IMG/VR virus record: IMGVR_UViG_3300008262_002626
Span: 27,077 to 91,076 of that record
Origin: a virus
Strand: one strand, 5' to 3'
Length of the DNA: 64,000 bases
Part shown: piece by piece, positions 1 to 64,000 of the stretch
Numbering within the stretch: position 1 is the first letter of the stretch
How the letters are laid out: each line of letters opens with the position of its first letter
The notes under the pieces: generated by a model
The model's input: only the letters and a program-made list of their open reading frames with translations
The model's database searches: none
What the model was told of the DNA's origin: nothing
Program-made: the position numbers and the translations under genes

Positions 1-14
1 TGTCTATTAGCATA

Positions 15-242
15 TTATACCTTTTGTAAATGTGTGCGTAGTTCTGTAAACCCGCCTATTAATTTATCATCTAAAAAAATCTGCGGTAAAGTTCTGGCTG
101 TTGGAACTGCTTCTAGTAATTGTTCCTTGGTCCAATCTTTATTGATATTTCTTTCCTCGTACTCAATGTTCTTTGATGCGAGCAAGTTTTTGGCTTGAAC
201 ACAAAAAGGACACTGATCCTTACTCCAAACTATTGCTTTCAT
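15..242 (-). CDS. glutaredoxin
   Basis: CPFC redox motif, TLPQIF and IGGF motifs; next to the nrd genes. Confidence 0.93.
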   Translation of the reverse strand: MKAIVWSKDQCPFCVQAKNLLASKNIEYEERNINKDWTKEQLLEAVPTARTLPQIFLDDKLIGGFTELRTHLQKV

Positions 243-251
243 AATTCCTCT

Positions 252-1352
252 TTAAATTGCTGGTAATTTATCGTAATCAATTACGTCACTCATAACACCA
301 ATGACATAATTCGTTGATTCGTTTTCTTGTAGTGCAGTTTGTTTTTTGCTAGTATCGCTATGTTTATTGAACCACGGAATCGGTGTTGTCTTTGATGCAG
401 AATTCCAGTACTTGATTCCAATGTCTTTAAGAGCACCAACTGCTGTGTAGTCAACAAAATCTTTTAGAATATTTGCGTTAAGACCGATAACAGGTCCTTT
501 CATAAACAAATAGTCTGCCCATGCTTTTTCTTCTGCAATGACATCCTTATATATCTGTAAGACTTCTTCTTGACATTCCTGTGCGGCCCTAGCAAAACGT
601 GGATCTTCTTTAACTACTTGATTAATTAACCAAGCTGTCCAACCTTTGTGTAGTAGTTCGTCTTGTAGAATTAGGCTGATGATGTTGCCATTACCAATAA
701 AGATCTTGTTCTCAACCATTGCTAGACTTGTAGCAAATGACACCATAAAGCGGAATGCTTCTAAGGCATAACTCGCATGTAAAGCGAGGTAAATGGCCTT
801 GATATGAATCTCTTCAGGTACCACTTCGCCAAGCTCTTTCCTGCTGTTGATGATATGCAGGTCATCATAATAACGTCCAACACTTGATGCCATATCGACA
901 ATTTCTTTAGTGTCATGGATTGTATTGAATATGTCTTTTGGTACATTGTAAATATTCCGAATAATATGACTGTAACTACGGCTATGAATGTTAGTTTCAA
1001 AGAATGTCCAGTTGTAGACCAATGCTTCTAGTTCTGGAAGACTTACGACCGGAGTAAAGATTTGACTTGGGCCGCGACCTTGCAGACTGTCAAGAGCAGT
1101 TTGCCTAAGCAGGTTGCTAGTGAAGATATGTTTAACTGCATCTGATGCATCCTTAAAATCTTGTGCATCTTTGGTTAGACTAATCTCTTCTGGAACCCAA
1201 AAGAAACCCCTAGCTGTCTTTTCAAAGTCTGCAATCTTGTTATACTTTACTTCTTCAAATCGTTGAATGGTAACTGGGCCCGCTGGATCCAAAAACATTT
1301 TACGACTCAAGTAGTCAGTTTTTGTCTGTAAGTTATATTGTTGTTTGCTCAT
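252..1352 (-). CDS. nrdB: ribonucleotide reductase class Ia beta subunit (start likely MSKQQ at 1352)
   Basis: FFWVPEEISL, ETNIHSRSY, DELLH diiron motifs; C-terminal ALQENESTNY. Confidence 0.95.
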   Translation of the reverse strand: MSKQQYNLQTKTDYLSRKMFLDPAGPVTIQRFEEVKYNKIADFEKTARGFFWVPEEISLTKDAQDFKDASDAVKHIFTSNLLRQTALDSLQGRGPSQIFTPVVSLPELEALVYNWTFFETNIHSRSYSHIIRNIYNVPKDIFNTIHDTKEIVDMASSVGRYYDDLHIINSRKELGEVVPEEIHIKAIYLALHASYALEAFRFMVSFATSLAMVENKIFIGNGNIISLILQDELLHKGWTAWLINQVVKEDPRFARAAQECQEEVLQIYKDVIAEEKAWADYLFMKGPVIGLNANILKDFVDYTAVGALKDIGIKYWNSASKTTPIPWFNKHSDTSKKQTALQENESTNYVIGVMSDVIDYDKLPAI

Positions 1353-2008
1353 TAGTAATTTCCTGATGCAAGAACAATCTTGCAAATATGTTCTAATCGT
1401 TCTATATGTTCGTAGGCACGCCAAGGACTAGTATCGATAGCAACTACACCATGTCCTTTGATGCCTACTATATCAAATTTAATATTGCCATCACGATCTA
1501 ATTGTAACTTCTCGTGACATTGATTTCCTAGTTCTTCGGAAATTGGGGGTACGTCACCTACATTCGGAGCAACTTTAGTGTACCGACTAAGCTCTGGAAA
1601 ATATTGGCAGAGAGTATTCAATTCGATTCCGGCATGCATAGCCGCAACAGTATAAGTTGGATGCACATGAATCACTACCCGAACGTCGTCCTTGTGTTGT
1701 CCCATTTCTTTTTGTAATCCAAAATGTAATGGGATCTCTCCAGATGGTCTTAGTTTGGCGCTGATATCAGTATATTGTATATCTTCCCAACTGTAGTTAA
1801 ATGCGGCACTACCTACACCACTATTAATAGTTCTCCAAATTTTAATTTTCTTGAACTGATCAGGTTGTAGTGTTTGCTTACGGACACCGCTAGGTGTAAT
1901 ATAAAAGTGATCACGGTCGTGGTGACGAATACTTACATTACCATCACGACTGGTAATCCAATTACGTTGATAAGCATCTTTAAGAACTTCACAAATAGTT
2001 TCTAACAT
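1352..2008 (-). CDS. class II aldolase/adducin family protein
   Basis: GNVSIR, ITPSG, PSGEIPLH, HVHP and KGHGV metal-binding motifs. Confidence 0.88.
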   Translation of the reverse strand: MLETICEVLKDAYQRNWITSRDGNVSIRHHDRDHFYITPSGVRKQTLQPDQFKKIKIWRTINSGVGSAAFNYSWEDIQYTDISAKLRPSGEIPLHFGLQKEMGQHKDDVRVVIHVHPTYTVAAMHAGIELNTLCQYFPELSRYTKVAPNVGDVPPISEELGNQCHEKLQLDRDGNIKFDIVGIKGHGVVAIDTSPWRAYEHIERLEHICKIVLASGNY

Positions 2009-4356
2009 TATAACTTACACGCCTCACAATCTTCTTCTACCATCTCGACATCGACACTATGCCCATTCATTCCAGCTGTGTGGTATCCGTTAACTTCCGA
2101 TGCTACTTCGATTGCTTTACTGCCTGCTTTATTAATTAGGCTGTAGTAGAAAGTCTTAATACCCCATAGCTGTGCTTGCATTAAGTTCTTAGCAATCAGT
2201 GTAGTTGGTACTTTGCGCTCTGGGAAGTGTGCAGGATTATAGAATGTGTTTGTTGAGATACTTTGATCAACATAGACTTGGAGAACAGCCGCTGTTTTTA
2301 AATATCCTACACAGTCAGTTTGATCCCACATCAATTGATACTTGTTCTTTAGTTTATGATAATCCGGAACAACTTGTGTGAATGATCCTGCCTTAGACTC
2401 TTTAGTACTAATAAGGCTCATCGGCATTTCTATTCCATTTGTACTATTAATAACAACACTACTAGACTCAACTGGAGCAATAGCCATAAGTGTAGCATTT
2501 CGTACGCCATGTTCCTTCATCTCCTTACGTAGTGGTTCCCAGTCAAGCTCTGGTTTAAAGTTTGCTAGTTCGTTTACACCCTTAGCACGGATTTCCCATG
2601 GAAATATACCTTGACCATAGCGTGTCTTATCACTGTCTAAACATTTTCCACGTTCTTTAGCTAGTTCAACCGTTGCTTCTGTTAGATAATAGGCTTGATG
2701 CTCCATCCAGCTCTTAACTTCTGCTAGTGCATCTTTCTCACCATACTTATGACCTCGCTTGGCATGCCAGTAGGCTAGATTAGTTACGCCAATACCCAGT
2801 GGTTGAATTTCGTCGTTACTTAATTTAGATTGGATGCTAAGAAAGTCTTGGTAATCCAATATATTGCAAAGACTACGCTGAAGTATCCTGCAAGCACGAC
2901 GCATATCTTCGGGATTACGGAACGCTCCCCAGTTGATGCTGCCAAGAGTACATAAAGCGATGCGGCCGGAAGGGTCATCGAGGCGCTTAAAACTACGAGT
3001 AGGTAAAAGTATTTCACAGCATAAGTTTGACTGATAGATAGTGTGGTACTCAGGATCAAATGGCCCTTGGTTCATGACATTATCAATGAACACCAGGTAG
3101 ATGCGACCTGTATCAGTCCTCTCCTTTAAAATACCACCTTTAAATACATCTTCGGCATTCATCGACTTCTTACGAAGGCCGGCCTGCTTCTCATATTTGA
3201 CATACAATTTTTCGAATAATTCGGTGTCTCTGTAAAAGGCTTCGTACAAGTCAGGCACTTCATTAGGATCAAAAAACGTAATGTTTTCTTTATTTTTGAA
3301 ACGGCGCCAAAAGAATGCTGATAGCACCACTCCGTAGTCCATGTGACGCACACGAGTTTCTTCAGTTCCTTGATTGTTCTTAAGGACAATGAGGTCGTCA
3401 AACTGATGATGCCAAATAGGATAAAAGACTGTAGCACTAGCGTTACGTATTCCACCTTGACTGCAACTCCTTAAATCTCCAAACCATTTCTTTAGAAATG
3501 GGATCATACCAGTATGCATGATCTCACCACCTCTGATGGGGCTACCTAGTGGACGTAGACGCCCAATCTCCAAACCAATGCCAGCACGTTTGCTGGCATA
3601 CTTGGCCATCATCTCACCAGAAGCAAATATGCTATCCAGATCGTCGTCACTGCGGATAAGAACACAACTAGAAAACTGTTTAGTAGGAGTCCCGAGGCCA
3701 GCCAACACAGGTGTAGCAAGAGTAAACAGACCATCTGAAGCACAGTTGTAGTACTCTTTGATGTAACGCATACGGGCCGCATTAGGTTCCTCTTTATGGA
3801 ATACAGTCGCGGCCGCAACCATATAACGAACCTGTGGTGTTTCATAAATTTCCTTTGTCGCACGATTGCGTACCAAATATTTTTCAATCAACTGCTCAAT
3901 AGCGGCGTACGAGTATGTTTCGTCTTTTTCGTGATCGATAAACTCGTCCATCTTATTCCAATCATCTTCTGAATACCAGTTTAGCAACTCCGGAGTATAT
4001 AGACCAATGTCTACATTTCGTTTGACAATTTCGTATAGACGAGGAACTTGATAGTCTCCGTACACATCCTTTCGCAACATACTAAGACGTTGTTTGCCTG
4101 CTACATATTGATAATTGGTGTGCCCTACATCTGGATTATGTTCTACATCAATAAGATCAACGATTGCTCTAAGAGTTATTTCGTCGATTTCTCTAGTAGT
4201 AATTCCATCATAGAAATGTGGTTGACTCTTAATTTCTATCATTGATTGGCTAACGTCGGCAATACCACTGCATACTTTCGCTACCTGAGCTTGCCATTTT
4301 TCTACTGCTAGTGGTTCACGCTTTCCGGATCTTTTAATTACTGTAATGTTATTCAT
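2008..4356 (-). CDS. nrdA: ribonucleotide reductase class Ia alpha subunit with ATP-cone
   Basis: VIKRSG ATP-cone, TPVLAG, FSSCVL, SNLCCEI, C-terminal CEACKL. Confidence 0.97.
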   Translation of the reverse strand: MNNITVIKRSGKREPLAVEKWQAQVAKVCSGIADVSQSMIEIKSQPHFYDGITTREIDEITLRAIVDLIDVEHNPDVGHTNYQYVAGKQRLSMLRKDVYGDYQVPRLYEIVKRNVDIGLYTPELLNWYSEDDWNKMDEFIDHEKDETYSYAAIEQLIEKYLVRNRATKEIYETPQVRYMVAAATVFHKEEPNAARMRYIKEYYNCASDGLFTLATPVLAGLGTPTKQFSSCVLIRSDDDLDSIFASGEMMAKYASKRAGIGLEIGRLRPLGSPIRGGEIMHTGMIPFLKKWFGDLRSCSQGGIRNASATVFYPIWHHQFDDLIVLKNNQGTEETRVRHMDYGVVLSAFFWRRFKNKENITFFDPNEVPDLYEAFYRDTELFEKLYVKYEKQAGLRKKSMNAEDVFKGGILKERTDTGRIYLVFIDNVMNQGPFDPEYHTIYQSNLCCEILLPTRSFKRLDDPSGRIALCTLGSINWGAFRNPEDMRRACRILQRSLCNILDYQDFLSIQSKLSNDEIQPLGIGVTNLAYWHAKRGHKYGEKDALAEVKSWMEHQAYYLTEATVELAKERGKCLDSDKTRYGQGIFPWEIRAKGVNELANFKPELDWEPLRKEMKEHGVRNATLMAIAPVESSSVVINSTNGIEMPMSLISTKESKAGSFTQVVPDYHKLKNKYQLMWDQTDCVGYLKTAAVLQVYVDQSISTNTFYNPAHFPERKVPTTLIAKNLMQAQLWGIKTFYYSLINKAGSKAIEVASEVNGYHTAGMNGHSVDVEMVEEDCEACKL

Positions 4357-4603
4357 GTCTTTTACGCTCTTTGTGTATGGTTCTATATTGTTGTTTATTA
4401 TGATTAGGAAGTATTTAGTGGCTCATACCGAACCAAAGAAATATCGTGGTTCTCAATGGTTTAAGCCTTGATTTTGCTTGATTTTGGAAAAAAAATTTTT
4501 CAACACGAACCTTATCAAAGATATAAAGTAAATTATATGCGTATTTTTTGATAAGGTCAAGAAAGATTGATTAGGATGGAAAATAATATTCCATCCAAAC
4601 CAA

Positions 4604-6793
4604 TTACATGATTGCAGTATATGAATATGTAAATGTGCCACTAGCCAAATCATTTACGACACGTAGGGCAACTGCTCGAGGAGTGTCTGTACCACCAAAC
4701 ACTGATCCATTTTCATTTAATAGAACTGCTGAGAATTCTAAGTCTAACGATGATTCTTCAGATACTCCGGTGATAACGTAATCGTCGGAAAGCTGGAGTT
4801 TGTTTTGACCGGTGGAATCACTTGCATCAACATCAACTAGTAATGATATTTTTCCTTTTCTAGTAAAAGTATTACTGTCTGCTTTGAAAACATAATCAAT
4901 AACATAACTTATTGATCCACTAGCTGTCCCATTAGCACCTGTTGAGATTGGTAATACAGTAACCAATGATGGACTTGAAATCGGTCCAAGGTTTACTTGC
5001 CTTGTTGCATATGATGTATAGGTAACATTTCCTGCAACTTCTGGAATATATGGTATCAACGACAGGTCTCCAACTAGTGTTGGATGGGTGCTTGAATTAA
5101 ATGTTCCAGTCATATTTCCTGTAGAAACAGTTAATGATCTTTGTGGGCCGCCTAAAGTGTTGCTAATCGAAAACGTATTATCATCAACAATATTTTGAAC
5201 ATAATATGTTGTTCCAGAAGTAACACCACCTAAGTTGCTGTTAAATGTAATAGGTGTTCCTACTACTAATACATCCGTTGACTGGCTCGATTCAATAGTA
5301 AATGCTGTTGATGATGAACTTACGATTGTTAATGTGTCTTGATCTGCAAAGGCTTCTGTAAAAGTTGTTTCGCCTACCGGTCTTATTTTCAAATTACTAA
5401 AATTGTTAAATTCAGTTAGATATCTTGTTACAAGAGTTATTGTTGAATCTGAAGTATAATCTTGTTTCAACGTTCCTCTAACTAGTGTTGTATTCTGCTC
5501 AATAGTATCTCCGCGACTAGCAGTTATAGGAGCACTCAATGTTAAGTCAACTGTAAATGACAGCACTGACAGTGATTCTTCTCTATCGGATTGATTATTA
5601 CTACTTACATTACCTATTGAGCCGAACCACATCTGAGGATACTCTGGAAAGAAAACGCCGGCGCCGTCGTTACCAACATTAACTAATTTAGAATCTTCTA
5701 CAGTATTTCCTTTGCCTCTACCGATGTAAACAGCATGTCTCATTATATCTTCAAACTTACAAGAGCTAATCTGTGTTTCTCTAGGACCATATTGTTGTCC
5801 AACTGTAGTACCGTCAGCAGTTTCGCCTAGAACGAATCCCTGGCGGCAATCTCTTACTACGCATTCAGTAAATTGATTATTTAAAATATCTTGATTAGCA
5901 TATACAGCAAAGCTAAATCCGAATATATTAATTCTATTAAACACGTTGTCCTGGCAGGTAACAATGCTAGATACAGCATTCATAACTATACCTTTACTGT
6001 CAGGATCATATATACCTTGCCAGCTACCTTCTATTACTAGATCTTCGAACACACTGTCTTTAACTGCATCTAGTTGTAGTACAGTTTGATCATTGTCATT
6101 ACTCTTAAGAGTCATACCTTTGATTATAATGTGTCTTGGCTGTGTATTTGCTGTTGTACTACCTAATGCACTTGGATTGTCAATAACCGAACTATCATTA
6201 ATAAATTGAATTACAGGACCATTGCCTGTATGAGAAATAATAGTGCTGTTTGGGCCTGCGCCAATTAAACTGGCATAACTTGGAATATATAGTGTTCTTG
6301 TAGTTTTGTAAATGCCCGGAGGTAATTCTAAAATCACACGAGCTTTAGCACCATCAGCGTCTTCAACTGATGCTTTTGTTGTTGGGTTGAGAAATAATTG
6401 ATCTATGGCACGTTGTAATGCATCAGTGTCATCTGTTGTGCTGTTGGCTTCTGTTCCGAAGTCAGCTGTAGTAACTCTCTCATCTAACCGATCTTGTAGA
6501 TCTCTTGATACAGGGTCGTTTGTTGATGGACCTGTTTGTATGGCAGGATCATTAACTTTATAAATGTAACTTAATAAATTTAGTAGGTTACCCTGAGCAG
6601 TTAGGTCACGCTCAGTTAGAATCTTTGTATTACCTACAGCAGGTGCACCTTCAGAAACAGACCCGTTACCAATATAAAGCTCTTGGGTATCTAGAGACCA
6701 CGCTAGTTCGCCCGAAGCTAACTGCGGAAGTCCTGTTCCTGATAGTGATTTTCCTCTGCGTATTTGAATACGGCTGATTTGCACAACTGCCAT
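4604..6793 (-). CDS. virion structural protein, tail spike/fibre-like with a beta-helix region
   Basis: N-terminal QISRIQIRRG...GELAW...LYIGNG module; DDTDALQRAID/LPPGIY beta-helix entry; T/S/G-rich C-terminus. Confidence 0.7.
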   Translation of the reverse strand: MAVVQISRIQIRRGKSLSGTGLPQLASGELAWSLDTQELYIGNGSVSEGAPAVGNTKILTERDLTAQGNLLNLLSYIYKVNDPAIQTGPSTNDPVSRDLQDRLDERVTTADFGTEANSTTDDTDALQRAIDQLFLNPTTKASVEDADGAKARVILELPPGIYKTTRTLYIPSYASLIGAGPNSTIISHTGNGPVIQFINDSSVIDNPSALGSTTANTQPRHIIIKGMTLKSNDNDQTVLQLDAVKDSVFEDLVIEGSWQGIYDPDSKGIVMNAVSSIVTCQDNVFNRINIFGFSFAVYANQDILNNQFTECVVRDCRQGFVLGETADGTTVGQQYGPRETQISSCKFEDIMRHAVYIGRGKGNTVEDSKLVNVGNDGAGVFFPEYPQMWFGSIGNVSSNNQSDREESLSVLSFTVDLTLSAPITASRGDTIEQNTTLVRGTLKQDYTSDSTITLVTRYLTEFNNFSNLKIRPVGETTFTEAFADQDTLTIVSSSSTAFTIESSQSTDVLVVGTPITFNSNLGGVTSGTTYYVQNIVDDNTFSISNTLGGPQRSLTVSTGNMTGTFNSSTHPTLVGDLSLIPYIPEVAGNVTYTSYATRQVNLGPISSPSLVTVLPISTGANGTASGSISYVIDYVFKADSNTFTRKGKISLLVDVDASDSTGQNKLQLSDDYVITGVSEESSLDLEFSAVLLNENGSVFGGTDTPRAVALRVVNDLASGTFTYSYTAIM

Positions 6794-6820
6794 AATAATA
6801 TCCTCTATATAGGATATTTA

Positions 6821-7540
6821 TCAGTTGTTGCGGTAGTATTCCTCTACTCTGTCCCACCAGCGTTTTTCCCAGTAGTCAAAGTCTTTTGATTCAAGTATAA
6901 ACTCTTGATATTTGGGTTCTTCCACCATAATTAACTGCTCGTTTAATTTAGGGCTAACACACATTAAGACAACACCTTTGCGTATGTTTGTACCATGTAC
7001 TTCATTGTGTGCTAGGGCATAGGCAGTTAATTGTAGATAATAATCCTCAATCCACTCTTGTTTTTTAGGTTTATTAGTTTGTTTGTAGTCTAGGATACTT
7101 TCTTCGTTTAGGTGTAAACCGCATCCATCAGTCGTTCCTGCATACAGCCCCGGAAAATACAAAGGAACTTCTACACCCCATACTTCGTTAACATTTTTAA
7201 GGCCTTCACTAATAATGTGCTGTGCCATTTTATGACTTTGTTTACTGTAAGGATTAGTCCCTGGATCGTTTAAGTTTCCTGTAGTAATATAATCTTCTAG
7301 AAACTTGTGCATCCTAGTTCCCCTGCCGGCAGCTTCTGTAACGATAGCCTGTGCCTTTTCTTCACCTACTCGTTTCTTCCAGGCCTGAAGAGCCTGTACT
7401 TTTTCAATAGGTTTTGTTTTATCTAGGATTGTTGTAACTGACGGAACTTTGCTTCCGTCTGGAGTAGCATAAAGTCTTCGACCTTCTACGCTTTCTCTGC
7501 TGATTGGTGTATAATTAAATTTTGAAGTTAAGAGAGTCAT
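6821..7540 (-). CDS. PD-(D/E)XK family exonuclease
   Basis: PSVTTIL, RGTRMH, AGTTD, ILDYKQ, QLTAYA motifs. Confidence 0.88.
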   Translation of the reverse strand: MTLLTSKFNYTPISRESVEGRRLYATPDGSKVPSVTTILDKTKPIEKVQALQAWKKRVGEEKAQAIVTEAAGRGTRMHKFLEDYITTGNLNDPGTNPYSKQSHKMAQHIISEGLKNVNEVWGVEVPLYFPGLYAGTTDGCGLHLNEESILDYKQTNKPKKQEWIEDYYLQLTAYALAHNEVHGTNIRKGVVLMCVSPKLNEQLIMVEEPKYQEFILESKDFDYWEKRWWDRVEEYYRNN

Positions 7541-7546
7541 GGTGCA

Positions 7547-7575
7547 AGTATATAGTCACTTGCACCATTTGTCAA
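7547..7575 (-). promoter_or_regulatory. sigma70-type promoter, probably leaderless transcript
   Basis: TTGACA-17-TATACT with the ATG 6 nt downstream; inverted repeat GGTGCAAGT/ACTTGCACC overlaps it. Confidence 0.75.
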
Positions 7576-7727
7576 TATATTATTTGCCTAGTTTAGTGGC
7601 ACGTTTAGCCATTTTCTCAACTTCACTTTGGCCGGAATCTGTTCCTACTTCTGGTTCTTCTTCTGCCGTCTTTAGTGTAAGTCCTGTGCCGTCAAACTTA
7701 TCTACCATTTTATGTAAAACCTGTTGT

Positions 7728-8666
7728 TCAGGTGGTAGTTGATCTTCTTGATCCCACGCGGCCAACTTCAGCTGCCGGAGCGGCCATTGGCTCTTCTTCA
7801 GCACCTAATTCTGGTGGTGCGCCTAAGTCTGCTGTCATTTCGTCGCCTGTTGGTGCGCCCATTGCCATAGGTGCCTCACCGCCTGATACGATAGATAATG
7901 CTGATGAAAGGCCTGTACGTGATGTTTCAAGTGCTGTATAAATTGCCTCAAGTGCTGGCTTGACTGATTCTTGCCAACGTTGTGCAACGTCGCTACCTTG
8001 TGTTTCTCTTATAGAGTCTACTAATTCTAAAAGCTGTTCTGCCTTCATGGCGGCCACGTCTTCTAGCCACCCTGTGATGCGGTCAACCATATCTTTGGTA
8101 GCCATAATGGTTTCAGCTTTATCTTCTTCGCCTTCCATTAGAACCCAGCCGGCAACGGATTCGTTTAGGTCGTAACGTAGTTGTAGTTCGGCCTTTAATT
8201 CTTCCTTGTCTGACTCGCCTAGTTCCATACGTGATAAAGCAGTATTGATCCAAGTTGTTGGAACTGACTCACTCATTGCACGTTTGCGAATAGTTGCGAA
8301 ATAAACATTTTCGCCTTTCTCTTTACCATATTGTTTTTTCATAGATGCCTTCATTCCTGAATCGTCTGTTTTAGCTTTGATATCTTTTTCTTTCTTTTTC
8401 TCAGCTGGAGTCATTTCTCTTTCTAGGATCTCTTGATTAATAACATCTAGCATTAGTCTTGTTTTTTGATATGTTGGACTTTCTAGCACAGAATCAAAGC
8501 TTTCTGAAAGCTCTAGTTGGCTTATTCGTGTGCGTAGCTTATTACGTGCATCTTCAAGTTGCACATCTGTAAACTGCTCAAAGTTTAGCTTGTAGCCAAA
8601 CTGTTTAGCTAGACTCTCGTTGAGCTGACTAGCTGTAGGTTGTTTTGAAAATTCTCTAATTTGCAT
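7728..8666 (-). CDS. probable prohead core/scaffold-like or internal head protein
   Basis: acidic and coiled-coil, several L/M-x-E sites, TAAATA upstream. Confidence 0.45.
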   Translation of the reverse strand: MQIREFSKQPTASQLNESLAKQFGYKLNFEQFTDVQLEDARNKLRTRISQLELSESFDSVLESPTYQKTRLMLDVINQEILEREMTPAEKKKEKDIKAKTDDSGMKASMKKQYGKEKGENVYFATIRKRAMSESVPTTWINTALSRMELGESDKEELKAELQLRYDLNESVAGWVLMEGEEDKAETIMATKDMVDRITGWLEDVAAMKAEQLLELVDSIRETQGSDVAQRWQESVKPALEAIYTALETSRTGLSSALSIVSGGEAPMAMGAPTGDEMTADLGAPPELGAEEEPMAAPAAEVGRVGSRRSTTT

Positions 8667-8695
8667 GATTCTGTCCTAGAATTCTTATTACGTAT

Positions 8696-9157
8696 TTATA
8701 CAAATGACCACTTAAACATCTTAGAAATTTCTTGCTTAAAATGCTGTTCTTTGAATGAGCTAGTTTCAAATCTAGTCAGCAATATCTGATATCTTTCGTA
8801 GTCTTTGGTTAATTTCATATTGTATTTAAACACTTGAGAATCAATATGATTTGCCCAGTATTGTGTATCCAAGCGTTTAATTTCTTGTAGTTTTTCTAAC
8901 TTAATCTCGTTATAGGCTTTTGCTGCCATAAGAGCACAGGTTTTTAAGAAAAACTCTCCTACATGCTGATCATGTTTAAAATTATACACAGACCAGTTGC
9001 CGGCTTTGGTCTGTTTAACGATAAAGTCTTCGTAGGATATCGAACCGTTGGGTAAAACTGTAATAGGAAGATTGCGATCTAGCTCTTCCTTAAATTGTTC
9101 AGCTAGGGCTCGTACTTTAGAACGATTGATTTTATGTTTTGATTTTTTCATTTGCAA
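8696..9157 (-). CDS. hypothetical protein
   Basis: ORF within a tightly coupled late operon. Confidence 0.6.
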   Translation of the reverse strand: MQMKKSKHKINRSKVRALAEQFKEELDRNLPITVLPNGSISYEDFIVKQTKAGNWSVYNFKHDQHVGEFFLKTCALMAAKAYNEIKLEKLQEIKRLDTQYWANHIDSQVFKYNMKLTKDYERYQILLTRFETSSFKEQHFKQEISKMFKWSFV

Positions 9158-9341
9158 CTACAGTAGGATTTTCCATTCCTATCTTAGTTACCAAACTTTT
9201 GCGGATCATGGCCTCAACTTTGAATTGCTCGTGTTCGCTTAGAGTAGAGAGCTTAACTGGACGAGTTAGCTTTTTTAATATTTCTGCTTCTTCGTTAGTA
9301 GTCCAGATTTCGAAGTTATCAACTAGTTCGCTTATTTTCAT
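9132..9341 (-). CDS. hypothetical protein (MKISEL N-terminus)
   Basis: coupled ORF. Confidence 0.6.
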   Translation of the reverse strand: MKISELVDNFEIWTTNEEAEILKKLTRPVKLSTLSEHEQFKVEAMIRKSLVTKIGMENPTVVANEKIKT

Positions 9342-10036
9342 AGCCCAGATAGTTTCTTAATTGCTAGTAGTTCTTGATTTTCAAACTTTAGACTTGGATT
9401 TGTAGGATGTTGTCCAGGAAGACCAATAAAATCTAAACCTCTACCTACCATATTTGATTTTTGTAGGTATTCGGGACTTAGTCCATCCTTGCCAATCAAT
9501 CTTGCAATAGTTGTTGGATCTGTAGTTTTCTCCCACTCAACTGGAGAAAGTACTTTTTTGTCTCTAGGTACTTGTCCTGACTGTACCGCTTTGATTCTAT
9601 ATTCTAACTGCTTCTTTTCCCAGGGTTGGGTAGCCTGTTGCATTAATGCAGTCAGCTGAGAAATATAATTTTGTGCTAGTTGATCATTAGGACCTTCTTC
9701 CATGTTCTTTTCAGCATTGACTGTAGTACCAGGTGCAATATTATCAGGAGTATTTAAGGTTAAAGTATTATTCTCGCCGGGTTTTAATTGTGATAGTTCG
9801 ACAGTTTTGGCCTGCCCGTCTGGTCCGGTAATAGTTGCTGTGCCTGCGGCTTGGTTAACCTGGGAAATTTTACCTACCATACCACCTGGTTGCGTTTCGT
9901 TGACTTTCTTTTTGTCATCTCCCGGAGCAACAGGACCTTGTGGCTTTATCGGCTCAATATACTGCTTTGGCTTCTGTGCATACTTTTTAGCTCTAAAGCC
10001 TTTTTTATGTTCACCTACGATCTGATTAACCTTCAT
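9338..10036 (-). CDS. putative internal head protein (start likely MKVNQIVGE)
   Basis: CTS-like N-terminus; C-terminal ELLAIKKLSGL. Confidence 0.5.
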   Translation of the reverse strand: MKVNQIVGEHKKGFRAKKYAQKPKQYIEPIKPQGPVAPGDDKKKVNETQPGGMVGKISQVNQAAGTATITGPDGQAKTVELSQLKPGENNTLTLNTPDNIAPGTTVNAEKNMEEGPNDQLAQNYISQLTALMQQATQPWEKKQLEYRIKAVQSGQVPRDKKVLSPVEWEKTTDPTTIARLIGKDGLSPEYLQKSNMVGRGLDFIGLPGQHPTNPSLKFENQELLAIKKLSGL

Positions 10037-10727
10037 TTTGTTCTCCAATGCTAAGACTAGCACTTTCTAATTTGTCTATATATTTACGCAATTTATCAAT
10101 CTTACCTCTCGCTCTGAGTAACTTAAAAGCTAGATTTTCAACAGAATGTTCGCCGCCTTGTTCTAGGCCTGCTTGGCGGAGTCGTCTTATATTAGCCATA
10201 GTTTCTTTGGCTGTGGTTAGATCATCAGATTTTAATGCTTGATTGATGCGTGAAGCATAGTTTCGAGCTTTGCTTTTTACTTCTTGTGCTGTAGCACGAG
10301 GTGCTCCCGGTTTTGGTTCACTGAGCCAGCTGTTATTTAAAACACTATAGATTCCAGCCGAGTAGTGTCGTTGTTCGTGGTCTTGTACATAAAGTTCTAC
10401 ATCGATATCTTTGATTTTAATAGAGTATCGACTGTTGTAGACATTCTTTTTAGCATCGTAGAGTTCTACCTTTTCCGGTGAGTCTACTACTGCTACTAGG
10501 TGCAGATCTAGATCACTGCTGTCGTTATAACCATAGCTGGCATTTGAGCCACTAATAGTTATGTCTTTAAGATCTAGTTTTTCTACGTTGAGATATTCTG
10601 CGAAGTGTCGAGCTATTTTTAGTAGTTGTAGTCTAACTTCGGGTATGAGTTTATTGTTGTCCCAGAGTTTAGGATTTAACTCGGGATGATAGGTAATAGG
10701 AGCAACTGATAGTTCTTGAAAGTTCAT
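10026..10727 (-). CDS. Pol-beta superfamily nucleotidyltransferase-like protein
   Basis: GSNASY...SDLDLH and a downstream VELY acidic motif. Confidence 0.7.
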   Translation of the reverse strand: MNFQELSVAPITYHPELNPKLWDNNKLIPEVRLQLLKIARHFAEYLNVEKLDLKDITISGSNASYGYNDSSDLDLHLVAVVDSPEKVELYDAKKNVYNSRYSIKIKDIDVELYVQDHEQRHYSAGIYSVLNNSWLSEPKPGAPRATAQEVKSKARNYASRINQALKSDDLTTAKETMANIRRLRQAGLEQGGEHSVENLAFKLLRARGKIDKLRKYIDKLESASLSIGEQNEG

Positions 10728-10730
10728 TCA

Positions 10731-11015
10731 TTATTTAAAGAATTGTGCTACGCTATCCCAATGACTTGACATCCAACCAAGCACGGCCATGCCGCCTAGT
10801 ATCATGTAAGTCCATTTCATCTTAAACCCTTCTAGGTCTTTGATCTTTCCAGCAAGTTGGGCGTGTTGTTCGCAACTGGCATCATACATGGTCTTTAGTT
10901 GTGCTTTGATATCGTCATGGCCAGCTTTGATGTCCACCTGCAGATGGTCAATTTTTTCATCTAAGTTAGCTACTTTCGTTTCGACTATACCAAGTCGTTC
11001 TGCTGTTGTCGCCAT
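10731..11015 (-). CDS. coiled-coil protein with C-terminal transmembrane helix
   Basis: heptad region followed by hydrophobic WTYMILGGMAVLGW. Confidence 0.55.
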   Translation of the reverse strand: MATTAERLGIVETKVANLDEKIDHLQVDIKAGHDDIKAQLKTMYDASCEQHAQLAGKIKDLEGFKMKWTYMILGGMAVLGWMSSHWDSVAQFFK

Positions 11016-11100
11016 CGTGGCATTCTCCGTTATTAAGTCAGGGCTCTTATGAGCATGTGCCTAATCAAAAATGCCTTGTAGTTGCCTTATGATATATTTA

Positions 11101-11502
11101 TTAAAGTTGTTTAAAAATAATGTTGCGGGCATCGCCATCTGTTACAAAAACAGCATAGTTTTGCTCCATAGATTCGTCTAATCCACTAATATAAGGTACA
11201 CCCTCAAAGTCATTTATTAAAAATGAAACAGGATTATTCAAATCTCCGAATAGGTAATCTTTTTCTACTTCAAATTCAAAAACCCAAACTTTTATTATTT
11301 TACTAGTTTTAAATCCAACTACGTTACCTGCTACTGTTATTACTTCAGGTTTTTTAGAAAAAGATACATTTGCCCTCATACCTAAAGTTTGAAGAACTGT
11401 TTGGAAGTTTTGTTCCTTCCATCGATCTGTTTCTTGTCCAGAAATATTTCTATATTGTTCTGTATTAGTAATATCAACTGTAGTATAGATAGTATAACGC
11501 AT
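11101..11502 (-). CDS. hypothetical protein
   Basis: ORF with TAAATA 5 nt upstream. Confidence 0.65.
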   Translation of the reverse strand: MRYTIYTTVDITNTEQYRNISGQETDRWKEQNFQTVLQTLGMRANVSFSKKPEVITVAGNVVGFKTSKIIKVWVFEFEVEKDYLFGDLNNPVSFLINDFEGVPYISGLDESMEQNYAVFVTDGDARNIIFKQL

Positions 11503-11521
11503 GGCTGTATTTAACAGTCAT

Positions 11522-11548
11522 AAAAAAAGCCTACTATAAAGTAGGCTT
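11522..11548 (-). terminator. rho-independent terminator
   Basis: AAGCCTAC/GTAGGCTT stem followed by a T-run on the minus strand. Confidence 0.75.
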
Positions 11549-11568
11549 CCCTTCCCATCCCTAGGAAA

Positions 11569-11901
11569 TTATACTGGGTTCTGATCGAAATCAGCAACAA
11601 CAGCTAGAGTAATGTCTGTACCGTAGTCGCCTGAGCTAGTACCGATAGTACCTGTTCCTTGAACTGCTAGGTAAACTGGATCTGTACCGATAGTTCCTGC
11701 GATACCTGCAACTGTGAATGCATCGTTTGTTGAACCAACGTCTGTTCCAACTGTTAGTGCTTTGATAACTGCAACTAATTCAGCTTCTGTTGCGTTGCCT
11801 GTTCCTTTGTTTACGCTAACAATGCGTGTACGTGGGCCTAGGCCGTTTACTGTTGATAATTGCTCGTAATTAGCAATGACTGTTCCTGATAATGCTGGCA
11901 T
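11569..11901 (-). CDS. small virion structural protein (decoration-like)
   Basis: G/T/A/V-rich, strong SD, own late promoter and terminator. Confidence 0.5.
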   Translation of the reverse strand: MPALSGTVIANYEQLSTVNGLGPRTRIVSVNKGTGNATEAELVAVIKALTVGTDVGSTNDAFTVAGIAGTIGTDPVYLAVQGTGTIGTSSGDYGTDITLAVVADFDQNPV

Positions 11902-11983
11902 AATAATTTCTCCTCTTTAGCATTAAACCTACCACTCCGTAGGCTTTTGTATATGTATTTATTATTTGGACTAGAAATCTAGC

Positions 11984-12826
11984 TTAAAGGGCCAGTTTTT
12001 GGCGAATAGATTTGAACCAATCTACTGTGCCTTCTTTTACGGCTACACCCTTTTTAGCCATATCGTCACGGAACTGTGCTAGGCGAGGGCTGTCTATGCC
12101 CCCAACAGCATCTATAATGCTTTCAGCACTGCCTAGATCGTCTGCTGTAGCTTTAGGACCTAGCACAATGCGAGCAAGCTCGTCAACATCTTGTGTTACG
12201 ATTTCTCCAGTAGCACGATTTTTTAGGCTACCGCCAAACCCGTCATACTGGAATGTCTTAGGAGGGTGTCCTGGAATACTGTTAACTAGACTAGATACTG
12301 CTAACTGTTGATCAACACCTTTGTACGGACTGTCTTTGCGACTGTAATCATGCTCATGATGACGTCCGATAGCATGGGCATTTTTCATAGTCATTAGATC
12401 TATTTGAAAGTATGCAGGTAGGCCTTCTATTTCTTTGCCCACAGGCAAGCCTATGTGTACATTTTTACCAATCTGTGTAGTTGGAAACTGCTGGCTCATT
12501 GCTTTAGCCAGGGCAACACGTACTTCTTTGTCGTCTGCTTCCGGTGCTAGGCCAAGTTTGCCTTTGATTGCATCTGTGTCAATAAACACGTCAACATCAC
12601 CGGAATCAATTTTAGTAGTTCCTTTCTTGGCAAAACGATGTTCTGGGTCAAATGATCCGGCGCCACCACTACGCCAAAAACCTGGATCACCTAGGTCTGC
12701 TAGAATAGGCTGTAGTTGCTTTTTGATCTGTAAAAACTGTTCTTTGCTTAGGCGGACTAATACACCCTTTTCTGGGTTATTGTCTAGCGCATCTATTCCT
12801 AGCTTTTTAAGAGCATTACCACTCAT
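11984..12826 (-). CDS. nucleotidyltransferase-like protein
   Basis: GAGS...SGDVDVFID...QIDLM motif pattern. Confidence 0.6.
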   Translation of the reverse strand: MSGNALKKLGIDALDNNPEKGVLVRLSKEQFLQIKKQLQPILADLGDPGFWRSGGAGSFDPEHRFAKKGTTKIDSGDVDVFIDTDAIKGKLGLAPEADDKEVRVALAKAMSQQFPTTQIGKNVHIGLPVGKEIEGLPAYFQIDLMTMKNAHAIGRHHEHDYSRKDSPYKGVDQQLAVSSLVNSIPGHPPKTFQYDGFGGSLKNRATGEIVTQDVDELARIVLGPKATADDLGSAESIIDAVGGIDSPRLAQFRDDMAKKGVAVKEGTVDWFKSIRQKLAL

Positions 12827-13092
12827 TCTTTAGATTCCTGAATACGTTTAACACCACGCTTAAATTTCGCAGGATCACCTGATTTAATGCTATTGATAAA
12901 TCTACGCTCAAGTTCTGCGGCTGTTTCGATATCGTAATGTTCTCTAATCAGTGAGATTAGATTGATAGCACTTTGTATGATGTTACTGCCCCGGCTTTCT
13001 ACTACGAGATCAGTATCTCTACTAATCCCTAAATCCGAAAGCTCCTGCAGAATCGATCTAGTTGATTTTCTCATATTTGTGTCTTCCAACAT
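12823..13092 (-). CDS. hypothetical protein
   Basis: ORF overlapping the next gene by ATGA. Confidence 0.6.
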   Translation of the reverse strand: MLEDTNMRKSTRSILQELSDLGISRDTDLVVESRGSNIIQSAINLISLIREHYDIETAAELERRFINSIKSGDPAKFKRGVKRIQESKE

Positions 13093-13676
13093 TATTTATT
13101 GTATATTACAATATCTTTTTGGTAAAATCAAGCCGTTAGAACAGGTCAATAAATGTGCAGTTGCACACGACTCAGTATAAATACTGATACACACAAGGAG
13201 AGAGTAATGTTTAAAAAAGTTCTATCATCAGTATGGGATTTTTTCTGTGCAGTTGGGGAAGCTCGATATGCCGCAGAATTAGCCCGCAATGGCAAATGGC
13301 GTGAAGCCCAGGAATATTGCCAGAAGTAATATGTTTTGCGAATTCCAAGAAGTACCGTATCACCAGTGGGGGCCGTGGCGTAATCAATGGGGTTACATAA
13401 CCACGGTAGCCCAGTTTGCTGAAGATGATATCCTGCTTAAATCTATCACCCCTTATAAAACAAATATCGTTAAACGATATAGCGACTGGGAAGATTGTCA
13501 GCGTGGGATAGAATTAATTGAACAGGATAGGAGATTCTAATGACACAGTTACACTGGCAACCAATGACCGACGAAGATGTCGAATGGGTAAATAATCCAG
13601 GGAAAAAATCATGTTGACTCTTGATTTCTTTCCTGCAGGTATATATAATAATAACACATACACACAAGGAGGAGTT

Positions 13677-13898
13677 ATGTTTTCACCACACTTTTATATT
13701 GAATCTTTTCAGAACACTAAAAAGATTGTTACTGATCAGATCTTCAAAGATCCCGCCCTAAACAAAGCGGCACATGCATATATCGATGCACAAACCCAAT
13801 TCGCCAAGATGGCTGTTAACAACACCATTGACATGGCTAAATATTCTGTGGAAACAGTCAGCAAGTATCTGTTTCCTAAGAAGGAAGGTACCGCCTAA
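13677..13898 (+). CDS. phasin-like protein
   Basis: amphipathic helical Ala/Gln/Thr-rich sequence; SD AAGGAGG. Confidence 0.5.
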   Translation: MFSPHFYIESFQNTKKIVTDQIFKDPALNKAAHAYIDAQTQFAKMAVNNTIDMAKYSVETVSKYLFPKKEGTA

Positions 13899-13930
13899 AG
13901 GTACAGACATACACACACAAGGAGATTATT

Positions 13931-14215
13931 ATGTCAACAGTATTAAATGGACTACCAGAAGTGAAACTACCAGAAGTTAAATTTAACAAGAACGGCTACG
14001 AAATCCGTACAGACATCCTAGCAATGGCCAAGGACCTAGTTGAAAGCGAATATCGCGTTGCTTTCCAAGGTTGGGAAATGTCAGCACAGCGTGACGAGAA
14101 GACTGGTCAGATCGTTACTACAGTGGCTATGCCACAATTTCCAGGACTTGATAAAGTTCTAGAAACAGCTGAAAAGATGTATGGTTTTGTTAACGCTGGT
14201 GCTAGCAAGAAGTAA
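13931..14215 (+). CDS. conserved phage hypothetical protein
   Basis: KNGYEIRTDILAMAK...AEKMYGFV; good SD. Confidence 0.7.
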   Translation: MSTVLNGLPEVKLPEVKFNKNGYEIRTDILAMAKDLVESEYRVAFQGWEMSAQRDEKTGQIVTTVAMPQFPGLDKVLETAEKMYGFVNAGASKK

Positions 14216-14296
14216 TTATATCGGCTAAATGCCTTATAGTCACGCATAGCGTTTATTATATATTAGGACGGGCACTACGGTGCTCGTTCTCTTATG

Positions 14297-14391
14297 TGAG
14301 CTTAGGGAATTTGGCCTTTACCCTTGTGCTAGTGGAAACAAGGAAAACACTAGCATTCAGCATCCTTCCATACCTTGTTGATCTAAGCTCA
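14297..14391 (-). ncRNA. candidate structured small RNA
   Basis: 9-bp outer and 8-bp inner stems; TAAATA just upstream on the minus strand. Confidence 0.4.
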
Positions 14392-14398
14392 ATAGTAT

Positions 14399-14803
14399 TT
14401 AAACTATCGACTCTCGATCAAACAGGTTAGGGTGCTTTTTACCCCAATTACGCATAATCACTGCGGCTTCGGCATTGGCTTCGTTTTCTTGTGGGCTACC
14501 GGTAGCACCAGGATCGTCGCCATCAAGTTCTCGATTTAGATCTTGTTTGTAGTGGACAAGCTCGTGTGCCAGTGTACGACAGACATCCATGATGTGTCTG
14601 TTAACTACAGTAATACGAATATGTTCGTTACCGTAGCCTCCGAAACTAGAATGTTCAACACTACCTTTAGCATCAAACTTAAATTCAAACTTAGGAAGGC
14701 TGTCAAGTTCTAAGTGTTCTGCGGCAAATCGAACAAATTCAAGCAAGGTGCTGTAAGTATCTTTACGACTCATTCCTTCGGTTAGTAGCTCTTTGATTTT
14801 CAT
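14399..14803 (-). CDS. zincin-type metallopeptidase-like protein
   Basis: HELVH and downstream ENEANA motif. Confidence 0.7.
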   Translation of the reverse strand: MKIKELLTEGMSRKDTYSTLLEFVRFAAEHLELDSLPKFEFKFDAKGSVEHSSFGGYGNEHIRITVVNRHIMDVCRTLAHELVHYKQDLNRELDGDDPGATGSPQENEANAEAAVIMRNWGKKHPNLFDRESIV

Positions 14804-15216
14804 TACTTCTTCCTACCTTGGCAATGAGCACGTTGGCTAAATCCTTTTGGATTGTTACAGTTGATAGAACGCTTGTATTTGTCGCTCCACTCTTCACCAA
14901 TATTTTTATCTATACCTCTGCTACCTGTACCACCCTTACGACGTTTGGCAGCTAGTTCTTCAATGCCGTGGCGAATCTGTTCTAAGTTCTGCTCTAGACC
15001 CATAAACAGACCGCCCTTGGCATCACGCACAATACTCTGCCACACTAGTAAATCGTTTGACTCTGCACGTTCTGCTAGATCTTTTAATTGAGCACGGGCC
15101 TGCATGATGCGCCCTTTTAAGCTCATTGGATTAGCTTTTTCGTGGCCGTAGATTACGGGATCGTTAGGATCACCGGTCATATCTATTGGAGTTTCTAGCA
15201 GTTGATGTATCTTCAT
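14803..15216 (-). CDS. putative internal head protein with basic Cys-containing C-terminal module
   Basis: MKIHQLLE N-terminus; IGEE/WSDKYKRSINC...HCQGRKK. Confidence 0.55.
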   Translation of the reverse strand: MKIHQLLETPIDMTGDPNDPVIYGHEKANPMSLKGRIMQARAQLKDLAERAESNDLLVWQSIVRDAKGGLFMGLEQNLEQIRHGIEELAAKRRKGGTGSRGIDKNIGEEWSDKYKRSINCNNPKGFSQRAHCQGRKK

Positions 15217-15231
15217 AATAATACTTATCTT

Positions 15232-16563
15232 TTAGTAGATTTCGCGCCACTGTAGACCTGCACCTACGTTAGTGCTCTGAGCGCCAATATTAGTTGCTAC
15301 AATCAAATAAATTTCGCTATCAGTACTGTCATAGTTTTGTACGATATAATTCTTTTTAGCTTCGCTAGGTAAGTTAGATGCTGGCGCACCACCTGCTTTT
15401 TGACTACCCTGTGTGCTGGCTCCTACCCAACCGTTGTCTAGCTCGTCACCGTCAGTCCAAGTAGTAGCATCTACATTATATTGTACACCGCTGTCATCAT
15501 CTACATCTGTCCAGGTAGTGTCGTTAAGAAAAGTACTATTGGGTAGTTTTAACAAGCGCCATTTAATACTGTCGCCATCACTGAACATCTTAAGATTGCC
15601 CATACGCACAATCATACGATTGGCATAGGTTCTAAATGCAGTTTTTAATCTAATGGCTATGATAGGCGATGTAGCACCTGCGGCAATATTTTTTAGGGTA
15701 GGACTAGTTACAGCCCAATCAATACCTGCTTCCACATAGCCACCTTCGCTGGCCACAGTACTACAGATCTGATCAAAGTAGGCACCTGTGGTTGCGCCTG
15801 TGTTTACAATTTCACAGCGTACAGGCAAGTTAGGTGTACTCATATACACAGTAGACAAATTATTAGAGTGATGGAATATGTGACAGGGTATGAATGAACC
15901 TTCGTGTACAAATCCCACAGTAACCGAACCTACCCCTAACCATTGAAACTCTATAAATGACAGTTGTGTTTTAGTAATATCTAAGCTAAATTGGCTTCCG
16001 CCTTGTCCGTTACAACTATCAATGTTCCATTCGCTTTGTGTCTTACGAACTTCTTGTGGCGCTCCAGTTATATAACTGCGTATGACCCAACTCAGTGTAC
16101 CATCGCCCGCCTGTTCAAAGTAGATGCCATTGTTGTCATCGTAGTAACCTGTGCGTTTGGTTACATTAGGTGTTGCCGCATAGAAATTAAAACTGCTGAG
16201 TATCTGCTGACTCTTGCCAGGCATATAATGATGATAGAATTTGGTCTGATGCACTACACGGCTGCTAGGATCGTTTGAGGTTGTTAGTCTAGCACAGGCT
16301 TTGTTAGGTTGAAATGCCACAGTACCGCCATTGACTAGGTAATCTACAAAGTTTGGATCTAATCCATATAAATGCTTATAGTCGCCTAAGGTAAACGGAC
16401 TAGACATACGAATACGGCCAAACGCATCTGTCTGTCCTACCTTAAGTGTGGTACGAAGCACAGGTTGCCCTAGAGCATTGTACTCCATGGTATTATGTAG
16501 GTCTAGTAGATTAGACTCATGCGGATGCTGATAGTTAGTTGAATTAGGTTGTTGAACGCCCAT
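15232..16563 (-). CDS. virion structural protein
   Basis: beta-rich; DAFGRIRMS and C-terminal WREIY motifs. Confidence 0.55.
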   Translation of the reverse strand: MGVQQPNSTNYQHPHESNLLDLHNTMEYNALGQPVLRTTLKVGQTDAFGRIRMSSPFTLGDYKHLYGLDPNFVDYLVNGGTVAFQPNKACARLTTSNDPSSRVVHQTKFYHHYMPGKSQQILSSFNFYAATPNVTKRTGYYDDNNGIYFEQAGDGTLSWVIRSYITGAPQEVRKTQSEWNIDSCNGQGGSQFSLDITKTQLSFIEFQWLGVGSVTVGFVHEGSFIPCHIFHHSNNLSTVYMSTPNLPVRCEIVNTGATTGAYFDQICSTVASEGGYVEAGIDWAVTSPTLKNIAAGATSPIIAIRLKTAFRTYANRMIVRMGNLKMFSDGDSIKWRLLKLPNSTFLNDTTWTDVDDDSGVQYNVDATTWTDGDELDNGWVGASTQGSQKAGGAPASNLPSEAKKNYIVQNYDSTDSEIYLIVATNIGAQSTNVGAGLQWREIY

Positions 16564-16566
16564 GGA

Positions 16567-17583
16567 TTACAAGCCCCATTTATTGCTGAGATAGTTTTCC
16601 ACGTTAGAAATTTCAGTAGAATTTAACGCATGGGTAAAAATTAAGAACTCGCCTATATCACCTGTATAGTAGTTGGCACCATTATTGTTACCAATATATA
16701 AAGTAGTATTACTTGCACTGAGAGTATCACCTACTGTTCCGGCAAATGTAAGTGTAATATCAGTTTTATCGTATCGGTACTTTAAACTTGCGGCATTGGT
16801 AGTTTGTGTACCGTCATAGGCAAAAGTATGTATATGGAATGCTGTGCCATCATTGACTACTGTACTAGTTCCTACGCCGCCAGCAGCCTTGGCTACAAAC
16901 TTTCCTGCCGTAGTATCATAAATCAATCCGGTAGCACCACTATTGGTTACAAATATATTTGGGCTTCCTGTTGTTGCTGTCATCTTCATCACTACAAAAA
17001 CTGTCAGGGCAGGAGCACTGGCTAACGAAGAATACGGATTGATACTTAAACCATCGTTACCGTCAAAACGAACAACACTTAGAGTATTCTGTTCACTGGT
17101 CTGGTAACTGGCTCTAGTAGTAGCACCGCCAATTGGGTTAGCGTTGTGGGCGAAACCAGACTTGTCTGTCCATTGCGTGAACGTCTGGCCGTCACTAGGG
17201 TTGCTTGGAACGAATTGTACTCCATCACTGCCATCATACCAAGATTCAAGCTGAACAAAAGTTTCTGTAGGAACTGCTTCTTCAATTGTAGCAGGTGCCG
17301 ACAATGATGCAATTCCTACCCAGGGCCTAGCTGGTAGTAAAGGGTCTGCATCTGCTGTGGTTCCGTAGGCCAAACTTAATGCATCTAAATCATAAACGTT
17401 GTTAGTTCTATAATAGGGTTTAGATGAATCTACTGATCCAGAAATAGTTCCATCATCAGCAACTATTTTACCTTGACGTTTTGCCTGTGCAATATCTAAT
17501 TTAGCCACCTGTCTTGCGGCTTTGTTAGCAACAGGATCAGATCCGTCGCCTGAAATTAAATGAGCAATACCGTTAGCTGACAT
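16567..17583 (-). CDS. LamG/concanavalin-like lectin domain virion protein
   Basis: WYDGSD, WTDKSG, GDIGEFLIF...VENYLSNKWGL. Confidence 0.7.
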   Translation of the reverse strand: MSANGIAHLISGDGSDPVANKAARQVAKLDIAQAKRQGKIVADDGTISGSVDSSKPYYRTNNVYDLDALSLAYGTTADADPLLPARPWVGIASLSAPATIEEAVPTETFVQLESWYDGSDGVQFVPSNPSDGQTFTQWTDKSGFAHNANPIGGATTRASYQTSEQNTLSVVRFDGNDGLSINPYSSLASAPALTVFVVMKMTATTGSPNIFVTNSGATGLIYDTTAGKFVAKAAGGVGTSTVVNDGTAFHIHTFAYDGTQTTNAASLKYRYDKTDITLTFAGTVGDTLSASNTTLYIGNNNGANYYTGDIGEFLIFTHALNSTEISNVENYLSNKWGL

Positions 17584-17918
17584 TATTCATTCTCCGGATT
17601 ATGTTGGTGCCCAGGATAAGCACTTGGATGCTGTACACGAATATCGCTAGGATGTTTAGGTTCTTGCCAACCACCGCCAGCATCTTTAGTTACTGCGTCT
17701 ATATCTGCATATTCTTCCTTAGGTGCATTTGAAAAAACGCTAGCAGAGCCGTCTGTATCGTCTTTGCTGACTAGATCTACTATCTGTTTAAATTTGCGAA
17801 TAGTATCCGGATTCTCTTCTTGCGGCTCTGCTACAGCAACTACCTGTATTTCTGGTTCTGCTGTTTTCTGGCCGTCAATTAAGTCTAAAATACTGCGTAT
17901 GATTTCTTGGGCTCTCAT
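17583..17918 (-). CDS. hypothetical late protein (MRAQEII)
   Basis: ORF behind TAAATA. Confidence 0.6.
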   Translation of the reverse strand: MRAQEIIRSILDLIDGQKTAEPEIQVVAVAEPQEENPDTIRKFKQIVDLVSKDDTDGSASVFSNAPKEEYADIDAVTKDAGGGWQEPKHPSDIRVQHPSAYPGHQHNPENE

Positions 17919-17960
17919 GATTGTTTCCTGTATCCTATATTTAGTGTTAAATAGCGTACT

Positions 17961-19163
17961 ATGATAAACAAAGAACCTTTCAAAAAACTACTACAAGATC
18001 TAAAAGATTCAGGAAAATATCGTGTTTTTAACGATATTGTACGAGAAGCTGGTAAATTTCCTACAGCTATTTGGTATGGACCCTATGCTATTAAAAATAT
18101 AGTTAACTGGTGCTCGAATGATTATCTAGGCATGGGACAGCACAAAGTTGTTATTGATGCTATGCACACAGCATTAGATCATACTGGGACAGGATCAGGC
18201 GGAACTCGTAACATCGGAGGAACTAGTCATTATCATGTAGCTTTGGAACATGAACTAGCAACATTACATAAGAAAGAACGTGCCTTGCTGTTCAGTAGTG
18301 CTTACGTTGCAAATGAATGGACACTGATCGCATTGAGCAAGATCGTACCCAATATTGAGTTTATCAGCGATAGTAAGAATCATAATAGTTTGATAGTCGG
18401 AATACAACATAGTAAAGCTAAGAAAGTAGTCTTTAAACATAACGACTTAGAAGATCTAGAACAAAAACTTAAAATTAGTTTTGCACAAGGCAATACTCCT
18501 TGCATAGTATTTGAAAGTGTTTATAGCATGGATGGAGATGTTAGTCCTATCAAAGAAATATGTCGCCTAGCTAAAAAATACAAAGCAATCACTTATATCG
18601 ACGAAGTACACGCAGTAGGACTCTACGGAAATCGCGGAGGAGGCAAAGTAGAAGAATTAGGCCTAGAAGATCAAATTGATATTATCAACGGAACATTGGG
18701 TAAAGCATTTGGTGTTCAGGGCGGATACATCGCAGCCGATAGTGATATCGTTGATGCTATCCGTTCAGTGGCTGCTGGCTTCATCTTTACAACATCGATG
18801 AGTCCTGTAAGTTGTGCCGGTGCTCTGGCCGCAATCAAGTGGTTGAAGGAGCATAACGAAATACGCGAAAAGCACCAAGAACGTGCTCGTAAATTAAAGT
18901 ATCGATTGAACAAAGCAGGTATTACAGTTATGGAGTGTTCAACTACACACATTGTTCCTGTACTAGTAGGTGAGGCTAAGAAATGTAAAAAGATCAGTGA
19001 TTACCTATTAGCTGAACACGGTATCTATGTACAGCCAATTAATTACCCAACTGTCGATGTAGGCACAGAACGACTACGCTTTGCTCCTACACCATACCAT
19101 GATGACGGTATGATCGAAGATCTAGTTGATGCTCTTAAACAAGCATTTGAGCAATTTGAGTAA
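17961..19163 (+). CDS. hemA: 5-aminolevulinate synthase
   Basis: [43 protein letters not shown] lysine, [16 protein letters not shown]. Confidence 0.95.
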
Positions 19164-19371
19164 CACCAAAAACTAGCATAGAGCGAGCTTCGGCATTAGT
19201 TGCTTCTTCGTTTAACTTATCTGTATTAACCAAATCTTGTAACAAAGCACGAGCTTCGTCTGCTGATATTTCACCGTTGCGGTTAGCTTCGGCAATCTGT
19301 AGTGCCATCTGGGCACGAGTCTCAGCCCAAGGTAAACCACATCCTGCTAGTTGTAATAGACTATCTGACAT
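19135..19371 (-). CDS. hypothetical protein
   Basis: coupled to the upstream lipoprotein. Confidence 0.6.
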
Positions 19372-19755
19372 TTAGAATCTCCCCTGTACTGTATGAGCAA
19401 TCATATCAGCCTGTTGAATTAATATCTTCTTTTTGATTTCGCAATAGGTAGGACTTACTGGACCTTTGGCTGTACGATCTACCATTTCTTTTACAGAGTC
19501 CTGCATCTTGCCTACAGGTACAATTACGTCGCGTGTTGGTTTGCTCTTTGCGTAGATTTCAAACCATTCGATCTTTTGTGCTAGGTCTCTTGACTGTTGT
19601 GCAATATCGCCTTTGCAGTCAAAGTTACGAGTTGTCTGTTGTATTGTTGTAATGCTATGGCTTTGGTTGGCATCCCATTTAACCGGGATCCATTGTTGAA
19701 TTGTTGAACAACCGGTTAGCCCAACAAATGCTAATGCTAGTATTATATTTTTCAT
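19372..19755 (-). CDS. lipoprotein
   Basis: signal peptide with lipobox LTGC. Confidence 0.75.
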   Translation of the reverse strand: MKNIILALAFVGLTGCSTIQQWIPVKWDANQSHSITTIQQTTRNFDCKGDIAQQSRDLAQKIEWFEIYAKSKPTRDVIVPVGKMQDSVKEMVDRTAKGPVSPTYCEIKKKILIQQADMIAHTVQGRF

Positions 19756-19763
19756 GACTATCC

Positions 19764-20168
19764 TTATGTAATAGGGCCGCCTTCGATCCAGGCATCACAT
19801 GTCCGTTTAGCGGCACATTTAAATTTTAAAAACTTACAGTAGCCTAACTGCCCTGCATCTACTGTATCGTGTGGATTTGAACCGGGCTCACTGCCTATAC
19901 CTGTTGCTATACAATCCTGCATTTTTTCTGATATATCAAATGCTCCGCAGTTACCACAACGATTATTTTTAACTGATTCTATATCTTTAGTGTTCCACTT
20001 ATCTGCTAGTTTTTGCCAATATTCATCATTTGGCTCGTTAGGATTTAGTGGGCCGTAATGATACTCGTTTATAGCCTTTTGTCTATTCTTTAGATTAAGA
20101 TCGATATCTTGGGTAGCTGGTGGACACCCCTTCTCTAGTGCCTCAACGACATTGATATAATTTCTCAT
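19764..20168 (-). CDS. Cys-rich hypothetical protein
   Basis: CPPAT, CGNC, C..C...TCDAW pattern. Confidence 0.65.
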   Translation of the reverse strand: MRNYINVVEALEKGCPPATQDIDLNLKNRQKAINEYHYGPLNPNEPNDEYWQKLADKWNTKDIESVKNNRCGNCGAFDISEKMQDCIATGIGSEPGSNPHDTVDAGQLGYCKFLKFKCAAKRTCDAWIEGGPIT

Positions 20169-21292
20169 TTCTTTTTTGCCCTTCCGGCTTTCATGTTAGC
20201 TAACCAATGTGCTAGTTGTCCTTTACGTCCACCCTGCTTGGCAGTCTTACGTAGACTACTAATGCTAGCTTTAGTATTGATACCATGGCGTTTAGCATCT
20301 CCTTTGTCTTGTGGATTGCGTCCATCTGCAAAGTTTTCATCTATGTCGTGTGTTGTTAGTCCTAGATCTTTTAGATACTTTAAGTATTCGTGTTCTAGTG
20401 GTTCACTGCCAAAAGCCATTACAGTCTGTGGAGGTCCTTTACCAAAATCATGTTTTCCTAGACCATCGAGATCGCTAATGTGCTGTCCTAACTTATACCA
20501 ATCATATACATCGCTAACGTCGATCTTTACAGTACCTTTAGGCCAAGGTATTAAATCACCCTCTTCTATACTTTCGCCACCTCCGTCTCCACCACCGCCA
20601 TCTCCGCTGTAGCCTGAGTCATACCCGTACCAACCATATGGGCCTGGGCCGTATGCTCCGAAACGATACTTAGTCTTTTTCTTACGCCGTTTAGCTTCTT
20701 CGATATTCTGTGTTACACCACCAGGGCCAACATAGATAGCACGGAAATCTACTTGAGGATATTCTTTTTGTAGTTCCTTAAATACACGCAGATTGCTCAT
20801 GCTATCATCATACAAGCGAACATGTCCATATTGTTTAGTGTCGAGGTATTTACGAACCCATACCGCTTTCTTGTAAGCTGGAGATTCATCTCCAGGTAAG
20901 TTACCTGCACGATGCACGTGAACACGGCTCATGTTTATGCCTAAATCTTTAAATGTCTGCAGAAACTCTTCTTTGTTGTCAAAGTCTGCACGGGCTGTCA
21001 GCATGATAACTTTGGCATTACCTGCATGATTAAGAATTGTTTTAAGTTTTCTAATCATCGGAACGATCGGCTTGCTTTCTTGGCGGAACTTTTCTGCATC
21101 TCTAAATTCGCCAAAGTCAAACTTTTCACCCGGTTGTAGTTGGTAGTTATTAAACTCTTGGTTAGTTAAATCACGTATGACCTGCCCTTGTGCATTTAAA
21201 ACTTTAATCTTTGCTGTCGTGTGAAGTAATGTATCATCTATATCAAAGATGATTAGATCTCGATTACCGGGAGTAAATTCATTCGCTCTCAT
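20165..21292 (-). CDS. HAD-superfamily phosphatase fused to further small modules
   Basis: FDIDDTL, LTAR, LYDD motifs; start likely MRANEF. Confidence 0.7.
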   Translation of the reverse strand: MRANEFTPGNRDLIIFDIDDTLLHTTAKIKVLNAQGQVIRDLTNQEFNNYQLQPGEKFDFGEFRDAEKFRQESKPIVPMIRKLKTILNHAGNAKVIMLTARADFDNKEEFLQTFKDLGINMSRVHVHRAGNLPGDESPAYKKAVWVRKYLDTKQYGHVRLYDDSMSNLRVFKELQKEYPQVDFRAIYVGPGGVTQNIEEAKRRKKKTKYRFGAYGPGPYGWYGYDSGYSGDGGGGDGGGESIEEGDLIPWPKGTVKIDVSDVYDWYKLGQHISDLDGLGKHDFGKGPPQTVMAFGSEPLEHEYLKYLKDLGLTTHDIDENFADGRNPQDKGDAKRHGINTKASISSLRKTAKQGGRKGQLAHWLANMKAGRAKKK

Positions 21293-21410
21293 AAGGTATT
21301 CCACCTAAGCCGCAACCAAAGCGGGCTATTGCCTCATACAGGGCTGTAAGGATTTCTTGGAAGGTCATAGCCGTCGTCCTCTGGATAAACTGGATAATCG
21401 TTTGGGTTCA

Positions 21411-21857
21411 TTAGTTACACCAACTTTGTTTTGCATCACCATAGTATTCACGAGCAAAGCCGTTAGCAATTAAAGCTGAACGTAGGCTCTGTCCGTTGAC
21501 TAAAATGTCCCCGAGAACACGACCACCAAATTTGTCCCATCCGTAGAGTGTAGCTTGAAATTTACCACCGCTGGCTGCGGCTTGGGCGATTGCATTTTTA
21601 GTAAAAGCAGATGCGGCTTCTCCTCGCTGTGCTTCGCTAGGGCATTGTGCTCTGTGTCCTTTTTCTGGAGTGTCAACTCCGTAAACTCTGACAGCAAGTT
21701 CTGGCTTAAGAGGTGCTGGTAAAAAGGGGGCGGCGATCACAACTGTATCGCCATCGCTCACTCGTAGAATTTGTGCGTCATATGTAACACCTTTGGGTGC
21801 TTTTTGTGCTAGGGCTAGTGTTGGAACTAGTAATAATAAAGCCAGTAACTTTTTCAT
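21411..21857 (-). CDS. secreted thermonuclease (SNase family)
   Basis: signal peptide; DGDT, RVYGVDTPE, DKFGGRVLG. Confidence 0.9.
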   Translation of the reverse strand: MKKLLALLLLVPTLALAQKAPKGVTYDAQILRVSDGDTVVIAAPFLPAPLKPELAVRVYGVDTPEKGHRAQCPSEAQRGEAASAFTKNAIAQAAASGGKFQATLYGWDKFGGRVLGDILVNGQSLRSALIANGFAREYYGDAKQSWCN

Positions 21858-21888
21858 AGAATACTCCGTAATATTTACAGAGTATTTA

Positions 21889-22323
21889 TTAGATATAATT
21901 GTTGAACCAACCTACTTTACGTCCTTCTGCGATACGACGATCGTGTTCTTCTACACTACTAGGATAACGCCAAGCCCATACTGCAACACAGGCCATAAAG
22001 ACTGCTGTACTGATTATACCAATAGGCTTTACTCCGCCTGTGTACATAAGCACAAGACTTAAACTCATCATGGCCAGCATGAAATATTTCATTTTCTGGG
22101 GGAATACACGCTTTTCATTCCAGTTGGTTAGGAACGGCCCAAATAGTTTATGATTGTACAGCCAGGCATGCATCTTGGGTGAGCCTTTGGCAAAACAATA
22201 GGCGGCAAAAACCACAAAGGGACTGTAGGGTATGCCGGGTGTTACCACGCCGACATACGCCATACCTAGGCTACAAAAGCCTAGTATCTTCCAAAACCAC
22301 TTTTTTAAATGAACTGTAACCAT
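21889..22323 (-). CDS. YbaN/DUF454 family membrane protein
   Basis: GVVTPGIPYSPF...CFAKGSPKMHAWL...FGP. Confidence 0.85.
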   Translation of the reverse strand: MVTVHLKKWFWKILGFCSLGMAYVGVVTPGIPYSPFVVFAAYCFAKGSPKMHAWLYNHKLFGPFLTNWNEKRVFPQKMKYFMLAMMSLSLVLMYTGGVKPIGIISTAVFMACVAVWAWRYPSSVEEHDRRIAEGRKVGWFNNYI

Positions 22324-22817
22324 TCGTCAAACCTCACGTTGAAGCCTTGCTTCTTACGCTTATTTACAAGTTCAAAGTAGTCTGGCTTGTAAGGTTTGAT
22401 TTTAGGCTTGTGGGTGTGGGTCTTGTCTGCCTTATCAGCATTACATGGGCCACATGCAGTCACACAGTTTTCCCAGACGGTTTTACCACCCTTTGAAATA
22501 GGGTGTACATGGTCTAGGGTAGATTCTTTACGTTCTACTCCTGTACCGCAGTATTGGCAAGTTCCTTCGTCGCGTAGGTACACATTGCCGCGACTGAAGC
22601 GGACAGCATTTTTTGGCTTCATGTAGTCTCTAAGCATGATAACGCTAGGAACAGGTGTTTCCCAACGTGCAGATCTCACGATCCAATTGTCATGCCAAGA
22701 CAGTACATCGGCCTTATCAAGGACCATGTATTTGATGGCTTCTTGCCAATCAATAGTGCTCAACGGTAGGTAGCTGACTGGTAATCCGTCAGCATTCAGA
22801 ACTAGGGTGTCTGACAT
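22305..22817 (-). CDS. HNH endonuclease
   Basis: CQYC, TLDHVHPISKGG, WENCVTACGPCN. Confidence 0.92.
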   Translation of the reverse strand: MSDTLVLNADGLPVSYLPLSTIDWQEAIKYMVLDKADVLSWHDNWIVRSARWETPVPSVIMLRDYMKPKNAVRFSRGNVYLRDEGTCQYCGTGVERKESTLDHVHPISKGGKTVWENCVTACGPCNADKADKTHTHKPKIKPYKPDYFELVNKRKKQGFNVRFDEWLQFI

Positions 22818-22898
22818 TTTACTTCCTTCTTAGTTGTGTTACAGACCCAACCGAACGAGCTTAAATTATAAGCTCATATTGTACTTATGTCAACTCTT

Positions 22899-23450
22899 TT
22901 ATGCTAGTATTTTTTGGGCGAATTCTAATCCGGAACGGTCAAGGGCGTTGCACCATTGATCCTTATTGTCCGATCCGAAAACCAATTCTTCGTCTGCACT
23001 AGCCAAGCACCAACTAGTTTCTTTATTCCAGGGCGGATCACCTTTGATTTCGCCTGCCAGTTGCCCATGCGCCCAACCACACATACCGAGAAACATACGC
23101 CAACGTTCGGGCTCATCTCCGTTAGCAATTCTAGGTAATATATCATCAGCAGAGCTTATGCTGAAGTGATCGTTAACACGCATGGTATTTTTACATTCCC
23201 AATCGCTGGTGTGTAATAGGCTTAGACTTTTTACGTTAACCGGGCCACCTAGATAAATGAATCCCGGACGATCTAGTGGAAATCCTAATTGGTCTCCAAA
23301 CTCTTTTACGCTCATCTGGCTACGTTTGTTTAGTACTAAACCGACACTACCATGATTATGGTTTTCAGTAATCATAACTACTGTCTTGTACCAGAAGCTG
23401 CCTTTGACCGCAGGCGGCGCGATGATAAGATTTCCAACTAATGTGTTCAT
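22899..23450 (-). CDS. YqgE/AlgH (UPF0301) family protein
   Basis: GLVLNK, GGPV, FLGMCGW..GQL..E motifs; start likely MNTLVG. Confidence 0.88.
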   Translation of the reverse strand: MNTLVGNLIIAPPAVKGSFWYKTVVMITENHNHGSVGLVLNKRSQMSVKEFGDQLGFPLDRPGFIYLGGPVNVKSLSLLHTSDWECKNTMRVNDHFSISSADDILPRIANGDEPERWRMFLGMCGWAHGQLAGEIKGDPPWNKETSWCLASADEELVFGSDNKDQWCNALDRSGLEFAQKILA

Positions 23451-23463
23451 GCAATATTTACAT

Positions 23464-24873
23464 TTATGCGCGAGCTTGGATCGCTCTTCTGACATCGCCT
23501 GCTGTGAGTATTCCATCCTTGGTAACATCTAACCCGTCGTTCCAGTCGTAGACTGCACTTCCTCTTTTAGCAATGACGTAACTGTTAGGTTTTCCTACAC
23601 CTGCAGGCCAGAACACTGAAAGATAAAGATCGCCTAACTTCATTCCTGGTTGTACACCTCGCATGACAAAATACTTGTAGACATAATCTAGCTGTTCAAC
23701 TGCTGACATTTTCTTTAGTTCATCAACTGTTGTCCCAAGAGATCGTGCTGTGTCTGGCATAAACTGAATTAATCCAGTAGCCTTAGACTTTTTGTTTTGT
23801 ATTGTATGATCAAGGCCAGATTCTAACCTCATGATAGCAATTAGATCTGATTTAGCTACTCCTAACTTATCGGCAATCTTTTGTAGTTTGTTATTAAAGT
23901 CTGGATCCTGTATTGTTGTAGTGTCAATCTTACGTTTCTCAAACGATCCTCTAGCTGGTTTAACTTCTGCATCTGTACTCTTAGTTAGGCCTTTGAATAG
24001 CTCAGGTTTAGATTTGATTATTGCATTTAACTTCGCGACAGTTTCTGGTCCTGGATCTCCGTCAACACTAAGTCCATTGTCTCGTTGGAACAGCATTACT
24101 GCCGCAGATGTTTCTCTTCCTCTAATACCGTCGACGCCGTGTGTTGGTAACTTATAGCCTAGAGCCAATAATGCTTTTTGTACGTCTGCTACTGCTGGCT
24201 CTCGTCGAGTCTTAGGAACATCAATTATAAACGATCCAGGTGTGGTGGGCTGTACAGGCTTACCGCTTTGATCCGGCTTTGCTGGTGTTGTGCTAGCGGA
24301 CCTACCTGCTAATGATATAGCTTCTTGGGCCGCGGATTTGTAAGCCCCTGGAGTGCCATGTATTCCATCTGAAGAAAGACCTTTGCCATCTAGGTCAACA
24401 ACAGGAACACCTACAGCAGATTTAATTGCCTGTCTAACTTCTTCTTGGTAATCACCTGAATAATACTTGGCCAATCCTGGAGCTCTCGCCTGGCCGTTTG
24501 GAAATAAAATAAACACTACAGTATGTCCTGCAGCCTTGGCAGCATCAACTACTCGTCTTACGTTGCTGGCAATCGTAGCTGGGGGTACTAAGGGTCTTTT
24601 ACCTTTAGAATCCATATGTGCTCTTGCACTGTTAGCAGTATCGTTGGCACCTTGGCTAATTAAAACTATTTGATTTTTTGGAATAGTTTCAATACCTACT
24701 GGGCCACCGTTCTTTGTATGGCGCCCATTAAAATTATTTTGGTGTGTCGATGGAACTCCACCGTTGGCTCTATTAATAACACCTTTCTGATAGGCCAATC
24801 CTTCAGCATGACTATCGCCTACTGAATAGACTTTTCTTTCTTCTTCAAATAGTTTAAATTCTGCGTATCTCAT
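23464..24873 (-). CDS. SGNH hydrolase + peptidoglycan-binding + lytic transglycosylase (SLT-like) protein
   Basis: GDS/GAND/DGIH; DGIRGRET..FQ..GL.VDG; ES..ATGLIQFMP. Confidence 0.85.
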   Translation of the reverse strand: MRYAEFKLFEEERKVYSVGDSHAEGLAYQKGVINRANGGVPSTHQNNFNGRHTKNGGPVGIETIPKNQIVLISQGANDTANSARAHMDSKGKRPLVPPATIASNVRRVVDAAKAAGHTVVFILFPNGQARAPGLAKYYSGDYQEEVRQAIKSAVGVPVVDLDGKGLSSDGIHGTPGAYKSAAQEAISLAGRSASTTPAKPDQSGKPVQPTTPGSFIIDVPKTRREPAVADVQKALLALGYKLPTHGVDGIRGRETSAAVMLFQRDNGLSVDGDPGPETVAKLNAIIKSKPELFKGLTKSTDAEVKPARGSFEKRKIDTTTIQDPDFNNKLQKIADKLGVAKSDLIAIMRLESGLDHTIQNKKSKATGLIQFMPDTARSLGTTVDELKKMSAVEQLDYVYKYFVMRGVQPGMKLGDLYLSVFWPAGVGKPNSYVIAKRGSAVYDWNDGLDVTKDGILTAGDVRRAIQARA

Positions 24874-24874
24874 A

Positions 24875-25477
24875 TTATTCTGCTATTGGGTTAACTTGTT
24901 GACCGCTTGCATATTTTTCCCAATGCAAGTGAGGGCCTGAACTAAAACCAGTGCTGCCAACTGCACCTACTGTTTGTCCTTTTTTCACTTCATCACCTTG
25001 TCTTACTGATATCTTTGATAGATGCATAAATCTATGTTTCACGCCGCTGGCTGTAATTAGTTCGACTAGATTGCCTGCTGAGCCTGCCATACCAGCAAAT
25101 TGTATCTTGCCATCATCAGGTGCGATAACTGGAGTTCCTGTAGGTGCTCCGATATCAACACCCGGGTGTTTAACTTTATTTCCTTTAGGGCCAGTTACAG
25201 TTCTACCATAGTGTCCTGTGATCGTGCCCTTGGTTGGCATGATTTCACCTGAGGAAGTTGTTGGAGATCTAGGTTGTGTGTTTGTTCTGGGAGCAGGTGC
25301 TGAGCCTGGCGACTGTCCGCTTAGATATTTGTCTACAGCGGCCTTAGTGTAAGGTCCCATTATTCCGTCATCTTTAGTAGGACCTAGATCATAACCTTTG
25401 GATATCAAATATCGTTGCATTTGTTTCACGATTGGACTAAAAACACCTTCGAGTAATTTAAATTCTGAGTAACGCAT
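24875..25477 (-). CDS. peptidoglycan-binding + M23 peptidase
   Basis: DGIMGPYT; HPGVD, HLS, GPHLH. Confidence 0.9.
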   Translation of the reverse strand: MRYSEFKLLEGVFSPIVKQMQRYLISKGYDLGPTKDDGIMGPYTKAAVDKYLSGQSPGSAPAPRTNTQPRSPTTSSGEIMPTKGTITGHYGRTVTGPKGNKVKHPGVDIGAPTGTPVIAPDDGKIQFAGMAGSAGNLVELITASGVKHRFMHLSKISVRQGDEVKKGQTVGAVGSTGFSSGPHLHWEKYASGQQVNPIAE

Positions 25478-25479
25478 CG

Positions 25480-25821
25480 TTAACTCCAATCGGGCAAAGG
25501 CCCGCCGTACTTGTGGCCTTTGATCTTATGTCCGCCTACCTTAACACGGCTCTTGGGACTTTTACCAAGTTTATGACTCTTTTCGCCATCACGAGCACGT
25601 AGACCTTGACTCTTACAGCTGGACAGTTGGCTAGCACCTAATTCGTCGTCGGGCTTAGAACTTAGGCATAGTTTACGACTAGCCTTTCCTGCTTCGTCTA
25701 CATCAACTGATTTGTATTGAGGCACTGGTTCGTGCCCGCGGCTAGGACGGCTACCAGATCTTGCTGGGCGTTTAGGGTTTATACCTATAGGGTCTTCGAC
25801 TATAAATTCTTTTGCTCGCAT
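25480..25821 (-). CDS. basic putative internal head protein
   Basis: MRAKEFIVE N-terminus; K/R-rich. Confidence 0.55.
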   Translation of the reverse strand: MRAKEFIVEDPIGINPKRPARSGSRPSRGHEPVPQYKSVDVDEAGKASRKLCLSSKPDDELGASQLSSCKSQGLRARDGEKSHKLGKSPKSRVKVGGHKIKGHKYGGPLPDWS

Positions 25822-25840
25822 AGTTATGTATTTATTGTTC

Positions 25841-26659
25841 TTACTGTGCTAAGAACTCAAATACATTTAGCCATTTACGTTTGCCTATAGTTGCTTTAAG
25901 ATTAGTTAAATCTGCCTTAGTTGTGTGTCTAAAGCGGGTTTTTTCGATATCAGGCATGGGTACAAATTCTAAAGGTACACCTTCTTGCTCTGCTATCTCT
26001 TCAGCAATATCTAAGAAACTGTGGGTAAGCCCGCTACCAACATTCCAAATTCCGGACCCATTAACTTGTTTAATGAAGTCAATGTGTAGACGACAAACAT
26101 CACCAACCCAAGTCCAATCACGACGAACATGTTCAGCGTTCTCCCATACTGTTATTTTACCCTCGTTGCGAGCCTGTGTACGCCACTTATGTATTGCGTT
26201 TGCCCTACGTCCTCTAAGATGCATCCATTTTCCGTAAACATTAAAATAACGGAAACCCTGCACCATTACAGTAAGCCTTTGTTGAAACACCCAACGATCA
26301 AATAGATACTTGCTCCAAGCATAAGGAGTCTGTGGATGACAGGCAGAGTGTTCGCTAAAGTCTTTAGTATCGCCGTATACTGAACTCGAACTAGCATATT
26401 GTAGATGTGTACCATGTTTGTTGCACTCGTTGAACAACCATTGACTAAACTCGTAGTTCTGTTTCATGACTAGATCTACATCTGTACAGGTCATGTCGGC
26501 AATAGCACCTAGGTGTATAACCCAATCGTAGTGTTCTACTTCGGGTAAATTTATAGGGTCCCATTCCCAACCATCAACTTGCCAGCCTTCTTCTTGGTGG
26601 CACCAAGCCAGCATATTGCGGCCAATAAAACCCTCATGGCCGGTTATTAGTATCTTCAT
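25841..26659 (-). CDS. NAD-dependent epimerase, ADP-L-glycero-D-manno-heptose 6-epimerase-like
   Basis: TGHEGFIG, YASSSSVYG, YAWSK, RYFNVYG. Confidence 0.8.
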   Translation of the reverse strand: MKILITGHEGFIGRNMLAWCHQEEGWQVDGWEWDPINLPEVEHYDWVIHLGAIADMTCTDVDLVMKQNYEFSQWLFNECNKHGTHLQYASSSSVYGDTKDFSEHSACHPQTPYAWSKYLFDRWVFQQRLTVMVQGFRYFNVYGKWMHLRGRRANAIHKWRTQARNEGKITVWENAEHVRRDWTWVGDVCRLHIDFIKQVNGSGIWNVGSGLTHSFLDIAEEIAEQEGVPLEFVPMPDIEKTRFRHTTKADLTNLKATIGKRKWLNVFEFLAQ

Positions 26660-26667
26660 ACTGCTAT

Positions 26668-27015
26668 TTAATTCGTAGGTAGCTCTTGTAAAAAATTATA
26701 ATTTTCTACAATTAATTTTAATTTGAAATGTCTTTCTTTAATAAGATCTTCTACATATTTCTTAAGAGTCTTCATTGAAACATCTTCATTCAGCCACTCT
26801 GTTTTCCAGTCTTCTATTTGCCAGATGTTATCAATATACTGTGTTTTGATTGTACGTTCAATGGCTTTGGCGTGAGCTCTAAGTCCACCGTACAGATGCA
26901 TATTAACAATACCGCCCGCATGTGAGCAGTATTGTTTATTACGTTCTTTAGGATCCTGTGCAATGCCAAAGCCTGCACGGCCTCCTAACGATTCGATCAA
27001 ATAGAAGTAATACAT
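26668..27015 (-). CDS. hypothetical protein, possibly GIY-YIG-like
   Basis: YFYLI...GFGI...R...E pattern. Confidence 0.45.
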   Translation of the reverse strand: MYYFYLIESLGGRAGFGIAQDPKERNKQYCSHAGGIVNMHLYGGLRAHAKAIERTIKTQYIDNIWQIEDWKTEWLNEDVSMKTLKKYVEDLIKERHFKLKLIVENYNFLQELPTN

Positions 27016-28145
27016 TAGTCAGCCATGTCTAGCAAGTCTTGATCAAAGAATTCGATCAAACCATCAAACTGATCTAACAGGGTTGGAGCAATCTTTTCCT
27101 TGCCGCCGAAATGTTGATACAGCTGAACAAGGGCGCAAGCATAAGCGTCATCGTCCCAGTTGGCTTGATAGCCGTAACGCTTTGTAGTCCAACGACGATG
27201 TGCCTCTGTTACACTCTCTTGGAACTGTGACAGATTACCAAACAGGTTCTGCACTAGAGCCGCAAGCTCTTCTAGGAACTTAGGTGTGAGTTTAATCTTT
27301 GCACTGTCAGACTGACGAATTAAATCACGGAAGGCAAAAAACAAACTAACGTGAACATTTTCATAATGGAAGTATTTGTCATGCCATCCACAGGCAACAC
27401 TAATTTCTTCTGTATTAAGAGTCTTAAATGTTGCGATGTTAGTAAAGGTGCCTGGATACTTGCTTAGGTCACTGTCTACTTCAACAGGGAAGCAATTATG
27501 CTTTTCTGCTGTAGCAACTTTCTTTTCAAGTTCAACATCGTCCTTATCACTCTTATCCTTGTCAATACGAATAGCAAAAACGCCATTACGGAGATCTTGA
27601 TAAGCACTCTGTTTCTTTTTACCTTTGCCGTTAAGGATACCAAACGCCTTACGAGCATAAGCAAGGTTGTCCGTTTCTATATACATAAACGGATATTTAA
27701 ATGTGCGCCAGTTAGTGTGTCCAGGGACTAGTCCTGCATCAATTAAGGCCGCAACGGTACTGACAGAATGTTGTGCGTCAATACTGATGAATTTGCCTTT
27801 GCTTGTTTTGATACAGATAACTGGCTGTAGTAGGGCAGGGTCAAAGACATCAGGATTAGCGATCGTTTTAGCACAATGCTTCTCGTCTAACTCGCGCTGA
27901 ATATCCTCTTCGATATCTAGCACAACTAATTCTTCATTAGTGATTTTTGGAAAACGAGTCATGTCAAAAGTTTTATTTTGGGCCAGCCATGCCTTGATGG
28001 TCTTTTTCCAAACTGCACTCTTGTTTAGTTTATCAACTCGATCCTGTAGGTTAACAACCTTAGCAGATCCACGTTTGAGTGGATTGATTTTAACCATCGG
28101 ATTTGGTTTACGAACTACATCTTCGTATTTGAGTTTAAATGCCAT
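27015..28145 (-). CDS. ParB/Srx-like N-terminal domain protein
   Basis: IQRELD and IDAQH (DGQH-like); own TTGACA-17-TATAAT promoter. Confidence 0.5.
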   Translation of the reverse strand: MAFKLKYEDVVRKPNPMVKINPLKRGSAKVVNLQDRVDKLNKSAVWKKTIKAWLAQNKTFDMTRFPKITNEELVVLDIEEDIQRELDEKHCAKTIANPDVFDPALLQPVICIKTSKGKFISIDAQHSVSTVAALIDAGLVPGHTNWRTFKYPFMYIETDNLAYARKAFGILNGKGKKKQSAYQDLRNGVFAIRIDKDKSDKDDVELEKKVATAEKHNCFPVEVDSDLSKYPGTFTNIATFKTLNTEEISVACGWHDKYFHYENVHVSLFFAFRDLIRQSDSAKIKLTPKFLEELAALVQNLFGNLSQFQESVTEAHRRWTTKRYGYQANWDDDAYACALVQLYQHFGGKEKIAPTLLDQFDGLIEFFDQDLLDMAD

Positions 28146-28554
28146 TGTGTGCCTTTCTGTGTTTATGTGCCTTTATTATATTCTCGTTTATGCAAACTGT
28201 CAAAAACTATTCCGATTATAGACAACTGGCATCTCACAAACATACTGCCTATTAACAGTATGTTTAATAAGATTACAGTCTCCGCCTGTGACTGCAGAAC
28301 CTGCATGGTCACCTATGCCTTTACCCGTTACGGCGTATGAACCTATACTAGCCGCAGTATAAACAGCACAACCGTTTAACGAGATTCCGGCAATGGCGAG
28401 AATCGCGATAAGAAGGCTTCTTGTCTGCATGAGTATTCTTGTAGAGTCTTGATATTGAAGTATTCTACCCAAGGGTCGTTTTCTTCACTTTTATTGAATA
28501 CGGCTTTGATCTTAAATATCGTGCCATTGCCGCCGCTGTATAAATCGTTTAACT

Positions 28555-28845
28555 TCACATTAGCATCCTTATTAATCCAATGGTATCAATAGTAGTCAGC
28601 AAGAGGTAGTTAGCCAACATGCCAAATGATTTCCTAGTATAACTAGCCCAGCCATACATAGCACAGCCAAAGATCCAGATAGGATATAGGACAAGTAAGG
28701 GAGGATTGGGAACTGTAAGAGCCATCGTAATGCTACATCCAATCGATATCGCCCAAGCCAGTACCTCAACAACGAAACGAAACGGATTTGATTGCCAGTC
28801 ATCTTTTATCCATTCTAGTGTAGGTTTAAAAAAAGTATCTATCAT
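28555..28845 (-). CDS. small membrane protein
   Basis: three hydrophobic segments; leaderless promoter. Confidence 0.7.
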   Translation of the reverse strand: MIDTFFKPTLEWIKDDWQSNPFRFVVEVLAWAISIGCSITMALTVPNPPLLVLYPIWIFGCAMYGWASYTRKSFGMLANYLLLTTIDTIGLIRMLM

Positions 28846-28891
28846 AAGTTTATTATATAACATCTTAACTAAAATGTCAAGACATAAAATG

Positions 28892-28916
28892 AAAAAGCCC
28901 ACCGAAGTGGGCTTTT
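28892..28916. terminator. bidirectional rho-independent terminator
   Basis: AAAAGCCCAC-CGAA-GTGGGCTTTT. Confidence 0.8.
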
Positions 28917-28939
28917 GGATAGGCCTATCCTCTGATTAA

Positions 28940-29212
28940 TTAGAGGGTGATACCCATTGCCTTAGCCTTGTAGCCAAGTGCAACGATTTCACGTGATGGC
29001 TTACCCATAACATACTCAGTTACTGTAACGCCATTACCTGCTGTACGGCTATTAGCATAGACAGCATAACCGTTTGAACGGATGCGGCTTGCTTCAGCGG
29101 CTAGGTTCTTTACACCAAAACGCTTAGAAGCCTGAGCGGCTGTTAGTGCTTCGCCATTGTAAAGTGCGTTAAAAACTTTGTATGTCTTTGTCTCTGGGTT
29201 AAAAAATTTCAT
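28940..29212 (-). CDS. winged-helix DNA-binding protein
   Basis: LTAAQASKRFGVKNLAAEASRIRSNGY. Confidence 0.6.
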   Translation of the reverse strand: MKFFNPETKTYKVFNALYNGEALTAAQASKRFGVKNLAAEASRIRSNGYAVYANSRTAGNGVTVTEYVMGKPSREIVALGYKAKAMGITL

Positions 29213-29985
29213 ATCATTTCCTCTTTTAGATTATGCTGTAATTAAACAGCTAGTATTAGTTTATAATAATCTGTAATCTAAATCAAGCTGTTTGGTTAGA
29301 TATGTGTTGTTTTTCCAGCCAAAAACTTTTGCCAGGGAATCTTGATTTGGCTACGAGGAAAGCATCTTCAATGCTAGATCCCTGTGCTATAAATTGATTA
29401 TCATCAAGCCCAAAAAGATAAACATTTGAGTTGATGACTTCTGCGCGAACTTTAACACCTTCTGCAATTTTCACAGCGTCTTCGGAATTAAATCCAGCTT
29501 GCTCAGCTTCGTTAATCTTTTGGATCTTTTTAAGAGAATCAATTACCTGTTCTGGATTTTCGCTTAGATGGTATAGCATAATTGCTCCGCGAGTTCGCCA
29601 GCCAATCCACGCTCCAACAAGTCCTGCAACAATGTAACCAAAGTATTCCATAGAATGCTCCTGTTTGATTTGTTATTTAATCAATTCCAAGTTCAAAATC
29701 TTAGCTACCCTGGCACCCACGTCTTCTCCACTGGGGATAACATAAGTTTGAGTATCGTGCATGTCTTTACGCTGATCATATCTGCGTACATTTAGGATGC
29801 GGCCGCCTACTGCTGATGTAAGCTCAAAACTAATACGATCCTCGCCCTCGGCCCGACCCTTTTCGATTGCCATTGCTGTTCCCACCTGTAATCCCCTATG
29901 TGCTTTCGTTTTGTTAACGTAAATGTCTTCTTCGTATTTTTGGCTATTGTCCCACATGTTGCGAACTTTGCCGTATAGCCATCGA

Positions 29986-30192
29986 TCAAACCATGTTGTC
30001 ATCAGGTTCTCCCACAGGTTTTTCGATTCCAATCTTGCCACGACCTGCGGCTATATTGGCCAAGATTTGTGTTTTTTGTTCTGCCCATGCTTGTTCGCTT
30101 AGGGTATGTAAGCCTAAACATTTTCCTGTTGGGCTACGGCCACAGCCGCAACGTCCAAACTCTTCAGAATCTTCAGTTACTCGTACTTGCAT
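29986..30192 (-). CDS. CDGSH-type iron-sulfur domain protein
   Basis: CGCGRSPTGKCLGLH. Confidence 0.6.
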   Translation of the reverse strand: MQVRVTEDSEEFGRCGCGRSPTGKCLGLHTLSEQAWAEQKTQILANIAAGRGKIGIEKPVGEPDDNMV

Positions 30193-30655
30193 TCTTTGTC
30201 TCCTTGGTAAGTTCGCAAATCATTATAAATTTTTCAAAGGCCTTACGCACGACTGGATTAGTCAACAGATGTTCTGCTTCAGTCATCATAGCCTTAACTC
30301 CTGCTTCGGCAGCTTCTCTATATGAACAATATTCTAGTGCATATACTTCTTTTCCCATGGCCTTACTAAAGTTTTCCCAGGCAAGACGTTGCTCGTTTGT
30401 GAGTTGTTTACGATCACGTTCTGGAACACGAAGTTTACTAGTTTCCATAATATGTTTGCTGATAGCATCTTCGGCAACACGGCCGGCTGCAATCATAGCC
30501 ACATAGTTTGGATCAACATTGAACCTACGACTTGAGCCACCGGGGTAGACCATAACCAGATGGTTTCCTTTTGGAAAAGCATCGAGAAAGTCACTATCGT
30601 ATTCCTGTACAGGAACATAGCGTCGGCCTTTCTTTTCGTAATAAATTTTTTTCAT
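30173..30655 (-). CDS. hypothetical protein (start likely MKKIYY)
   Basis: coupled ORF. Confidence 0.6.
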   Translation of the reverse strand: MKKIYYEKKGRRYVPVQEYDSDFLDAFPKGNHLVMVYPGGSSRRFNVDPNYVAMIAAGRVAEDAISKHIMETSKLRVPERDRKQLTNEQRLAWENFSKAMGKEVYALEYCSYREAAEAGVKAMMTEAEHLLTNPVVRKAFEKFIMICELTKETKNASTSN

Positions 30656-30909
30656 TACAAACCTTTTGAACGTCTTTCTTCTATAGTCTGGCAATGGATG
30701 CAGAGTTGCACTCCTGGGATTGCCTTCTGTCGAGCTTCGGGTATATCTTCTCCACATTCAGCACATTCACTAAGACTTACAAACTTACGCTGTTCTGCAA
30801 GTTTTCTTTGAACATCGCCGATGGCGTTTAAGTGCATGTGGATACTTTGAAGTTGAGCCATTTCGGCTTCTTCTTCATTATTGTATTCAAAATCATTAAT
30901 ATCATTCAT
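30655..30909 (-). CDS. DksA/TraR C4 zinc-finger protein
   Basis: CAECGEDIPEARQKAIPGVQLCIHCQ. Confidence 0.9.
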   Translation of the reverse strand: MNDINDFEYNNEEEAEMAQLQSIHMHLNAIGDVQRKLAEQRKFVSLSECAECGEDIPEARQKAIPGVQLCIHCQTIEERRSKGL

Positions 30910-31270
30910 GCCTAATTATAGCACCTAGTGACATTTCAGTCAACCTGTGTACCATCCTCGCAGAACATATTCTGTCCACCGTTTGGGCGTTATGTGTGCT
31001 GTGATGACAACTTGATATCCGTATGAAATTGGATCTGCATTGATATGATAGGTCGGATCTTTAGAGTTAGCCATTACCCATTTGCCATGATCTGTTTGTT
31101 GCCATTCGTAGATTGGGTGGGCCATGTATATCTCTGGATCTTCTACATCGCCTAAAACAAATTTGTGAACAACTCGGCGTTCATATACGTGATCGTCATA
31201 TACTTGATACTTTTGGGTTTTCTTTGTTGTATCCATGCCTAGCTGTTTACTCACCTGTTCTCGTAGATTT

Positions 31271-31798
31271 TCATCCAGCCCAGGCCATCGTACCTTTGAA
31301 CTTATCGCCATTAAAAATTTCCTCTAACCAAGGTCTACACTTTTCCCATGTAGTGTATTCGTGTGCTAGGCCTCCAGCACTACGCCATTCTGAACAATTA
31401 CTGTGTCTATCATCAATTAGGATATCTCCTACTTCGCAATGGCGCCACTTATCGTGACTATACGGGCCAAAGAATACAGGAGTACCTTTGAAGTATTCAT
31501 CTGCCCACCACACCTTATCCTGCGAAGCCCAAGGCATAGAGTTGTCATGCGGTAGTGCTGTTAAAAAGAACAGACCTTCTGCTTGGCCTTCTTCTACTAA
31601 AGACTTGCAGTAATTGTAGAGTTCATAGGCACCTGGTTTCAAAGGTAGCTCGCGATAGAAACGGCTGTACTGTTTAATCTTGTTCCATTCGTGTTGTGGA
31701 ATACGTTCACCCTCTTTGTTCCAGCGGCGCTTGAGGAATATCTGTGCGGCCTCGTGCCAGTCTGCAACAACATCGTCCATATCTAAATAAATCTTCAT
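31271..31798 (-). CDS. 5'(3')-deoxyribonucleotidase (HAD)
   Basis: YLDMDDVVAD, DKVWW, LIDD. Confidence 0.85.
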   Translation of the reverse strand: MKIYLDMDDVVADWHEAAQIFLKRRWNKEGERIPQHEWNKIKQYSRFYRELPLKPGAYELYNYCKSLVEEGQAEGLFFLTALPHDNSMPWASQDKVWWADEYFKGTPVFFGPYSHDKWRHCEVGDILIDDRHSNCSEWRSAGGLAHEYTTWEKCRPWLEEIFNGDKFKGTMAWAG

Positions 31799-32041
31799 TC
31801 TTCTGCCTTTAACATATCAAACACTGTACCGTATTCTACTATAGGTTCCATGTGAAAGCCTGTACCCCATACTGCCCAGTACTTACGCTTATACACTTTC
31901 TTACCCCAGACATATCGACCACCGACTGTCTTAACTGGCCATAAAGCATAAACTTCGCGCCACGGATAGCAATCTGCTCCGTTAAATATTCGTTGCGTTA
32001 TTATCATAGGTGTAAATGTATCTTTGCCAAACTTTTCCATA

Positions 32042-32689
32042 CTACTTTGATAAATTATCTTTTAGAATTCTCTGTATCGTTTTTGCTGTTTCGATTTGAG
32101 AAAGAGGCCCCGGGTGCCGATCGTTTTTACATTCATCGATACAACTAATTCCATCTGTATAGAGATTGTCAATCGGTCCAATAAAGTCAGGCCTGTGTTC
32201 TGATAGCTCGTGTGGGAAAGCTGGGAAATGTATATATTTTAAATTTAAACTCTTAAGATATAAATCAGCATGGTGCATGTACAACCAACTCTTTATTATA
32301 CTGTCCACTGGTTCGACTCTAGATAACCATTCGGCAATGTATCCAGACCTTGCCGACATCCAAACTCCTAGTTGCCGGTAAGGTTTTATTTTTTTAGTAC
32401 CAGATATAAAATGCATGTCTCGATTAGGTAAACTCCACATAACGACTACAAAATCGTTAGGTTGAAAATCAAAATTTAATATATGATACAATATTTCAAT
32501 ATTACTTGATCCAGGTACGCCTTTGTTCACTGCTTCAACATTTAGCAATTTTCCTAATTCAAATGGCCAAGATTGTTTAGCAGGCTTTGAACTTATTTTA
32601 GTCGTGTTGTTACCGGTCTTACATCCTGGAAGACCCGACCCGTATGTAAATGAACAGCCAAAGGCAACAACTCTATTAATCATTTCCAA
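32042..32689 (-). CDS. SGNH-like hydrolase
   Basis: FGCSFTYG, GSSN, DRHPG. Confidence 0.6.
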   Translation of the reverse strand: MEMINRVVAFGCSFTYGSGLPGCKTGNNTTKISSKPAKQSWPFELGKLLNVEAVNKGVPGSSNIEILYHILNFDFQPNDFVVVMWSLPNRDMHFISGTKKIKPYRQLGVWMSARSGYIAEWLSRVEPVDSIIKSWLYMHHADLYLKSLNLKYIHFPAFPHELSEHRPDFIGPIDNLYTDGISCIDECKNDRHPGPLSQIETAKTIQRILKDNLSK

Positions 32690-34179
32690 TACTTTATTTT
32701 GAACAGCATAAACTTCTTTGGATTCTTTATAGTATAATCAGCCGTGTAATTTCCTGTGCCATCTATAGCCATGGCAAATCCATACTTTTCTTCTGCCCAA
32801 TAATGTATGCTAGGACGACTCATGCTGAAGTCTCCTTTATATTCTTCCATGTACTCTTGACGCATCCTACGGATAGCATCAAAGTATCTTTCACGTTCTG
32901 CTTTGTCCTGCATATCCCATGCTCGGTATTCGTAGACCATTCCCATTTAAAAATACTCGTCTGGTTCTGCAAAGTAATCCCAACCTTGACCGCCTAGAGC
33001 TTTCCACATATCCCATCTAGCTTCTTCATCTTTGCACTTCTGTGGCATCTGGTCACTGCCTACTACTGCTTCACATTGAGCACAAAAATAGTTCATACCG
33101 AATGTAGGTTCATCGTAATAGGCAACTCCGCCACAGGGCAGTACCATGTAATCAGTAAAATCTTTCATGACCACCTCATAACAAACCACATGGCTTTCTT
33201 TTCGTCATTAAAAGTTAATCCTTTGCTACCCGTAAAGGCTGTAACCCCATACTCCTGTTCAAGCCAGTCATAGATATTATCAATATCCTGTTCCCACTTT
33301 ATATGATCGTAAAAATAATCAATAAGTTTATCCCAGTACAGCTCTTTGTCTACTGTCATCCTAACCACCTCATCTTGAACCACATAGCATCTGTGTCTTC
33401 TTCAAATAACCAAACCAATCCTCGATTCCAAAATCTTCCTTTGACACGTTTGCTAACCCAAACGTCAACTTCTGTACTCTGTTCATGTGTCATAACCCAA
33501 GGTACAACAACTTGATGCCAACCGATTCCTACCAGCATACCTCTAAGCACTTCAGCATCAATTTCGTCTGCAAGGGCTTTGGCTTTTTCTTCCAGTATCT
33601 GTTCTTGTAGATCACCGGAACGATCGGTTAGTAACTTCTTTTTAAGCATTGTCTTCTTTCTTGCAACGTTTATTAATTTCATCCGACCAGCGTAGTATAA
33701 ACCACTCTCTGTGTGCTTCTTTCTTAAAAGACCACAGACGTTCTGTCATGCTCATGCCTACACCTTCTGCTTCAGCCCAGGCGATCATTTCTTCGTTTAG
33801 ATCTTCAGGCAATTCACCTTTGTCAAAGGCAATGCCTGGCAAACGAAAAGGGCCTACTTCACAGTTTTCCATTGCTGATAATCTCACTGAACTTCATTAA
33901 AAACATTGTACGCTTATTCTCACTGTAGAAATCTAAATGTATTTGGAATTGATAATAGCCAACATTTAGATCATCTCCGGCAGTATCGGGCTTGTCTATC
34001 CAAGCCTTGTGTTCACGCACAGTAAAACCCAAGACACGTTTCATCTTGTCTCGGATCATAAACACAGTCTTAGGATACTCTTCGTGTAGTTCTTTACGAA
34101 TAGCCTTCCACTGTTCAACGCTTAGTATTACGGGCTTCATTAGCAATGGCTTGATAGCCCTGGTAAGTTGGATGGACAC
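32680..34179 (-). CDS. run of short ORFs, most with a C-terminal F..E.xx.WF.LRW motif
   Basis: ORFs at 32680, 33165, 33356, 33642 and 33859 share the motif. Confidence 0.65.
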
Positions 34180-34540
34180 CGTCTTTGCTCAGAGGGTGTT
34201 GGCGGCTGTCAATAACTATGTCACCATACTTGTCGGCTACCTTACGAACATCACTGCGTTTATTATCTTTGATCGCAGGCAAGATCCAGTAGACACGATC
34301 AGCACGTACTAGATGACGTAGTGTATCCAGTTCTTCATAGGTTTTGATTCTAGCCGTGTCGTTAGAACCCAAACTGATAATCACAGTCTTGGCTTCTTTG
34401 TTATTTGATCCTGTGTGCATGACGTGTCTATTGACATAGTCATAACTGTTAATACCGCTCTTGGCATAGGTTACACATTCTTTGCTTACCTGTCCTACAC
34501 CTACTGCTAGGCTATCGCCCATGATTAAACATTCTAACAT
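34115..34540 (-). CDS. SGNH/GDSL hydrolase
   Basis: GDSL, LGSND, DGVHP. Confidence 0.8.
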   Translation of the reverse strand: MLECLIMGDSLAVGVGQVSKECVTYAKSGINSYDYVNRHVMHTGSNNKEAKTVIISLGSNDTARIKTYEELDTLRHLVRADRVYWILPAIKDNKRSDVRKVADKYGDIVIDSRQHPLSKDGVHPTYQGYQAIANEARNTKR

Positions 34541-34814
34541 TATTATTCCTCGTAAATTTCCCAACATCCGCGATCGTAGTTCCAATGCCTGGTGTCGTGG
34601 ATGACCAAAGTAAAACACCATGTAAACAACCCAAACTCAAATCTAAGGCCTGCATGATCCTGTCTATGTGTTAGTTCAAACACGAACTCTGCTAGTACAT
34701 TACTACGATATACTTGGCACTCCCAGGCCTTGTGTTTGGTTAATTTATTACCCCAACACCAACCAGCATCAAATAAGGTACTCCAGGGATTAGTAATACT
34801 GAATCTAAAGTTAA

Positions 34815-35180
34815 TCATGTCAACATCCAAACAATAAACAAGTAGGTAAAATAGTGTGCCATTTGATCTAGGCCCAGGTGATTCCAAAAAGCAGGCGTAG
34901 TAATATCTCTATTACCCCAGTTCATCTTGGCCCAGTCAATGTGATAGTGTAAAATGAAATCTATAATACCAGCTGTGATACTAAACCATAGGACCACATC
35001 TGCGGTGGCCAGCATCAGTAGCGTACCTATGCCATGTTTAAGGCTGTGCTTGATGCCCAGCCATCGACCATACTGTCCTTTGTTGTCTACTTCTTCTTGG
35101 GTTTGATCAACAAAGTCTATGTACCAATGTTTGATAAACAGCAGGCCCAGTAAGATGAATATTGCGCTAGAGTAATCCAT
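34815..35180 (-). CDS. DUF3307-like membrane protein
   Basis: KHWYIDF, HSLKH, HYHIDWAK, DQMAH. Confidence 0.75.
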   Translation of the reverse strand: MDYSSAIFILLGLLFIKHWYIDFVDQTQEEVDNKGQYGRWLGIKHSLKHGIGTLLMLATADVVLWFSITAGIIDFILHYHIDWAKMNWGNRDITTPAFWNHLGLDQMAHYFTYLFIVWMLT

Positions 35181-37227
35181 TTCTTATCCTATGAAGGTAT
35201 TCTCGTTTGAGCCAATACTTGTAGCGTTGGAAGTATTCTTTCTGGGTATAGGGCAGTTCGCCGTAGAGTCTATGTTCCTCGACGTTGTCGTACCAAATTT
35301 CCTGCACCCAACTACGGAAAGATTTTCTACTGATTCCCACACCTGCTCCCTGTAGAGTTTACGATATTATCTTGTATTTTATTACAATTAGTTAGATCTG
35401 TCAATGGTCTTGACTATAAGCTCAGTCCAATAGAGTTCGAATAGCATGGCTCGTTTGGGCACCCGTATGTTCATAACCCAAACATTATCCTGGGCACCGC
35501 CTTCATAGATAAACCAATCTTTGTACTTTTCTCCCAAGTTTTGAGCGGACCACTTGTAGAGTTCGTGCTTGTGTGTTTTCTTGATGTGATAACACCTAAA
35601 TGGACGTAGATACTCTGTGACCATGCGTCCAAAGTCCGGATCTGATTCACCGGGCATTTTTACTGTGCCGCCACTGTCAAGGACTTGATTGTACTTGTTC
35701 AGATTCTGCATCGTTGTCGTGCTCCACAAACTTTTCAATTAGGTCAAAGTTTGCTTCAGCTCGTTGTATAGCTTCCCAGGCCCGTTGTAGTGCTGGATTG
35801 TTTCGTATCAATGATTGACGCTGTGCTTGTCGGTCACGTTCCTGTCTAGCCCAATCTAACAGCATCTGTGCTTCGCTATTTAGATCTACAGTAGCATAGT
35901 TCATGGCCAACTGCATCCAGTTGTTACCATCAAACACTTCCATATTTTGACTGGTAGTGTTGAACCGTATCTGCCCTACATTTAGAGCACCTGGAAAGTG
36001 ATTTACATAGTTACTGGAGGGCTGTCCGTTTTGTACATTTAGGTAGCGGCCACCGGATATTCCTTTGATCATATTATTTCCTTGACATTTCTAACAGCAG
36101 TTGATAGTTACGCCAAGCTCGCTCCACACTGGGATTATTCTTGCGTACCACTTCATCTGCGACCATTTGATTGACCACTTGTACAGCGTAGTCGTGCTGT
36201 CGACTCATTTTAGTCCAGTATCGATCCTGTTCTACTAGAGTCTGGAACTCACGCTGAGGTATCAGCATTTCTACATAGCGTAGACGCACATGGTCTACCA
36301 AGCTCATGCTGGCAGTGACATTGGTCCAATCGTGCAGTCTAGGCACCTGGGGTTCCATATATTCCTTATGGGGGTGCAGGCTGGCCTGGGCACGGTATTT
36401 CTTTAGAAAATCATCTACATCTTGCATATTAACTATTCCACCTTAGAACAAACCAATCACGATCTTTACAATCTCGGAACCAAAACTTACGATTATTCAT
36501 ATACCAACGTTCACTGGGCGAGGGTGCAGTCTTGTCACCCCACATGTTGTGGCCACTAGAGCCAAATGTAGTCAAACACCAGGCCTGCATGTCAACCCAC
36601 GAGCCACCCACGGGCTCTACACAGTAGTAGCGAGCACCGTAGACACGACCTTCAGTGAGTATCAGAGCTTCCAGGGGCTGACTGTTTAGATCCTGCATGA
36701 GTCGTTCGATAGCCTGGGCTGTGAACTGGCTCTTGCCCTGACCACGCCCTGTGATCTGTATCAAGCCCCGACCAATATAAACAGGCTCACTCACGGGGCA
36801 CCTCAAACAGCAGGGTCTGATCATAGATCTCCAATAGATCCTGATCAGTTAGGTCAGCCAGTTCATCCTCAGTGATGCTGAAACGCTCAATCAGCTCTTC
36901 GGGATCAAAGGCAAACAAGATATACTCTATGATCAGTTCACGTAGGGTCAGCATGTTATTCCTTGACTATCAATTTGAACAGACCCTGCTTGGCCCTGGG
37001 TTGCCAATACTGAGCAGTGGGTCCACAGTCACGTTCACGGATCCTATAGCTGGCGCAGTTTTCATAGCCCCCGGGTATGTGCTTGACGCCTATCACAGGG
37101 TCCTCTACAGAGTGTGCTTCACGATAGCTGAGCCTACACTGTCGGCTGTAGGGCGAATTGAATCCGTGTGCTAACACTAGACTGACAGTTCTAAAACTAT
37201 GGCGACAGTCCTTGCAGGTATATTGGC

Positions 37228-37581
37228 TCATACGGTCTCCTTGACATGTTTGCACGAGCCTCTAAAGGTAAATCCCGGACAGGTACAGCTGGGGTTTTTG
37301 CCCAGGGTTACTGTATAGTCCTGGCCTTTTGAACCCTGAACAATACGAGTAACAGTTTTAATAACACCCTCGCTGTACTCGTAGGCAACACCATCAATTT
37401 CACGGATGTTACGACGCTGTATGATACGGAGTCCCACTTGATCATTAGTCCGGATAGCCAGTTGGTCTGCGCCGGCCCATTTTACCTGAGTTTCTAGACC
37501 TTCATAGTAATGGAATTCGGGCACAGTAAAGAAGTATGCATCCCGGCGATCATACTGTGTATTATATACTTTGAGTCGCAT
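37228..37581 (-). CDS. SWIM zinc-finger protein
   Basis: CTCPGF...CKH. Confidence 0.8.
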   Translation of the reverse strand: MRLKVYNTQYDRRDAYFFTVPEFHYYEGLETQVKWAGADQLAIRTNDQVGLRIIQRRNIREIDGVAYEYSEGVIKTVTRIVQGSKGQDYTVTLGKNPSCTCPGFTFRGSCKHVKETV

Positions 37582-37649
37582 ATAGACCTTTCTCTGAGTT
37601 CGATGTAATACACTGAGTATAGCACCTAAACAGATGCTTGTCAACTCAA

Positions 37650-38219
37650 CTAGTTCAAACTGTAGGTAAAGACCACTACACGGCGTGTTTGGCTGTCTGG
37701 GGGCAGTCTATGAGTGTGTTCATCTCCCCCAAAGGTCAGGGCCCAATCTTTGCGGCAGGGCCATTCATTGACTATCCGGCCTTCAAGGTCAAAGCTGACT
37801 GTTTCGGCTCCGGGCACATCATCCAAATACCACAGCCAATTACAGTGTGGCCAACGATGATCAGTATGGGGCATGACATACAGAGCCCCGGGCACCGCAT
37901 GATGCACCTGATTGACTGCGGCACGATAGACCCTAGCAGGCTCAATGCCCTGCTCTGCTAACCAAGCAATAAAATGATCATAAAAGAACTGATAGTAGGG
38001 GCTGTTTATGATACCTTCCCGACCTTCCTGTTCACTGGGCAACATTAGGGTATGCGACCAAAAGGGCACGTTAGCCAAGGGCTGTCCACGATAGCAGTCA
38101 CGAGGCACATGATTGATCTGATGTGTGTAGTAGTACCAGGGAAACCTAAAGTTCAGTATCTGTTCATCTAGATATTGTCTAGCAGAATCAGTGATGTTTA
38201 GGGGAGCATAGATGTTCAT
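37650..38219 (-). CDS. 2OG-Fe(II) oxygenase-like protein
   Basis: PHTD...H...R facial-triad pattern. Confidence 0.6.
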   Translation of the reverse strand: MNIYAPLNITDSARQYLDEQILNFRFPWYYYTHQINHVPRDCYRGQPLANVPFWSHTLMLPSEQEGREGIINSPYYQFFYDHFIAWLAEQGIEPARVYRAAVNQVHHAVPGALYVMPHTDHRWPHCNWLWYLDDVPGAETVSFDLEGRIVNEWPCRKDWALTFGGDEHTHRLPPDSQTRRVVVFTYSLN

Positions 38220-38640
38220 ACTAGTAATTTATCCCCTGTAGGATAACTGTAACCAAGAAGCGGCTAGAGCCCAAACATGCTCGGAGAGCGGCGCGATAGT
38301 CCAACAGTCCGCGAAGCGGTCAGCGAAAAATTTTGAGCATCTAGCAAGCCAAAACCACTCGCCTAGTCCAAGGACCTACCCCTCGGACTAGACTCTGGGC
38401 TGATGATTAACTGACAGTTAAATCACAAGAACTGGACCAGTAAATATATGACCATGATTGAGTATGCACGTTGCATTTATCTTGCTTGGGCTAGACTGCA
38501 CACAGCCGAGTATATCGAGACACACGAACAGGAAGTTCTAGATCTGATCAGCAGAGCTTTGGGCTATACACAACAAGAGCTACGAGCTAGACTCTGTAAC
38601 GAAACATGGTATCTACACTAGTAAACGGCAAGACCCAACA

Positions 38641-38868
38641 ATGACACCTCAGCAGGCTGAACAGTATATACTAGAGCAATTACAACTAATGGCTCAAGAC
38701 CAGTATCCCAATAACAAAGACCTACAGAATCAGTTTAAAATTGGTTTCCTAACGGGTAATCTCGCATCAGCATTCCTGCATGACAATTACACATACTACC
38801 GTTTCAAAGAACGTGTAAGTCAATTGGGCTACAAGTATCCACGTAGTAACACACTGAACAAACGCTAA
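38641..38868 (+). CDS. hypothetical protein
   Basis: ORF in an otherwise low-coding region. Confidence 0.5.
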   Translation: MTPQQAEQYILEQLQLMAQDQYPNNKDLQNQFKIGFLTGNLASAFLHDNYTYYRFKERVSQLGYKYPRSNTLNKR

Positions 38869-39039
38869 CACACTACTGCATCGTAATATTCTATACTTAC
38901 TAGAGTGAGTTATACTAGTTCTATAGTTATGGGCGGAACCTTGTTTAATAGCTAGACTATACTAGACGTATATACTAGTGAACAAGAGATATCGAGCAAG
39001 CTCGCTATGGGCTTACGCCCGTTAAACACTCAAACATAC

Positions 39040-39622
39040 AGGCCCCGCTGTAGCTTTATACGTACCAATCGTTGTGAGGATGCGCTCGTAGATCACTGTC
39101 TATGAGCAGAGCCCAAGTGACTAGATGTTCTGGAATATAGAAGTAGTTAACAGGATTAACAGGGCCTGCAGAGAACCATCCTTGATCCTTGAGCAACTGC
39201 CAAAGCTGTTGCTGTGTGTCAGGATCTGCCCAAGATGAATAACAGTAGACTCGCATTGAGTATTTACTGCTGACTGCAATATGGGCTATAGGCCCCGCTG
39301 TACGGCCTAGTGTATATAAGCTAGACTAGCATAGGCCCCGCTGTAAGGTCTGCTATAGCGAGTAACCATTTTAACTATGCCCATTTCGACCACCTGTCAA
39401 GAATTTTTTGACCCTATGCCGGCACCATGGCCGCCACGATTCTGACGCAAAATCTAGGATTGGCCACACAATTCCACACAATTCTACACTTTTCTGCACT
39501 TTTCCTATCCTGGCACCACCGTTTGCGGCACCTATACGCAGGCACTAGTGATCTAGATCACACAATTCTGCATTCTAGATCAGGTTTACACAAACTTGTT
39601 GTATAATAGTCAATCTAGATCA
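39040..39622. repeat. cluster of short direct repeats
   Basis: AGGCCCCGCTGTA x3 (39040, 39290, 39333); 10-bp CCACACAATT-like x4 (39464-39503); TCTAGATCA x3. Confidence 0.85.
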
Positions 39623-40115
39623 GGGTTATGTAACGCATTATATACAAGCAGGGGCGGTAGGGAGCCTAGATAGTATAGTATTAAGGGGCTGGCCTAACCG
39701 TTAAATACTTGATGATCAACTATAAGATGGTTCCCCTAGCACACGTAAGAGTACGGGATCATGACTATGCTGTATATATTAGTCTATGTCTACACACCCG
39801 TTCAATGCACATATTCAAGTATAATGATCTTTGCTGTGAATATGATGTATTTGATGTGCAGGAGGAGGCCACACGATTTATAGAACAACCATTGCCCAAG
39901 CCCAGAGCCCGATCTAAATAAGAACGATTCGCACGTAAGAACTGTTCTTATCTAAGTTAATAACCCTTGTGTCAACCAGGGTATTTTTTTCTGTGGCTTT
40001 TATGCCACGGGCGAGTGCGGTGTTTGTGGCTCAAAAACAACACTTTTCTAGGCGGATTTTGGTTGACAGTTTGGCTGGGGTCTGCTATACTATAGTCATA
40101 GTGAAGGAGCGAACA

Positions 40116-40439
40116 ATGGCAAGAACCCGTAAAATCCGTTCAGACTGTAATTACATCATCTACGAAGCGGTGGACGAGCATGGTGAGAACTACATTGGGC
40201 TCACACGAAAAGCCACTACCGTAGTCCGTTCAGTCAAAGAGCGGTGGCGTAAGCATCTGTCCAGAGCTCGTAACGAGAATCGCGAGTGGGTACTATATCA
40301 GTATCTAAAGGCGGGTGCCCTGGACTTCCACTGGGAACATAGAGTCCTGGAGATCGTCCGAGGACGCAAGGCGGCCTATGCTCGTGAGCGTGAGATCGTT
40401 AAGATCCAAAAGCCCACACTCAACGATCAGTATCTCTAA
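40116..40439 (+). CDS. GIY-YIG nuclease-like protein
   Basis: IIY...YIGLT...RW.KH...E; RBS GGAGCGA. Confidence 0.7.
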   Translation: MARTRKIRSDCNYIIYEAVDEHGENYIGLTRKATTVVRSVKERWRKHLSRARNENREWVLYQYLKAGALDFHWEHRVLEIVRGRKAAYAREREIVKIQKPTLNDQYL

Positions 40440-40506
40440 GGATTGGTTGACAGCTGGTCCTTAGAGTGCTATACTATAGGCTACAGTAAACGATTAGGAG
40501 CGAACT

Positions 40507-41229
40507 ATGAAACTGTTATCTACAGCCAACCCAAAGATCCAAAAGGGCACCAAGCTCGGCTATTTGAGCTTTATCCTGCATCTTGCACCTGCCCAACTCA
40601 GCGGTAAGGAGACTTGCCCTAAGCGAACCGCAGGCTGTACTGAGGCTTGCCTTAATACCGCAGGCAGAGGGGGCATGTTCCGCAAGGGCGAAAACACCAA
40701 CGTGATCCAGCAGGCTCGTATCCGCAAGACCAAGATGTTCTTTGAAGATCGCGATACCTTTATGGAGTACTTGGAGCAGGACATCAACCTGGGCATCAAG
40801 CAGGCAGCTCGCTTGGGCTTGAAGCCCGTGTTCCGCTTGAATGGTACTTCAGACCTTGCTTGGGAGAAGTATAAGCTCAAAGGTTCGGACATGAACGTCT
40901 TTGAAATGTTCAACGACATTCAGTTCTACGACTATACTAAGGTCCTGGGGCGCAAGGTTAAGGATATCCCCAACTACCACTTGACATTCAGCGCCGCAGA
41001 CGGCAACGAATCAGACGTACAAAAGGCAGTGAGTGCAGGTATGAACGTGGCTGTGGTGTTTGATCGCCTGCCCGAAACTTACCTGGGCCGTGAGGTTATT
41101 AATGCAGACGACACTGATCTCCGCTTTTTGGACCCTAAGGGTACTATCGCAGGGCTTAAGGCCAAGGGTCGTGCTAAAAAGGACACCACTGGCTTCGTGC
41201 GCAGGGTGATTGACATCCAGGCAGTTTGA
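40507..41229 (+). CDS. Gp88-family Cys-cluster protein
   Basis: CP..TAGC...CL, RLNGTSD, FYDYTK, NYHLTFS. Confidence 0.7.
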   Translation: MKLLSTANPKIQKGTKLGYLSFILHLAPAQLSGKETCPKRTAGCTEACLNTAGRGGMFRKGENTNVIQQARIRKTKMFFEDRDTFMEYLEQDINLGIKQAARLGLKPVFRLNGTSDLAWEKYKLKGSDMNVFEMFNDIQFYDYTKVLGRKVKDIPNYHLTFSAADGNESDVQKAVSAGMNVAVVFDRLPETYLGREVINADDTDLRFLDPKGTIAGLKAKGRAKKDTTGFVRRVIDIQAV

Positions 41230-41268
41230 GCTTATACTATAGGCTAAGTTAACAAAAAGGAGCGAAGT

Positions 41269-41547
41269 ATGGACATCAAAGCAATCAACACCGCAATCAT
41301 TTCGGGTAACTTTACCGCTACAGAACTGGACAGCCTGCAGGATGCTATCAAGTTCGCCCGTAGCAAGACTGCTCGTACCAATGCCTTTACTTTCAAGGCT
41401 GGTAGCAAGGCCAAACTGACCCACGATAAGCTGGGTGGCACTGTGGTTGTCACGGTAGGTAAGATCAAGATCAAGAAGGCAGATGTGGTAGTAGATAAAA
41501 CGGGTGCTCGTTACTCCGTCCCACTGTCCATGCTGGAGGCTGTATAA
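41269..41547 (+). CDS. early hypothetical protein
   Basis: own promoter and GGAGCGA RBS. Confidence 0.75.
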   Translation: MDIKAINTAIISGNFTATELDSLQDAIKFARSKTARTNAFTFKAGSKAKLTHDKLGGTVVVTVGKIKIKKADVVVDKTGARYSVPLSMLEAV

Positions 41548-41774
41548 TGAAGACCATACAAGAAATCTTTCCGGGCATTATGATCTACGATACTGAGCCA
41601 GTGGCTGTAGAGAACCCGTTCAGTGGGGAGAGCTATACCCTAAGCCCTGAAGAAGTGGCGGTCTACGACTACCTCAAAGGGTGCGAACTCATTGGTGACT
41701 ATGCAGGTGTCCGCAAGGCCCTGGACTGGTTCATGGATAACAATGCAGAAGCCTACATGGCTCTGCTGGACTAA
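41547..41774 (+). CDS. early hypothetical protein
   Basis: coupled ORF. Confidence 0.7.
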   Translation: MKTIQEIFPGIMIYDTEPVAVENPFSGESYTLSPEEVAVYDYLKGCELIGDYAGVRKALDWFMDNNAEAYMALLD

Positions 41775-41783
41775 GGAGCAGAT

Positions 41784-41985
41784 ATGTACACGGTTATCGT
41801 TTATAAGGTAGACAAGCGGACAGCATACCGTCAAGCATACATGGCGGGCGGCACATGGATTCCGCTATGAGATCCACGAAACTATGGTCACCCGTAAGAA
41901 CCTAATGGGTGGTGCTGAGTATCAGGAGCGGTTCGATACGCCCAGGTACTGTAGCCCTAGTTCAGAAGCCTACTGGTCAATGTAG
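41784..41985 (+). pseudogene. frameshifted small early gene
   Basis: SD plus ATG frame stops after 28 aa; an overlapping frame continues to YCSPSSEAYWSM*. Confidence 0.55.
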
Positions 41986-42117
41986 TACCAAGGCCCCCAT
42001 CGCCTGGACCCTCTCCATAGGACTTGGGTTCTGCAACCGGGGGCCTTCCTTTTAATCACCCGCCAAAACCGACAGGCACCCTCGACGTCCACCCCCTTTA
42101 AGTTCGAACATGTGTAT

Positions 42118-42146
42118 ATTATACCCTCGTGGGCCCAATCTGTCAA
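42118..42146 (-). promoter_or_regulatory. inverted copy of the early promoter
   Basis: GGTTGACA-17-TATAATATACACAT on the minus strand. Confidence 0.85.
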
Positions 42147-42254
42147 CCGAAAGGCCGGAATACCCGAGTAACCTGTAGGGTCTTTAGACATAGGGGTTGA
42201 CAATTTGGGCTAGGTATGTAATAATACACATACTGCAACAAAGGAGCGAACTTT

Positions 42255-44943
42255 ATGCAAACAAACTGCCTAGCCCGTGCTACACTAGTAAAAAGCCGTA
42301 AATTGCAAAATACGCAATTTTATAAACTCAAAGTAGCATTTAATGTTACGCAAGTAAACCCTGTCACCGGCAAGTATATTTTCCCTACACAAAAAGCCTG
42401 CGCTTATGTAAGCGGAGACATACAAATAGACGAATTAGGGCGTGTGCTTGTTAATGTGCAAAATGTTATCCGTAGCAAAAATATAGAACTTGTATAACTT
42501 GTAGGGTTATTGCACAGCAAGTTGACATTTTGGACTTGCTGTGCTATAATTGTTTTTTAAGTAGCAAAAGGAGCGATAAATGCAAAAACTTACACTAGTG
42601 CGTTACGAACGTGACGAAGACTGTATTATTACAGAGTTTGCTTGCGAATATGCAGTTACTACAGCTGGAGACGGCTTGTGGGGGTGCGAAGCAGGTAGGA
42701 AAGTAAATGTTACAGGTATTACTATTATTAATAACATTTACGACGGCGAGATTTATACGCAAGTAAATGTTACACACGACAGTACTTGGGACATTTATAC
42801 AGACACGGGTTTTGAAACTGCTATTAGCGACGCTTTAGGCTTTGCTGTTACATTTACAGAACAAGGTATGCAAGACGACGAGTTTGCGAGTATGGAAGCA
42901 TAAAACAAATAGCACAGCACAGTTGACATTTTGGCTGTGCTGTGCTATACTGTTGTTTTAGTAGTTAGAAGGAGCGAAAATGCGTAAAGTAGACAAGGTG
43001 CTAGCACTGCTAGCAGAGGCACGTGCATTGTGCGACGAGCTTACTATTGACGGTGTTAAGTTTGGTGAGGACACAGACTGCGATAACGCTTTTTATGACG
43101 TGTTTGAGAAGCTGGATACTGCACAGGAGGCAGTGGGCTTTTACTTTGATTTGGAATAAGGAGCGACAATGTTGACAGCAAAACAAAAAATTGAGAAGTT
43201 GCAGGAAGCTATTGCACTGCTACAAGATGTAGATGCACTACAGCAAGTAGGCATGGAAGGCTTTGACAGTGACGTGTGCTATGAATTGCACAATGAGATT
43301 GAGAACATTATAGACACGCTAGGCGAGGCTATAGGGGAGTTAGAGGTAGAGAATGCTTAATAGTATTTTAAAGTGGACTGCGCTTGCGGCAACGCTGACG
43401 GGTGCAGGCTTCACTGCCTTTGAGCTACACTTTGCCAACAGAGAGTTGCTGGCACTGGGTAGCCTGCTGTACTTGGTATGGAGTGTACGCATTAGAGAGG
43501 CTAACTTGATAGCTGTTAACGCAGGCCTATTAGCCCTATACGCTGTAGGGTTATTCTTGAAGTAGGTTGACTGTTTGGGCTAGGCTTGCTATAATTTGGG
43601 CATAAGGAGCCGTTATGTACAATCAAGTCAAGCTAGCCCGTTTTGCCGCTAAAAATAACCTTACACTTTTCCAGCTTATTGAATACTGGAACTTTTTCGA
43701 CGAGGACGCACCTGCGGACATTGTCCAAGCATACGAAGCATTTTTTGCGGAATATAGGGACAATGTACAGGAGGAAGTCCGCATGGCACTAAAATAACCC
43801 TTCGGTTGACAGGGCGATCGTTTGGTGCTATAATATACACATACTAAAGGAGCGAACCTATGTTAAATGTCGATAAAGTAGCCCGGGTCTATTCCGGCAA
43901 GATTGGTTGTATGTGTGGTTGCAAGGGCAAGTACACCTACAATGAGGGCGTGGCCCACGAGGACTGGCAGGGTGCGGTCAATGTGCGTACCGTGCGTCTG
44001 TTCACCAAGCAGGTCTTGTCTCACCCTAATGTCAAGTGGGAAGACAATATTGCTTTCGTTGAGGAAGCAGGCCGCATTAAGGTTGTATTCTTTAAGGAGC
44101 AGGAATGATAACTGCTGACACGCTGAGTCGTATGACCACCTTCTCTGCAGAGGGCCTTACCGCCCTTATCCGCAAGGCCGGCTACAAGAAGGACAGCTTC
44201 AAAGAGGCCCAGTTCCTGGGCATAACCAATGGTGGGCAATACTGTTACAAGGTGCTCTACTTCGATGGGTTTATGGGCGAGGATGCTTGGACTAAGGTGT
44301 TCGTAACGCATGACCAGTTTGAGCAGACTACTGTAGCAGACTACTAGGTTGACAGATTGGCTAGGGTGTGCTATAATATACACATACTAAGGAGAGCGAC
44401 ATGGCACTAGTAGACGGACAAAGAGTTAAAGTTGGCGACTGGGTCTGCTTTAAGAGCGACATAGAACAGTCGGGTAGGATTACTGCAATCCTCAATGGCA
44501 ACAGGCTCGTACTTGAAAACCCTAATGGCTTCCAGGGCGATTACATTGGCGGGCTTGAAACTACAATGCAGTCAGCGGTTGACTGTTGGATAGAGTGACA
44601 GTATAATACAGTTAATGGGCGGTACAGGCAGTCCTAGGTAATACCTTAATGCAGAGTCAAATCAAGTGCGTGCCTACTCTGCGCCCACCCTTCAACAAAC
44701 AAGGAGCGAACCATGCGAGTACAAGACCTAATTGACGAGCTGAAGGCATATGACCCTGAAGCTGAAGTGCATTTCCACTATAACTATGGCGACCACTGGC
44801 GTACCCAAGTAGCACCCAAAGTCACCGAAGTGTTTGACGGCCCTGTAGAGTACAGTGAGTACCACCGTATGCACAAGCTGGCTGACGAGGACTACGACGA
44901 CGAGTGTGGCGAAAATACTACACGGGTTGTGATCATTGGTTGA
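42255..44943 (+). CDS. series of small early hypothetical ORFs (42255, 42580, 42980, 43169, 43353, 43615, 43860, 44105, 44401, 44713)
   Basis: most have their own promoter and/or a GGAGC-type RBS. Confidence 0.75.
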
Positions 44944-45000
44944 CAAGTTGACCAATTGAGCATACAATAGAGTTATAGTAAACAACTAGGAGCGAAACAA

Positions 45001-45468
45001 ATGGCTACACGTTCAACTATTGCGCTGGAATTTGCAGACGGTACTGTTCAACAAGTCTACTGCCACTGGGACGGTTACTTGGACAACAACGGCAAACTCC
45101 TGCTCAACAACTACAAAGACCCTTTCAAACTGCGTGACCTTATTGACTTAGGCGACATTAGCTCGCTAGGTCCTGAGATCGGCGAGAAGCACGACTTTGA
45201 CATTCCGCACAAATACGGTACACCGGAGTACGAAGCGGAGCAACGGGTGCGTCAGGGCATTACTACTTTCTACGGACGTGACCGTGGCGAAGAAGGCACC
45301 CAAGCCCGTAAGTTTAAGGACTACGCTGACTATCGTGCCAATGCACAGTTCGAGGAATACAACTACTGCCTGCGTAAAGACGGCAACTGGTATGTTGAGT
45401 TCTACGGTCGCTTTGACGGCTTGCTGGAGCAGGCTATTATTGAAGCAGAAGCAATGGAGGCAGCATGA
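45001..45468 (+). CDS. conserved phage protein (MATRS...YCHWDGY)
   Basis: promoter, RBS and a recognisable motif. Confidence 0.75.
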   Translation: MATRSTIALEFADGTVQQVYCHWDGYLDNNGKLLLNNYKDPFKLRDLIDLGDISSLGPEIGEKHDFDIPHKYGTPEYEAEQRVRQGITTFYGRDRGEEGTQARKFKDYADYRANAQFEEYNYCLRKDGNWYVEFYGRFDGLLEQAIIEAEAMEAA

Positions 45469-45669
45469 AAGCCTATGTAACTACTATCCTGCGTCAAGAG
45501 ATTGAAGTACCTGAGGGTTGGGACCGTATGGATGTGTTTGACTTCCTTGGAGAGTATCAGAGCTTTCGTACCGCCTTCCAGGGTGTAAGCAACGAAGATC
45601 AAACAGCTCGTATCATTGACGTAATGGTCCTAGAAGAAGAAGTTACTGAACTTGGCGAGGAGGCCTACG

Positions 45670-45825
45670 ATGACTAAATTTTGGATGGTAACTGAAGACC
45701 CGATGTATGACGAAGACGGGCAACTGGTAGACGAGGACTACATTGACCCAGATGAGTGGGACGAAGCATTTCCTCCGGAAGAGATCGACGAAACCTACGA
45801 TCCTTTTGAAACTGTTAATAGCTAG
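45670..45825 (+). CDS. very acidic 51-aa protein
   Basis: GAGGAGG SD; 19 D/E and 1 K. Confidence 0.6.
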   Translation: MTKFWMVTEDPMYDEDGQLVDEDYIDPDEWDEAFPPEEIDETYDPFETVNS

Positions 45826-45843
45826 TTCGCTCCTAGCACGGCC

Positions 45844-45873
45844 AGACCCCCTCCGACATGGGGGTCTTTTTTT
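45844..45873 (+). terminator. rho-independent terminator
   Basis: AGACCCCC/GGGGGTCT stem plus T-run. Confidence 0.85.
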
Positions 45874-46515
45874 GGTTGACACCTAGCCCAAACGATGTTA
45901 TAATATACACATACTAAGGAGAGCGACATGCAGATCGAAGGACTGAACAAAACCCAGCGAGCCCTAGCAGACATCATGTGGGGCATGGACAGCAAGGATC
46001 AGGTCACAGCATTCATCGGATCACTGCGTGGACAGCAACAGCGTGACGCCCAAACCGTGCTAGAACTGATGCTGTTAGCCATTTGGGACGAGTGCGAAGA
46101 TACCCAGGATGCCTGTAGGGTTATTGATCAGTTCCGGTTGACAGACTGAGTCCAATTTGCTATACTATAGGCTAAGTTAAACAAAAGGAGCGACAGATGA
46201 ACATAGCAACTATCGAACAGTATGTGGATGGTATCAACCGTTGGGGTGCCCTGTTTGGTAACAAACCCCTGAGCCTGCTCAACGCCAAGGACCGTCAAAA
46301 GATTGCAGATCGCATTGACTCTGACCTTAGCCCTGAGAACTTGACCTGCGATGGTGAACTGCCCCGTAGCCAAGTCCAGCAACGCTACCAGTTCCTGACC
46401 CGTGCGGCCCGTGAACTGCAAAGCATTGACCCTTCAGTAACCTTTTACGAATTCAGTTGACAATAGGGCCGAAAGGCCCTATAATTGATACATACTTAAA
46501 CACAAGGAGCGACTT

Positions 46516-47151
46516 ATGCCAAATTGGTGCAACAACACACTAGAGATTACCCATCCTGATCCTGCTATGATTGAGCGGGCGCGGGTGGCATTCGCAGAGG
46601 GCAGACTGCTTGACGAGTTTGTGCCTGTGCCCAAGGACTTGCATATCGTAGCGGGCCGTGTAGGTGCCGACAACGACCCTAAACAGATTGAACTAGAAGC
46701 ACAAGAGAAGAGCAACCTAGACAAGTATGGCTACAAGACTTGGTATGACTTCTGTGTCAACGAATGGGGCACCAAGTGGGATGTAGGTGGCGATGGCTAC
46801 GAAGCACAGGATATCCCTAACGGGTTGATCATGTCGTTTGATAGTGCATGGGCCCCTCCTTGCAATGCCTACGAGAAGATGTTGGACTTGGGTTTCAGCA
46901 TCCGTGCTACTTACTACGAACCCGGTATGGCTTTCTGCGGTGAGTGGGAAGACGGTAACGATGACTTCTACGACATCAGCAACATGACTAGCGATCAAGT
47001 TCGTGACCTGTTGCCCGAGCATCTCGATGAATCCTATGGTATTAGCGAGTGCATTGCCGAGTATGAGAATGAAGAAAAGGACGAGGTCCAAACATGGTAT
47101 GAAGAGGGTGTGGAATCAAAAGGATTGGAGCCACACAAAGTAAATGAGTAA
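46516..47151 (+). CDS. YubB/DUF1281-like ferredoxin-fold protein
   Basis: MPNWCNN, WGTKWD, FDSAWAPP, YYEPG. Confidence 0.8.
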   Translation: MPNWCNNTLEITHPDPAMIERARVAFAEGRLLDEFVPVPKDLHIVAGRVGADNDPKQIELEAQEKSNLDKYGYKTWYDFCVNEWGTKWDVGGDGYEAQDIPNGLIMSFDSAWAPPCNAYEKMLDLGFSIRATYYEPGMAFCGEWEDGNDDFYDISNMTSDQVRDLLPEHLDESYGISECIAEYENEEKDEVQTWYEEGVESKGLEPHKVNE

Positions 47152-47489
47152 ACTAGAGATCTACCTAAGGCCGCTGGTGCTGTTTGATGCAAGTAACAAA
47201 GAGCACCGGCAGCTCTACTTTAACTATTTGGCAACAGGTGGTTGGGCAGGATGTCCATATCGGTTCGCTATAGCAGAAGATTATGGGAACTTGATTGGAC
47301 ATATACAGCGAGAGCTTTTGGAATACTATATGGGCCGCGAGTTCAAAGGTAAGATCAAAGAAACAAGAGTTTTGGTTCGCCAAAAGAAGAAGAAAAAGGT
47401 TGACAACTGACCCAAATAGTTGTACAATATGGACATGCTAAGGAAACTGGCATAAACTAACTAAACCACACACAGAAAGAGGTATTAAA

Positions 47490-47849
47490 ATGGCTACAGA
47501 TAAATTGTTTAACGTTTGCGGTGTTTCGAAGCTTGATGGTGAGTACAAGGTGCGCTTTGCTACTGACATCATGCGTATCAAAGTACTTGCTAAACACGGT
47601 CACGAAGACATTCGTTTGGCTGAGTTGGACAAGGCTGTTTCTAAGTACGAAGCAGTTACTCAGATCAAGACCATGGCTGAGTTCGCTGATGCGGCTGCTC
47701 AGGCTGCTATCGCTGAGTACCTTGAGGACAAAGCACCTAAGGCTCCTAAAGCTAAGGCAGCTCCTGCTCCTAAGGCTAAGGCTGCTAAGGCACCTGCCAA
47801 AGCTACTAAGGCTAAGGTTGAAGCTGATCTCGAAGACGCACCTTTCTAA
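47490..47849 (+). CDS. protein with Ala/Lys/Pro-rich (histone H1-like) tail
   Basis: KAPKAPKAKAAPAPKAKAAK. Confidence 0.7.
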   Translation: MATDKLFNVCGVSKLDGEYKVRFATDIMRIKVLAKHGHEDIRLAELDKAVSKYEAVTQIKTMAEFADAAAQAAIAEYLEDKAPKAPKAKAAPAPKAKAAKAPAKATKAKVEADLEDAPF

Positions 47850-48104
47850 GAGACTAAACAGAACGGCCCGGGTGCGATTCCCGGGCATCACTTCATATAC
47901 ACGACTAACATGAGCTGGACGCAATACGAAGTTTGGGCCGAAATGGATGGCCACCAAGAACTGATCGAAACCACACATTCCCGGAAAGAAGCAATAGCAC
48001 TAGCAGAGAAGACATTCAATGACGGGTGCGATTTCGTGGAAGTATTTGAAGAAACCAGTGATGGTGACTACCAATCAATCAAACAACTAAGTAGATAGAG
48101 TGTA

Positions 48105-48181
48105 GGGCCTATAGCTCAGTTGGTTAGAGCAGTGGACTCATAATCCATTGGTCCCTGGTTCGAACCCAGGTGGGCCCACCA
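48105..48181 (+). tRNA. tRNA with CAT anticodon, probably Ile2 (lysidine type)
   Basis: cloverleaf, GACTCATAATC anticodon arm, GGTTCGAA, encoded CCA. Confidence 0.9.
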
Positions 48182-48186
48182 ACATT

Positions 48187-48263
48187 CTGCCCTTAGTTCA
48201 GCTGGATAGAACAACGGCCTTCTAAGCCGTAGGTCAGAGGTTCGAGTCCTCTAGGGCAGGCCA
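48187..48263 (+). tRNA. tRNA-Arg(TCT)
   Basis: CTGCCCT/AGGGCAG acceptor stem, CTTCTAA loop, encoded CCA. Confidence 0.93.
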
Positions 48264-48362
48264 ACACAGGGTGTTGTATTAATACAACATCCTTTTCTTT
48301 TGGTTGACAGATTGGCTAGTCGGTGCTATAATATACACATACTGAAACATTAGGAGCGAACA

Positions 48363-50085
48363 ATGATCAGAGTCTTTAATTCAGCAAACCCCGGTTCCGA
48401 GCAGATCCTCGACGAGCAAGATGTTACAGTTCGTGGCATCCGGCTCAACGCATTCAACGAACCCATCCTCACTTTCGCCCACCCAGACTTCCCTTTAGGA
48501 GATCTCCGTGCTACCTACTCGGGCACGATTTGGCAGTGCGATCTTGATTGACAACCGGACCGTTTGGGCTTATAATATACACATACTAAGGAGAGCGATA
48601 TGATTACACTAGAAACTCGAGAGAACTATGATACCACCCACGGCGGCCCATTTGACCGTGGCTCAGCAGACAGCTACTACGGTCGCCCACGTGATCCGCA
48701 CTGGTATCCAGAGGGCACCTACAACGGTGAGCGCATCACTAAAGATGCTATGACTCCTCAGCAGATCCAAGCCTACCTCGCAGGCTACCAATACAATGAG
48801 CAGTTCGGTGACAAGAAGGACTGGGGTTAATATGGAACTCTTCAAAGAAGACCTCAAGATGCTGGGCTATGCCCTAGTGGTCTACGCTGTGCCCTTGACG
48901 ATCTACTGGCTTTTTATTGGTTGACAGTTTGGGCCCGTGGTGCTATACTATAGGCTAAGTTAAACAAAAGGAGCGAACTATGATGCTAGTAATCCGTACA
49001 CAATACATGGAAAACTATGGTGCCCACGACTGGGACGGTACTGGTGCTTGCCCCCAGTACTGGAAGTTCAAGGGCGGTAGCGAGTACAAGGTCGTTGGCG
49101 TTCCTCTTAACATCGACTACGCAGAAGTGGTCGCTATGGCGGGTGTAGAAACCGACAACGACTACTGCCGTGAGTATGTCCTGGATTGGAGCATCGAGGG
49201 CGATGACTACCTCTCCGAGTTCGAGAAGAGTCAGCTGGAGTATGAAGGTGAGATCCAGTTCAAGGAGCCTGTGATCGAATACGCAGAGCTCAACGATCGT
49301 TACGAAGATCCCCGGGCCTATGCAGAAGCAGCCGCTGATGCCGACGCCCAATACTATGGAGCCTAATATGACTGACATCCTAATCCTAGCCTTTCTCGAA
49401 ACTATTGAACTCTGGGCTTTCCTGAGCATACTGGCAATAGCCCTAGCCTTTGAAGGGTTAATCAACTGGTACAGATCTAAAACGGTTGACAACCCATCCA
49501 TTTGGTAATATACTATAGGCTAAGTTAAACAAAAGGAGCGAACCATGCAATACACTGTAGAACAAATCCGAGACATCGTAGCTGAAGCTAGCACTGCCGC
49601 TACTGAAGCCGCAACCCTGTTCTTCCAAACTCGACTAGGCGGCCGTGATCAATACGCCTGTGGCTTTGCCTGGGTAGACATCCTGGGCATCAAAGGCAAC
49701 ACCAAGCTGGGCCGCGCAATGAAAGAGGCAGGCATCCGCAAGAGCTACACTGGATCATTCCAATTGTGGAACCCATCAGGTCTGCCCGTACAGAACGTAG
49801 ACACTCTGGAAGCGGGTGCAGATGCGGCCGCTAAGGTCTTCCAGAAGTATGGTTTCACTGCCTACGCTGGTAGCAGACTGGACTAAGGAGCAGACCATGA
49901 GCAACCAATGGCGAGTAGGTTTTACTGTATATTTGAACGATGCTATGACCGAAACACAATCAGATCTAACCAATCTGGAGACTGTGGTCACAGCATTCCA
50001 ACCCAGCCAAGCAGAAGCTATGGTCCGGGCACAGTATAACAATAGAGCACATATTTGGTACTGTCGCCCAGCCGAATGGGCTTGA
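48363..50085 (+). CDS. series of small early hypothetical ORFs (48363, 48600, 48980, 49545 and others)
   Basis: promoter plus RBS cassettes. Confidence 0.75.
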
Positions 50086-50138
50086 CAACTAGACCAAGCG
50101 ATCTTATAATTAATGTTTTACACACAGGAGCGATTTAA

Positions 50139-51023
50139 ATGGCAAGAGTTATGACCCTAGCGGCAGTTACTGAAAAGACTCGTTCAAAGCGTTCAGGCAC
50201 CAGTGAGAGCCTGGAGATGGAGCCTATTGAGAAAGTACTAGTAGAGTCAGATGAAGAAATCATGAACCGTTTGGCTGCTCGTTTCGAAATCCTTATGGAG
50301 ATGACACGTGCCGTTAAGAAGGGCGATGTTCGTGCAATGATCGTATCAGGCCCTCCGGGTGTGGGCAAATCGTTTGGTGTTGAGCAGGTCTTGTCAAAGC
50401 ATGATGTGTTTGCAGATGTAGCCAACGATACTAAACTTAAGAAGTACGAAGTGGTCAAGGGTGCTATGAGTGCCATTGGTTTGTACAAGAAGCTCTACGA
50501 GTTCTCAGATCGCAAGTGTATCCTAGTGTTCGATGACTGTGACTCAGTACTGCTTGATGACCTTAGCCTTAACATCTTGAAAGCCGCTCTGGACAGCTCT
50601 AAGAAGCGTACCATCCACTGGAACACAGACAGTCGATTGCTACGCACAGAAGGTGTGCCCAATTCATTCGAGTTCAAGGGCGGTGCTATCTTTATTACCA
50701 ACATCAAGTTCGATAATGTACGCTCAAAGAAACTGCGTGATCACTTGGAAGCACTGGAGTCACGTTGCCACTACTTGGACTTGACTATTGATACTGCACG
50801 TGAGAAGCTCCTGCGTATCCGTCAGGTAATCCGTGACTGCGGCATGCTTGATGACTATGGGTTTGATGACACAGTCAAAGCACAGGTCGTAGACTTTATT
50901 GAGCGTAACCAAAAGCGTATGCGCGAGCTGAGCCTGCGCATGGTGCTCAAGGTAGCAGATCTAGCTAAGAGCATGCCACACAAGTGGGAAGCTGTAGCAG
51001 AAGTAACTTGCATGAAGCACTAA
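50139..51023 (+). CDS. AAA+ P-loop ATPase
   Basis: GPPGVGKS Walker A, VFDDCD Walker B, ALESR. Confidence 0.9.
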   Translation: MARVMTLAAVTEKTRSKRSGTSESLEMEPIEKVLVESDEEIMNRLAARFEILMEMTRAVKKGDVRAMIVSGPPGVGKSFGVEQVLSKHDVFADVANDTKLKKYEVVKGAMSAIGLYKKLYEFSDRKCILVFDDCDSVLLDDLSLNILKAALDSSKKRTIHWNTDSRLLRTEGVPNSFEFKGGAIFITNIKFDNVRSKKLRDHLEALESRCHYLDLTIDTAREKLLRIRQVIRDCGMLDDYGFDDTVKAQVVDFIERNQKRMRELSLRMVLKVADLAKSMPHKWEAVAEVTCMKH

Positions 51024-51040
51024 TAAGCTACAGCAAGTAG

Positions 51041-51154
51041 GACAGGCCCAACGATTCGCTCCCGGTAAGCCTGTCAAGACCGAACCCGATTCGCTCCCGG
51101 TATTAGGTCATGTTGTGCCCCAGGATTCCTCCCCGGTTTCCTGGGGTTTTTTTT
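51041..51154 (+). ncRNA. candidate anti-RBS small RNA ending in a terminator
   Basis: three hairpins with TTCGCTCC/TTCCTCC loops, then T8. Confidence 0.55.
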
Positions 51155-52473
51155 GGCCGGAAGGTCGGTCGGTGGTGGTCGGTGGTCTCTCTGGGGGGTC
51201 GGGGTTATATTATAAAAACTGTTGCTATTTTACAACAGTGGCAAGCAAATTTTGGTGGGTATAGACGCAAAATCACCATCATGAATCTATAAGTACTTCT
51301 TTTTAATTTTTCGTACGCTAGAAATTTGCGGAGCAAGGGACCATTTCATGGGCCCAAAAACGACCCCACTAGAACCCTAAGTACTTCTCAAATTTTTTAC
51401 GCGACCAAATTTTTTTATCCTGTAGACCCATTTGGCATATATAGTAAAAGGACACTATCATGCTCATGCTCTACTTTACCGTCGCTGGTTTAATCTTAAC
51501 TCTATGGTTTAACTCAGCCATTCTAGGACTGGCTGTTGCTGGTCTAATTCTAGTGTGGATCGCAGTTATAGCTTGGCGTACACGCAACGAGCCCCACGAT
51601 CCTTCACTGTACTAAGGACTTACATGCATCACGATCCCTATAATCAAACTATAGAATTCAAGGGCAGAACCTATCGCTACGATCCAGATTTTGACTGTTT
51701 TTATCCTGCAGAAGGATCTATGAACACCTGGGATCGTTGGGGTTGGCTTGCTGTCATAGTTGTACTGGCCCTGCTCACATTCATTGTCACACGATGACGC
51801 AGTATGCAGTATTAACAGCGGATCCGCAGTTTCTTGATCTCAGCCGTTTTATTACTCTACACAGCTTACACTACGAACCACACTTAAATCGTACTCGTGT
51901 ATGGATCAGTGATCCTAGAGTTGAGCTACTGTTTCTAGCACAGTTTACTTCTGCGTTTAGGGTTCTAGAATCAGAGTCTATCTAGCTTAACGGTTCTTAG
52001 CTTTTACTTTGACTTTCTTGCCCCACAATGGATCATTATAGGGATTATGGTTAGCTATAGTGCCTTCGTAGTACTCAATTAGACCCCGCCAAGGACCTTG
52101 ATGCACCTGTTTAAGTGCAAACTCATCTGCTATCTGCTGTGCTAGTTGAGGATCTGTTGGTGGCTCTGCGCCCGGGTTCATGTCTACACGAGTTACTGTG
52201 TTACCTTTGCTATTACGTGCTAGTATACGATATGGCATAACTGTTCATTTCCTTGTTGTATATTTAGCCCCAGTTTAGTATGAACCAAACACAATCACGC
52301 TCACGCACAAAACCCACTTGTCCAAACTCTGTGTCGTTAAACCAATCCCATGTAGTACCTTTAGGGCCTATGTGCTGTTCCAACCAATCTTCTATGGCTA
52401 TCACACGATCTATCCAATCTATCTGCGGCTGTGGGCAGGCAGTTTTAGTCCAGTCTACTGAGCAGGTAAACAC

Positions 52474-52905
52474 CTATAGATCCCACATTTCTCTGAGATG
52501 ATCGCAGTAGCGTACTGCTGTCAGGGTCATTTCTGCTGTAAATTCAAAGTGTTGATTTAGTACTGTGATAGCTGGGTGCGGATTTACCTTTAATACTCGT
52601 GAGTAACAGCCCTGACCCATGTCCACAAAGTAACTGCTTTTTATACCTCTGCGCTCCATTAGCTCTGGGAACACCGCACGGGTAAACCAACAGGTATTGC
52701 CCAGTTCCAGTGCTTCTGCTGTAGTACGCAGAGTTAGATAGCGTTCTGCGTAACTGGGTTCGGGTTGCCAGGGATTCTTCGCCAGCTTGTCTGCTAGGAT
52801 CTTTACTGTGTAGTCCAGCACAGGTTCGGGCATGGTCCAACCCTGGCGATCACAGGTTTCTTGGAGTATATCTCGGAAACCCTTAACTGCGGTGTAATTT
52901 AGCAT
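52474..52905 (-). CDS. hypothetical protein
   Basis: 143-aa ORF with SD. Confidence 0.65.
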   Translation of the reverse strand: MLNYTAVKGFRDILQETCDRQGWTMPEPVLDYTVKILADKLAKNPWQPEPSYAERYLTLRTTAEALELGNTCWFTRAVFPELMERRGIKSSYFVDMGQGCYSRVLKVNPHPAITVLNQHFEFTAEMTLTAVRYCDHLREMWDL

Positions 52906-52968
52906 AGTGTGATTCCTTGCTAGATTACTTATTTATTGGTTTTACAGTTCGCGGAACGCTGGTTCGCG

Positions 52969-53074
52969 TTTTACCGCTAGCCGCTTCGCGGATTTGTAAT
53001 TTTACCGCGCTTCGCGAATTCTAAATTTTTGCGCTGACGCTTCGCTTGTTTATTTGGCGTTTTCCGCTTCGCGG
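52969..53074 (-). repeat. cluster of GCGAAGC mini-hairpin motifs
   Basis: GCTTCGC at 52983, 53009, 53039, 53066. Confidence 0.8.
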
Positions 53075-53508
53075 TTATAGTACTCGTAGTTGACTGAGGT
53101 AGCGTTTTCTCTTCTGATACGAGCACCGTTTTTAAGATGGAAACGGCGAGCCATGTCTGTTTGGGGGCTGAGTGTTACTATGCCTTTGAGTGTGGCATAT
53201 TCTTCTTTGAGCCAACGAGCCGCTTCCTGTAGCAGTTCAGCTCCTGCGCCCGGTGCATAGCTCCATATGGTGTAGAATACTGCCACTTCTTTGTCATGTG
53301 GCATGTTCTGTAGATCTTCTTCTGTAGCGGGTATGTCTTTGAGCCAGGCCATGCAGGTAGCGGCCAAGACTTCGTCTCCAGCTTTGAGAATCAGTATCTC
53401 GGCAGCATCATTTACACGCTGTTCAAGAGGTATGTGTGGACGTACGGGGTCGTCTTTGATTATTGAGACCAATGGGTCAGTGATGTCGCGGATATGATGT
53501 ATGGGCAT
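53050..53508 (-). CDS. GNAT-fold-like protein
   Basis: FYTIWSY.PGAG, A.RFHLKNG. Confidence 0.55.
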   Translation of the reverse strand: MPIHHIRDITDPLVSIIKDDPVRPHIPLEQRVNDAAEILILKAGDEVLAATCMAWLKDIPATEEDLQNMPHDKEVAVFYTIWSYAPGAGAELLQEAARWLKEEYATLKGIVTLSPQTDMARRFHLKNGARIRRENATSVNYEYYNREAENAK

Positions 53509-53611
53509 GGCAGTTCCTGGGCTTTATATGGGTATTTATTAATTTTACAATAAAACACCCACTTAATTCAAATTCAATTTAGCCGATAAATATACTATCG
53601 GAGATAGTACA

Positions 53612-54319
53612 ATGCCTGCTTACACTACACAATATACTCAATTGGATTTCAATGCTGCCACTGCTGTGATGACAGTACGAGTGGACTATTTGAACAGCAA
53701 CCTTGACGTGCTCAGCACCAAGGACTTTAGGATCACACTACCTGTAGATTCACTGGGCAACGTACCCACTGGTACCCAGCTAGATGATCTGGTCAATGAG
53801 CGTATCACTAGAGAAACAGTCATAGTTCCTACCAGCTGGACCATACCTGTTACTGGCGTGGCCAATGCTGAAGAAATCATCGGTGCCACTGACTCAATTG
53901 AACCCAGCGAAGGCATTCCTGTGCTGATCGTACCTGTGGGCAGTAGTACAGGCTTTACAGCCAGCATATTGATAGCCACTACTCCCGATGCTGTGGCTCT
54001 AACTGAAACCATAGCTCGTGCAGACGTTATGGCGCCTGGCGACTTTGTAGCTGGTGATTTTATCCTGGACAATGGTAACGTCAACGGTGCTAGTCTGACT
54101 CGTATCAGGGGTATTTCTGGAGGCGCATTTACTGATGACGTTGAAATAGCCATGGACAATACTACGGTACCTGCGCCGGTGCTGTCAGCTTATCCCTATG
54201 TATTCCAGGATCCCCTGCCCGAAGGTGCTGACTTTAATGACTATATAGGACAGTACTATATTACGCACGATCCTATAACAATCAGCGGCAGTTATGCCAT
54301 AGCTGTGTTTAACTACTAA
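53612..54319 (+). CDS. acidic hypothetical late protein
   Basis: TAAATA and GGAG upstream. Confidence 0.65.
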   Translation: MPAYTTQYTQLDFNAATAVMTVRVDYLNSNLDVLSTKDFRITLPVDSLGNVPTGTQLDDLVNERITRETVIVPTSWTIPVTGVANAEEIIGATDSIEPSEGIPVLIVPVGSSTGFTASILIATTPDAVALTETIARADVMAPGDFVAGDFILDNGNVNGASLTRIRGISGGAFTDDVEIAMDNTTVPAPVLSAYPYVFQDPLPEGADFNDYIGQYYITHDPITISGSYAIAVFNY

Positions 54320-55743
54320 ACATCATCTGTGGGTAGATTGTTTAAGAGTTCACGTAGTTTGCTAGATTCAACCTGTGCTGTGACCTTGGGCACTGGTGCA
54401 CCTGATGTAGGCACTACTTCTCCAGTACTAGGATCCACGGTTTGACGCTGTTTGATTTGAGCCAATAGACTAGATCCTGCTGACTGTGCCCCATTACCGT
54501 AACCATCTTCTTCAGCTAGATCACGTATGCGTAGTGTGTCCACATCAAACTCTAGATCAATCTTTTGACCAACACCGCTTGATGAGCGAGTCTTCATTAA
54601 CTGTAACTGATAGCGTCCACGCTCACGCATGGCTCTGGACGTAAAGATACCAAACACGTTATCTGCTGTTTGAATCTTAGATAAGCCACCCGAAATATGA
54701 CTGTGATCAAATTCAACTTCTTCAACAGCACCACGATTAAGCTGACTTGCTGTGACGAATATGGTCTGTTTTTCCATAGCCAAGTTACGCAACTCTTCTG
54801 ATACGAACTTGTCCTTGATAAACAGATCTGCTGGGCTGATTTTCTTACTGATGGGCATTAAGAGATCCAAATAGTCTACTAATAGTACATCTGCCTTTTT
54901 GCCCAGTTTGATTTCATACTCTTTTAAGTAACTGCGGATATCATTGGCTGTCTTACCTGACGGCATGTACTTGACTTGGAAACTGCCCGACTTCTTGCCA
55001 ATCATCTTAACCTTCATTTCCACGTCATCGATCTGTTTGAAAATCTCACGAGTAGCAATACCAGTTACCATAGCATCCACACGCATTGATACCAGTTCTT
55101 CTGAAAGTTCGAATGTTAGATAAATTACGTTCAATCCTTGTAAGGCCCAGTTTACGCCAAGGTTAGCAAGAAAGAGGGATTTACCTGCACCTGATCCACC
55201 TGCAAAAATGTTAAGTTCTCCACGATTCATACCTCCGAACAGTTTGTCATCAATGGCCTTCCACCCTGTTGATATCTGTCCATTCTTTTCTTTGATCTTC
55301 ATCAGTCTTGCACGGGGATCAGCAAAATAGTCTGTGCCCATGTCTTTCTGTAGACCTATCTGTACTGCACGTTTGATCTTGTCTTCTACAGGACCATACT
55401 CACCTTTTTCCAGCATGTCTGCCGATTCAAGAATAGCACGTTCTAGTCCTTTATGTCGAATAAATGTTTCAAAGTCACCTAGCAGCCAATCATAGTGTTC
55501 TTCACGTAAATCGTTGGGCACTTTAAATTCTGTACCGCAGGCCGCATTGATGATGTCCTGCGTGGGCATGACTGAATGTTCTTTAACATACTCATTGATA
55601 AATTCTGCGGGTGTCTGTAGTTTGCGATCAAAAAGGCTATGATCAAAGATACTTTGACAGCGAGCAAATGTAGCCGCATCACTGAGCATCATTTCCAAAT
55701 AAACTTTTTGTATTTCGTAACCGTAGTCTGTATTCTGTTTCAT
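54316..55743 (-). CDS. replicative DnaB-like helicase (T4 gp41-like)
   Basis: GGSGAGKS, VDYLDL, ASQLNR, MKTR. Confidence 0.93.
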   Translation of the reverse strand: MKQNTDYGYEIQKVYLEMMLSDAATFARCQSIFDHSLFDRKLQTPAEFINEYVKEHSVMPTQDIINAACGTEFKVPNDLREEHYDWLLGDFETFIRHKGLERAILESADMLEKGEYGPVEDKIKRAVQIGLQKDMGTDYFADPRARLMKIKEKNGQISTGWKAIDDKLFGGMNRGELNIFAGGSGAGKSLFLANLGVNWALQGLNVIYLTFELSEELVSMRVDAMVTGIATREIFKQIDDVEMKVKMIGKKSGSFQVKYMPSGKTANDIRSYLKEYEIKLGKKADVLLVDYLDLLMPISKKISPADLFIKDKFVSEELRNLAMEKQTIFVTASQLNRGAVEEVEFDHSHISGGLSKIQTADNVFGIFTSRAMRERGRYQLQLMKTRSSSGVGQKIDLEFDVDTLRIRDLAEEDGYGNGAQSAGSSLLAQIKQRQTVDPSTGEVVPTSGAPVPKVTAQVESSKLRELLNNLPTDDV

Positions 55744-55762
55744 CTGTATATTATATTATCTC

Positions 55763-57229
55763 TTATGAGAAAATCCTAGTTTTATATAGCCGTTCAAATC
55801 TTCGGGCGTCATTACTGTCGTTGATCATGGGCTCGCCACGGATGTTTAGGCTGGTGTTCAGTAGCATGGGACAGCCGGTACGTTTGAACCAAAGTTCTAG
55901 AAGCTGTCTAAAAGGTGATCCATCATTGGGCACAGTCTGCACACGACTAGTTCCGTCCTTGTGTACGATAGCAGGATACTTATCAGGTTCACGGCACAGG
56001 GATACAGTCTGCATGTATCTGCTGTTTTCCCAAGCATAGGGCAGTCTAAAATACAAGTGTGCCTGTTCCTCTAATATAGCAGGACCAAAAGGACGAAAGT
56101 CTTCTCGATGCTTGATCTTGTTGACTAGGTCTTTGATGTCAGGATCACGAGGATCAGCTAGTAAACTCCTATTGCCCAGAGCACGTGGGCCAAATTCAGC
56201 AGGGCCACGGGCTACACCTGCTATTCGATATTTTTCTAACCAATTGACTATGTCTTCATTAGACTCTCTATAGCCCATGTCGAAGCCCAGGTAGGGTGTA
56301 AACTTGTCGTTGTCTATACGCCATTCTGGATGTACTGCTAGAACTGCGCCTAGACTGCTACCAGCATCACCGGGATTAGGCATGATCCACACGCTGTCAA
56401 AATGTTTGCCGATTAGTCTGTTGGCTAGGCAGTTAAGAGCACAGCCGCCCATGAGCACTAGATTTTTACTGCCAGTTAGTTCTTTGGCTAGACTTAGTGC
56501 TGATTCAAAATAAGTTTCGTAGACTAATTGTGTAGCAGATGCTAGGTCAAAACTGTCTTTGACTGTTAGATCCGGAGCCCAATCAGTGCAACCTCGATGC
56601 AGATTCTTTTTAAATCTAAATGAGTCGTAGTCATTGACAAAGTCTTGTTCTATACGAAGTTTTAGTCGATCATCACCGAACGCACTCATACCCATTAAGA
56701 TGTATTCGTCTTCGTTAGGTTTTAGTCCTACACGTTGGGTCATTGCTGAATAAAACAAGCCCACTGAGTTAGGAAACCACTTGCTGTAGACTTTTTCTAA
56801 AGTCTGTCCCTTGGCTTTCCATATGGTCAATGTTTCAAACTCACCTATAGCATCTATGACTACTACTGCCGCATGATCATAGGGACTAGTATAGTACCCG
56901 CCAGCGGCATGTGCATGATGATGACTGACCTGCTTAACAGGTGCATGTATCTCATATCTAGCCATATATATGCCAAGATCGTTATCTCTGGCACGCCATC
57001 CTTGTCCTGCAAAAAACTGTCTTAGTGTTTTTAGTCTTGTGTTTTCATACCATACTACTTCGTTAGGATTACCCCAATGTTTGGCATAGTGTACTAGTTC
57101 TTTACAAAGGTCTCGCTCGTTTTTAACTTTAGTAAAACGTTCGCTGTGACTGGCAAATACTAGTTGTCCTTCTTTGAATACCGATATAGCGGCATCGTGG
57201 CTGTTAGCTGATATTCCCCAAGTAATCAT
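55763..57229 (-). CDS. carbamoyltransferase (NodU/CmcH family)
   Basis: HDAA, HHHAHAA, DAIGE, EFGPRALGNRSLL, FRPF, LNTSLN. Confidence 0.93.
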   Translation of the reverse strand: MITWGISANSHDAAISVFKEGQLVFASHSERFTKVKNERDLCKELVHYAKHWGNPNEVVWYENTRLKTLRQFFAGQGWRARDNDLGIYMARYEIHAPVKQVSHHHAHAAGGYYTSPYDHAAVVVIDAIGEFETLTIWKAKGQTLEKVYSKWFPNSVGLFYSAMTQRVGLKPNEDEYILMGMSAFGDDRLKLRIEQDFVNDYDSFRFKKNLHRGCTDWAPDLTVKDSFDLASATQLVYETYFESALSLAKELTGSKNLVLMGGCALNCLANRLIGKHFDSVWIMPNPGDAGSSLGAVLAVHPEWRIDNDKFTPYLGFDMGYRESNEDIVNWLEKYRIAGVARGPAEFGPRALGNRSLLADPRDPDIKDLVNKIKHREDFRPFGPAILEEQAHLYFRLPYAWENSRYMQTVSLCREPDKYPAIVHKDGTSRVQTVPNDGSPFRQLLELWFKRTGCPMLLNTSLNIRGEPMINDSNDARRFERLYKTRIFS

Positions 57230-57329
57230 TTGTAGATAAACGGATCTCGTTTCCTAAGTTCTTTTATCCTTTTTCTCATACGTAGGTATGCCAAAGGATT
57301 TTTAATAAATTGCCATAATTCATAAAACA

Positions 57330-58301
57330 TCATTCTTCAACCTTAAACCATTTTTTAGCACGTAGTTGTATCTTCAGACTGTTAGATTCTCGAGCTTCTA
57401 TGATCATCCATAGTACTGTTAATCTACCTAGCTTAACTACGGCATCATTAACGTCTTTGATACCTTCGGGCCAATCGGGCATACTAACACTCCACCCGTG
57501 TTCTACAGCCTGCTCTACTGTCCTAGGACCTTCATGATCTCTATCAGGCACTAAAATGATTTCACGACCTAATTGTCTTAATAGCCAGTTTTGACTATCT
57601 TTGATTTCTGCACCTAGTAAAGCACACCCATCAATACTTATCGCATCAAACGGCCCTTCACAAACAATCACGAACTGTCTATCGGGTGTTTGTCTGTCTA
57701 GATTAAACACATAACCTGGTTGTTGTTCGGATATGTATTTGGGTTTAGTATCGTTGATCGCTCGAGCGGTGTATCCCACACAGGCTCCGTCTTTATAAAA
57801 CGGAACGATCAATCGATTACTAAATCCAATTTTAGGAGTCCAATAAAAAGGATAGTAGTCCAAATACATTTTACGCTGTGCAATATATTCTAACACAGGA
57901 ATAAGTTTTTCCGGAACATCATCTAACCAATTATTAATTAGTTTTGATTCCGGTGGTAATTCTCTATGATCAAACTTTGGAATTATATTGCGGACTTCGG
58001 CTGTAGAATCTTCATTAAGACGTAATGCTTCTAATCTCAATTGGCTGATAACATCGTCGGGCATGTTTAGCAACCGCATGAGCTTGTTCATTTTTGTGCT
58101 GATAGTCCTGCCGGGTTGCCAACTGGCTTTGAATCCGCAGTTGAAGCAGTGATATGAAACTGCATCGCCTGCATTAAATATGAGCCCGCCGCGCATACGC
58201 TTGTCTGAACAACAAGGTGCGTTAAAACTTATCCAACCGCTAGGAGTGTGCTTACGCTTTGCTGGTAGATAATTAGCGACTGTATCTGGTATGAGGCTCA
58301 T
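57330..58301 (-). CDS. DNA primase (TOPRIM)
   Basis: zinc finger HCFNCG, EGPFDA, PDRD, KDVND. Confidence 0.9.
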   Translation of the reverse strand: MSLIPDTVANYLPAKRKHTPSGWISFNAPCCSDKRMRGGLIFNAGDAVSYHCFNCGFKASWQPGRTISTKMNKLMRLLNMPDDVISQLRLEALRLNEDSTAEVRNIIPKFDHRELPPESKLINNWLDDVPEKLIPVLEYIAQRKMYLDYYPFYWTPKIGFSNRLIVPFYKDGACVGYTARAINDTKPKYISEQQPGYVFNLDRQTPDRQFVIVCEGPFDAISIDGCALLGAEIKDSQNWLLRQLGREIILVPDRDHEGPRTVEQAVEHGWSVSMPDWPEGIKDVNDAVVKLGRLTVLWMIIEARESNSLKIQLRAKKWFKVEE

Positions 58302-58313
58302 ACCATATTATAC

Positions 58314-59408
58314 TTAATTAACTGATATTTTGTCAACTGTTCCGGTAATATTTTTACCCGTTACTACATAGGTACTAGAACCAGTAGCCGCAGTTCCAGT
58401 CCAACTTACAGATGTTATACCGCTAATTGAGTAACTGGAAACATAACCAGTTGTTGAACCATCTGTGCCGGTAACTGTGATGATCAAATCATTTACACCG
58501 TCAGTACCGCCCAAAACACTACCTAAAACTTTTATTTGGCTACCGACAGCATAACCGGTGCCGCCACTTCTAACTTGCACAACATAGGAATTATTATCTA
58601 GTTGTACGCTAAAACTTGCACCAATACCATTACCTAATTGGCTTGAGTATGAAACACGGAAGTATTTGTAATCGCCAATAGTTAATGCTGGACTAGTTAG
58701 TGTTGCTGTTTGATCTTCAGAGTTTGAAAATGAATGAACTGTATCACCTGCTTTGAATGCTTCGGCAGTAATAGTTGTACTCTTAGTTGCTTCGATCCAA
58801 ACATTGCCAGTTAATCCTAAAACGTCAATATCAAATTGTAGGGTTGATCTTTTATCTGCTTCATAGAATGTAGCAGGTATAGCACTTGAATGCCAGGTAG
58901 GAACACCTTTAAGATCGATCTCTGCTGTAAATGTATCATATACTCTTGGTTCTAGGTCTGCCTTGTTAATGCCTTTAGCTGGCCCAACTAGTTCGAGTGT
59001 GCCGAGAGCACTAAAACGTGTGTCGCCGTATAATAAAATCTCATCGAGTCCTTTGTCACATGTAACGCTGTATCTAAAAAATTGTGCAGTAAAATCTTCT
59101 AAATCTGCCGCAGGAATAGTTGCAATGCCAATGCCCTTGGTTGGGGCTTGTGGAGTAATATCATATACACCAACTTCAAAACCCGAAGCGTCTATTACAT
59201 TTAATTTAATGTTATCTATAGCTGGGCTATTAATTAAGTCAAGTCTTTTTTGATCGGCATTCTTAATGTCAAACTCTAAGACATTGTCAACACCTTTGTA
59301 AATTTTTATCGGTCTCTGATACACGTTAGTAAACTCCACATTAAAAGTGGCCAGATCGGCTAATAGCTCGATTCTATTAGAGTATAAATATTGTGAGATT
59401 TTTTGCAT
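58314..59408 (-). CDS. virion structural protein
   Basis: beta-rich; G/T/S-rich GTGYAVG...LGG.DG.NDL module. Confidence 0.55.
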   Translation of the reverse strand: MQKISQYLYSNRIELLADLATFNVEFTNVYQRPIKIYKGVDNVLEFDIKNADQKRLDLINSPAIDNIKLNVIDASGFEVGVYDITPQAPTKGIGIATIPAADLEDFTAQFFRYSVTCDKGLDEILLYGDTRFSALGTLELVGPAKGINKADLEPRVYDTFTAEIDLKGVPTWHSSAIPATFYEADKRSTLQFDIDVLGLTGNVWIEATKSTTITAEAFKAGDTVHSFSNSEDQTATLTSPALTIGDYKYFRVSYSSQLGNGIGASFSVQLDNNSYVVQVRSGGTGYAVGSQIKVLGSVLGGTDGVNDLIITVTGTDGSTTGYVSSYSISGITSVSWTGTAATGSSTYVVTGKNITGTVDKISVN

Positions 59409-59431
59409 CTGGCATTCCTTATACTATATTT

Positions 59432-59806
59432 ATGGCAAAACTAAGAGACGATATTGAACAAAATTTACCCTTTATATCAGTACTTAACTACGGTGAAGAA
59501 GAGTACGTGGGTATAATTATCAACCAAGATCAATACGTTACAAGCTTCTACGATTTAAATGCTATAAGGACTACTGACGAGAAGCAGTTATTTTTAGAAA
59601 TAGGCGAAACTTGGTGGTGGGAAAGTAACCGTCAATTTCCTATTAATATTATCTGTAGAGATCAAATACAACCCTTTGCGTATGCTATACGAACTTTTAA
59701 CAGCAAAGATGTCCGTGTAATTTTAGGGCCTGTTGTGAATTTAATGAATCTAACGCTAAAGAGAGTAAAACGTAAAAGTGTTCAACTGGTTAGAAAACCG
59801 CGTTAA
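59432..59806 (+). CDS. conserved phage hypothetical protein
   Basis: WWWESNR motif; TATACT 6 nt upstream. Confidence 0.7.
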   Translation: MAKLRDDIEQNLPFISVLNYGEEEYVGIIINQDQYVTSFYDLNAIRTTDEKQLFLEIGETWWWESNRQFPINIICRDQIQPFAYAIRTFNSKDVRVILGPVVNLMNLTLKRVKRKSVQLVRKPR

Positions 59807-60381
59807 CTGTAACCGTAACTAACTGATTCACAAATTAAATTCATCTGAACAACAATTACATGAGCATACGCAATAGCGTGAGCTTTCTTAAAGTAGTAGT
59901 CACCGTTCTCCGGTTTCGTCCAAATCTCTGTCCCAATCTCCGTCCAAGTCTTCCCAATTAGGTGTCTCTTGGCTGGGCGGATCAAAGCGATACACATTGC
60001 CAACTCTTCTATACTGCGTGGCTTCATTTGTTTCATTAATCCACTGTGCCCATTTACGTGGAACAATAAATCCGCGAAATCTTTCTGCTCTAGTAGATCC
60101 CATAGTGGTTCTGTCTCCATTAATTGTTTGAGATGTTGTCTATCTCTTACACCTTCGTAAACACTGACGTTCAAGAAATCTATCTTGAAATAACCTCTAT
60201 CTTCTGCTTCTTTGTAATCTATTGTACTTAGTCCTGTAATTGGATTGTAGGGCACAGAAGTACAATATATACCAGTATTGTGCTTTTTAAAAGTACTATC
60301 TTCTTTGATAGCCGCAGTAACATGCTTGAAATGTTCAAGTGCTTTTGTTCTATCTGCAAAGTCAATGTCAATATCTGGCAT
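59803..60381 (-). CDS. short DnaE (Pol III alpha) catalytic-type subunit
   Basis: PDIDIDF, KH.TG, KIDFL, ALIRP, FKKAHAIAY. Confidence 0.85.
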   Translation of the reverse strand: MPDIDIDFADRTKALEHFKHVTAAIKEDSTFKKHNTGIYCTSVPYNPITGLSTIDYKEAEDRGYFKIDFLNVSVYEGVRDRQHLKQLMETEPLWDLLEQKDFADLLFHVNGHSGLMKQMKPRSIEELAMCIALIRPAKRHLIGKTWTEIGTEIWTKPENGDYYFKKAHAIAYAHVIVVQMNLICESVSYGYS

Positions 60382-60565
60382 TAGTGTTGTGTCCCTGATT
60401 CAAATAACATTAATGGTAGGGTCTCTGTTAGATAATCAGCATACCCTTCTGCTTCTTCAATATTATCAAATCCTGTAATTTTAACATATACAGAATTATC
60501 TTCTTCAACAACGATCACCTGCATACCTAACTCTTTAGCATCAGGATTTGGATTAACATGTGTGG

Positions 60566-61264
60566 TCATAAATTCGATTCCCTGACTACCTGTTTAACTA
60601 GTCCAACATCGGCAGGTAACCGCTTGAACTTATTAAGCCAAAAAGGTAAATCCATAATAGTACTTATTGCTTGTAATTGTTCGTCGTTGAGCTTCTTTAA
60701 TAAATCTTTACCGTTATTACAATTTAATAAAACCCAAGGACTAACTTTTCCATCTTTGATATCATATGTTGCACGACTAAGACTTACATACAAAAAATAA
60801 TGATTCCATACACTTTGATTATTTTCTGCCCAGTCCATCATATATTTAATACTGCGTTCTAGTGCAACCTCTACAGGCTCATTCTTAATTAAATTAACCA
60901 CATAGTTGTCATATAGTTCGTCTCTACACCAGTGATCTAATTTTACACCACTTTTAATCACATAATCAATAAACTTGTCGGGATATAAGGGATTAACATT
61001 ACTGACAAAACTACCAAACTTTATAAATGCATTGTAGTAAGGACTTTTAGCAAACTCTTCATATGTTTTGTCTTTTTTAGAATTTTGATTGAGTTTATAG
61101 AATCGATTGTAAGTATCATAGCCTAATACAACATGTCTTTCTGTCTTAGCTAGATGCCGGCGTTTTTGTTCACAGACATGTACTGCTAGAGTATTTTCTC
61201 GAGAGAATTTATGTCCACAATACTGACACTCATAACCAGATAGTTTTTCAACCAATGCCATCAT
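60566..61264 (-). CDS. zinc-finger protein
   Basis: CQYCGHKF...H.C. Confidence 0.65.
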   Translation of the reverse strand: MMALVEKLSGYECQYCGHKFSRENTLAVHVCEQKRRHLAKTERHVVLGYDTYNRFYKLNQNSKKDKTYEEFAKSPYYNAFIKFGSFVSNVNPLYPDKFIDYVIKSGVKLDHWCRDELYDNYVVNLIKNEPVEVALERSIKYMMDWAENNQSVWNHYFLYVSLSRATYDIKDGKVSPWVLLNCNNGKDLLKKLNDEQLQAISTIMDLPFWLNKFKRLPADVGLVKQVVRESNL

Positions 61265-61740
61265 TTAAATGTCTTTGCAATAGTAGCGTCATCCATGCCG
61301 TGTTTTTTAGCCAATTCTTTAAGTTCTTTATCGGTAACCATAGCAGACAACATTTCGATCTCGTCCATCTTTTTGTTAGGATAAATGTTTGATAAGAATT
61401 TTACTTTTTTGCTATCACTACCGGCTTTCTTTTTGTGTCCAATCCACTCATGATAAAACTGTTTCTTACCATCATAACTACACATACATAGTAGTAACCA
61501 AAGTAGCTTAGGATGTTTTTGAAGTGTGTTCCAGTGCTTATTAAAATATTCGTTAACAGTTAATACAAAGTGCTGTTGATGCTCAACATTTGAAGTTTTA
61601 GCATTACTGATGTATCTGTTCAAAATAAACAATTCGCTTTTTAGTGCTTTTTGATTTTCAGGATCCATGGCATCCCACAGTTCGCGAATGTTCTCATCAA
61701 CTGCTTGTATTTTTTCTTTTAATTGAACTTTTTCACTCAT
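61261..61740 (-). CDS. possible clamp-loader small subunit (gp62-like)
   Basis: FILNRYIS...VNE...W pattern; replication context. Confidence 0.45.
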   Translation of the reverse strand: MSEKVQLKEKIQAVDENIRELWDAMDPENQKALKSELFILNRYISNAKTSNVEHQQHFVLTVNEYFNKHWNTLQKHPKLLWLLLCMCSYDGKKQFYHEWIGHKKKAGSDSKKVKFLSNIYPNKKMDEIEMLSAMVTDKELKELAKKHGMDDATIAKTFK

Positions 61741-62129
61741 AGAGGCTTGTCTTTGCTTAAACGATATATTAGTATAGCATTATCTAATGCCTTTTGTAAA
61801 GCGATATTGGTTTTAGCTTCTCGAAATATTTCGCCCCACAATTTCGATTCTTGTATATGATCTACTAACGGACGACCGTCGGAAGTTCGAGAATCGTAAT
61901 TCCATCCAATTTCTCGTCTTTCAGTCTTACCAAACTCTCTAGCATAAACTACACCGTCGGCTCTTTCGTAAATATATGTAGCACCTGGTTTAAGAGTTCC
62001 CATCTTTTTTCTCCGGTTGAACTATGCCATATTGTTTATAAATCCATTGAATAAATCTTTCAATTTCTTTATTAGGATACGGATATGCTTTATAAGCGAT
62101 TTCTATTCGTGATAGCCAATCTTTATCAA

Positions 62130-62636
62130 TCATAATATTTTATCTAATTGAATAATTTCACTTTGTCTTGAAATTTCTTTAACAAAGTATGCACAATTTG
62201 GTTTTTCTTGGAATCTTGTAGGCACAGCCAACAACTGTCCATTTTTCATTTTAGGGAAATACCATTTGACATCATTATAAAAATTTACTATCTCAATCTT
62301 TTTAAATTCAACTCTAAACGAACTTAACGGGTTGAACACTAACGCTTCAAATCCTCTATCATTTAAACTAGTCAACGGTAATATTTCAATGTCGCTGGCA
62401 CTAGAACTGTCACCTACTGCTATTGACCAATCAATGGGCATAGTTACTTCATCATCGCCGATTCTTAATACCATTGCTGGTGCGTTAAAACTTTCTAAAA
62501 ATATTAACGGCATAAAATAAAAATCTGGATCTTTAGGATCTGAATTATCTAATACCGCAAATCTAGTGCTATCATCAACTTCGTCTGGTAAATTATTTAG
62601 ACTAAATGTTTTGTTATCTAATGTTAATATCTGCAT
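62130..62636 (-). CDS. conserved phage hypothetical protein
   Basis: start likely MQILTL. Confidence 0.7.
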   Translation of the reverse strand: MQILTLDNKTFSLNNLPDEVDDSTRFAVLDNSDPKDPDFYFMPLIFLESFNAPAMVLRIGDDEVTMPIDWSIAVGDSSSASDIEILPLTSLNDRGFEALVFNPLSSFRVEFKKIEIVNFYNDVKWYFPKMKNGQLLAVPTRFQEKPNCAYFVKEISRQSEIIQLDKIL

Positions 62637-62641
62637 GTTCC

Positions 62642-64000
62642 TTATTTTTGCCAATCCGTCTTCTCAATAGTGAAGGGATACTTGGCCTCCTTATAAAATT
62701 TCTTCCTCTCGGTGAGGTGCCGTTTGGCATACTTGCATGTTGAAGTGATGTCCCATATTTGTACGAAGTCTTTGTCTTCTGCCTTTCTAATGCCTCGGCC
62801 AATGCTTTGGATAACGCGGACAAAGCTCTTTCCGGGTTCAAGAAGAACCAGATTAAAAATCCTTGGAATATTAATACCCACAGCGGCCACACCATAAGTC
62901 GCCACAATAATCTTGTCATCACTGGTCCTAACTTCATCATATTCTTCCTTTCGGTCTTTTGTTTTTACTTCACCTGAAATAAACACTGAGCCTTCTAATT
63001 CGTTAACTAAAAATTTGCCTGAATCAATCCTATTAACTAGAACTAGAGTATTGCCTGATTTTGATATTTCTTTGATTAATTTACTGATATAGATCATCCT
63101 GTCTTCGTCAGTGACAAGATATTTTAATTCTTCTGCATAGCTTTTAAATTCTGGAACATCAATCATTTGTACAATGTTTACATGACAGTTTGATAGTACA
63201 CCTTTCTCTTGCAGTTCGTGTGCTTTGATACCGCCAATAACTGGGCCAATGCTAGCAAATATACTCTCTGACTCAAATTTTTCTTTAGGTACAGTTCCTG
63301 TAAGACCCCAACGAATTGCCGCATTAGATAAGTTCTGTGTAAGCAAATTCTTTAAAACTTCTGCTTTGGCCATATGTACTTCATCGACAATAACAGTCTT
63401 AACACCATCTAAAAATTCAGCTAGTGTCAGTATATCGTGTTCATGATTTTTAGATTTTTTATCTAAGATATTAAGACTTTGCCAAGTGCAAATTGTATGT
63501 GTTTTGTTAAGATCTTTTCTGTCGCCGTAATAAACGCCAACATCAAGACCGACGTTAATAAAATCTTCTTCTGTTTGTTCAACAAGGCTCTTATTAGGTA
63601 CGATAGTAATAGTGCGACCGTATTTTTCACACATATCAGCTAATGTTGCTGTAGTAATAGTCTTACCAGCACCGGTAGCAATCTCTTGCAGTGCTTGATG
63701 GTTGTTTAGAAATAAGTTAATAGCCTCTACTTGATAATCACGTAGCATAATAGGCTGTCCTTCTTGGGGATGCCCCTTAGGCCAAACCTTGCCTTTGTCT
63801 GCCCAATAAGTTTCTGTTACAGGTGGAAAGGAAATCTGTTGAGTAGTACGCAGGTCTTCAACTTCGTCTACGCTAATATTCATTTTGCCTAGTATATCTA
63901 GGATTGTTTCTAATTGATTTAAGTATCCGTTGCCACCTAGACCAAACAAACTGACCATTCCGTCCCATCGTCCTAGCTTATAAGCCGGGTGATACCGAGC
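62642..64000 (-). CDS. uvsW: SF2 helicase, UvsW-like (5' end outside the window)
   Basis: LRDYQ, ATGAGKT, DEVH, GLTGT, QSIGRGIR. Confidence 0.88.
   Translation of the reverse strand, partial: ARYHPAYKLGRWDGMVSLFGLGGNGYLNQLETILDILGKMNISVDEVEDLRTTQQISFPPVTETYWADKGKVWPKGHPQEGQPIMLRDYQVEAINLFLNNHQALQEIATGAGKTITTATLADMCEKYGRTITIVPNKSLVEQTEEDFINVGLDVGVYYGDRKDLNKTHTICTWQSLNILDKKSKNHEHDILTLAEFLDGVKTVIVDEVHMAKAEVLKNLLTQNLSNAAIRWGLTGTVPKEKFESESIFASIGPVIGGIKAHELQEKGVLSNCHVNIVQMIDVPEFKSYAEELKYLVTDEDRMIYISKLIKEISKSGNTLVLVNRIDSGKFLVNELEGSVFISGEVKTKDRKEEYDEVRTSDDKIIVATYGVAAVGINIPRIFNLVLLEPGKSFVRVIQSIGRGIRKAEDKDFVQIWDITSTCKYAKRHLTERKKFYKEAKYPFTIEKTDWQK

Follow-up and report, generated by a model that had tools for sequence, protein, structure and literature searches.

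The locus and its features

The 64,000-nt stretch analyzed here (the window) is the last 64 kb of a 91-kb linear IMG/VR contig (IMGVR_UViG_3300008262_002626, referred to as G000 among the genomes compared). The source is a freshwater jumbo phage, and several features mark the contig as a fragment of a large T4-related phage. It encodes a ribonucleotide reductase, a DnaB-type helicase, virion proteins, and an AAA+ protein that is 50% identical to one in the PA5oct-like Pseudomonas jumbo phages and is related to T4-type nrdC.10 proteins. TAAATA boxes are located in front of late-looking genes. Related contigs of 140-340 kb are rated 38-99% complete, so the genomes are about 350 kb. A blastn search of the region against cultured phages found nothing. 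By protein, the PA5oct-like phages are the nearest cultured relatives, but their local layout is different.

Positions 39969-51153 on the + strand form an early block. In this block, about 20 near-perfect TTGACA-17-TATAAT promoters each drive a short leader with the RBS GGAGCGA. This RBS is specific to the block. It is present in 14 of 18 promoter-proximal leaders, whereas 94 of 124 other ORFs in the contig have no GGAG at all, and GGAG is mostly followed by A. One operon of this block ends with a small hairpin, whose loop, UUCGCUC plus the next C, is the exact complement of the early-gene RBS GGAGCGAA. The relevant features are as follows.

40495-40507 (+): RBS of the GP88-like gene (Pfam PF17338), the best partner of the hairpin in the contig
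44940-44968 (+): consensus-type sigma-70 promoter of the operon that ends at the hairpin (TTGACA-17-TACAAT, 11 of 12 positions)
44986-44996 (+): leader/RBS of the first gene of the operon (45001-45468), an 11-nt complement of hairpin positions 45826-45836
45670-45825 (+): last ORF of the operon (51 aa, acidic), with its stop TAG at 45823-45825 in the 5' arm of the hairpin
45821-45837 (+): anti-RBS hairpin of class A, with a 5-bp stem and the 7-nt loop UUCGCUC
45823-45835 (+): 13-nt segment complementary to the RBS-to-start region of the GP88-like gene
45844-45873 (+): intrinsic terminator (8-bp G+C-rich stem at 45844-45867, 7 T)
45876-45904 (+): perfect consensus promoter of the next unit, whose leader is the poorest partner of the hairpin
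48969-48980 (+): second-best partner (12 nt), RBS of gene 48980-49366
51041-51109 (+): two sister (class B) hairpins that present the same loop after the last early gene
51117-51153 (+): terminator of the early block

The earlier note described the hairpin GCTAG/TTCGCTC/CTAGC, the adjacent terminator with CCTCC, a 12-nt complementarity to the leader of the GP88-like gene, and a match to the leader of the 45001 gene in the same operon. Its observation is confirmed, as every one of its sequence statements holds. The hairpin folds at -3.9 kcal/mol. The complementarity to the RBS of the GP88-like gene is 13 nt, one more than claimed. It is 12 nt to the leader at 48969 and 11 nt to the leader of the operon's own first gene.

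Occurrence of the motif

Both the frequency of the motif and its presence in relatives had been named beforehand as tests. The 8-mer TTCGCTCC occurs 14 times in the window against 1.05 expected from shuffles. Only three copies are on the + strand, at 45826, 51055 and 51090. Each of these lies between a stop codon and one of the two strongest + strand terminators of the early block. In the 91-kb contig, all 16 copies are accounted for: 13 are RBSs followed by ATG at +1 to +5, and the others are these three. A third terminator-like hairpin at 48268 follows two tRNA genes (48105-48260) inside the early block and has no such copy. A minus-strand gene that uses the inverted copy as its RBS was considered and rejected, since no start codon follows it and the 79-aa antisense frame is the mirror of an acidic ORF.

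The enrichment bears on the possibility that the element is a neutral remnant or a chance match, for example an inverted scrap of a promoter-leader cassette left by recombination. Leader cassettes are highly repeated in the block, and the stem uses the self-complementary CTAG. However, the copy number relative to shuffles, the invariance of the core where neighboring non-coding DNA has diverged, and its recurrence after different genes contradict this reading, which is regarded as very unlikely.

Known RNA elements were also considered. A search against Rfam returned only tRNAs, and the best other hit near the sister element has E = 1. A lambda-type nut site consists of the boxA core GCUCUUUA followed by a hairpin. 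Here, GCUC is followed by C and then by variable bases, never by a U-run, so a nut-like boxA is excluded by sequence. T-arm mimicry was suggested by the 5-bp stem and the 7-nt loop starting UUCG, but was rejected because the loop has C where A58 would be and the class B loops are larger.

Distribution in related phages

Seventy-one loci (numbered with the prefix L; larger related contigs carry the prefix G) were fetched through the operon's first protein. They show the motif TCGCTCC, or at least GCTCC, on the sense strand of early 3'UTRs in three forms. Class A is the form found at 45821-45837. Its 15-nt core, CTAG-(T)TCGCTC-CTAG, is invariant in seven contigs (the window, L009, L026, L022, G038, G039/G041 and G040), in which the flanks are about 50% identical and the mean column identity is 55%. 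It follows three different genes: a small protein ending in NS-stop in most of these, another small protein in G038, and the AAA+ gene in G040. The C-terminal NS-stop of the window's last ORF is shared with L009, L026, L022 and G039. The terminators that follow are unrelated in sequence. The CCUCC in the window's terminator is not conserved, as L022 has another sequence there and L009 and L026 have unrelated terminators. The class A element is missing at the homologous site in L013, L014 and L034. The four inner stem pairs never vary, so the hairpin itself has little covariation support.

Class B has the core CCGATTCGCTCCCGG, often in two copies. It follows the AAA+ gene or a winged-helix gene and frequently forms the apical loop of the terminator itself. 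Class C occurs in a second clade. It is a conserved structured element of about 100 nt after the winged-helix gene (for example, L047:5731-5830 and L011:5994-6085). A single-stranded UCGCUCC GAAGUCC is followed by a hairpin with covarying stems and the invariant loop GGUAGUGU, and then by a long terminator-like hairpin capped by GUGA. This element has no Rfam match. The window's own ortholog of the winged-helix gene (Pfam HTH_39; 28943-29212, minus strand) lies in another module and is followed by a plain terminator without the motif.

In a strict MFE test, the class A and B motifs lie in an apical hairpin loop in 13 of 25 instances, against about 5% when the flanks are shuffled. Most of the other instances lie in larger apical loops. 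The stems are unrelated and differ from phage to phage. The earlier note had argued that the same architecture on unrelated stems at two transcript 3' ends reflects selection on the loop, and this is supported. A conserved loop on variable stems would also be expected of a protein-binding RNA site, at which a bound factor modulates termination, processing or 3' end stability, and the complementarity to the RBS would then be incidental or secondary. The motif is often the apical loop of the terminator itself (L017, L054 and the second copy of G005), and class C has a second invariant loop. This reading is considered unlikely because it does not explain the extended matches to distant leaders and to the clade's own leader hexamer described below.

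Predicted pairing of the sister elements with a late leader

A csgF-like late gene lies outside the window on the other strand of the contig (about 12580-13175 of G000:C1, minus strand; locus L199). It matches Pfam CsgF above the cut-off, and a CsgG-like gene follows it in G001. Its leader, located behind a TAAATA box, is complementary to the class B loops at 51052-51066 and 51087-51101 over 13 and 14 nt. Early 3'UTR elements (class B, C or A-like) pair with the csgF-like leader by sequence in seven of eight genomes, although the flanks differ between lineages and match on both sides.

G000: 14 nt
G002: 14 nt
G001 (class C): 13 of 14
G005: 17 nt with a single G-U
G013: 11 nt
G040: 12 nt
G008: 10+5 nt around a 1-nt bulge, where even the core has changed on both sides

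The eighth genome, G049, shows no complement after its AAA+ gene. In G040, the class A copy after the AAA+ gene was predicted to match the csgF-like leader, but this prediction failed with only 8 nt. Instead, a class B copy after the winged-helix gene gives the 12-nt match. Predicted duplexes are -28 to -41 kcal/mol, and for G001, G002 and G005 the phage's own pair is the best of six.

Other leaders also match class B loops. In G040, a second late-type leader behind a TAAATA box (L301; G040:C1:30980-31130, minus strand) carries a 12-nt complement of that phage's class B loop and precedes a secreted protein, which hints at a small regulon. In G002, a gene for a 497-aa secreted protein (L201; G002:C1 about 68776, minus strand) has a leader with a 12-nt complement of the class B loop of G002. 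A further RBS of the GGAGCGAATC type outside the window (G000:C1:597-606) is complementary over 10 nt to the class B loops.

The RBS of the csgF-like gene can also be sequestered in cis by an arm placed upstream of the TAAATA box. In relatives, these arms co-vary with RBS variants (GGGAGCGA against GGGGGCGA) and use G-U pairs. The loop of the early-block terminator holds a variant of the motif (51126-51137), and this variant and the cis arm upstream of the csgF-like late promoter (G000:C1 about 13159-13170, minus strand) share the same 12-mer in RNA sense.

A match is also seen at the level of clades. Class C phages have early leaders of the type ACACTA..GGAGC (58 of 143 leaders, against 8 of 131 in the class A/B clade). 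Their 3' element carries GCTCC and, in the conserved loop, TAGTGT, in the order expected for antiparallel pairing. Each clade's 3' element is therefore complementary to its own leader type through different sequences, although in class C phages only 5 nt of the UCGCUCC motif match the usual early RBS.

These matches could alternatively reflect a site that works at the DNA level, where one double-strand-binding protein reads GGAGCGAA-type sites in either orientation at early leaders, at the csgF-like leader and at operon ends. The same duplex sequence recurs in both orientations, complementary sites would also co-vary if one such protein read both, and the winged-helix gene lies next to the element in many relatives. 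However, inverted copies occur only inside transcripts, between a stop codon and a T-run, and in hairpin loops. The G-U positions in G005 and in the cis arms of L213 make the two DNA sites unequal while keeping the RNA pairing. In the window's own genome, the winged-helix gene lies elsewhere without the motif. This explanation is considered very unlikely.

Predicted partners of the class A hairpin

Class A differs from class B at the positions flanking the core. Class A fits the early leader consensus, with A before GGAG and AAC after GGAGCG, while class B fits the csgF-like leader, which has G before GGAG. The partners of the hairpin at 45821 are generic early leaders (10-13 nt). In the window, the best are those of the GP88-like gene (13 nt, covering the SD to the A of the start codon), gene 48980 (12 nt), and genes 45001, 48363 and 42255 (11 nt each). 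Predicted duplexes with 14 of 18 window leaders are -17 to -24.5 kcal/mol, against about -10 for shuffled elements, and opening the hairpin costs about 4-5 kcal/mol. The GGAGAGCGAC-type leaders, including that of the next gene, match poorly. Three promoter-leader cassettes (44349-44400, 45876-45927 and 48548-48599) share the variant RBS GGAGAGCGA and are the poorest predicted partners, so they may escape the hairpin. The leader of the next gene (45928) is the weakest of 18 (-13.0 kcal/mol, z -0.4).

No single conserved target was found, and the best partners differ between phages. The GP88-like leader was rejected as the conserved target, since it matches over only 9-10 nt in L026 and L022. 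In G038, the 13-nt sites belong to orthologs of genes 44401, 48980 and 46516. No perfect 15-17-nt target was found in G000 or in five larger contigs (G002 and G038-G041). A comparison of own-phage with other-phage complementarity within 8-kb loci gave no signal, and a matched change on both sides was seen for this hairpin only in L026.

The leader of the operon's own first gene keeps a complement of 11 nt in the window, 10 nt in L009, 11 nt in L026 and 9 nt in L022. In L026, the loop and the leader both differ from the window, and no other L026 leader matches as well. It is thus possible that the element acts only in cis, pairing with the RBS of gene 45001 and closing the mRNA 5' to 3' as in S. 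aureus icaR, which would tune translation or decay of that mRNA alone. Every transcript ending here carries both partners, and cis pairing fits the class A data equally well. On the other hand, the match is not specific to the element's own mRNA. In the window, L009 and L022, other leaders match as well or better. In G038, G039 and G040, the own-operon match is only the generic 10 nt, and the sister elements clearly match a gene on another transcript. Exclusive cis action is a live alternative but is considered unlikely.

Proposed mechanism and significance

Anti-leader pairing at the RNA level is the best reading of these data, and we hold the following model to be somewhat more likely than not. 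The hairpin would be carried at the 3' end of every transcript that reads through to the terminator at 45873. No terminator as strong as the two strongest of the early block lies between the promoters at 40063-44940 and position 45873, and transcripts from all eleven promoters should therefore end with it. In this view, the loop and 3' arm are an antisense seed against the early-type leader (U)AGGAGCGAAC(UA). When exposed, the seed would base-pair with such leaders, occlude the Shine-Dalgarno and start region, and block 30S binding, lowering translation of early genes. This could happen on intact mRNAs or, more effectively, as a terminator-protected 3' fragment that outlives the coding part. 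We favor action in trans, probably as a stable terminator-proximal fragment, but cis pairing with the operon's own first RBS is also possible. Because the stop codon lies inside the stem, terminating ribosomes at 45823 would mask the seed on translated mRNA, and exposure would rise as translation of the operon falls.

What the analysis shows directly is the sequence, the fold, the enrichment, the conservation of the loop on changing stems and, for the sister elements, extended complementarity with a specific leader whose flanks differ between lineages. Pairing in vivo, repression as the direction of the effect, and the existence of a processed RNA species are inferred from sequence alone. The earlier note's interpretation, negative feedback by a 3'UTR-derived RNA, is thus partly supported: selection on the loop and the reading of the element as an RNA-level complement of leader/RBS sequences are supported, while fragment accumulation and negative feedback remain inferences.

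A broader reading is possible but tentative. A large clade of freshwater jumbo phages may end its early transcripts with a family of loop-presented antisense seeds of differing specificity, one type directed against the early leaders themselves (this hairpin) and another against late leaders of a phage-encoded curli-type secretion channel (csgF-like) and other secreted proteins. Seeds and leaders would co-evolve, giving an RNA-only timing circuit between the early and late programs of a lytic phage.

Few regulatory RNAs of lytic phages have assigned targets. Here, target leaders can be read from sequence comparison alone, and for the sister elements the match holds through flanks that differ between lineages. 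If the pairing is real, it provides a simple, portable way by which a phage limits or times translation of its strongly expressed early genes, and a way to keep an outer-membrane secretion channel silent until late in infection. It also gives a recognizable signature, the complement of the phage's own leader in a loop next to early terminators, that can be searched for in other uncultured phages.

Comparison with known systems

The individual parts resemble systems that have been described. What is new is their arrangement, in which the complement of the phage's own leader is displayed in loops beside early terminators, is conserved over a large uncultured clade, and comes in types matched to different leader sets.

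In the S. aureus icaR mRNA, an anti-SD motif in the 3'UTR pairs with its own 5'UTR (PMC3868564), and a 5'/3'-UTR interaction is found in B. subtilis hbs (PMC5737220). As in these cases, a short C/U-rich complement of the Shine-Dalgarno region is located in the 3'UTR of the mRNA that also carries the matching RBS, here over 11 nt to the first gene of the operon. However, the same loop also matches about a dozen other leaders, recurs at a second operon end, lies in a phage early region, and has sister copies that match a gene on another transcript.

Base-pairing sRNAs embedded in or derived from bacterial 3'UTRs (reviewed in PMC5502269) and ncRNA candidates from UTRs of virulent Pseudomonas phages (PMC10914365) are also comparable. 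The hairpin lies between a stop codon and the mRNA's own intrinsic terminator with a U-tail, its seed is more conserved than its surroundings, and it is complementary to translation initiation regions. No internal promoter is visible, a derived fragment is only inferred here, and the phage candidates in the literature have no assigned targets.

T4-type hairpins around late promoters (genes e, soc, 49 and I-TevI) sequester the RBS, with an anti-RBS arm that blocks translation on the wrong transcript. This layout is present in this phage group at the csgF-like gene, where the arm lies upstream of a TAAATA box. The hairpin at 45821, however, is not upstream of a matching RBS, as the next gene's leader is its poorest partner, and it therefore cannot work by this cis layout.

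Finally, plasmid and phage antisense RNAs reportedly present their recognition motifs in loops with a YUNR U-turn (Franch et al. 1999). The recognition sequence of the hairpin likewise sits in an apical loop that starts with UUCG, which fits YUNR at the sequence level, although the element is part of an mRNA 3' end and is not a separately promoted antisense gene.

Follow-up and report, generated by a model that had tools for sequence, protein, structure and literature searches.

The window, i.e. the whole 64,000-nucleotide stretch of DNA analyzed here, from an uncultured giant lake phage, carries on its plus strand a block of early genes arranged as cassettes, which closes with a gene for an AAA-type ATPase and, behind it, three consecutive hairpins (Table 1). 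The promoters of the block follow the sigma70 consensus (TTGACA-17-TATAAT/TATACT), with about 20 of them scoring 11-12 of 12, and identical leaders are repeated across it. With a stem-loop, a sigma70-like promoter, a Shine-Dalgarno sequence (SD) and a start codon as its recurrent parts in a plastic region, the block has the composition of a PeSL-type cassette array, and in one case a terminator hairpin stands directly before the promoter of the next cassette. The block also encloses a lone perfect sigma70 consensus promoter in reversed orientation, with no tagged ribosome-binding site (RBS) downstream, and two tRNA genes followed by a plain terminator that has no anti-tag loop.

The heptamer GGAGCGA occurs 17 times on the plus strand and 16 of these copies are the RBSs of genes in the block, each 2-5 nt before an ATG, in line with the initial annotation, which had counted about 16 such genes at 40-51 kb. 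Outside the block the RBS instead has the form GGAGA(A/U)A, and only two of the 34 GGAG-type sites there continue with CGA; thus, GGAGCGA is a class-specific tag. The CGA extension contributes nothing to SD pairing with the 3' tail of 16S rRNA. GGAGCRAAC may also resemble a conserved stretch of 16S rRNA helix 24, a likeness that was dropped as the bases after the tag are unconserved in relatives and the resemblance is same-sense.

The three hairpins and the closing run of eight T were found just where the initial annotation had placed them, as were the two copies of the 16-mer CGATTCGCTCCCGGTA and its variant GGATTCCTCCCCGGTT, and in the RNAfold prediction each of the three motifs lies within the loop of a hairpin. 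The loops of hairpins 1 and 2 present AUUCGCUCC, which includes the anti-tag UCGCUCC. Hairpin 3, with a GC-rich stem followed by a U-run, is an intrinsic (Rho-independent) terminator. When up to three mismatches are allowed, the 16-mer is found in the 91-kb viral contig that includes the window as the two hairpin copies and as one reversed copy, which is the RBS of an opposite-strand gene. The folding energy is ordinary for the composition, with a single-sequence z-score of just -1.3; by itself the fold is therefore no proof, and the case rests on comparative data. A 60-aa ORF that overlaps hairpin 3 was judged spurious since it has no usable SD and conservation tracks the stems, not the codons.

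A single predicted transcript, running from the ATPase promoter to the terminator, holds both the tagged ATPase RBS and the loops of hairpins 1 and 2. Next to none of the sequence words of this region were present in the listed RNA runs, which came from the same sample or study. A second anti-tag hairpin, again followed by a terminator and a promoter, lies inside the early block, and the same arrangement recurs in a relative (G001). About 20 strong early promoters would feed only two anti-tag 3' ends, a ratio that counts against control by such an RNA. Beyond the terminator of the ATPase transcript the window has a tract that is a candidate non-sigma70 promoter or start of the next transcription unit; many relatives likewise have GGGGTCGGGG, a TATATA-like sequence and a TTGTTG..CAACAG hairpin after the terminator.

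Table 1. Positions in the window of the early gene block, the hairpin elements and neighboring features
Feature	Position	Strand	Details
Early gene block	40063-51023	+	about 20 cassettes: sigma70 promoter, leader of about 25 nt, tagged RBS, ATG
GGAGCGA, start positions	40106, 40497, 41259, 42243, 42570, 42971, 43160, 43849, 44703, 44989, 46187, 46506, 48353, 48970, 49535, 50127	+
Cassettes with GGAGAGCGA as RBS instead of GGAGCGA	promoters at 44349, 45876, 48548	+	three cassettes
Reversed lone promoter	42118-42146	-	perfect sigma70 consensus
Second anti-tag hairpin	45821-45837	+	GCUAG-UUCGCUC-CUAGC
Terminator after second anti-tag hairpin	45844-45867 plus T-run	+	whole element 45821-45873; next promoter 45876
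tRNA-Met (CAU) and tRNA-Arg (UCU)	48105-48293
Plain terminator after the tRNAs	48268-48293
ATPase promoter	50082-50110	+
ATPase RBS	50127	+	GGAGCGA
AAA-type ATPase gene	50139-51023	+	phrog_1250; weak Pfam AAA/AAA_16; last gene of the block
Predicted ATPase transcript	50082-51154	+	includes RBS 50127 and loops 51054-51062 and 51089-51097
Three-hairpin element	51041-51154	+	ends in U8
Hairpin 1	51041-51075	+	outer stem GACAGGC 51041-51047 / GCCTGTC 51069-51075
Hairpin 1, inner pairs and loop	51052-51064	+	C51052-G51064, G51053-C51063; loop AUUCGCUCC 51054-51062
Hairpin 1, anti-tag	51056-51062	+	UCGCUCC
Hairpin 2	51078-51109	+	outer stem GACC 51078-51081 / GGTC 51106-51109
Hairpin 2, inner stem and loop	51086-51100	+	CCG 51086-51088 / CGG 51098-51100; loop AUUCGCUCC 51089-51097
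Hairpin 3	51118-51154	+	stem CCCCAGGA 51118-51125 / TCCTGGGG 51139-51146; T8 51147-51154
Hairpin 3, loop region	51126-51138	+	variant UUCCUCCCCGG; CCUCC-like (UUCCUCCCC)
16-mer CGATTCGCTCCCGGTA	51052, 51087	+	variant GGATTCCTCCCCGGTT at 51123
Spurious ORF	51110-51292		60 aa, overlaps hairpin 3
Tract after the terminator	51155-51245		G-rich tract, then GGGGTCGGGG-TTATATTATA, hairpin ACTGTTG...CAACAGT

Invariant loops on changing stems

Relatives of the ATPase number in the hundreds in IMG/VR, where they come from samples of lakes, rivers and the sea, and well over 100 contigs of uncultured aquatic jumbo phages have the element behind this same gene; several contigs of relatives, 300-383 kb in length, are rated complete in IMG/VR. 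Of the 162 plus-strand TCGCTCC sites in the 80 closest loci, 158 fall at most 270 nt past the ATPase stop, and 72 of the 80 loci have two such units. In most relatives the last anti-tag sits in the loop of the terminator, i.e. the loop of hairpin 3 is canonical there. All 126 distinct units fold as hairpins, with the loop AUUCGCUCC in 121 and AAUCGCUCC in the other five: the 7-mer UCGCUCC is invariant, the outer stems come in 114 different versions and the 3-bp inner stem covaries (CCG/CGG, GUG/CAC, CUG/CAG, GCG/CGC, CCA/UGG). For 26 type-A units compared in a fixed register, 96.2% of the cells are paired as against 68.4% after shuffling (none of 500 shuffles being as high), double changes are seen in all seven outer pairs, and the covariation score is 0.74, compared with 0.03-0.16 when the partner is slid.

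In the L101 lineage the minimal loops are exactly UCGCUCC, so tag and anti-tag have identical 7-nt boundaries. Type-A units have an invariant core of 21 nt (CCAACGAUUCGCUCCCGGYAA); as this exceeds what the tag would need, it hints at a further constraint, e.g. a protein partner or loop geometry. The tag is likewise conserved among the relatives: 299 of 310 GGAGCGA sites have an ATG 1-8 nt downstream, and the three positions after GGAG, compared over 421 promoter-proximal sites, hold C in 95%, G in 79% and A in 89%.

Some lineages depart from this layout. Many relatives (L010, L016, L026, L048 and others) have an extra conserved hairpin with the loop AGCAGCC-N-CUAAGAG between the ATPase stop and hairpin 1, which is absent from this window. 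In L283-L301 and similar loci the tag GGAGCGA is kept and the hairpins are replaced by a small Cys-rich ORF directly after the ATPase, with a conserved GKSYC..HY motif; as hairpins are lacking at the ATPase there, any anti-tag element of these phages must be elsewhere. The best cultured relative of the ATPase, that of PA5oct (50% identity), is followed by other genes and the motif is not enriched in that phage. A megablast search of positions 49500-52500 against phage records returned no match, and in an exact 14-mer scan of IMG/VR the matches listed were mostly single and are probably due to chance.

Matched changes of tag and loop between clades

Other tag/loop pairs were found by an alignment-based scan and by a scan seeded from the locus L314. 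A large sister clade, whose ATPase is 67-72% identical to that of the window, uses GAGGGCA as its RBS tag, and the ATPase gene is followed there by 2-4 hairpins with UGCCCUC or GCCCUC loops; among RBS-complementary 7-mers, GAGGGCA ranks first in 31 of 62 distinct loci. In more distant clades the matches span 8-9 nt and are to the RBS of the ATPase itself, with few other genes bearing the tag: L321 pairs AGGAGCUAG with CUAGCUCCU, L340 pairs AGGAGCUAA with UUAGCUCCU, and L337/343/347 pair GAGUGAGA with UCUCACUC. L321 and L340 differ at one compensatory position, where G:C is replaced by A:U. In 60% of 161 distinct loci the RBS window of the ATPase gene is complementary over 7 nt or more to the 3' flank of that gene, as opposed to 17-18% in reversed or same-sense controls. 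Conversely, tag and hairpins are jointly absent from PA5oct and from the clade of L262-269. Clades A (that of the window) and B have 2-8 further tagged genes per 6-kb locus.

The initial annotation had expected the loop to covary with the early RBS among relatives, which holds between clades and fails within clade A: there L101 mostly has GGAGCA and the complete genome G007 has GGAGCG[C/U], both with UCGCUCC loops, so that many of their sites would pair with the loop across just 5-6 nt. An unchanged loop despite drift of the RBS fits a single regulator frozen by its many targets; it is not positive evidence for one.

The predicted duplex of loop and RBS has a median energy of -12.3 kcal/mol on early sites and -5.2 kcal/mol on other genes, while the generic 16S tail reaches -7.9 kcal/mol on the early sites; none of 300 shuffled loops, the control that the initial annotation had called for, separated early from other sites as well. 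Taken together, the invariance of the loop, the covariation of the stems and the matched switches of tag and loop strongly support base-pairing between the hairpin loops and the private RBS tag of the early genes, and on these comparisons the two very probably pair, with control of early protein synthesis as the predicted role. The proposal of the initial annotation that the loops read an RBS barcode thus appears sound as judged from sequence comparison. Its further suggestion that the CCUCC loop acts against host SDs fared otherwise: the third-loop variant UUCCUCCCCGG is present in none of about 130 relatives checked and by predicted energy has no advantage over the generic 16S tail at initiation regions, which leaves that role unsupported.

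The tag also occurs on genes away from the early block. The phage encodes components of curli (type VIII secretion), an observation that also takes in the relatives L257 and L258. A CsgF-like protein (Pfam PF10614, E 2.6e-7) is encoded at L003:955-1500 (-), equivalent to 12579-13124 of contig G000 and outside the window. G001 has a CsgF-like protein (E 3e-15) together with a curlin-repeat protein (PF07012), and a further secreted protein is found in both G001 and G003. These curli-related genes all carry the GGAGCGAA RBS tag, on the late strand and without a sigma70 cassette. The leader of the CsgF-like gene (L003:1490-1562 (-)) includes UACCGGGAGCGAA, 13 nt complementary to the loop and inner stem of hairpins 1 and 2, and its counterpart in G001 has 14 nt complementary to loop and inner stem. 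Upstream of UACCGGGAGCGAA lies an arm, UUCCUCCCCGGUA, which contains the 12-mer UUCCUCCCCGGU of the aberrant third loop of the window and can, by prediction, sequester the RBS of the CsgF-like gene in cis (-16.6 kcal/mol, z -1.7).

A proposed RNA reader of the early tag and its alternatives

We propose that the 3' end of the early transcripts, i.e. the ATPase 3'UTR together with read-through from upstream early promoters, would be a structured RNA of two to three hairpins, each with an open loop that exposes UCGCUCC behind a UCG of U-turn type. The UNR U-turn is reportedly a feature of fast-pairing antisense loops, a pattern with which the invariant 5' UCG of the anti-tag would agree. The anti-tag would pair with GGAGCGA, the private SD extension of promoter-proximal early genes, and thereby hide the SD in a duplex predicted to be stronger than that of SD and 16S rRNA, so that 30S binding would be blocked. 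Anti-SD RNAs that cover the whole SD are known to block 30S binding; as the pairing would cover the SD, the parsimonious expectation is that initiation is repressed. The tagged genes would then be translated less, the ATPase mRNA through pairing in cis and others probably in trans as a stable 3' fragment accumulates, the latter serving as an RNA timer for early shut-off. The structure, its conservation, the class-specific tag and the covariation of tag and loop are observed; accumulation of the RNA, pairing in the cell and repression would follow from them by inference. We regard the model as a whole, from loop-tag pairing through the 30S block and lowered translation to early shut-off, as on the probable side.

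The reach of such an RNA may be judged from where tag and loops occur. Since the loop in distant clades best matches the ATPase's own RBS and the 3'UTR belongs to a tagged mRNA, action in cis is equally possible; the presence of both partners on the ATPase mRNA favors it, on the precedent of icaR (PMC3868564). The second site at 45.8 kb, the many tagged genes and the tagged CsgF-like gene favor instead a 3' fragment acting in trans, as with CcsR (PMC8034643), in which case a discrete small RNA of about 115 nt would be expected. A purely cis-acting autoregulation, in which the 3'UTR loops pair back on the ATPase RBS and the shared tag is a by-product of the spread of promoter-leader cassettes, would sit well with the linkage of the element to the ATPase gene in most relatives and with the distant matches of 8-9 nt, including the compensatory position of L321 and L340, being specific to the ATPase RBS where few other genes are tagged. 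We nonetheless consider it unlikely: the second anti-tag hairpin lies far from the ATPase gene and is kept in G001, further tagged genes accompany the ATPase in clades A and B, the opposite-strand curli-like cluster is tagged too with its complementarity of 13-14 nt, and two to three loops per RNA are more than one RBS needs.

The same covariation of tag and loop would also be expected if the pairing were protective or activating, with GGAG shielded from a RegB-like nuclease or RNase E, or with mRNAs tethered to one another, and T4-type phages do attack GGAG in their early regions through RegB (PMC3014915). Such pairing would nevertheless cover the whole SD, which is established to block 30S binding, and no RegB or RegA homolog was found in Pfam searches of the 91-kb fragment, a weak argument as the control genomes gave no match either; we deem this reading quite improbable. 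An assignment of the hairpins as protein-binding or purely structural 3'-end elements, with the RBS complementarity incidental, would account for the type-A core extending well beyond the 7-mer, for the last hairpin being a canonical terminator and for the indifference of the loop to RBS drift within clade A. However, an incidental match would not recur as four to five tag/loop pairs in different clades, nor would tag and loop be expected to share their exact 7-nt boundaries, which makes this explanation decidedly improbable.

The loops might also be decayed inverted copies of the promoter-leader (PeSL-type) cassettes that arose by recombination, with the match owed to descent: the early block is PeSL-like with repeated identical leaders (PMC4122927), and the CsgF-like gene has a leader that is similar, over 13-15 nt, to the loop's reverse complement. 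This is very improbable, given that the loops are invariant in more than 100 diverged phages while their stems turn over, and that the base preceding GGAG is A in 85% of the sites whereas the loop goes on with C, so that the complementarity stops at the tag instead of running into the A-rich leader. Finally, it is barely credible that the minus strand functions, its GGAGCGAAU hairpins serving as decoys for an RBS-binding protein or ribosomes, as the initial annotation had allowed for: the minus strand does fold about as well as the plus strand (-49.4 vs -48.4 kcal/mol, with unit means of -14.6 vs -15.5), but a T6+ run follows the last hairpin on the plus strand in 77 of 80 relatives, marking that strand as the RNA, G:U pairs show a modest bias toward it (171 vs 112) and no promoter-like site reads into the hairpin region from the right.

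Returning to the RNA reader of the early tag, a wider form of it, which we advance tentatively as plausible though short of probable, is that these aquatic jumbo phages address translation by RNA alone. A private SD extension would mark the early block and selected envelope genes, e.g. the curli-like cluster, a multi-loop RNA from the end of the block would read the mark and time the shut-off, and the pair would have been replaced as a unit several times, giving rise to orthogonal channels. If the control by RNA is real, a large group of environmental giant phages governs a whole temporal gene class in this manner, and the timing of phage development would gain a new layer; T4 achieves such control of its early class through the proteins RegB and RegA. 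It would also explain an early-gene SD extension that is useless for 16S pairing, and would provide a natural set of RBS/anti-RBS pairs that are orthogonal to one another (GGAGCGA/UCGCUCC, GAGGGCA/UGCCCUC and others).

Relationship to known RNA regulators

Rfam searches of 47500-53000 at E up to 5 recovered the two tRNAs and sub-threshold chance matches (anti-hemB at 18 bits, E about 1), with no match to the C4 family, and our literature search found no paper describing this hairpin element, for which there is no Rfam family. The element forms a clean RNA family, as yet uncatalogued and hundreds of members strong, and suits an Rfam-type model.

The closest architecture is that of the Cuckoo/CcsR1-4 (alpha-r14) sRNAs of Alphaproteobacteria (PMC4615179, PMC8034643), with which the phage element has in common 2-4 adjacent hairpins, a shared C/U-rich loop of anti-SD type and highly variable stems: there are three hairpins here and two to three in relatives, with 114 stems around an invariant loop. 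The loop sequences differ, however: the Cuckoo motif is CCUCCUCCC, whereas the phage loops read AUUCGCUCC (UCGCUCC) and only the third is CCUCC-like. The Cuckoo RNAs are, moreover, chromosomal and lie behind a DUF1127 gene, while the phage element is viral, lies behind an AAA ATPase gene and has no Rfam match; unlike Cuckoo, it fits a private RBS tag that marks a temporal class of genes and changes from clade to clade. In icaR of Staphylococcus aureus the 3'UTR contains an anti-SD motif that base-pairs with the mRNA's own SD (PMC3868564), with a translation block and RNase III cleavage demonstrated for that pairing, and by sequence prediction the ATPase mRNA would similarly carry both partners, with the anti-SD in its 3'UTR. 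While icaR involves one motif and one gene, the phage has multiple loops, a second site and about 20 tagged genes.

Among phage systems, the c4 antisense RNA of P1 and P7 has loops that pair around the RBS of a phage mRNA and block its translation (PMC12197685). c4 acts on one antirepressor operon in temperate phages, in contrast to a class-wide tag in jumbo phages of virulent type. The RegB endoribonuclease of T4 inactivates early mRNAs at GGAG (PMC3014915) and is comparable in logic, in that an early class is marked via the SD region and switched off post-transcriptionally; RegB is a protein nuclease, whereas the reader of the phage tag would be an RNA. As far as the available parts of the PeSL literature extend, the PeSL cassettes of T4-like phages combine a stem-loop, a near-consensus sigma70 promoter, an SD and a start codon, and the early block of the window resembles their arrays in plastic early regions (PMC2839356, PMC4122927). 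They are described there as recombination and regulatory cassettes, and those parts of the description contain no anti-SD loop matched to a tagged SD. What is new here within the theme of anti-SD RNAs is an element that is viral and is matched to a private RBS tag, one that marks a temporal class of genes and can be switched in the course of evolution.
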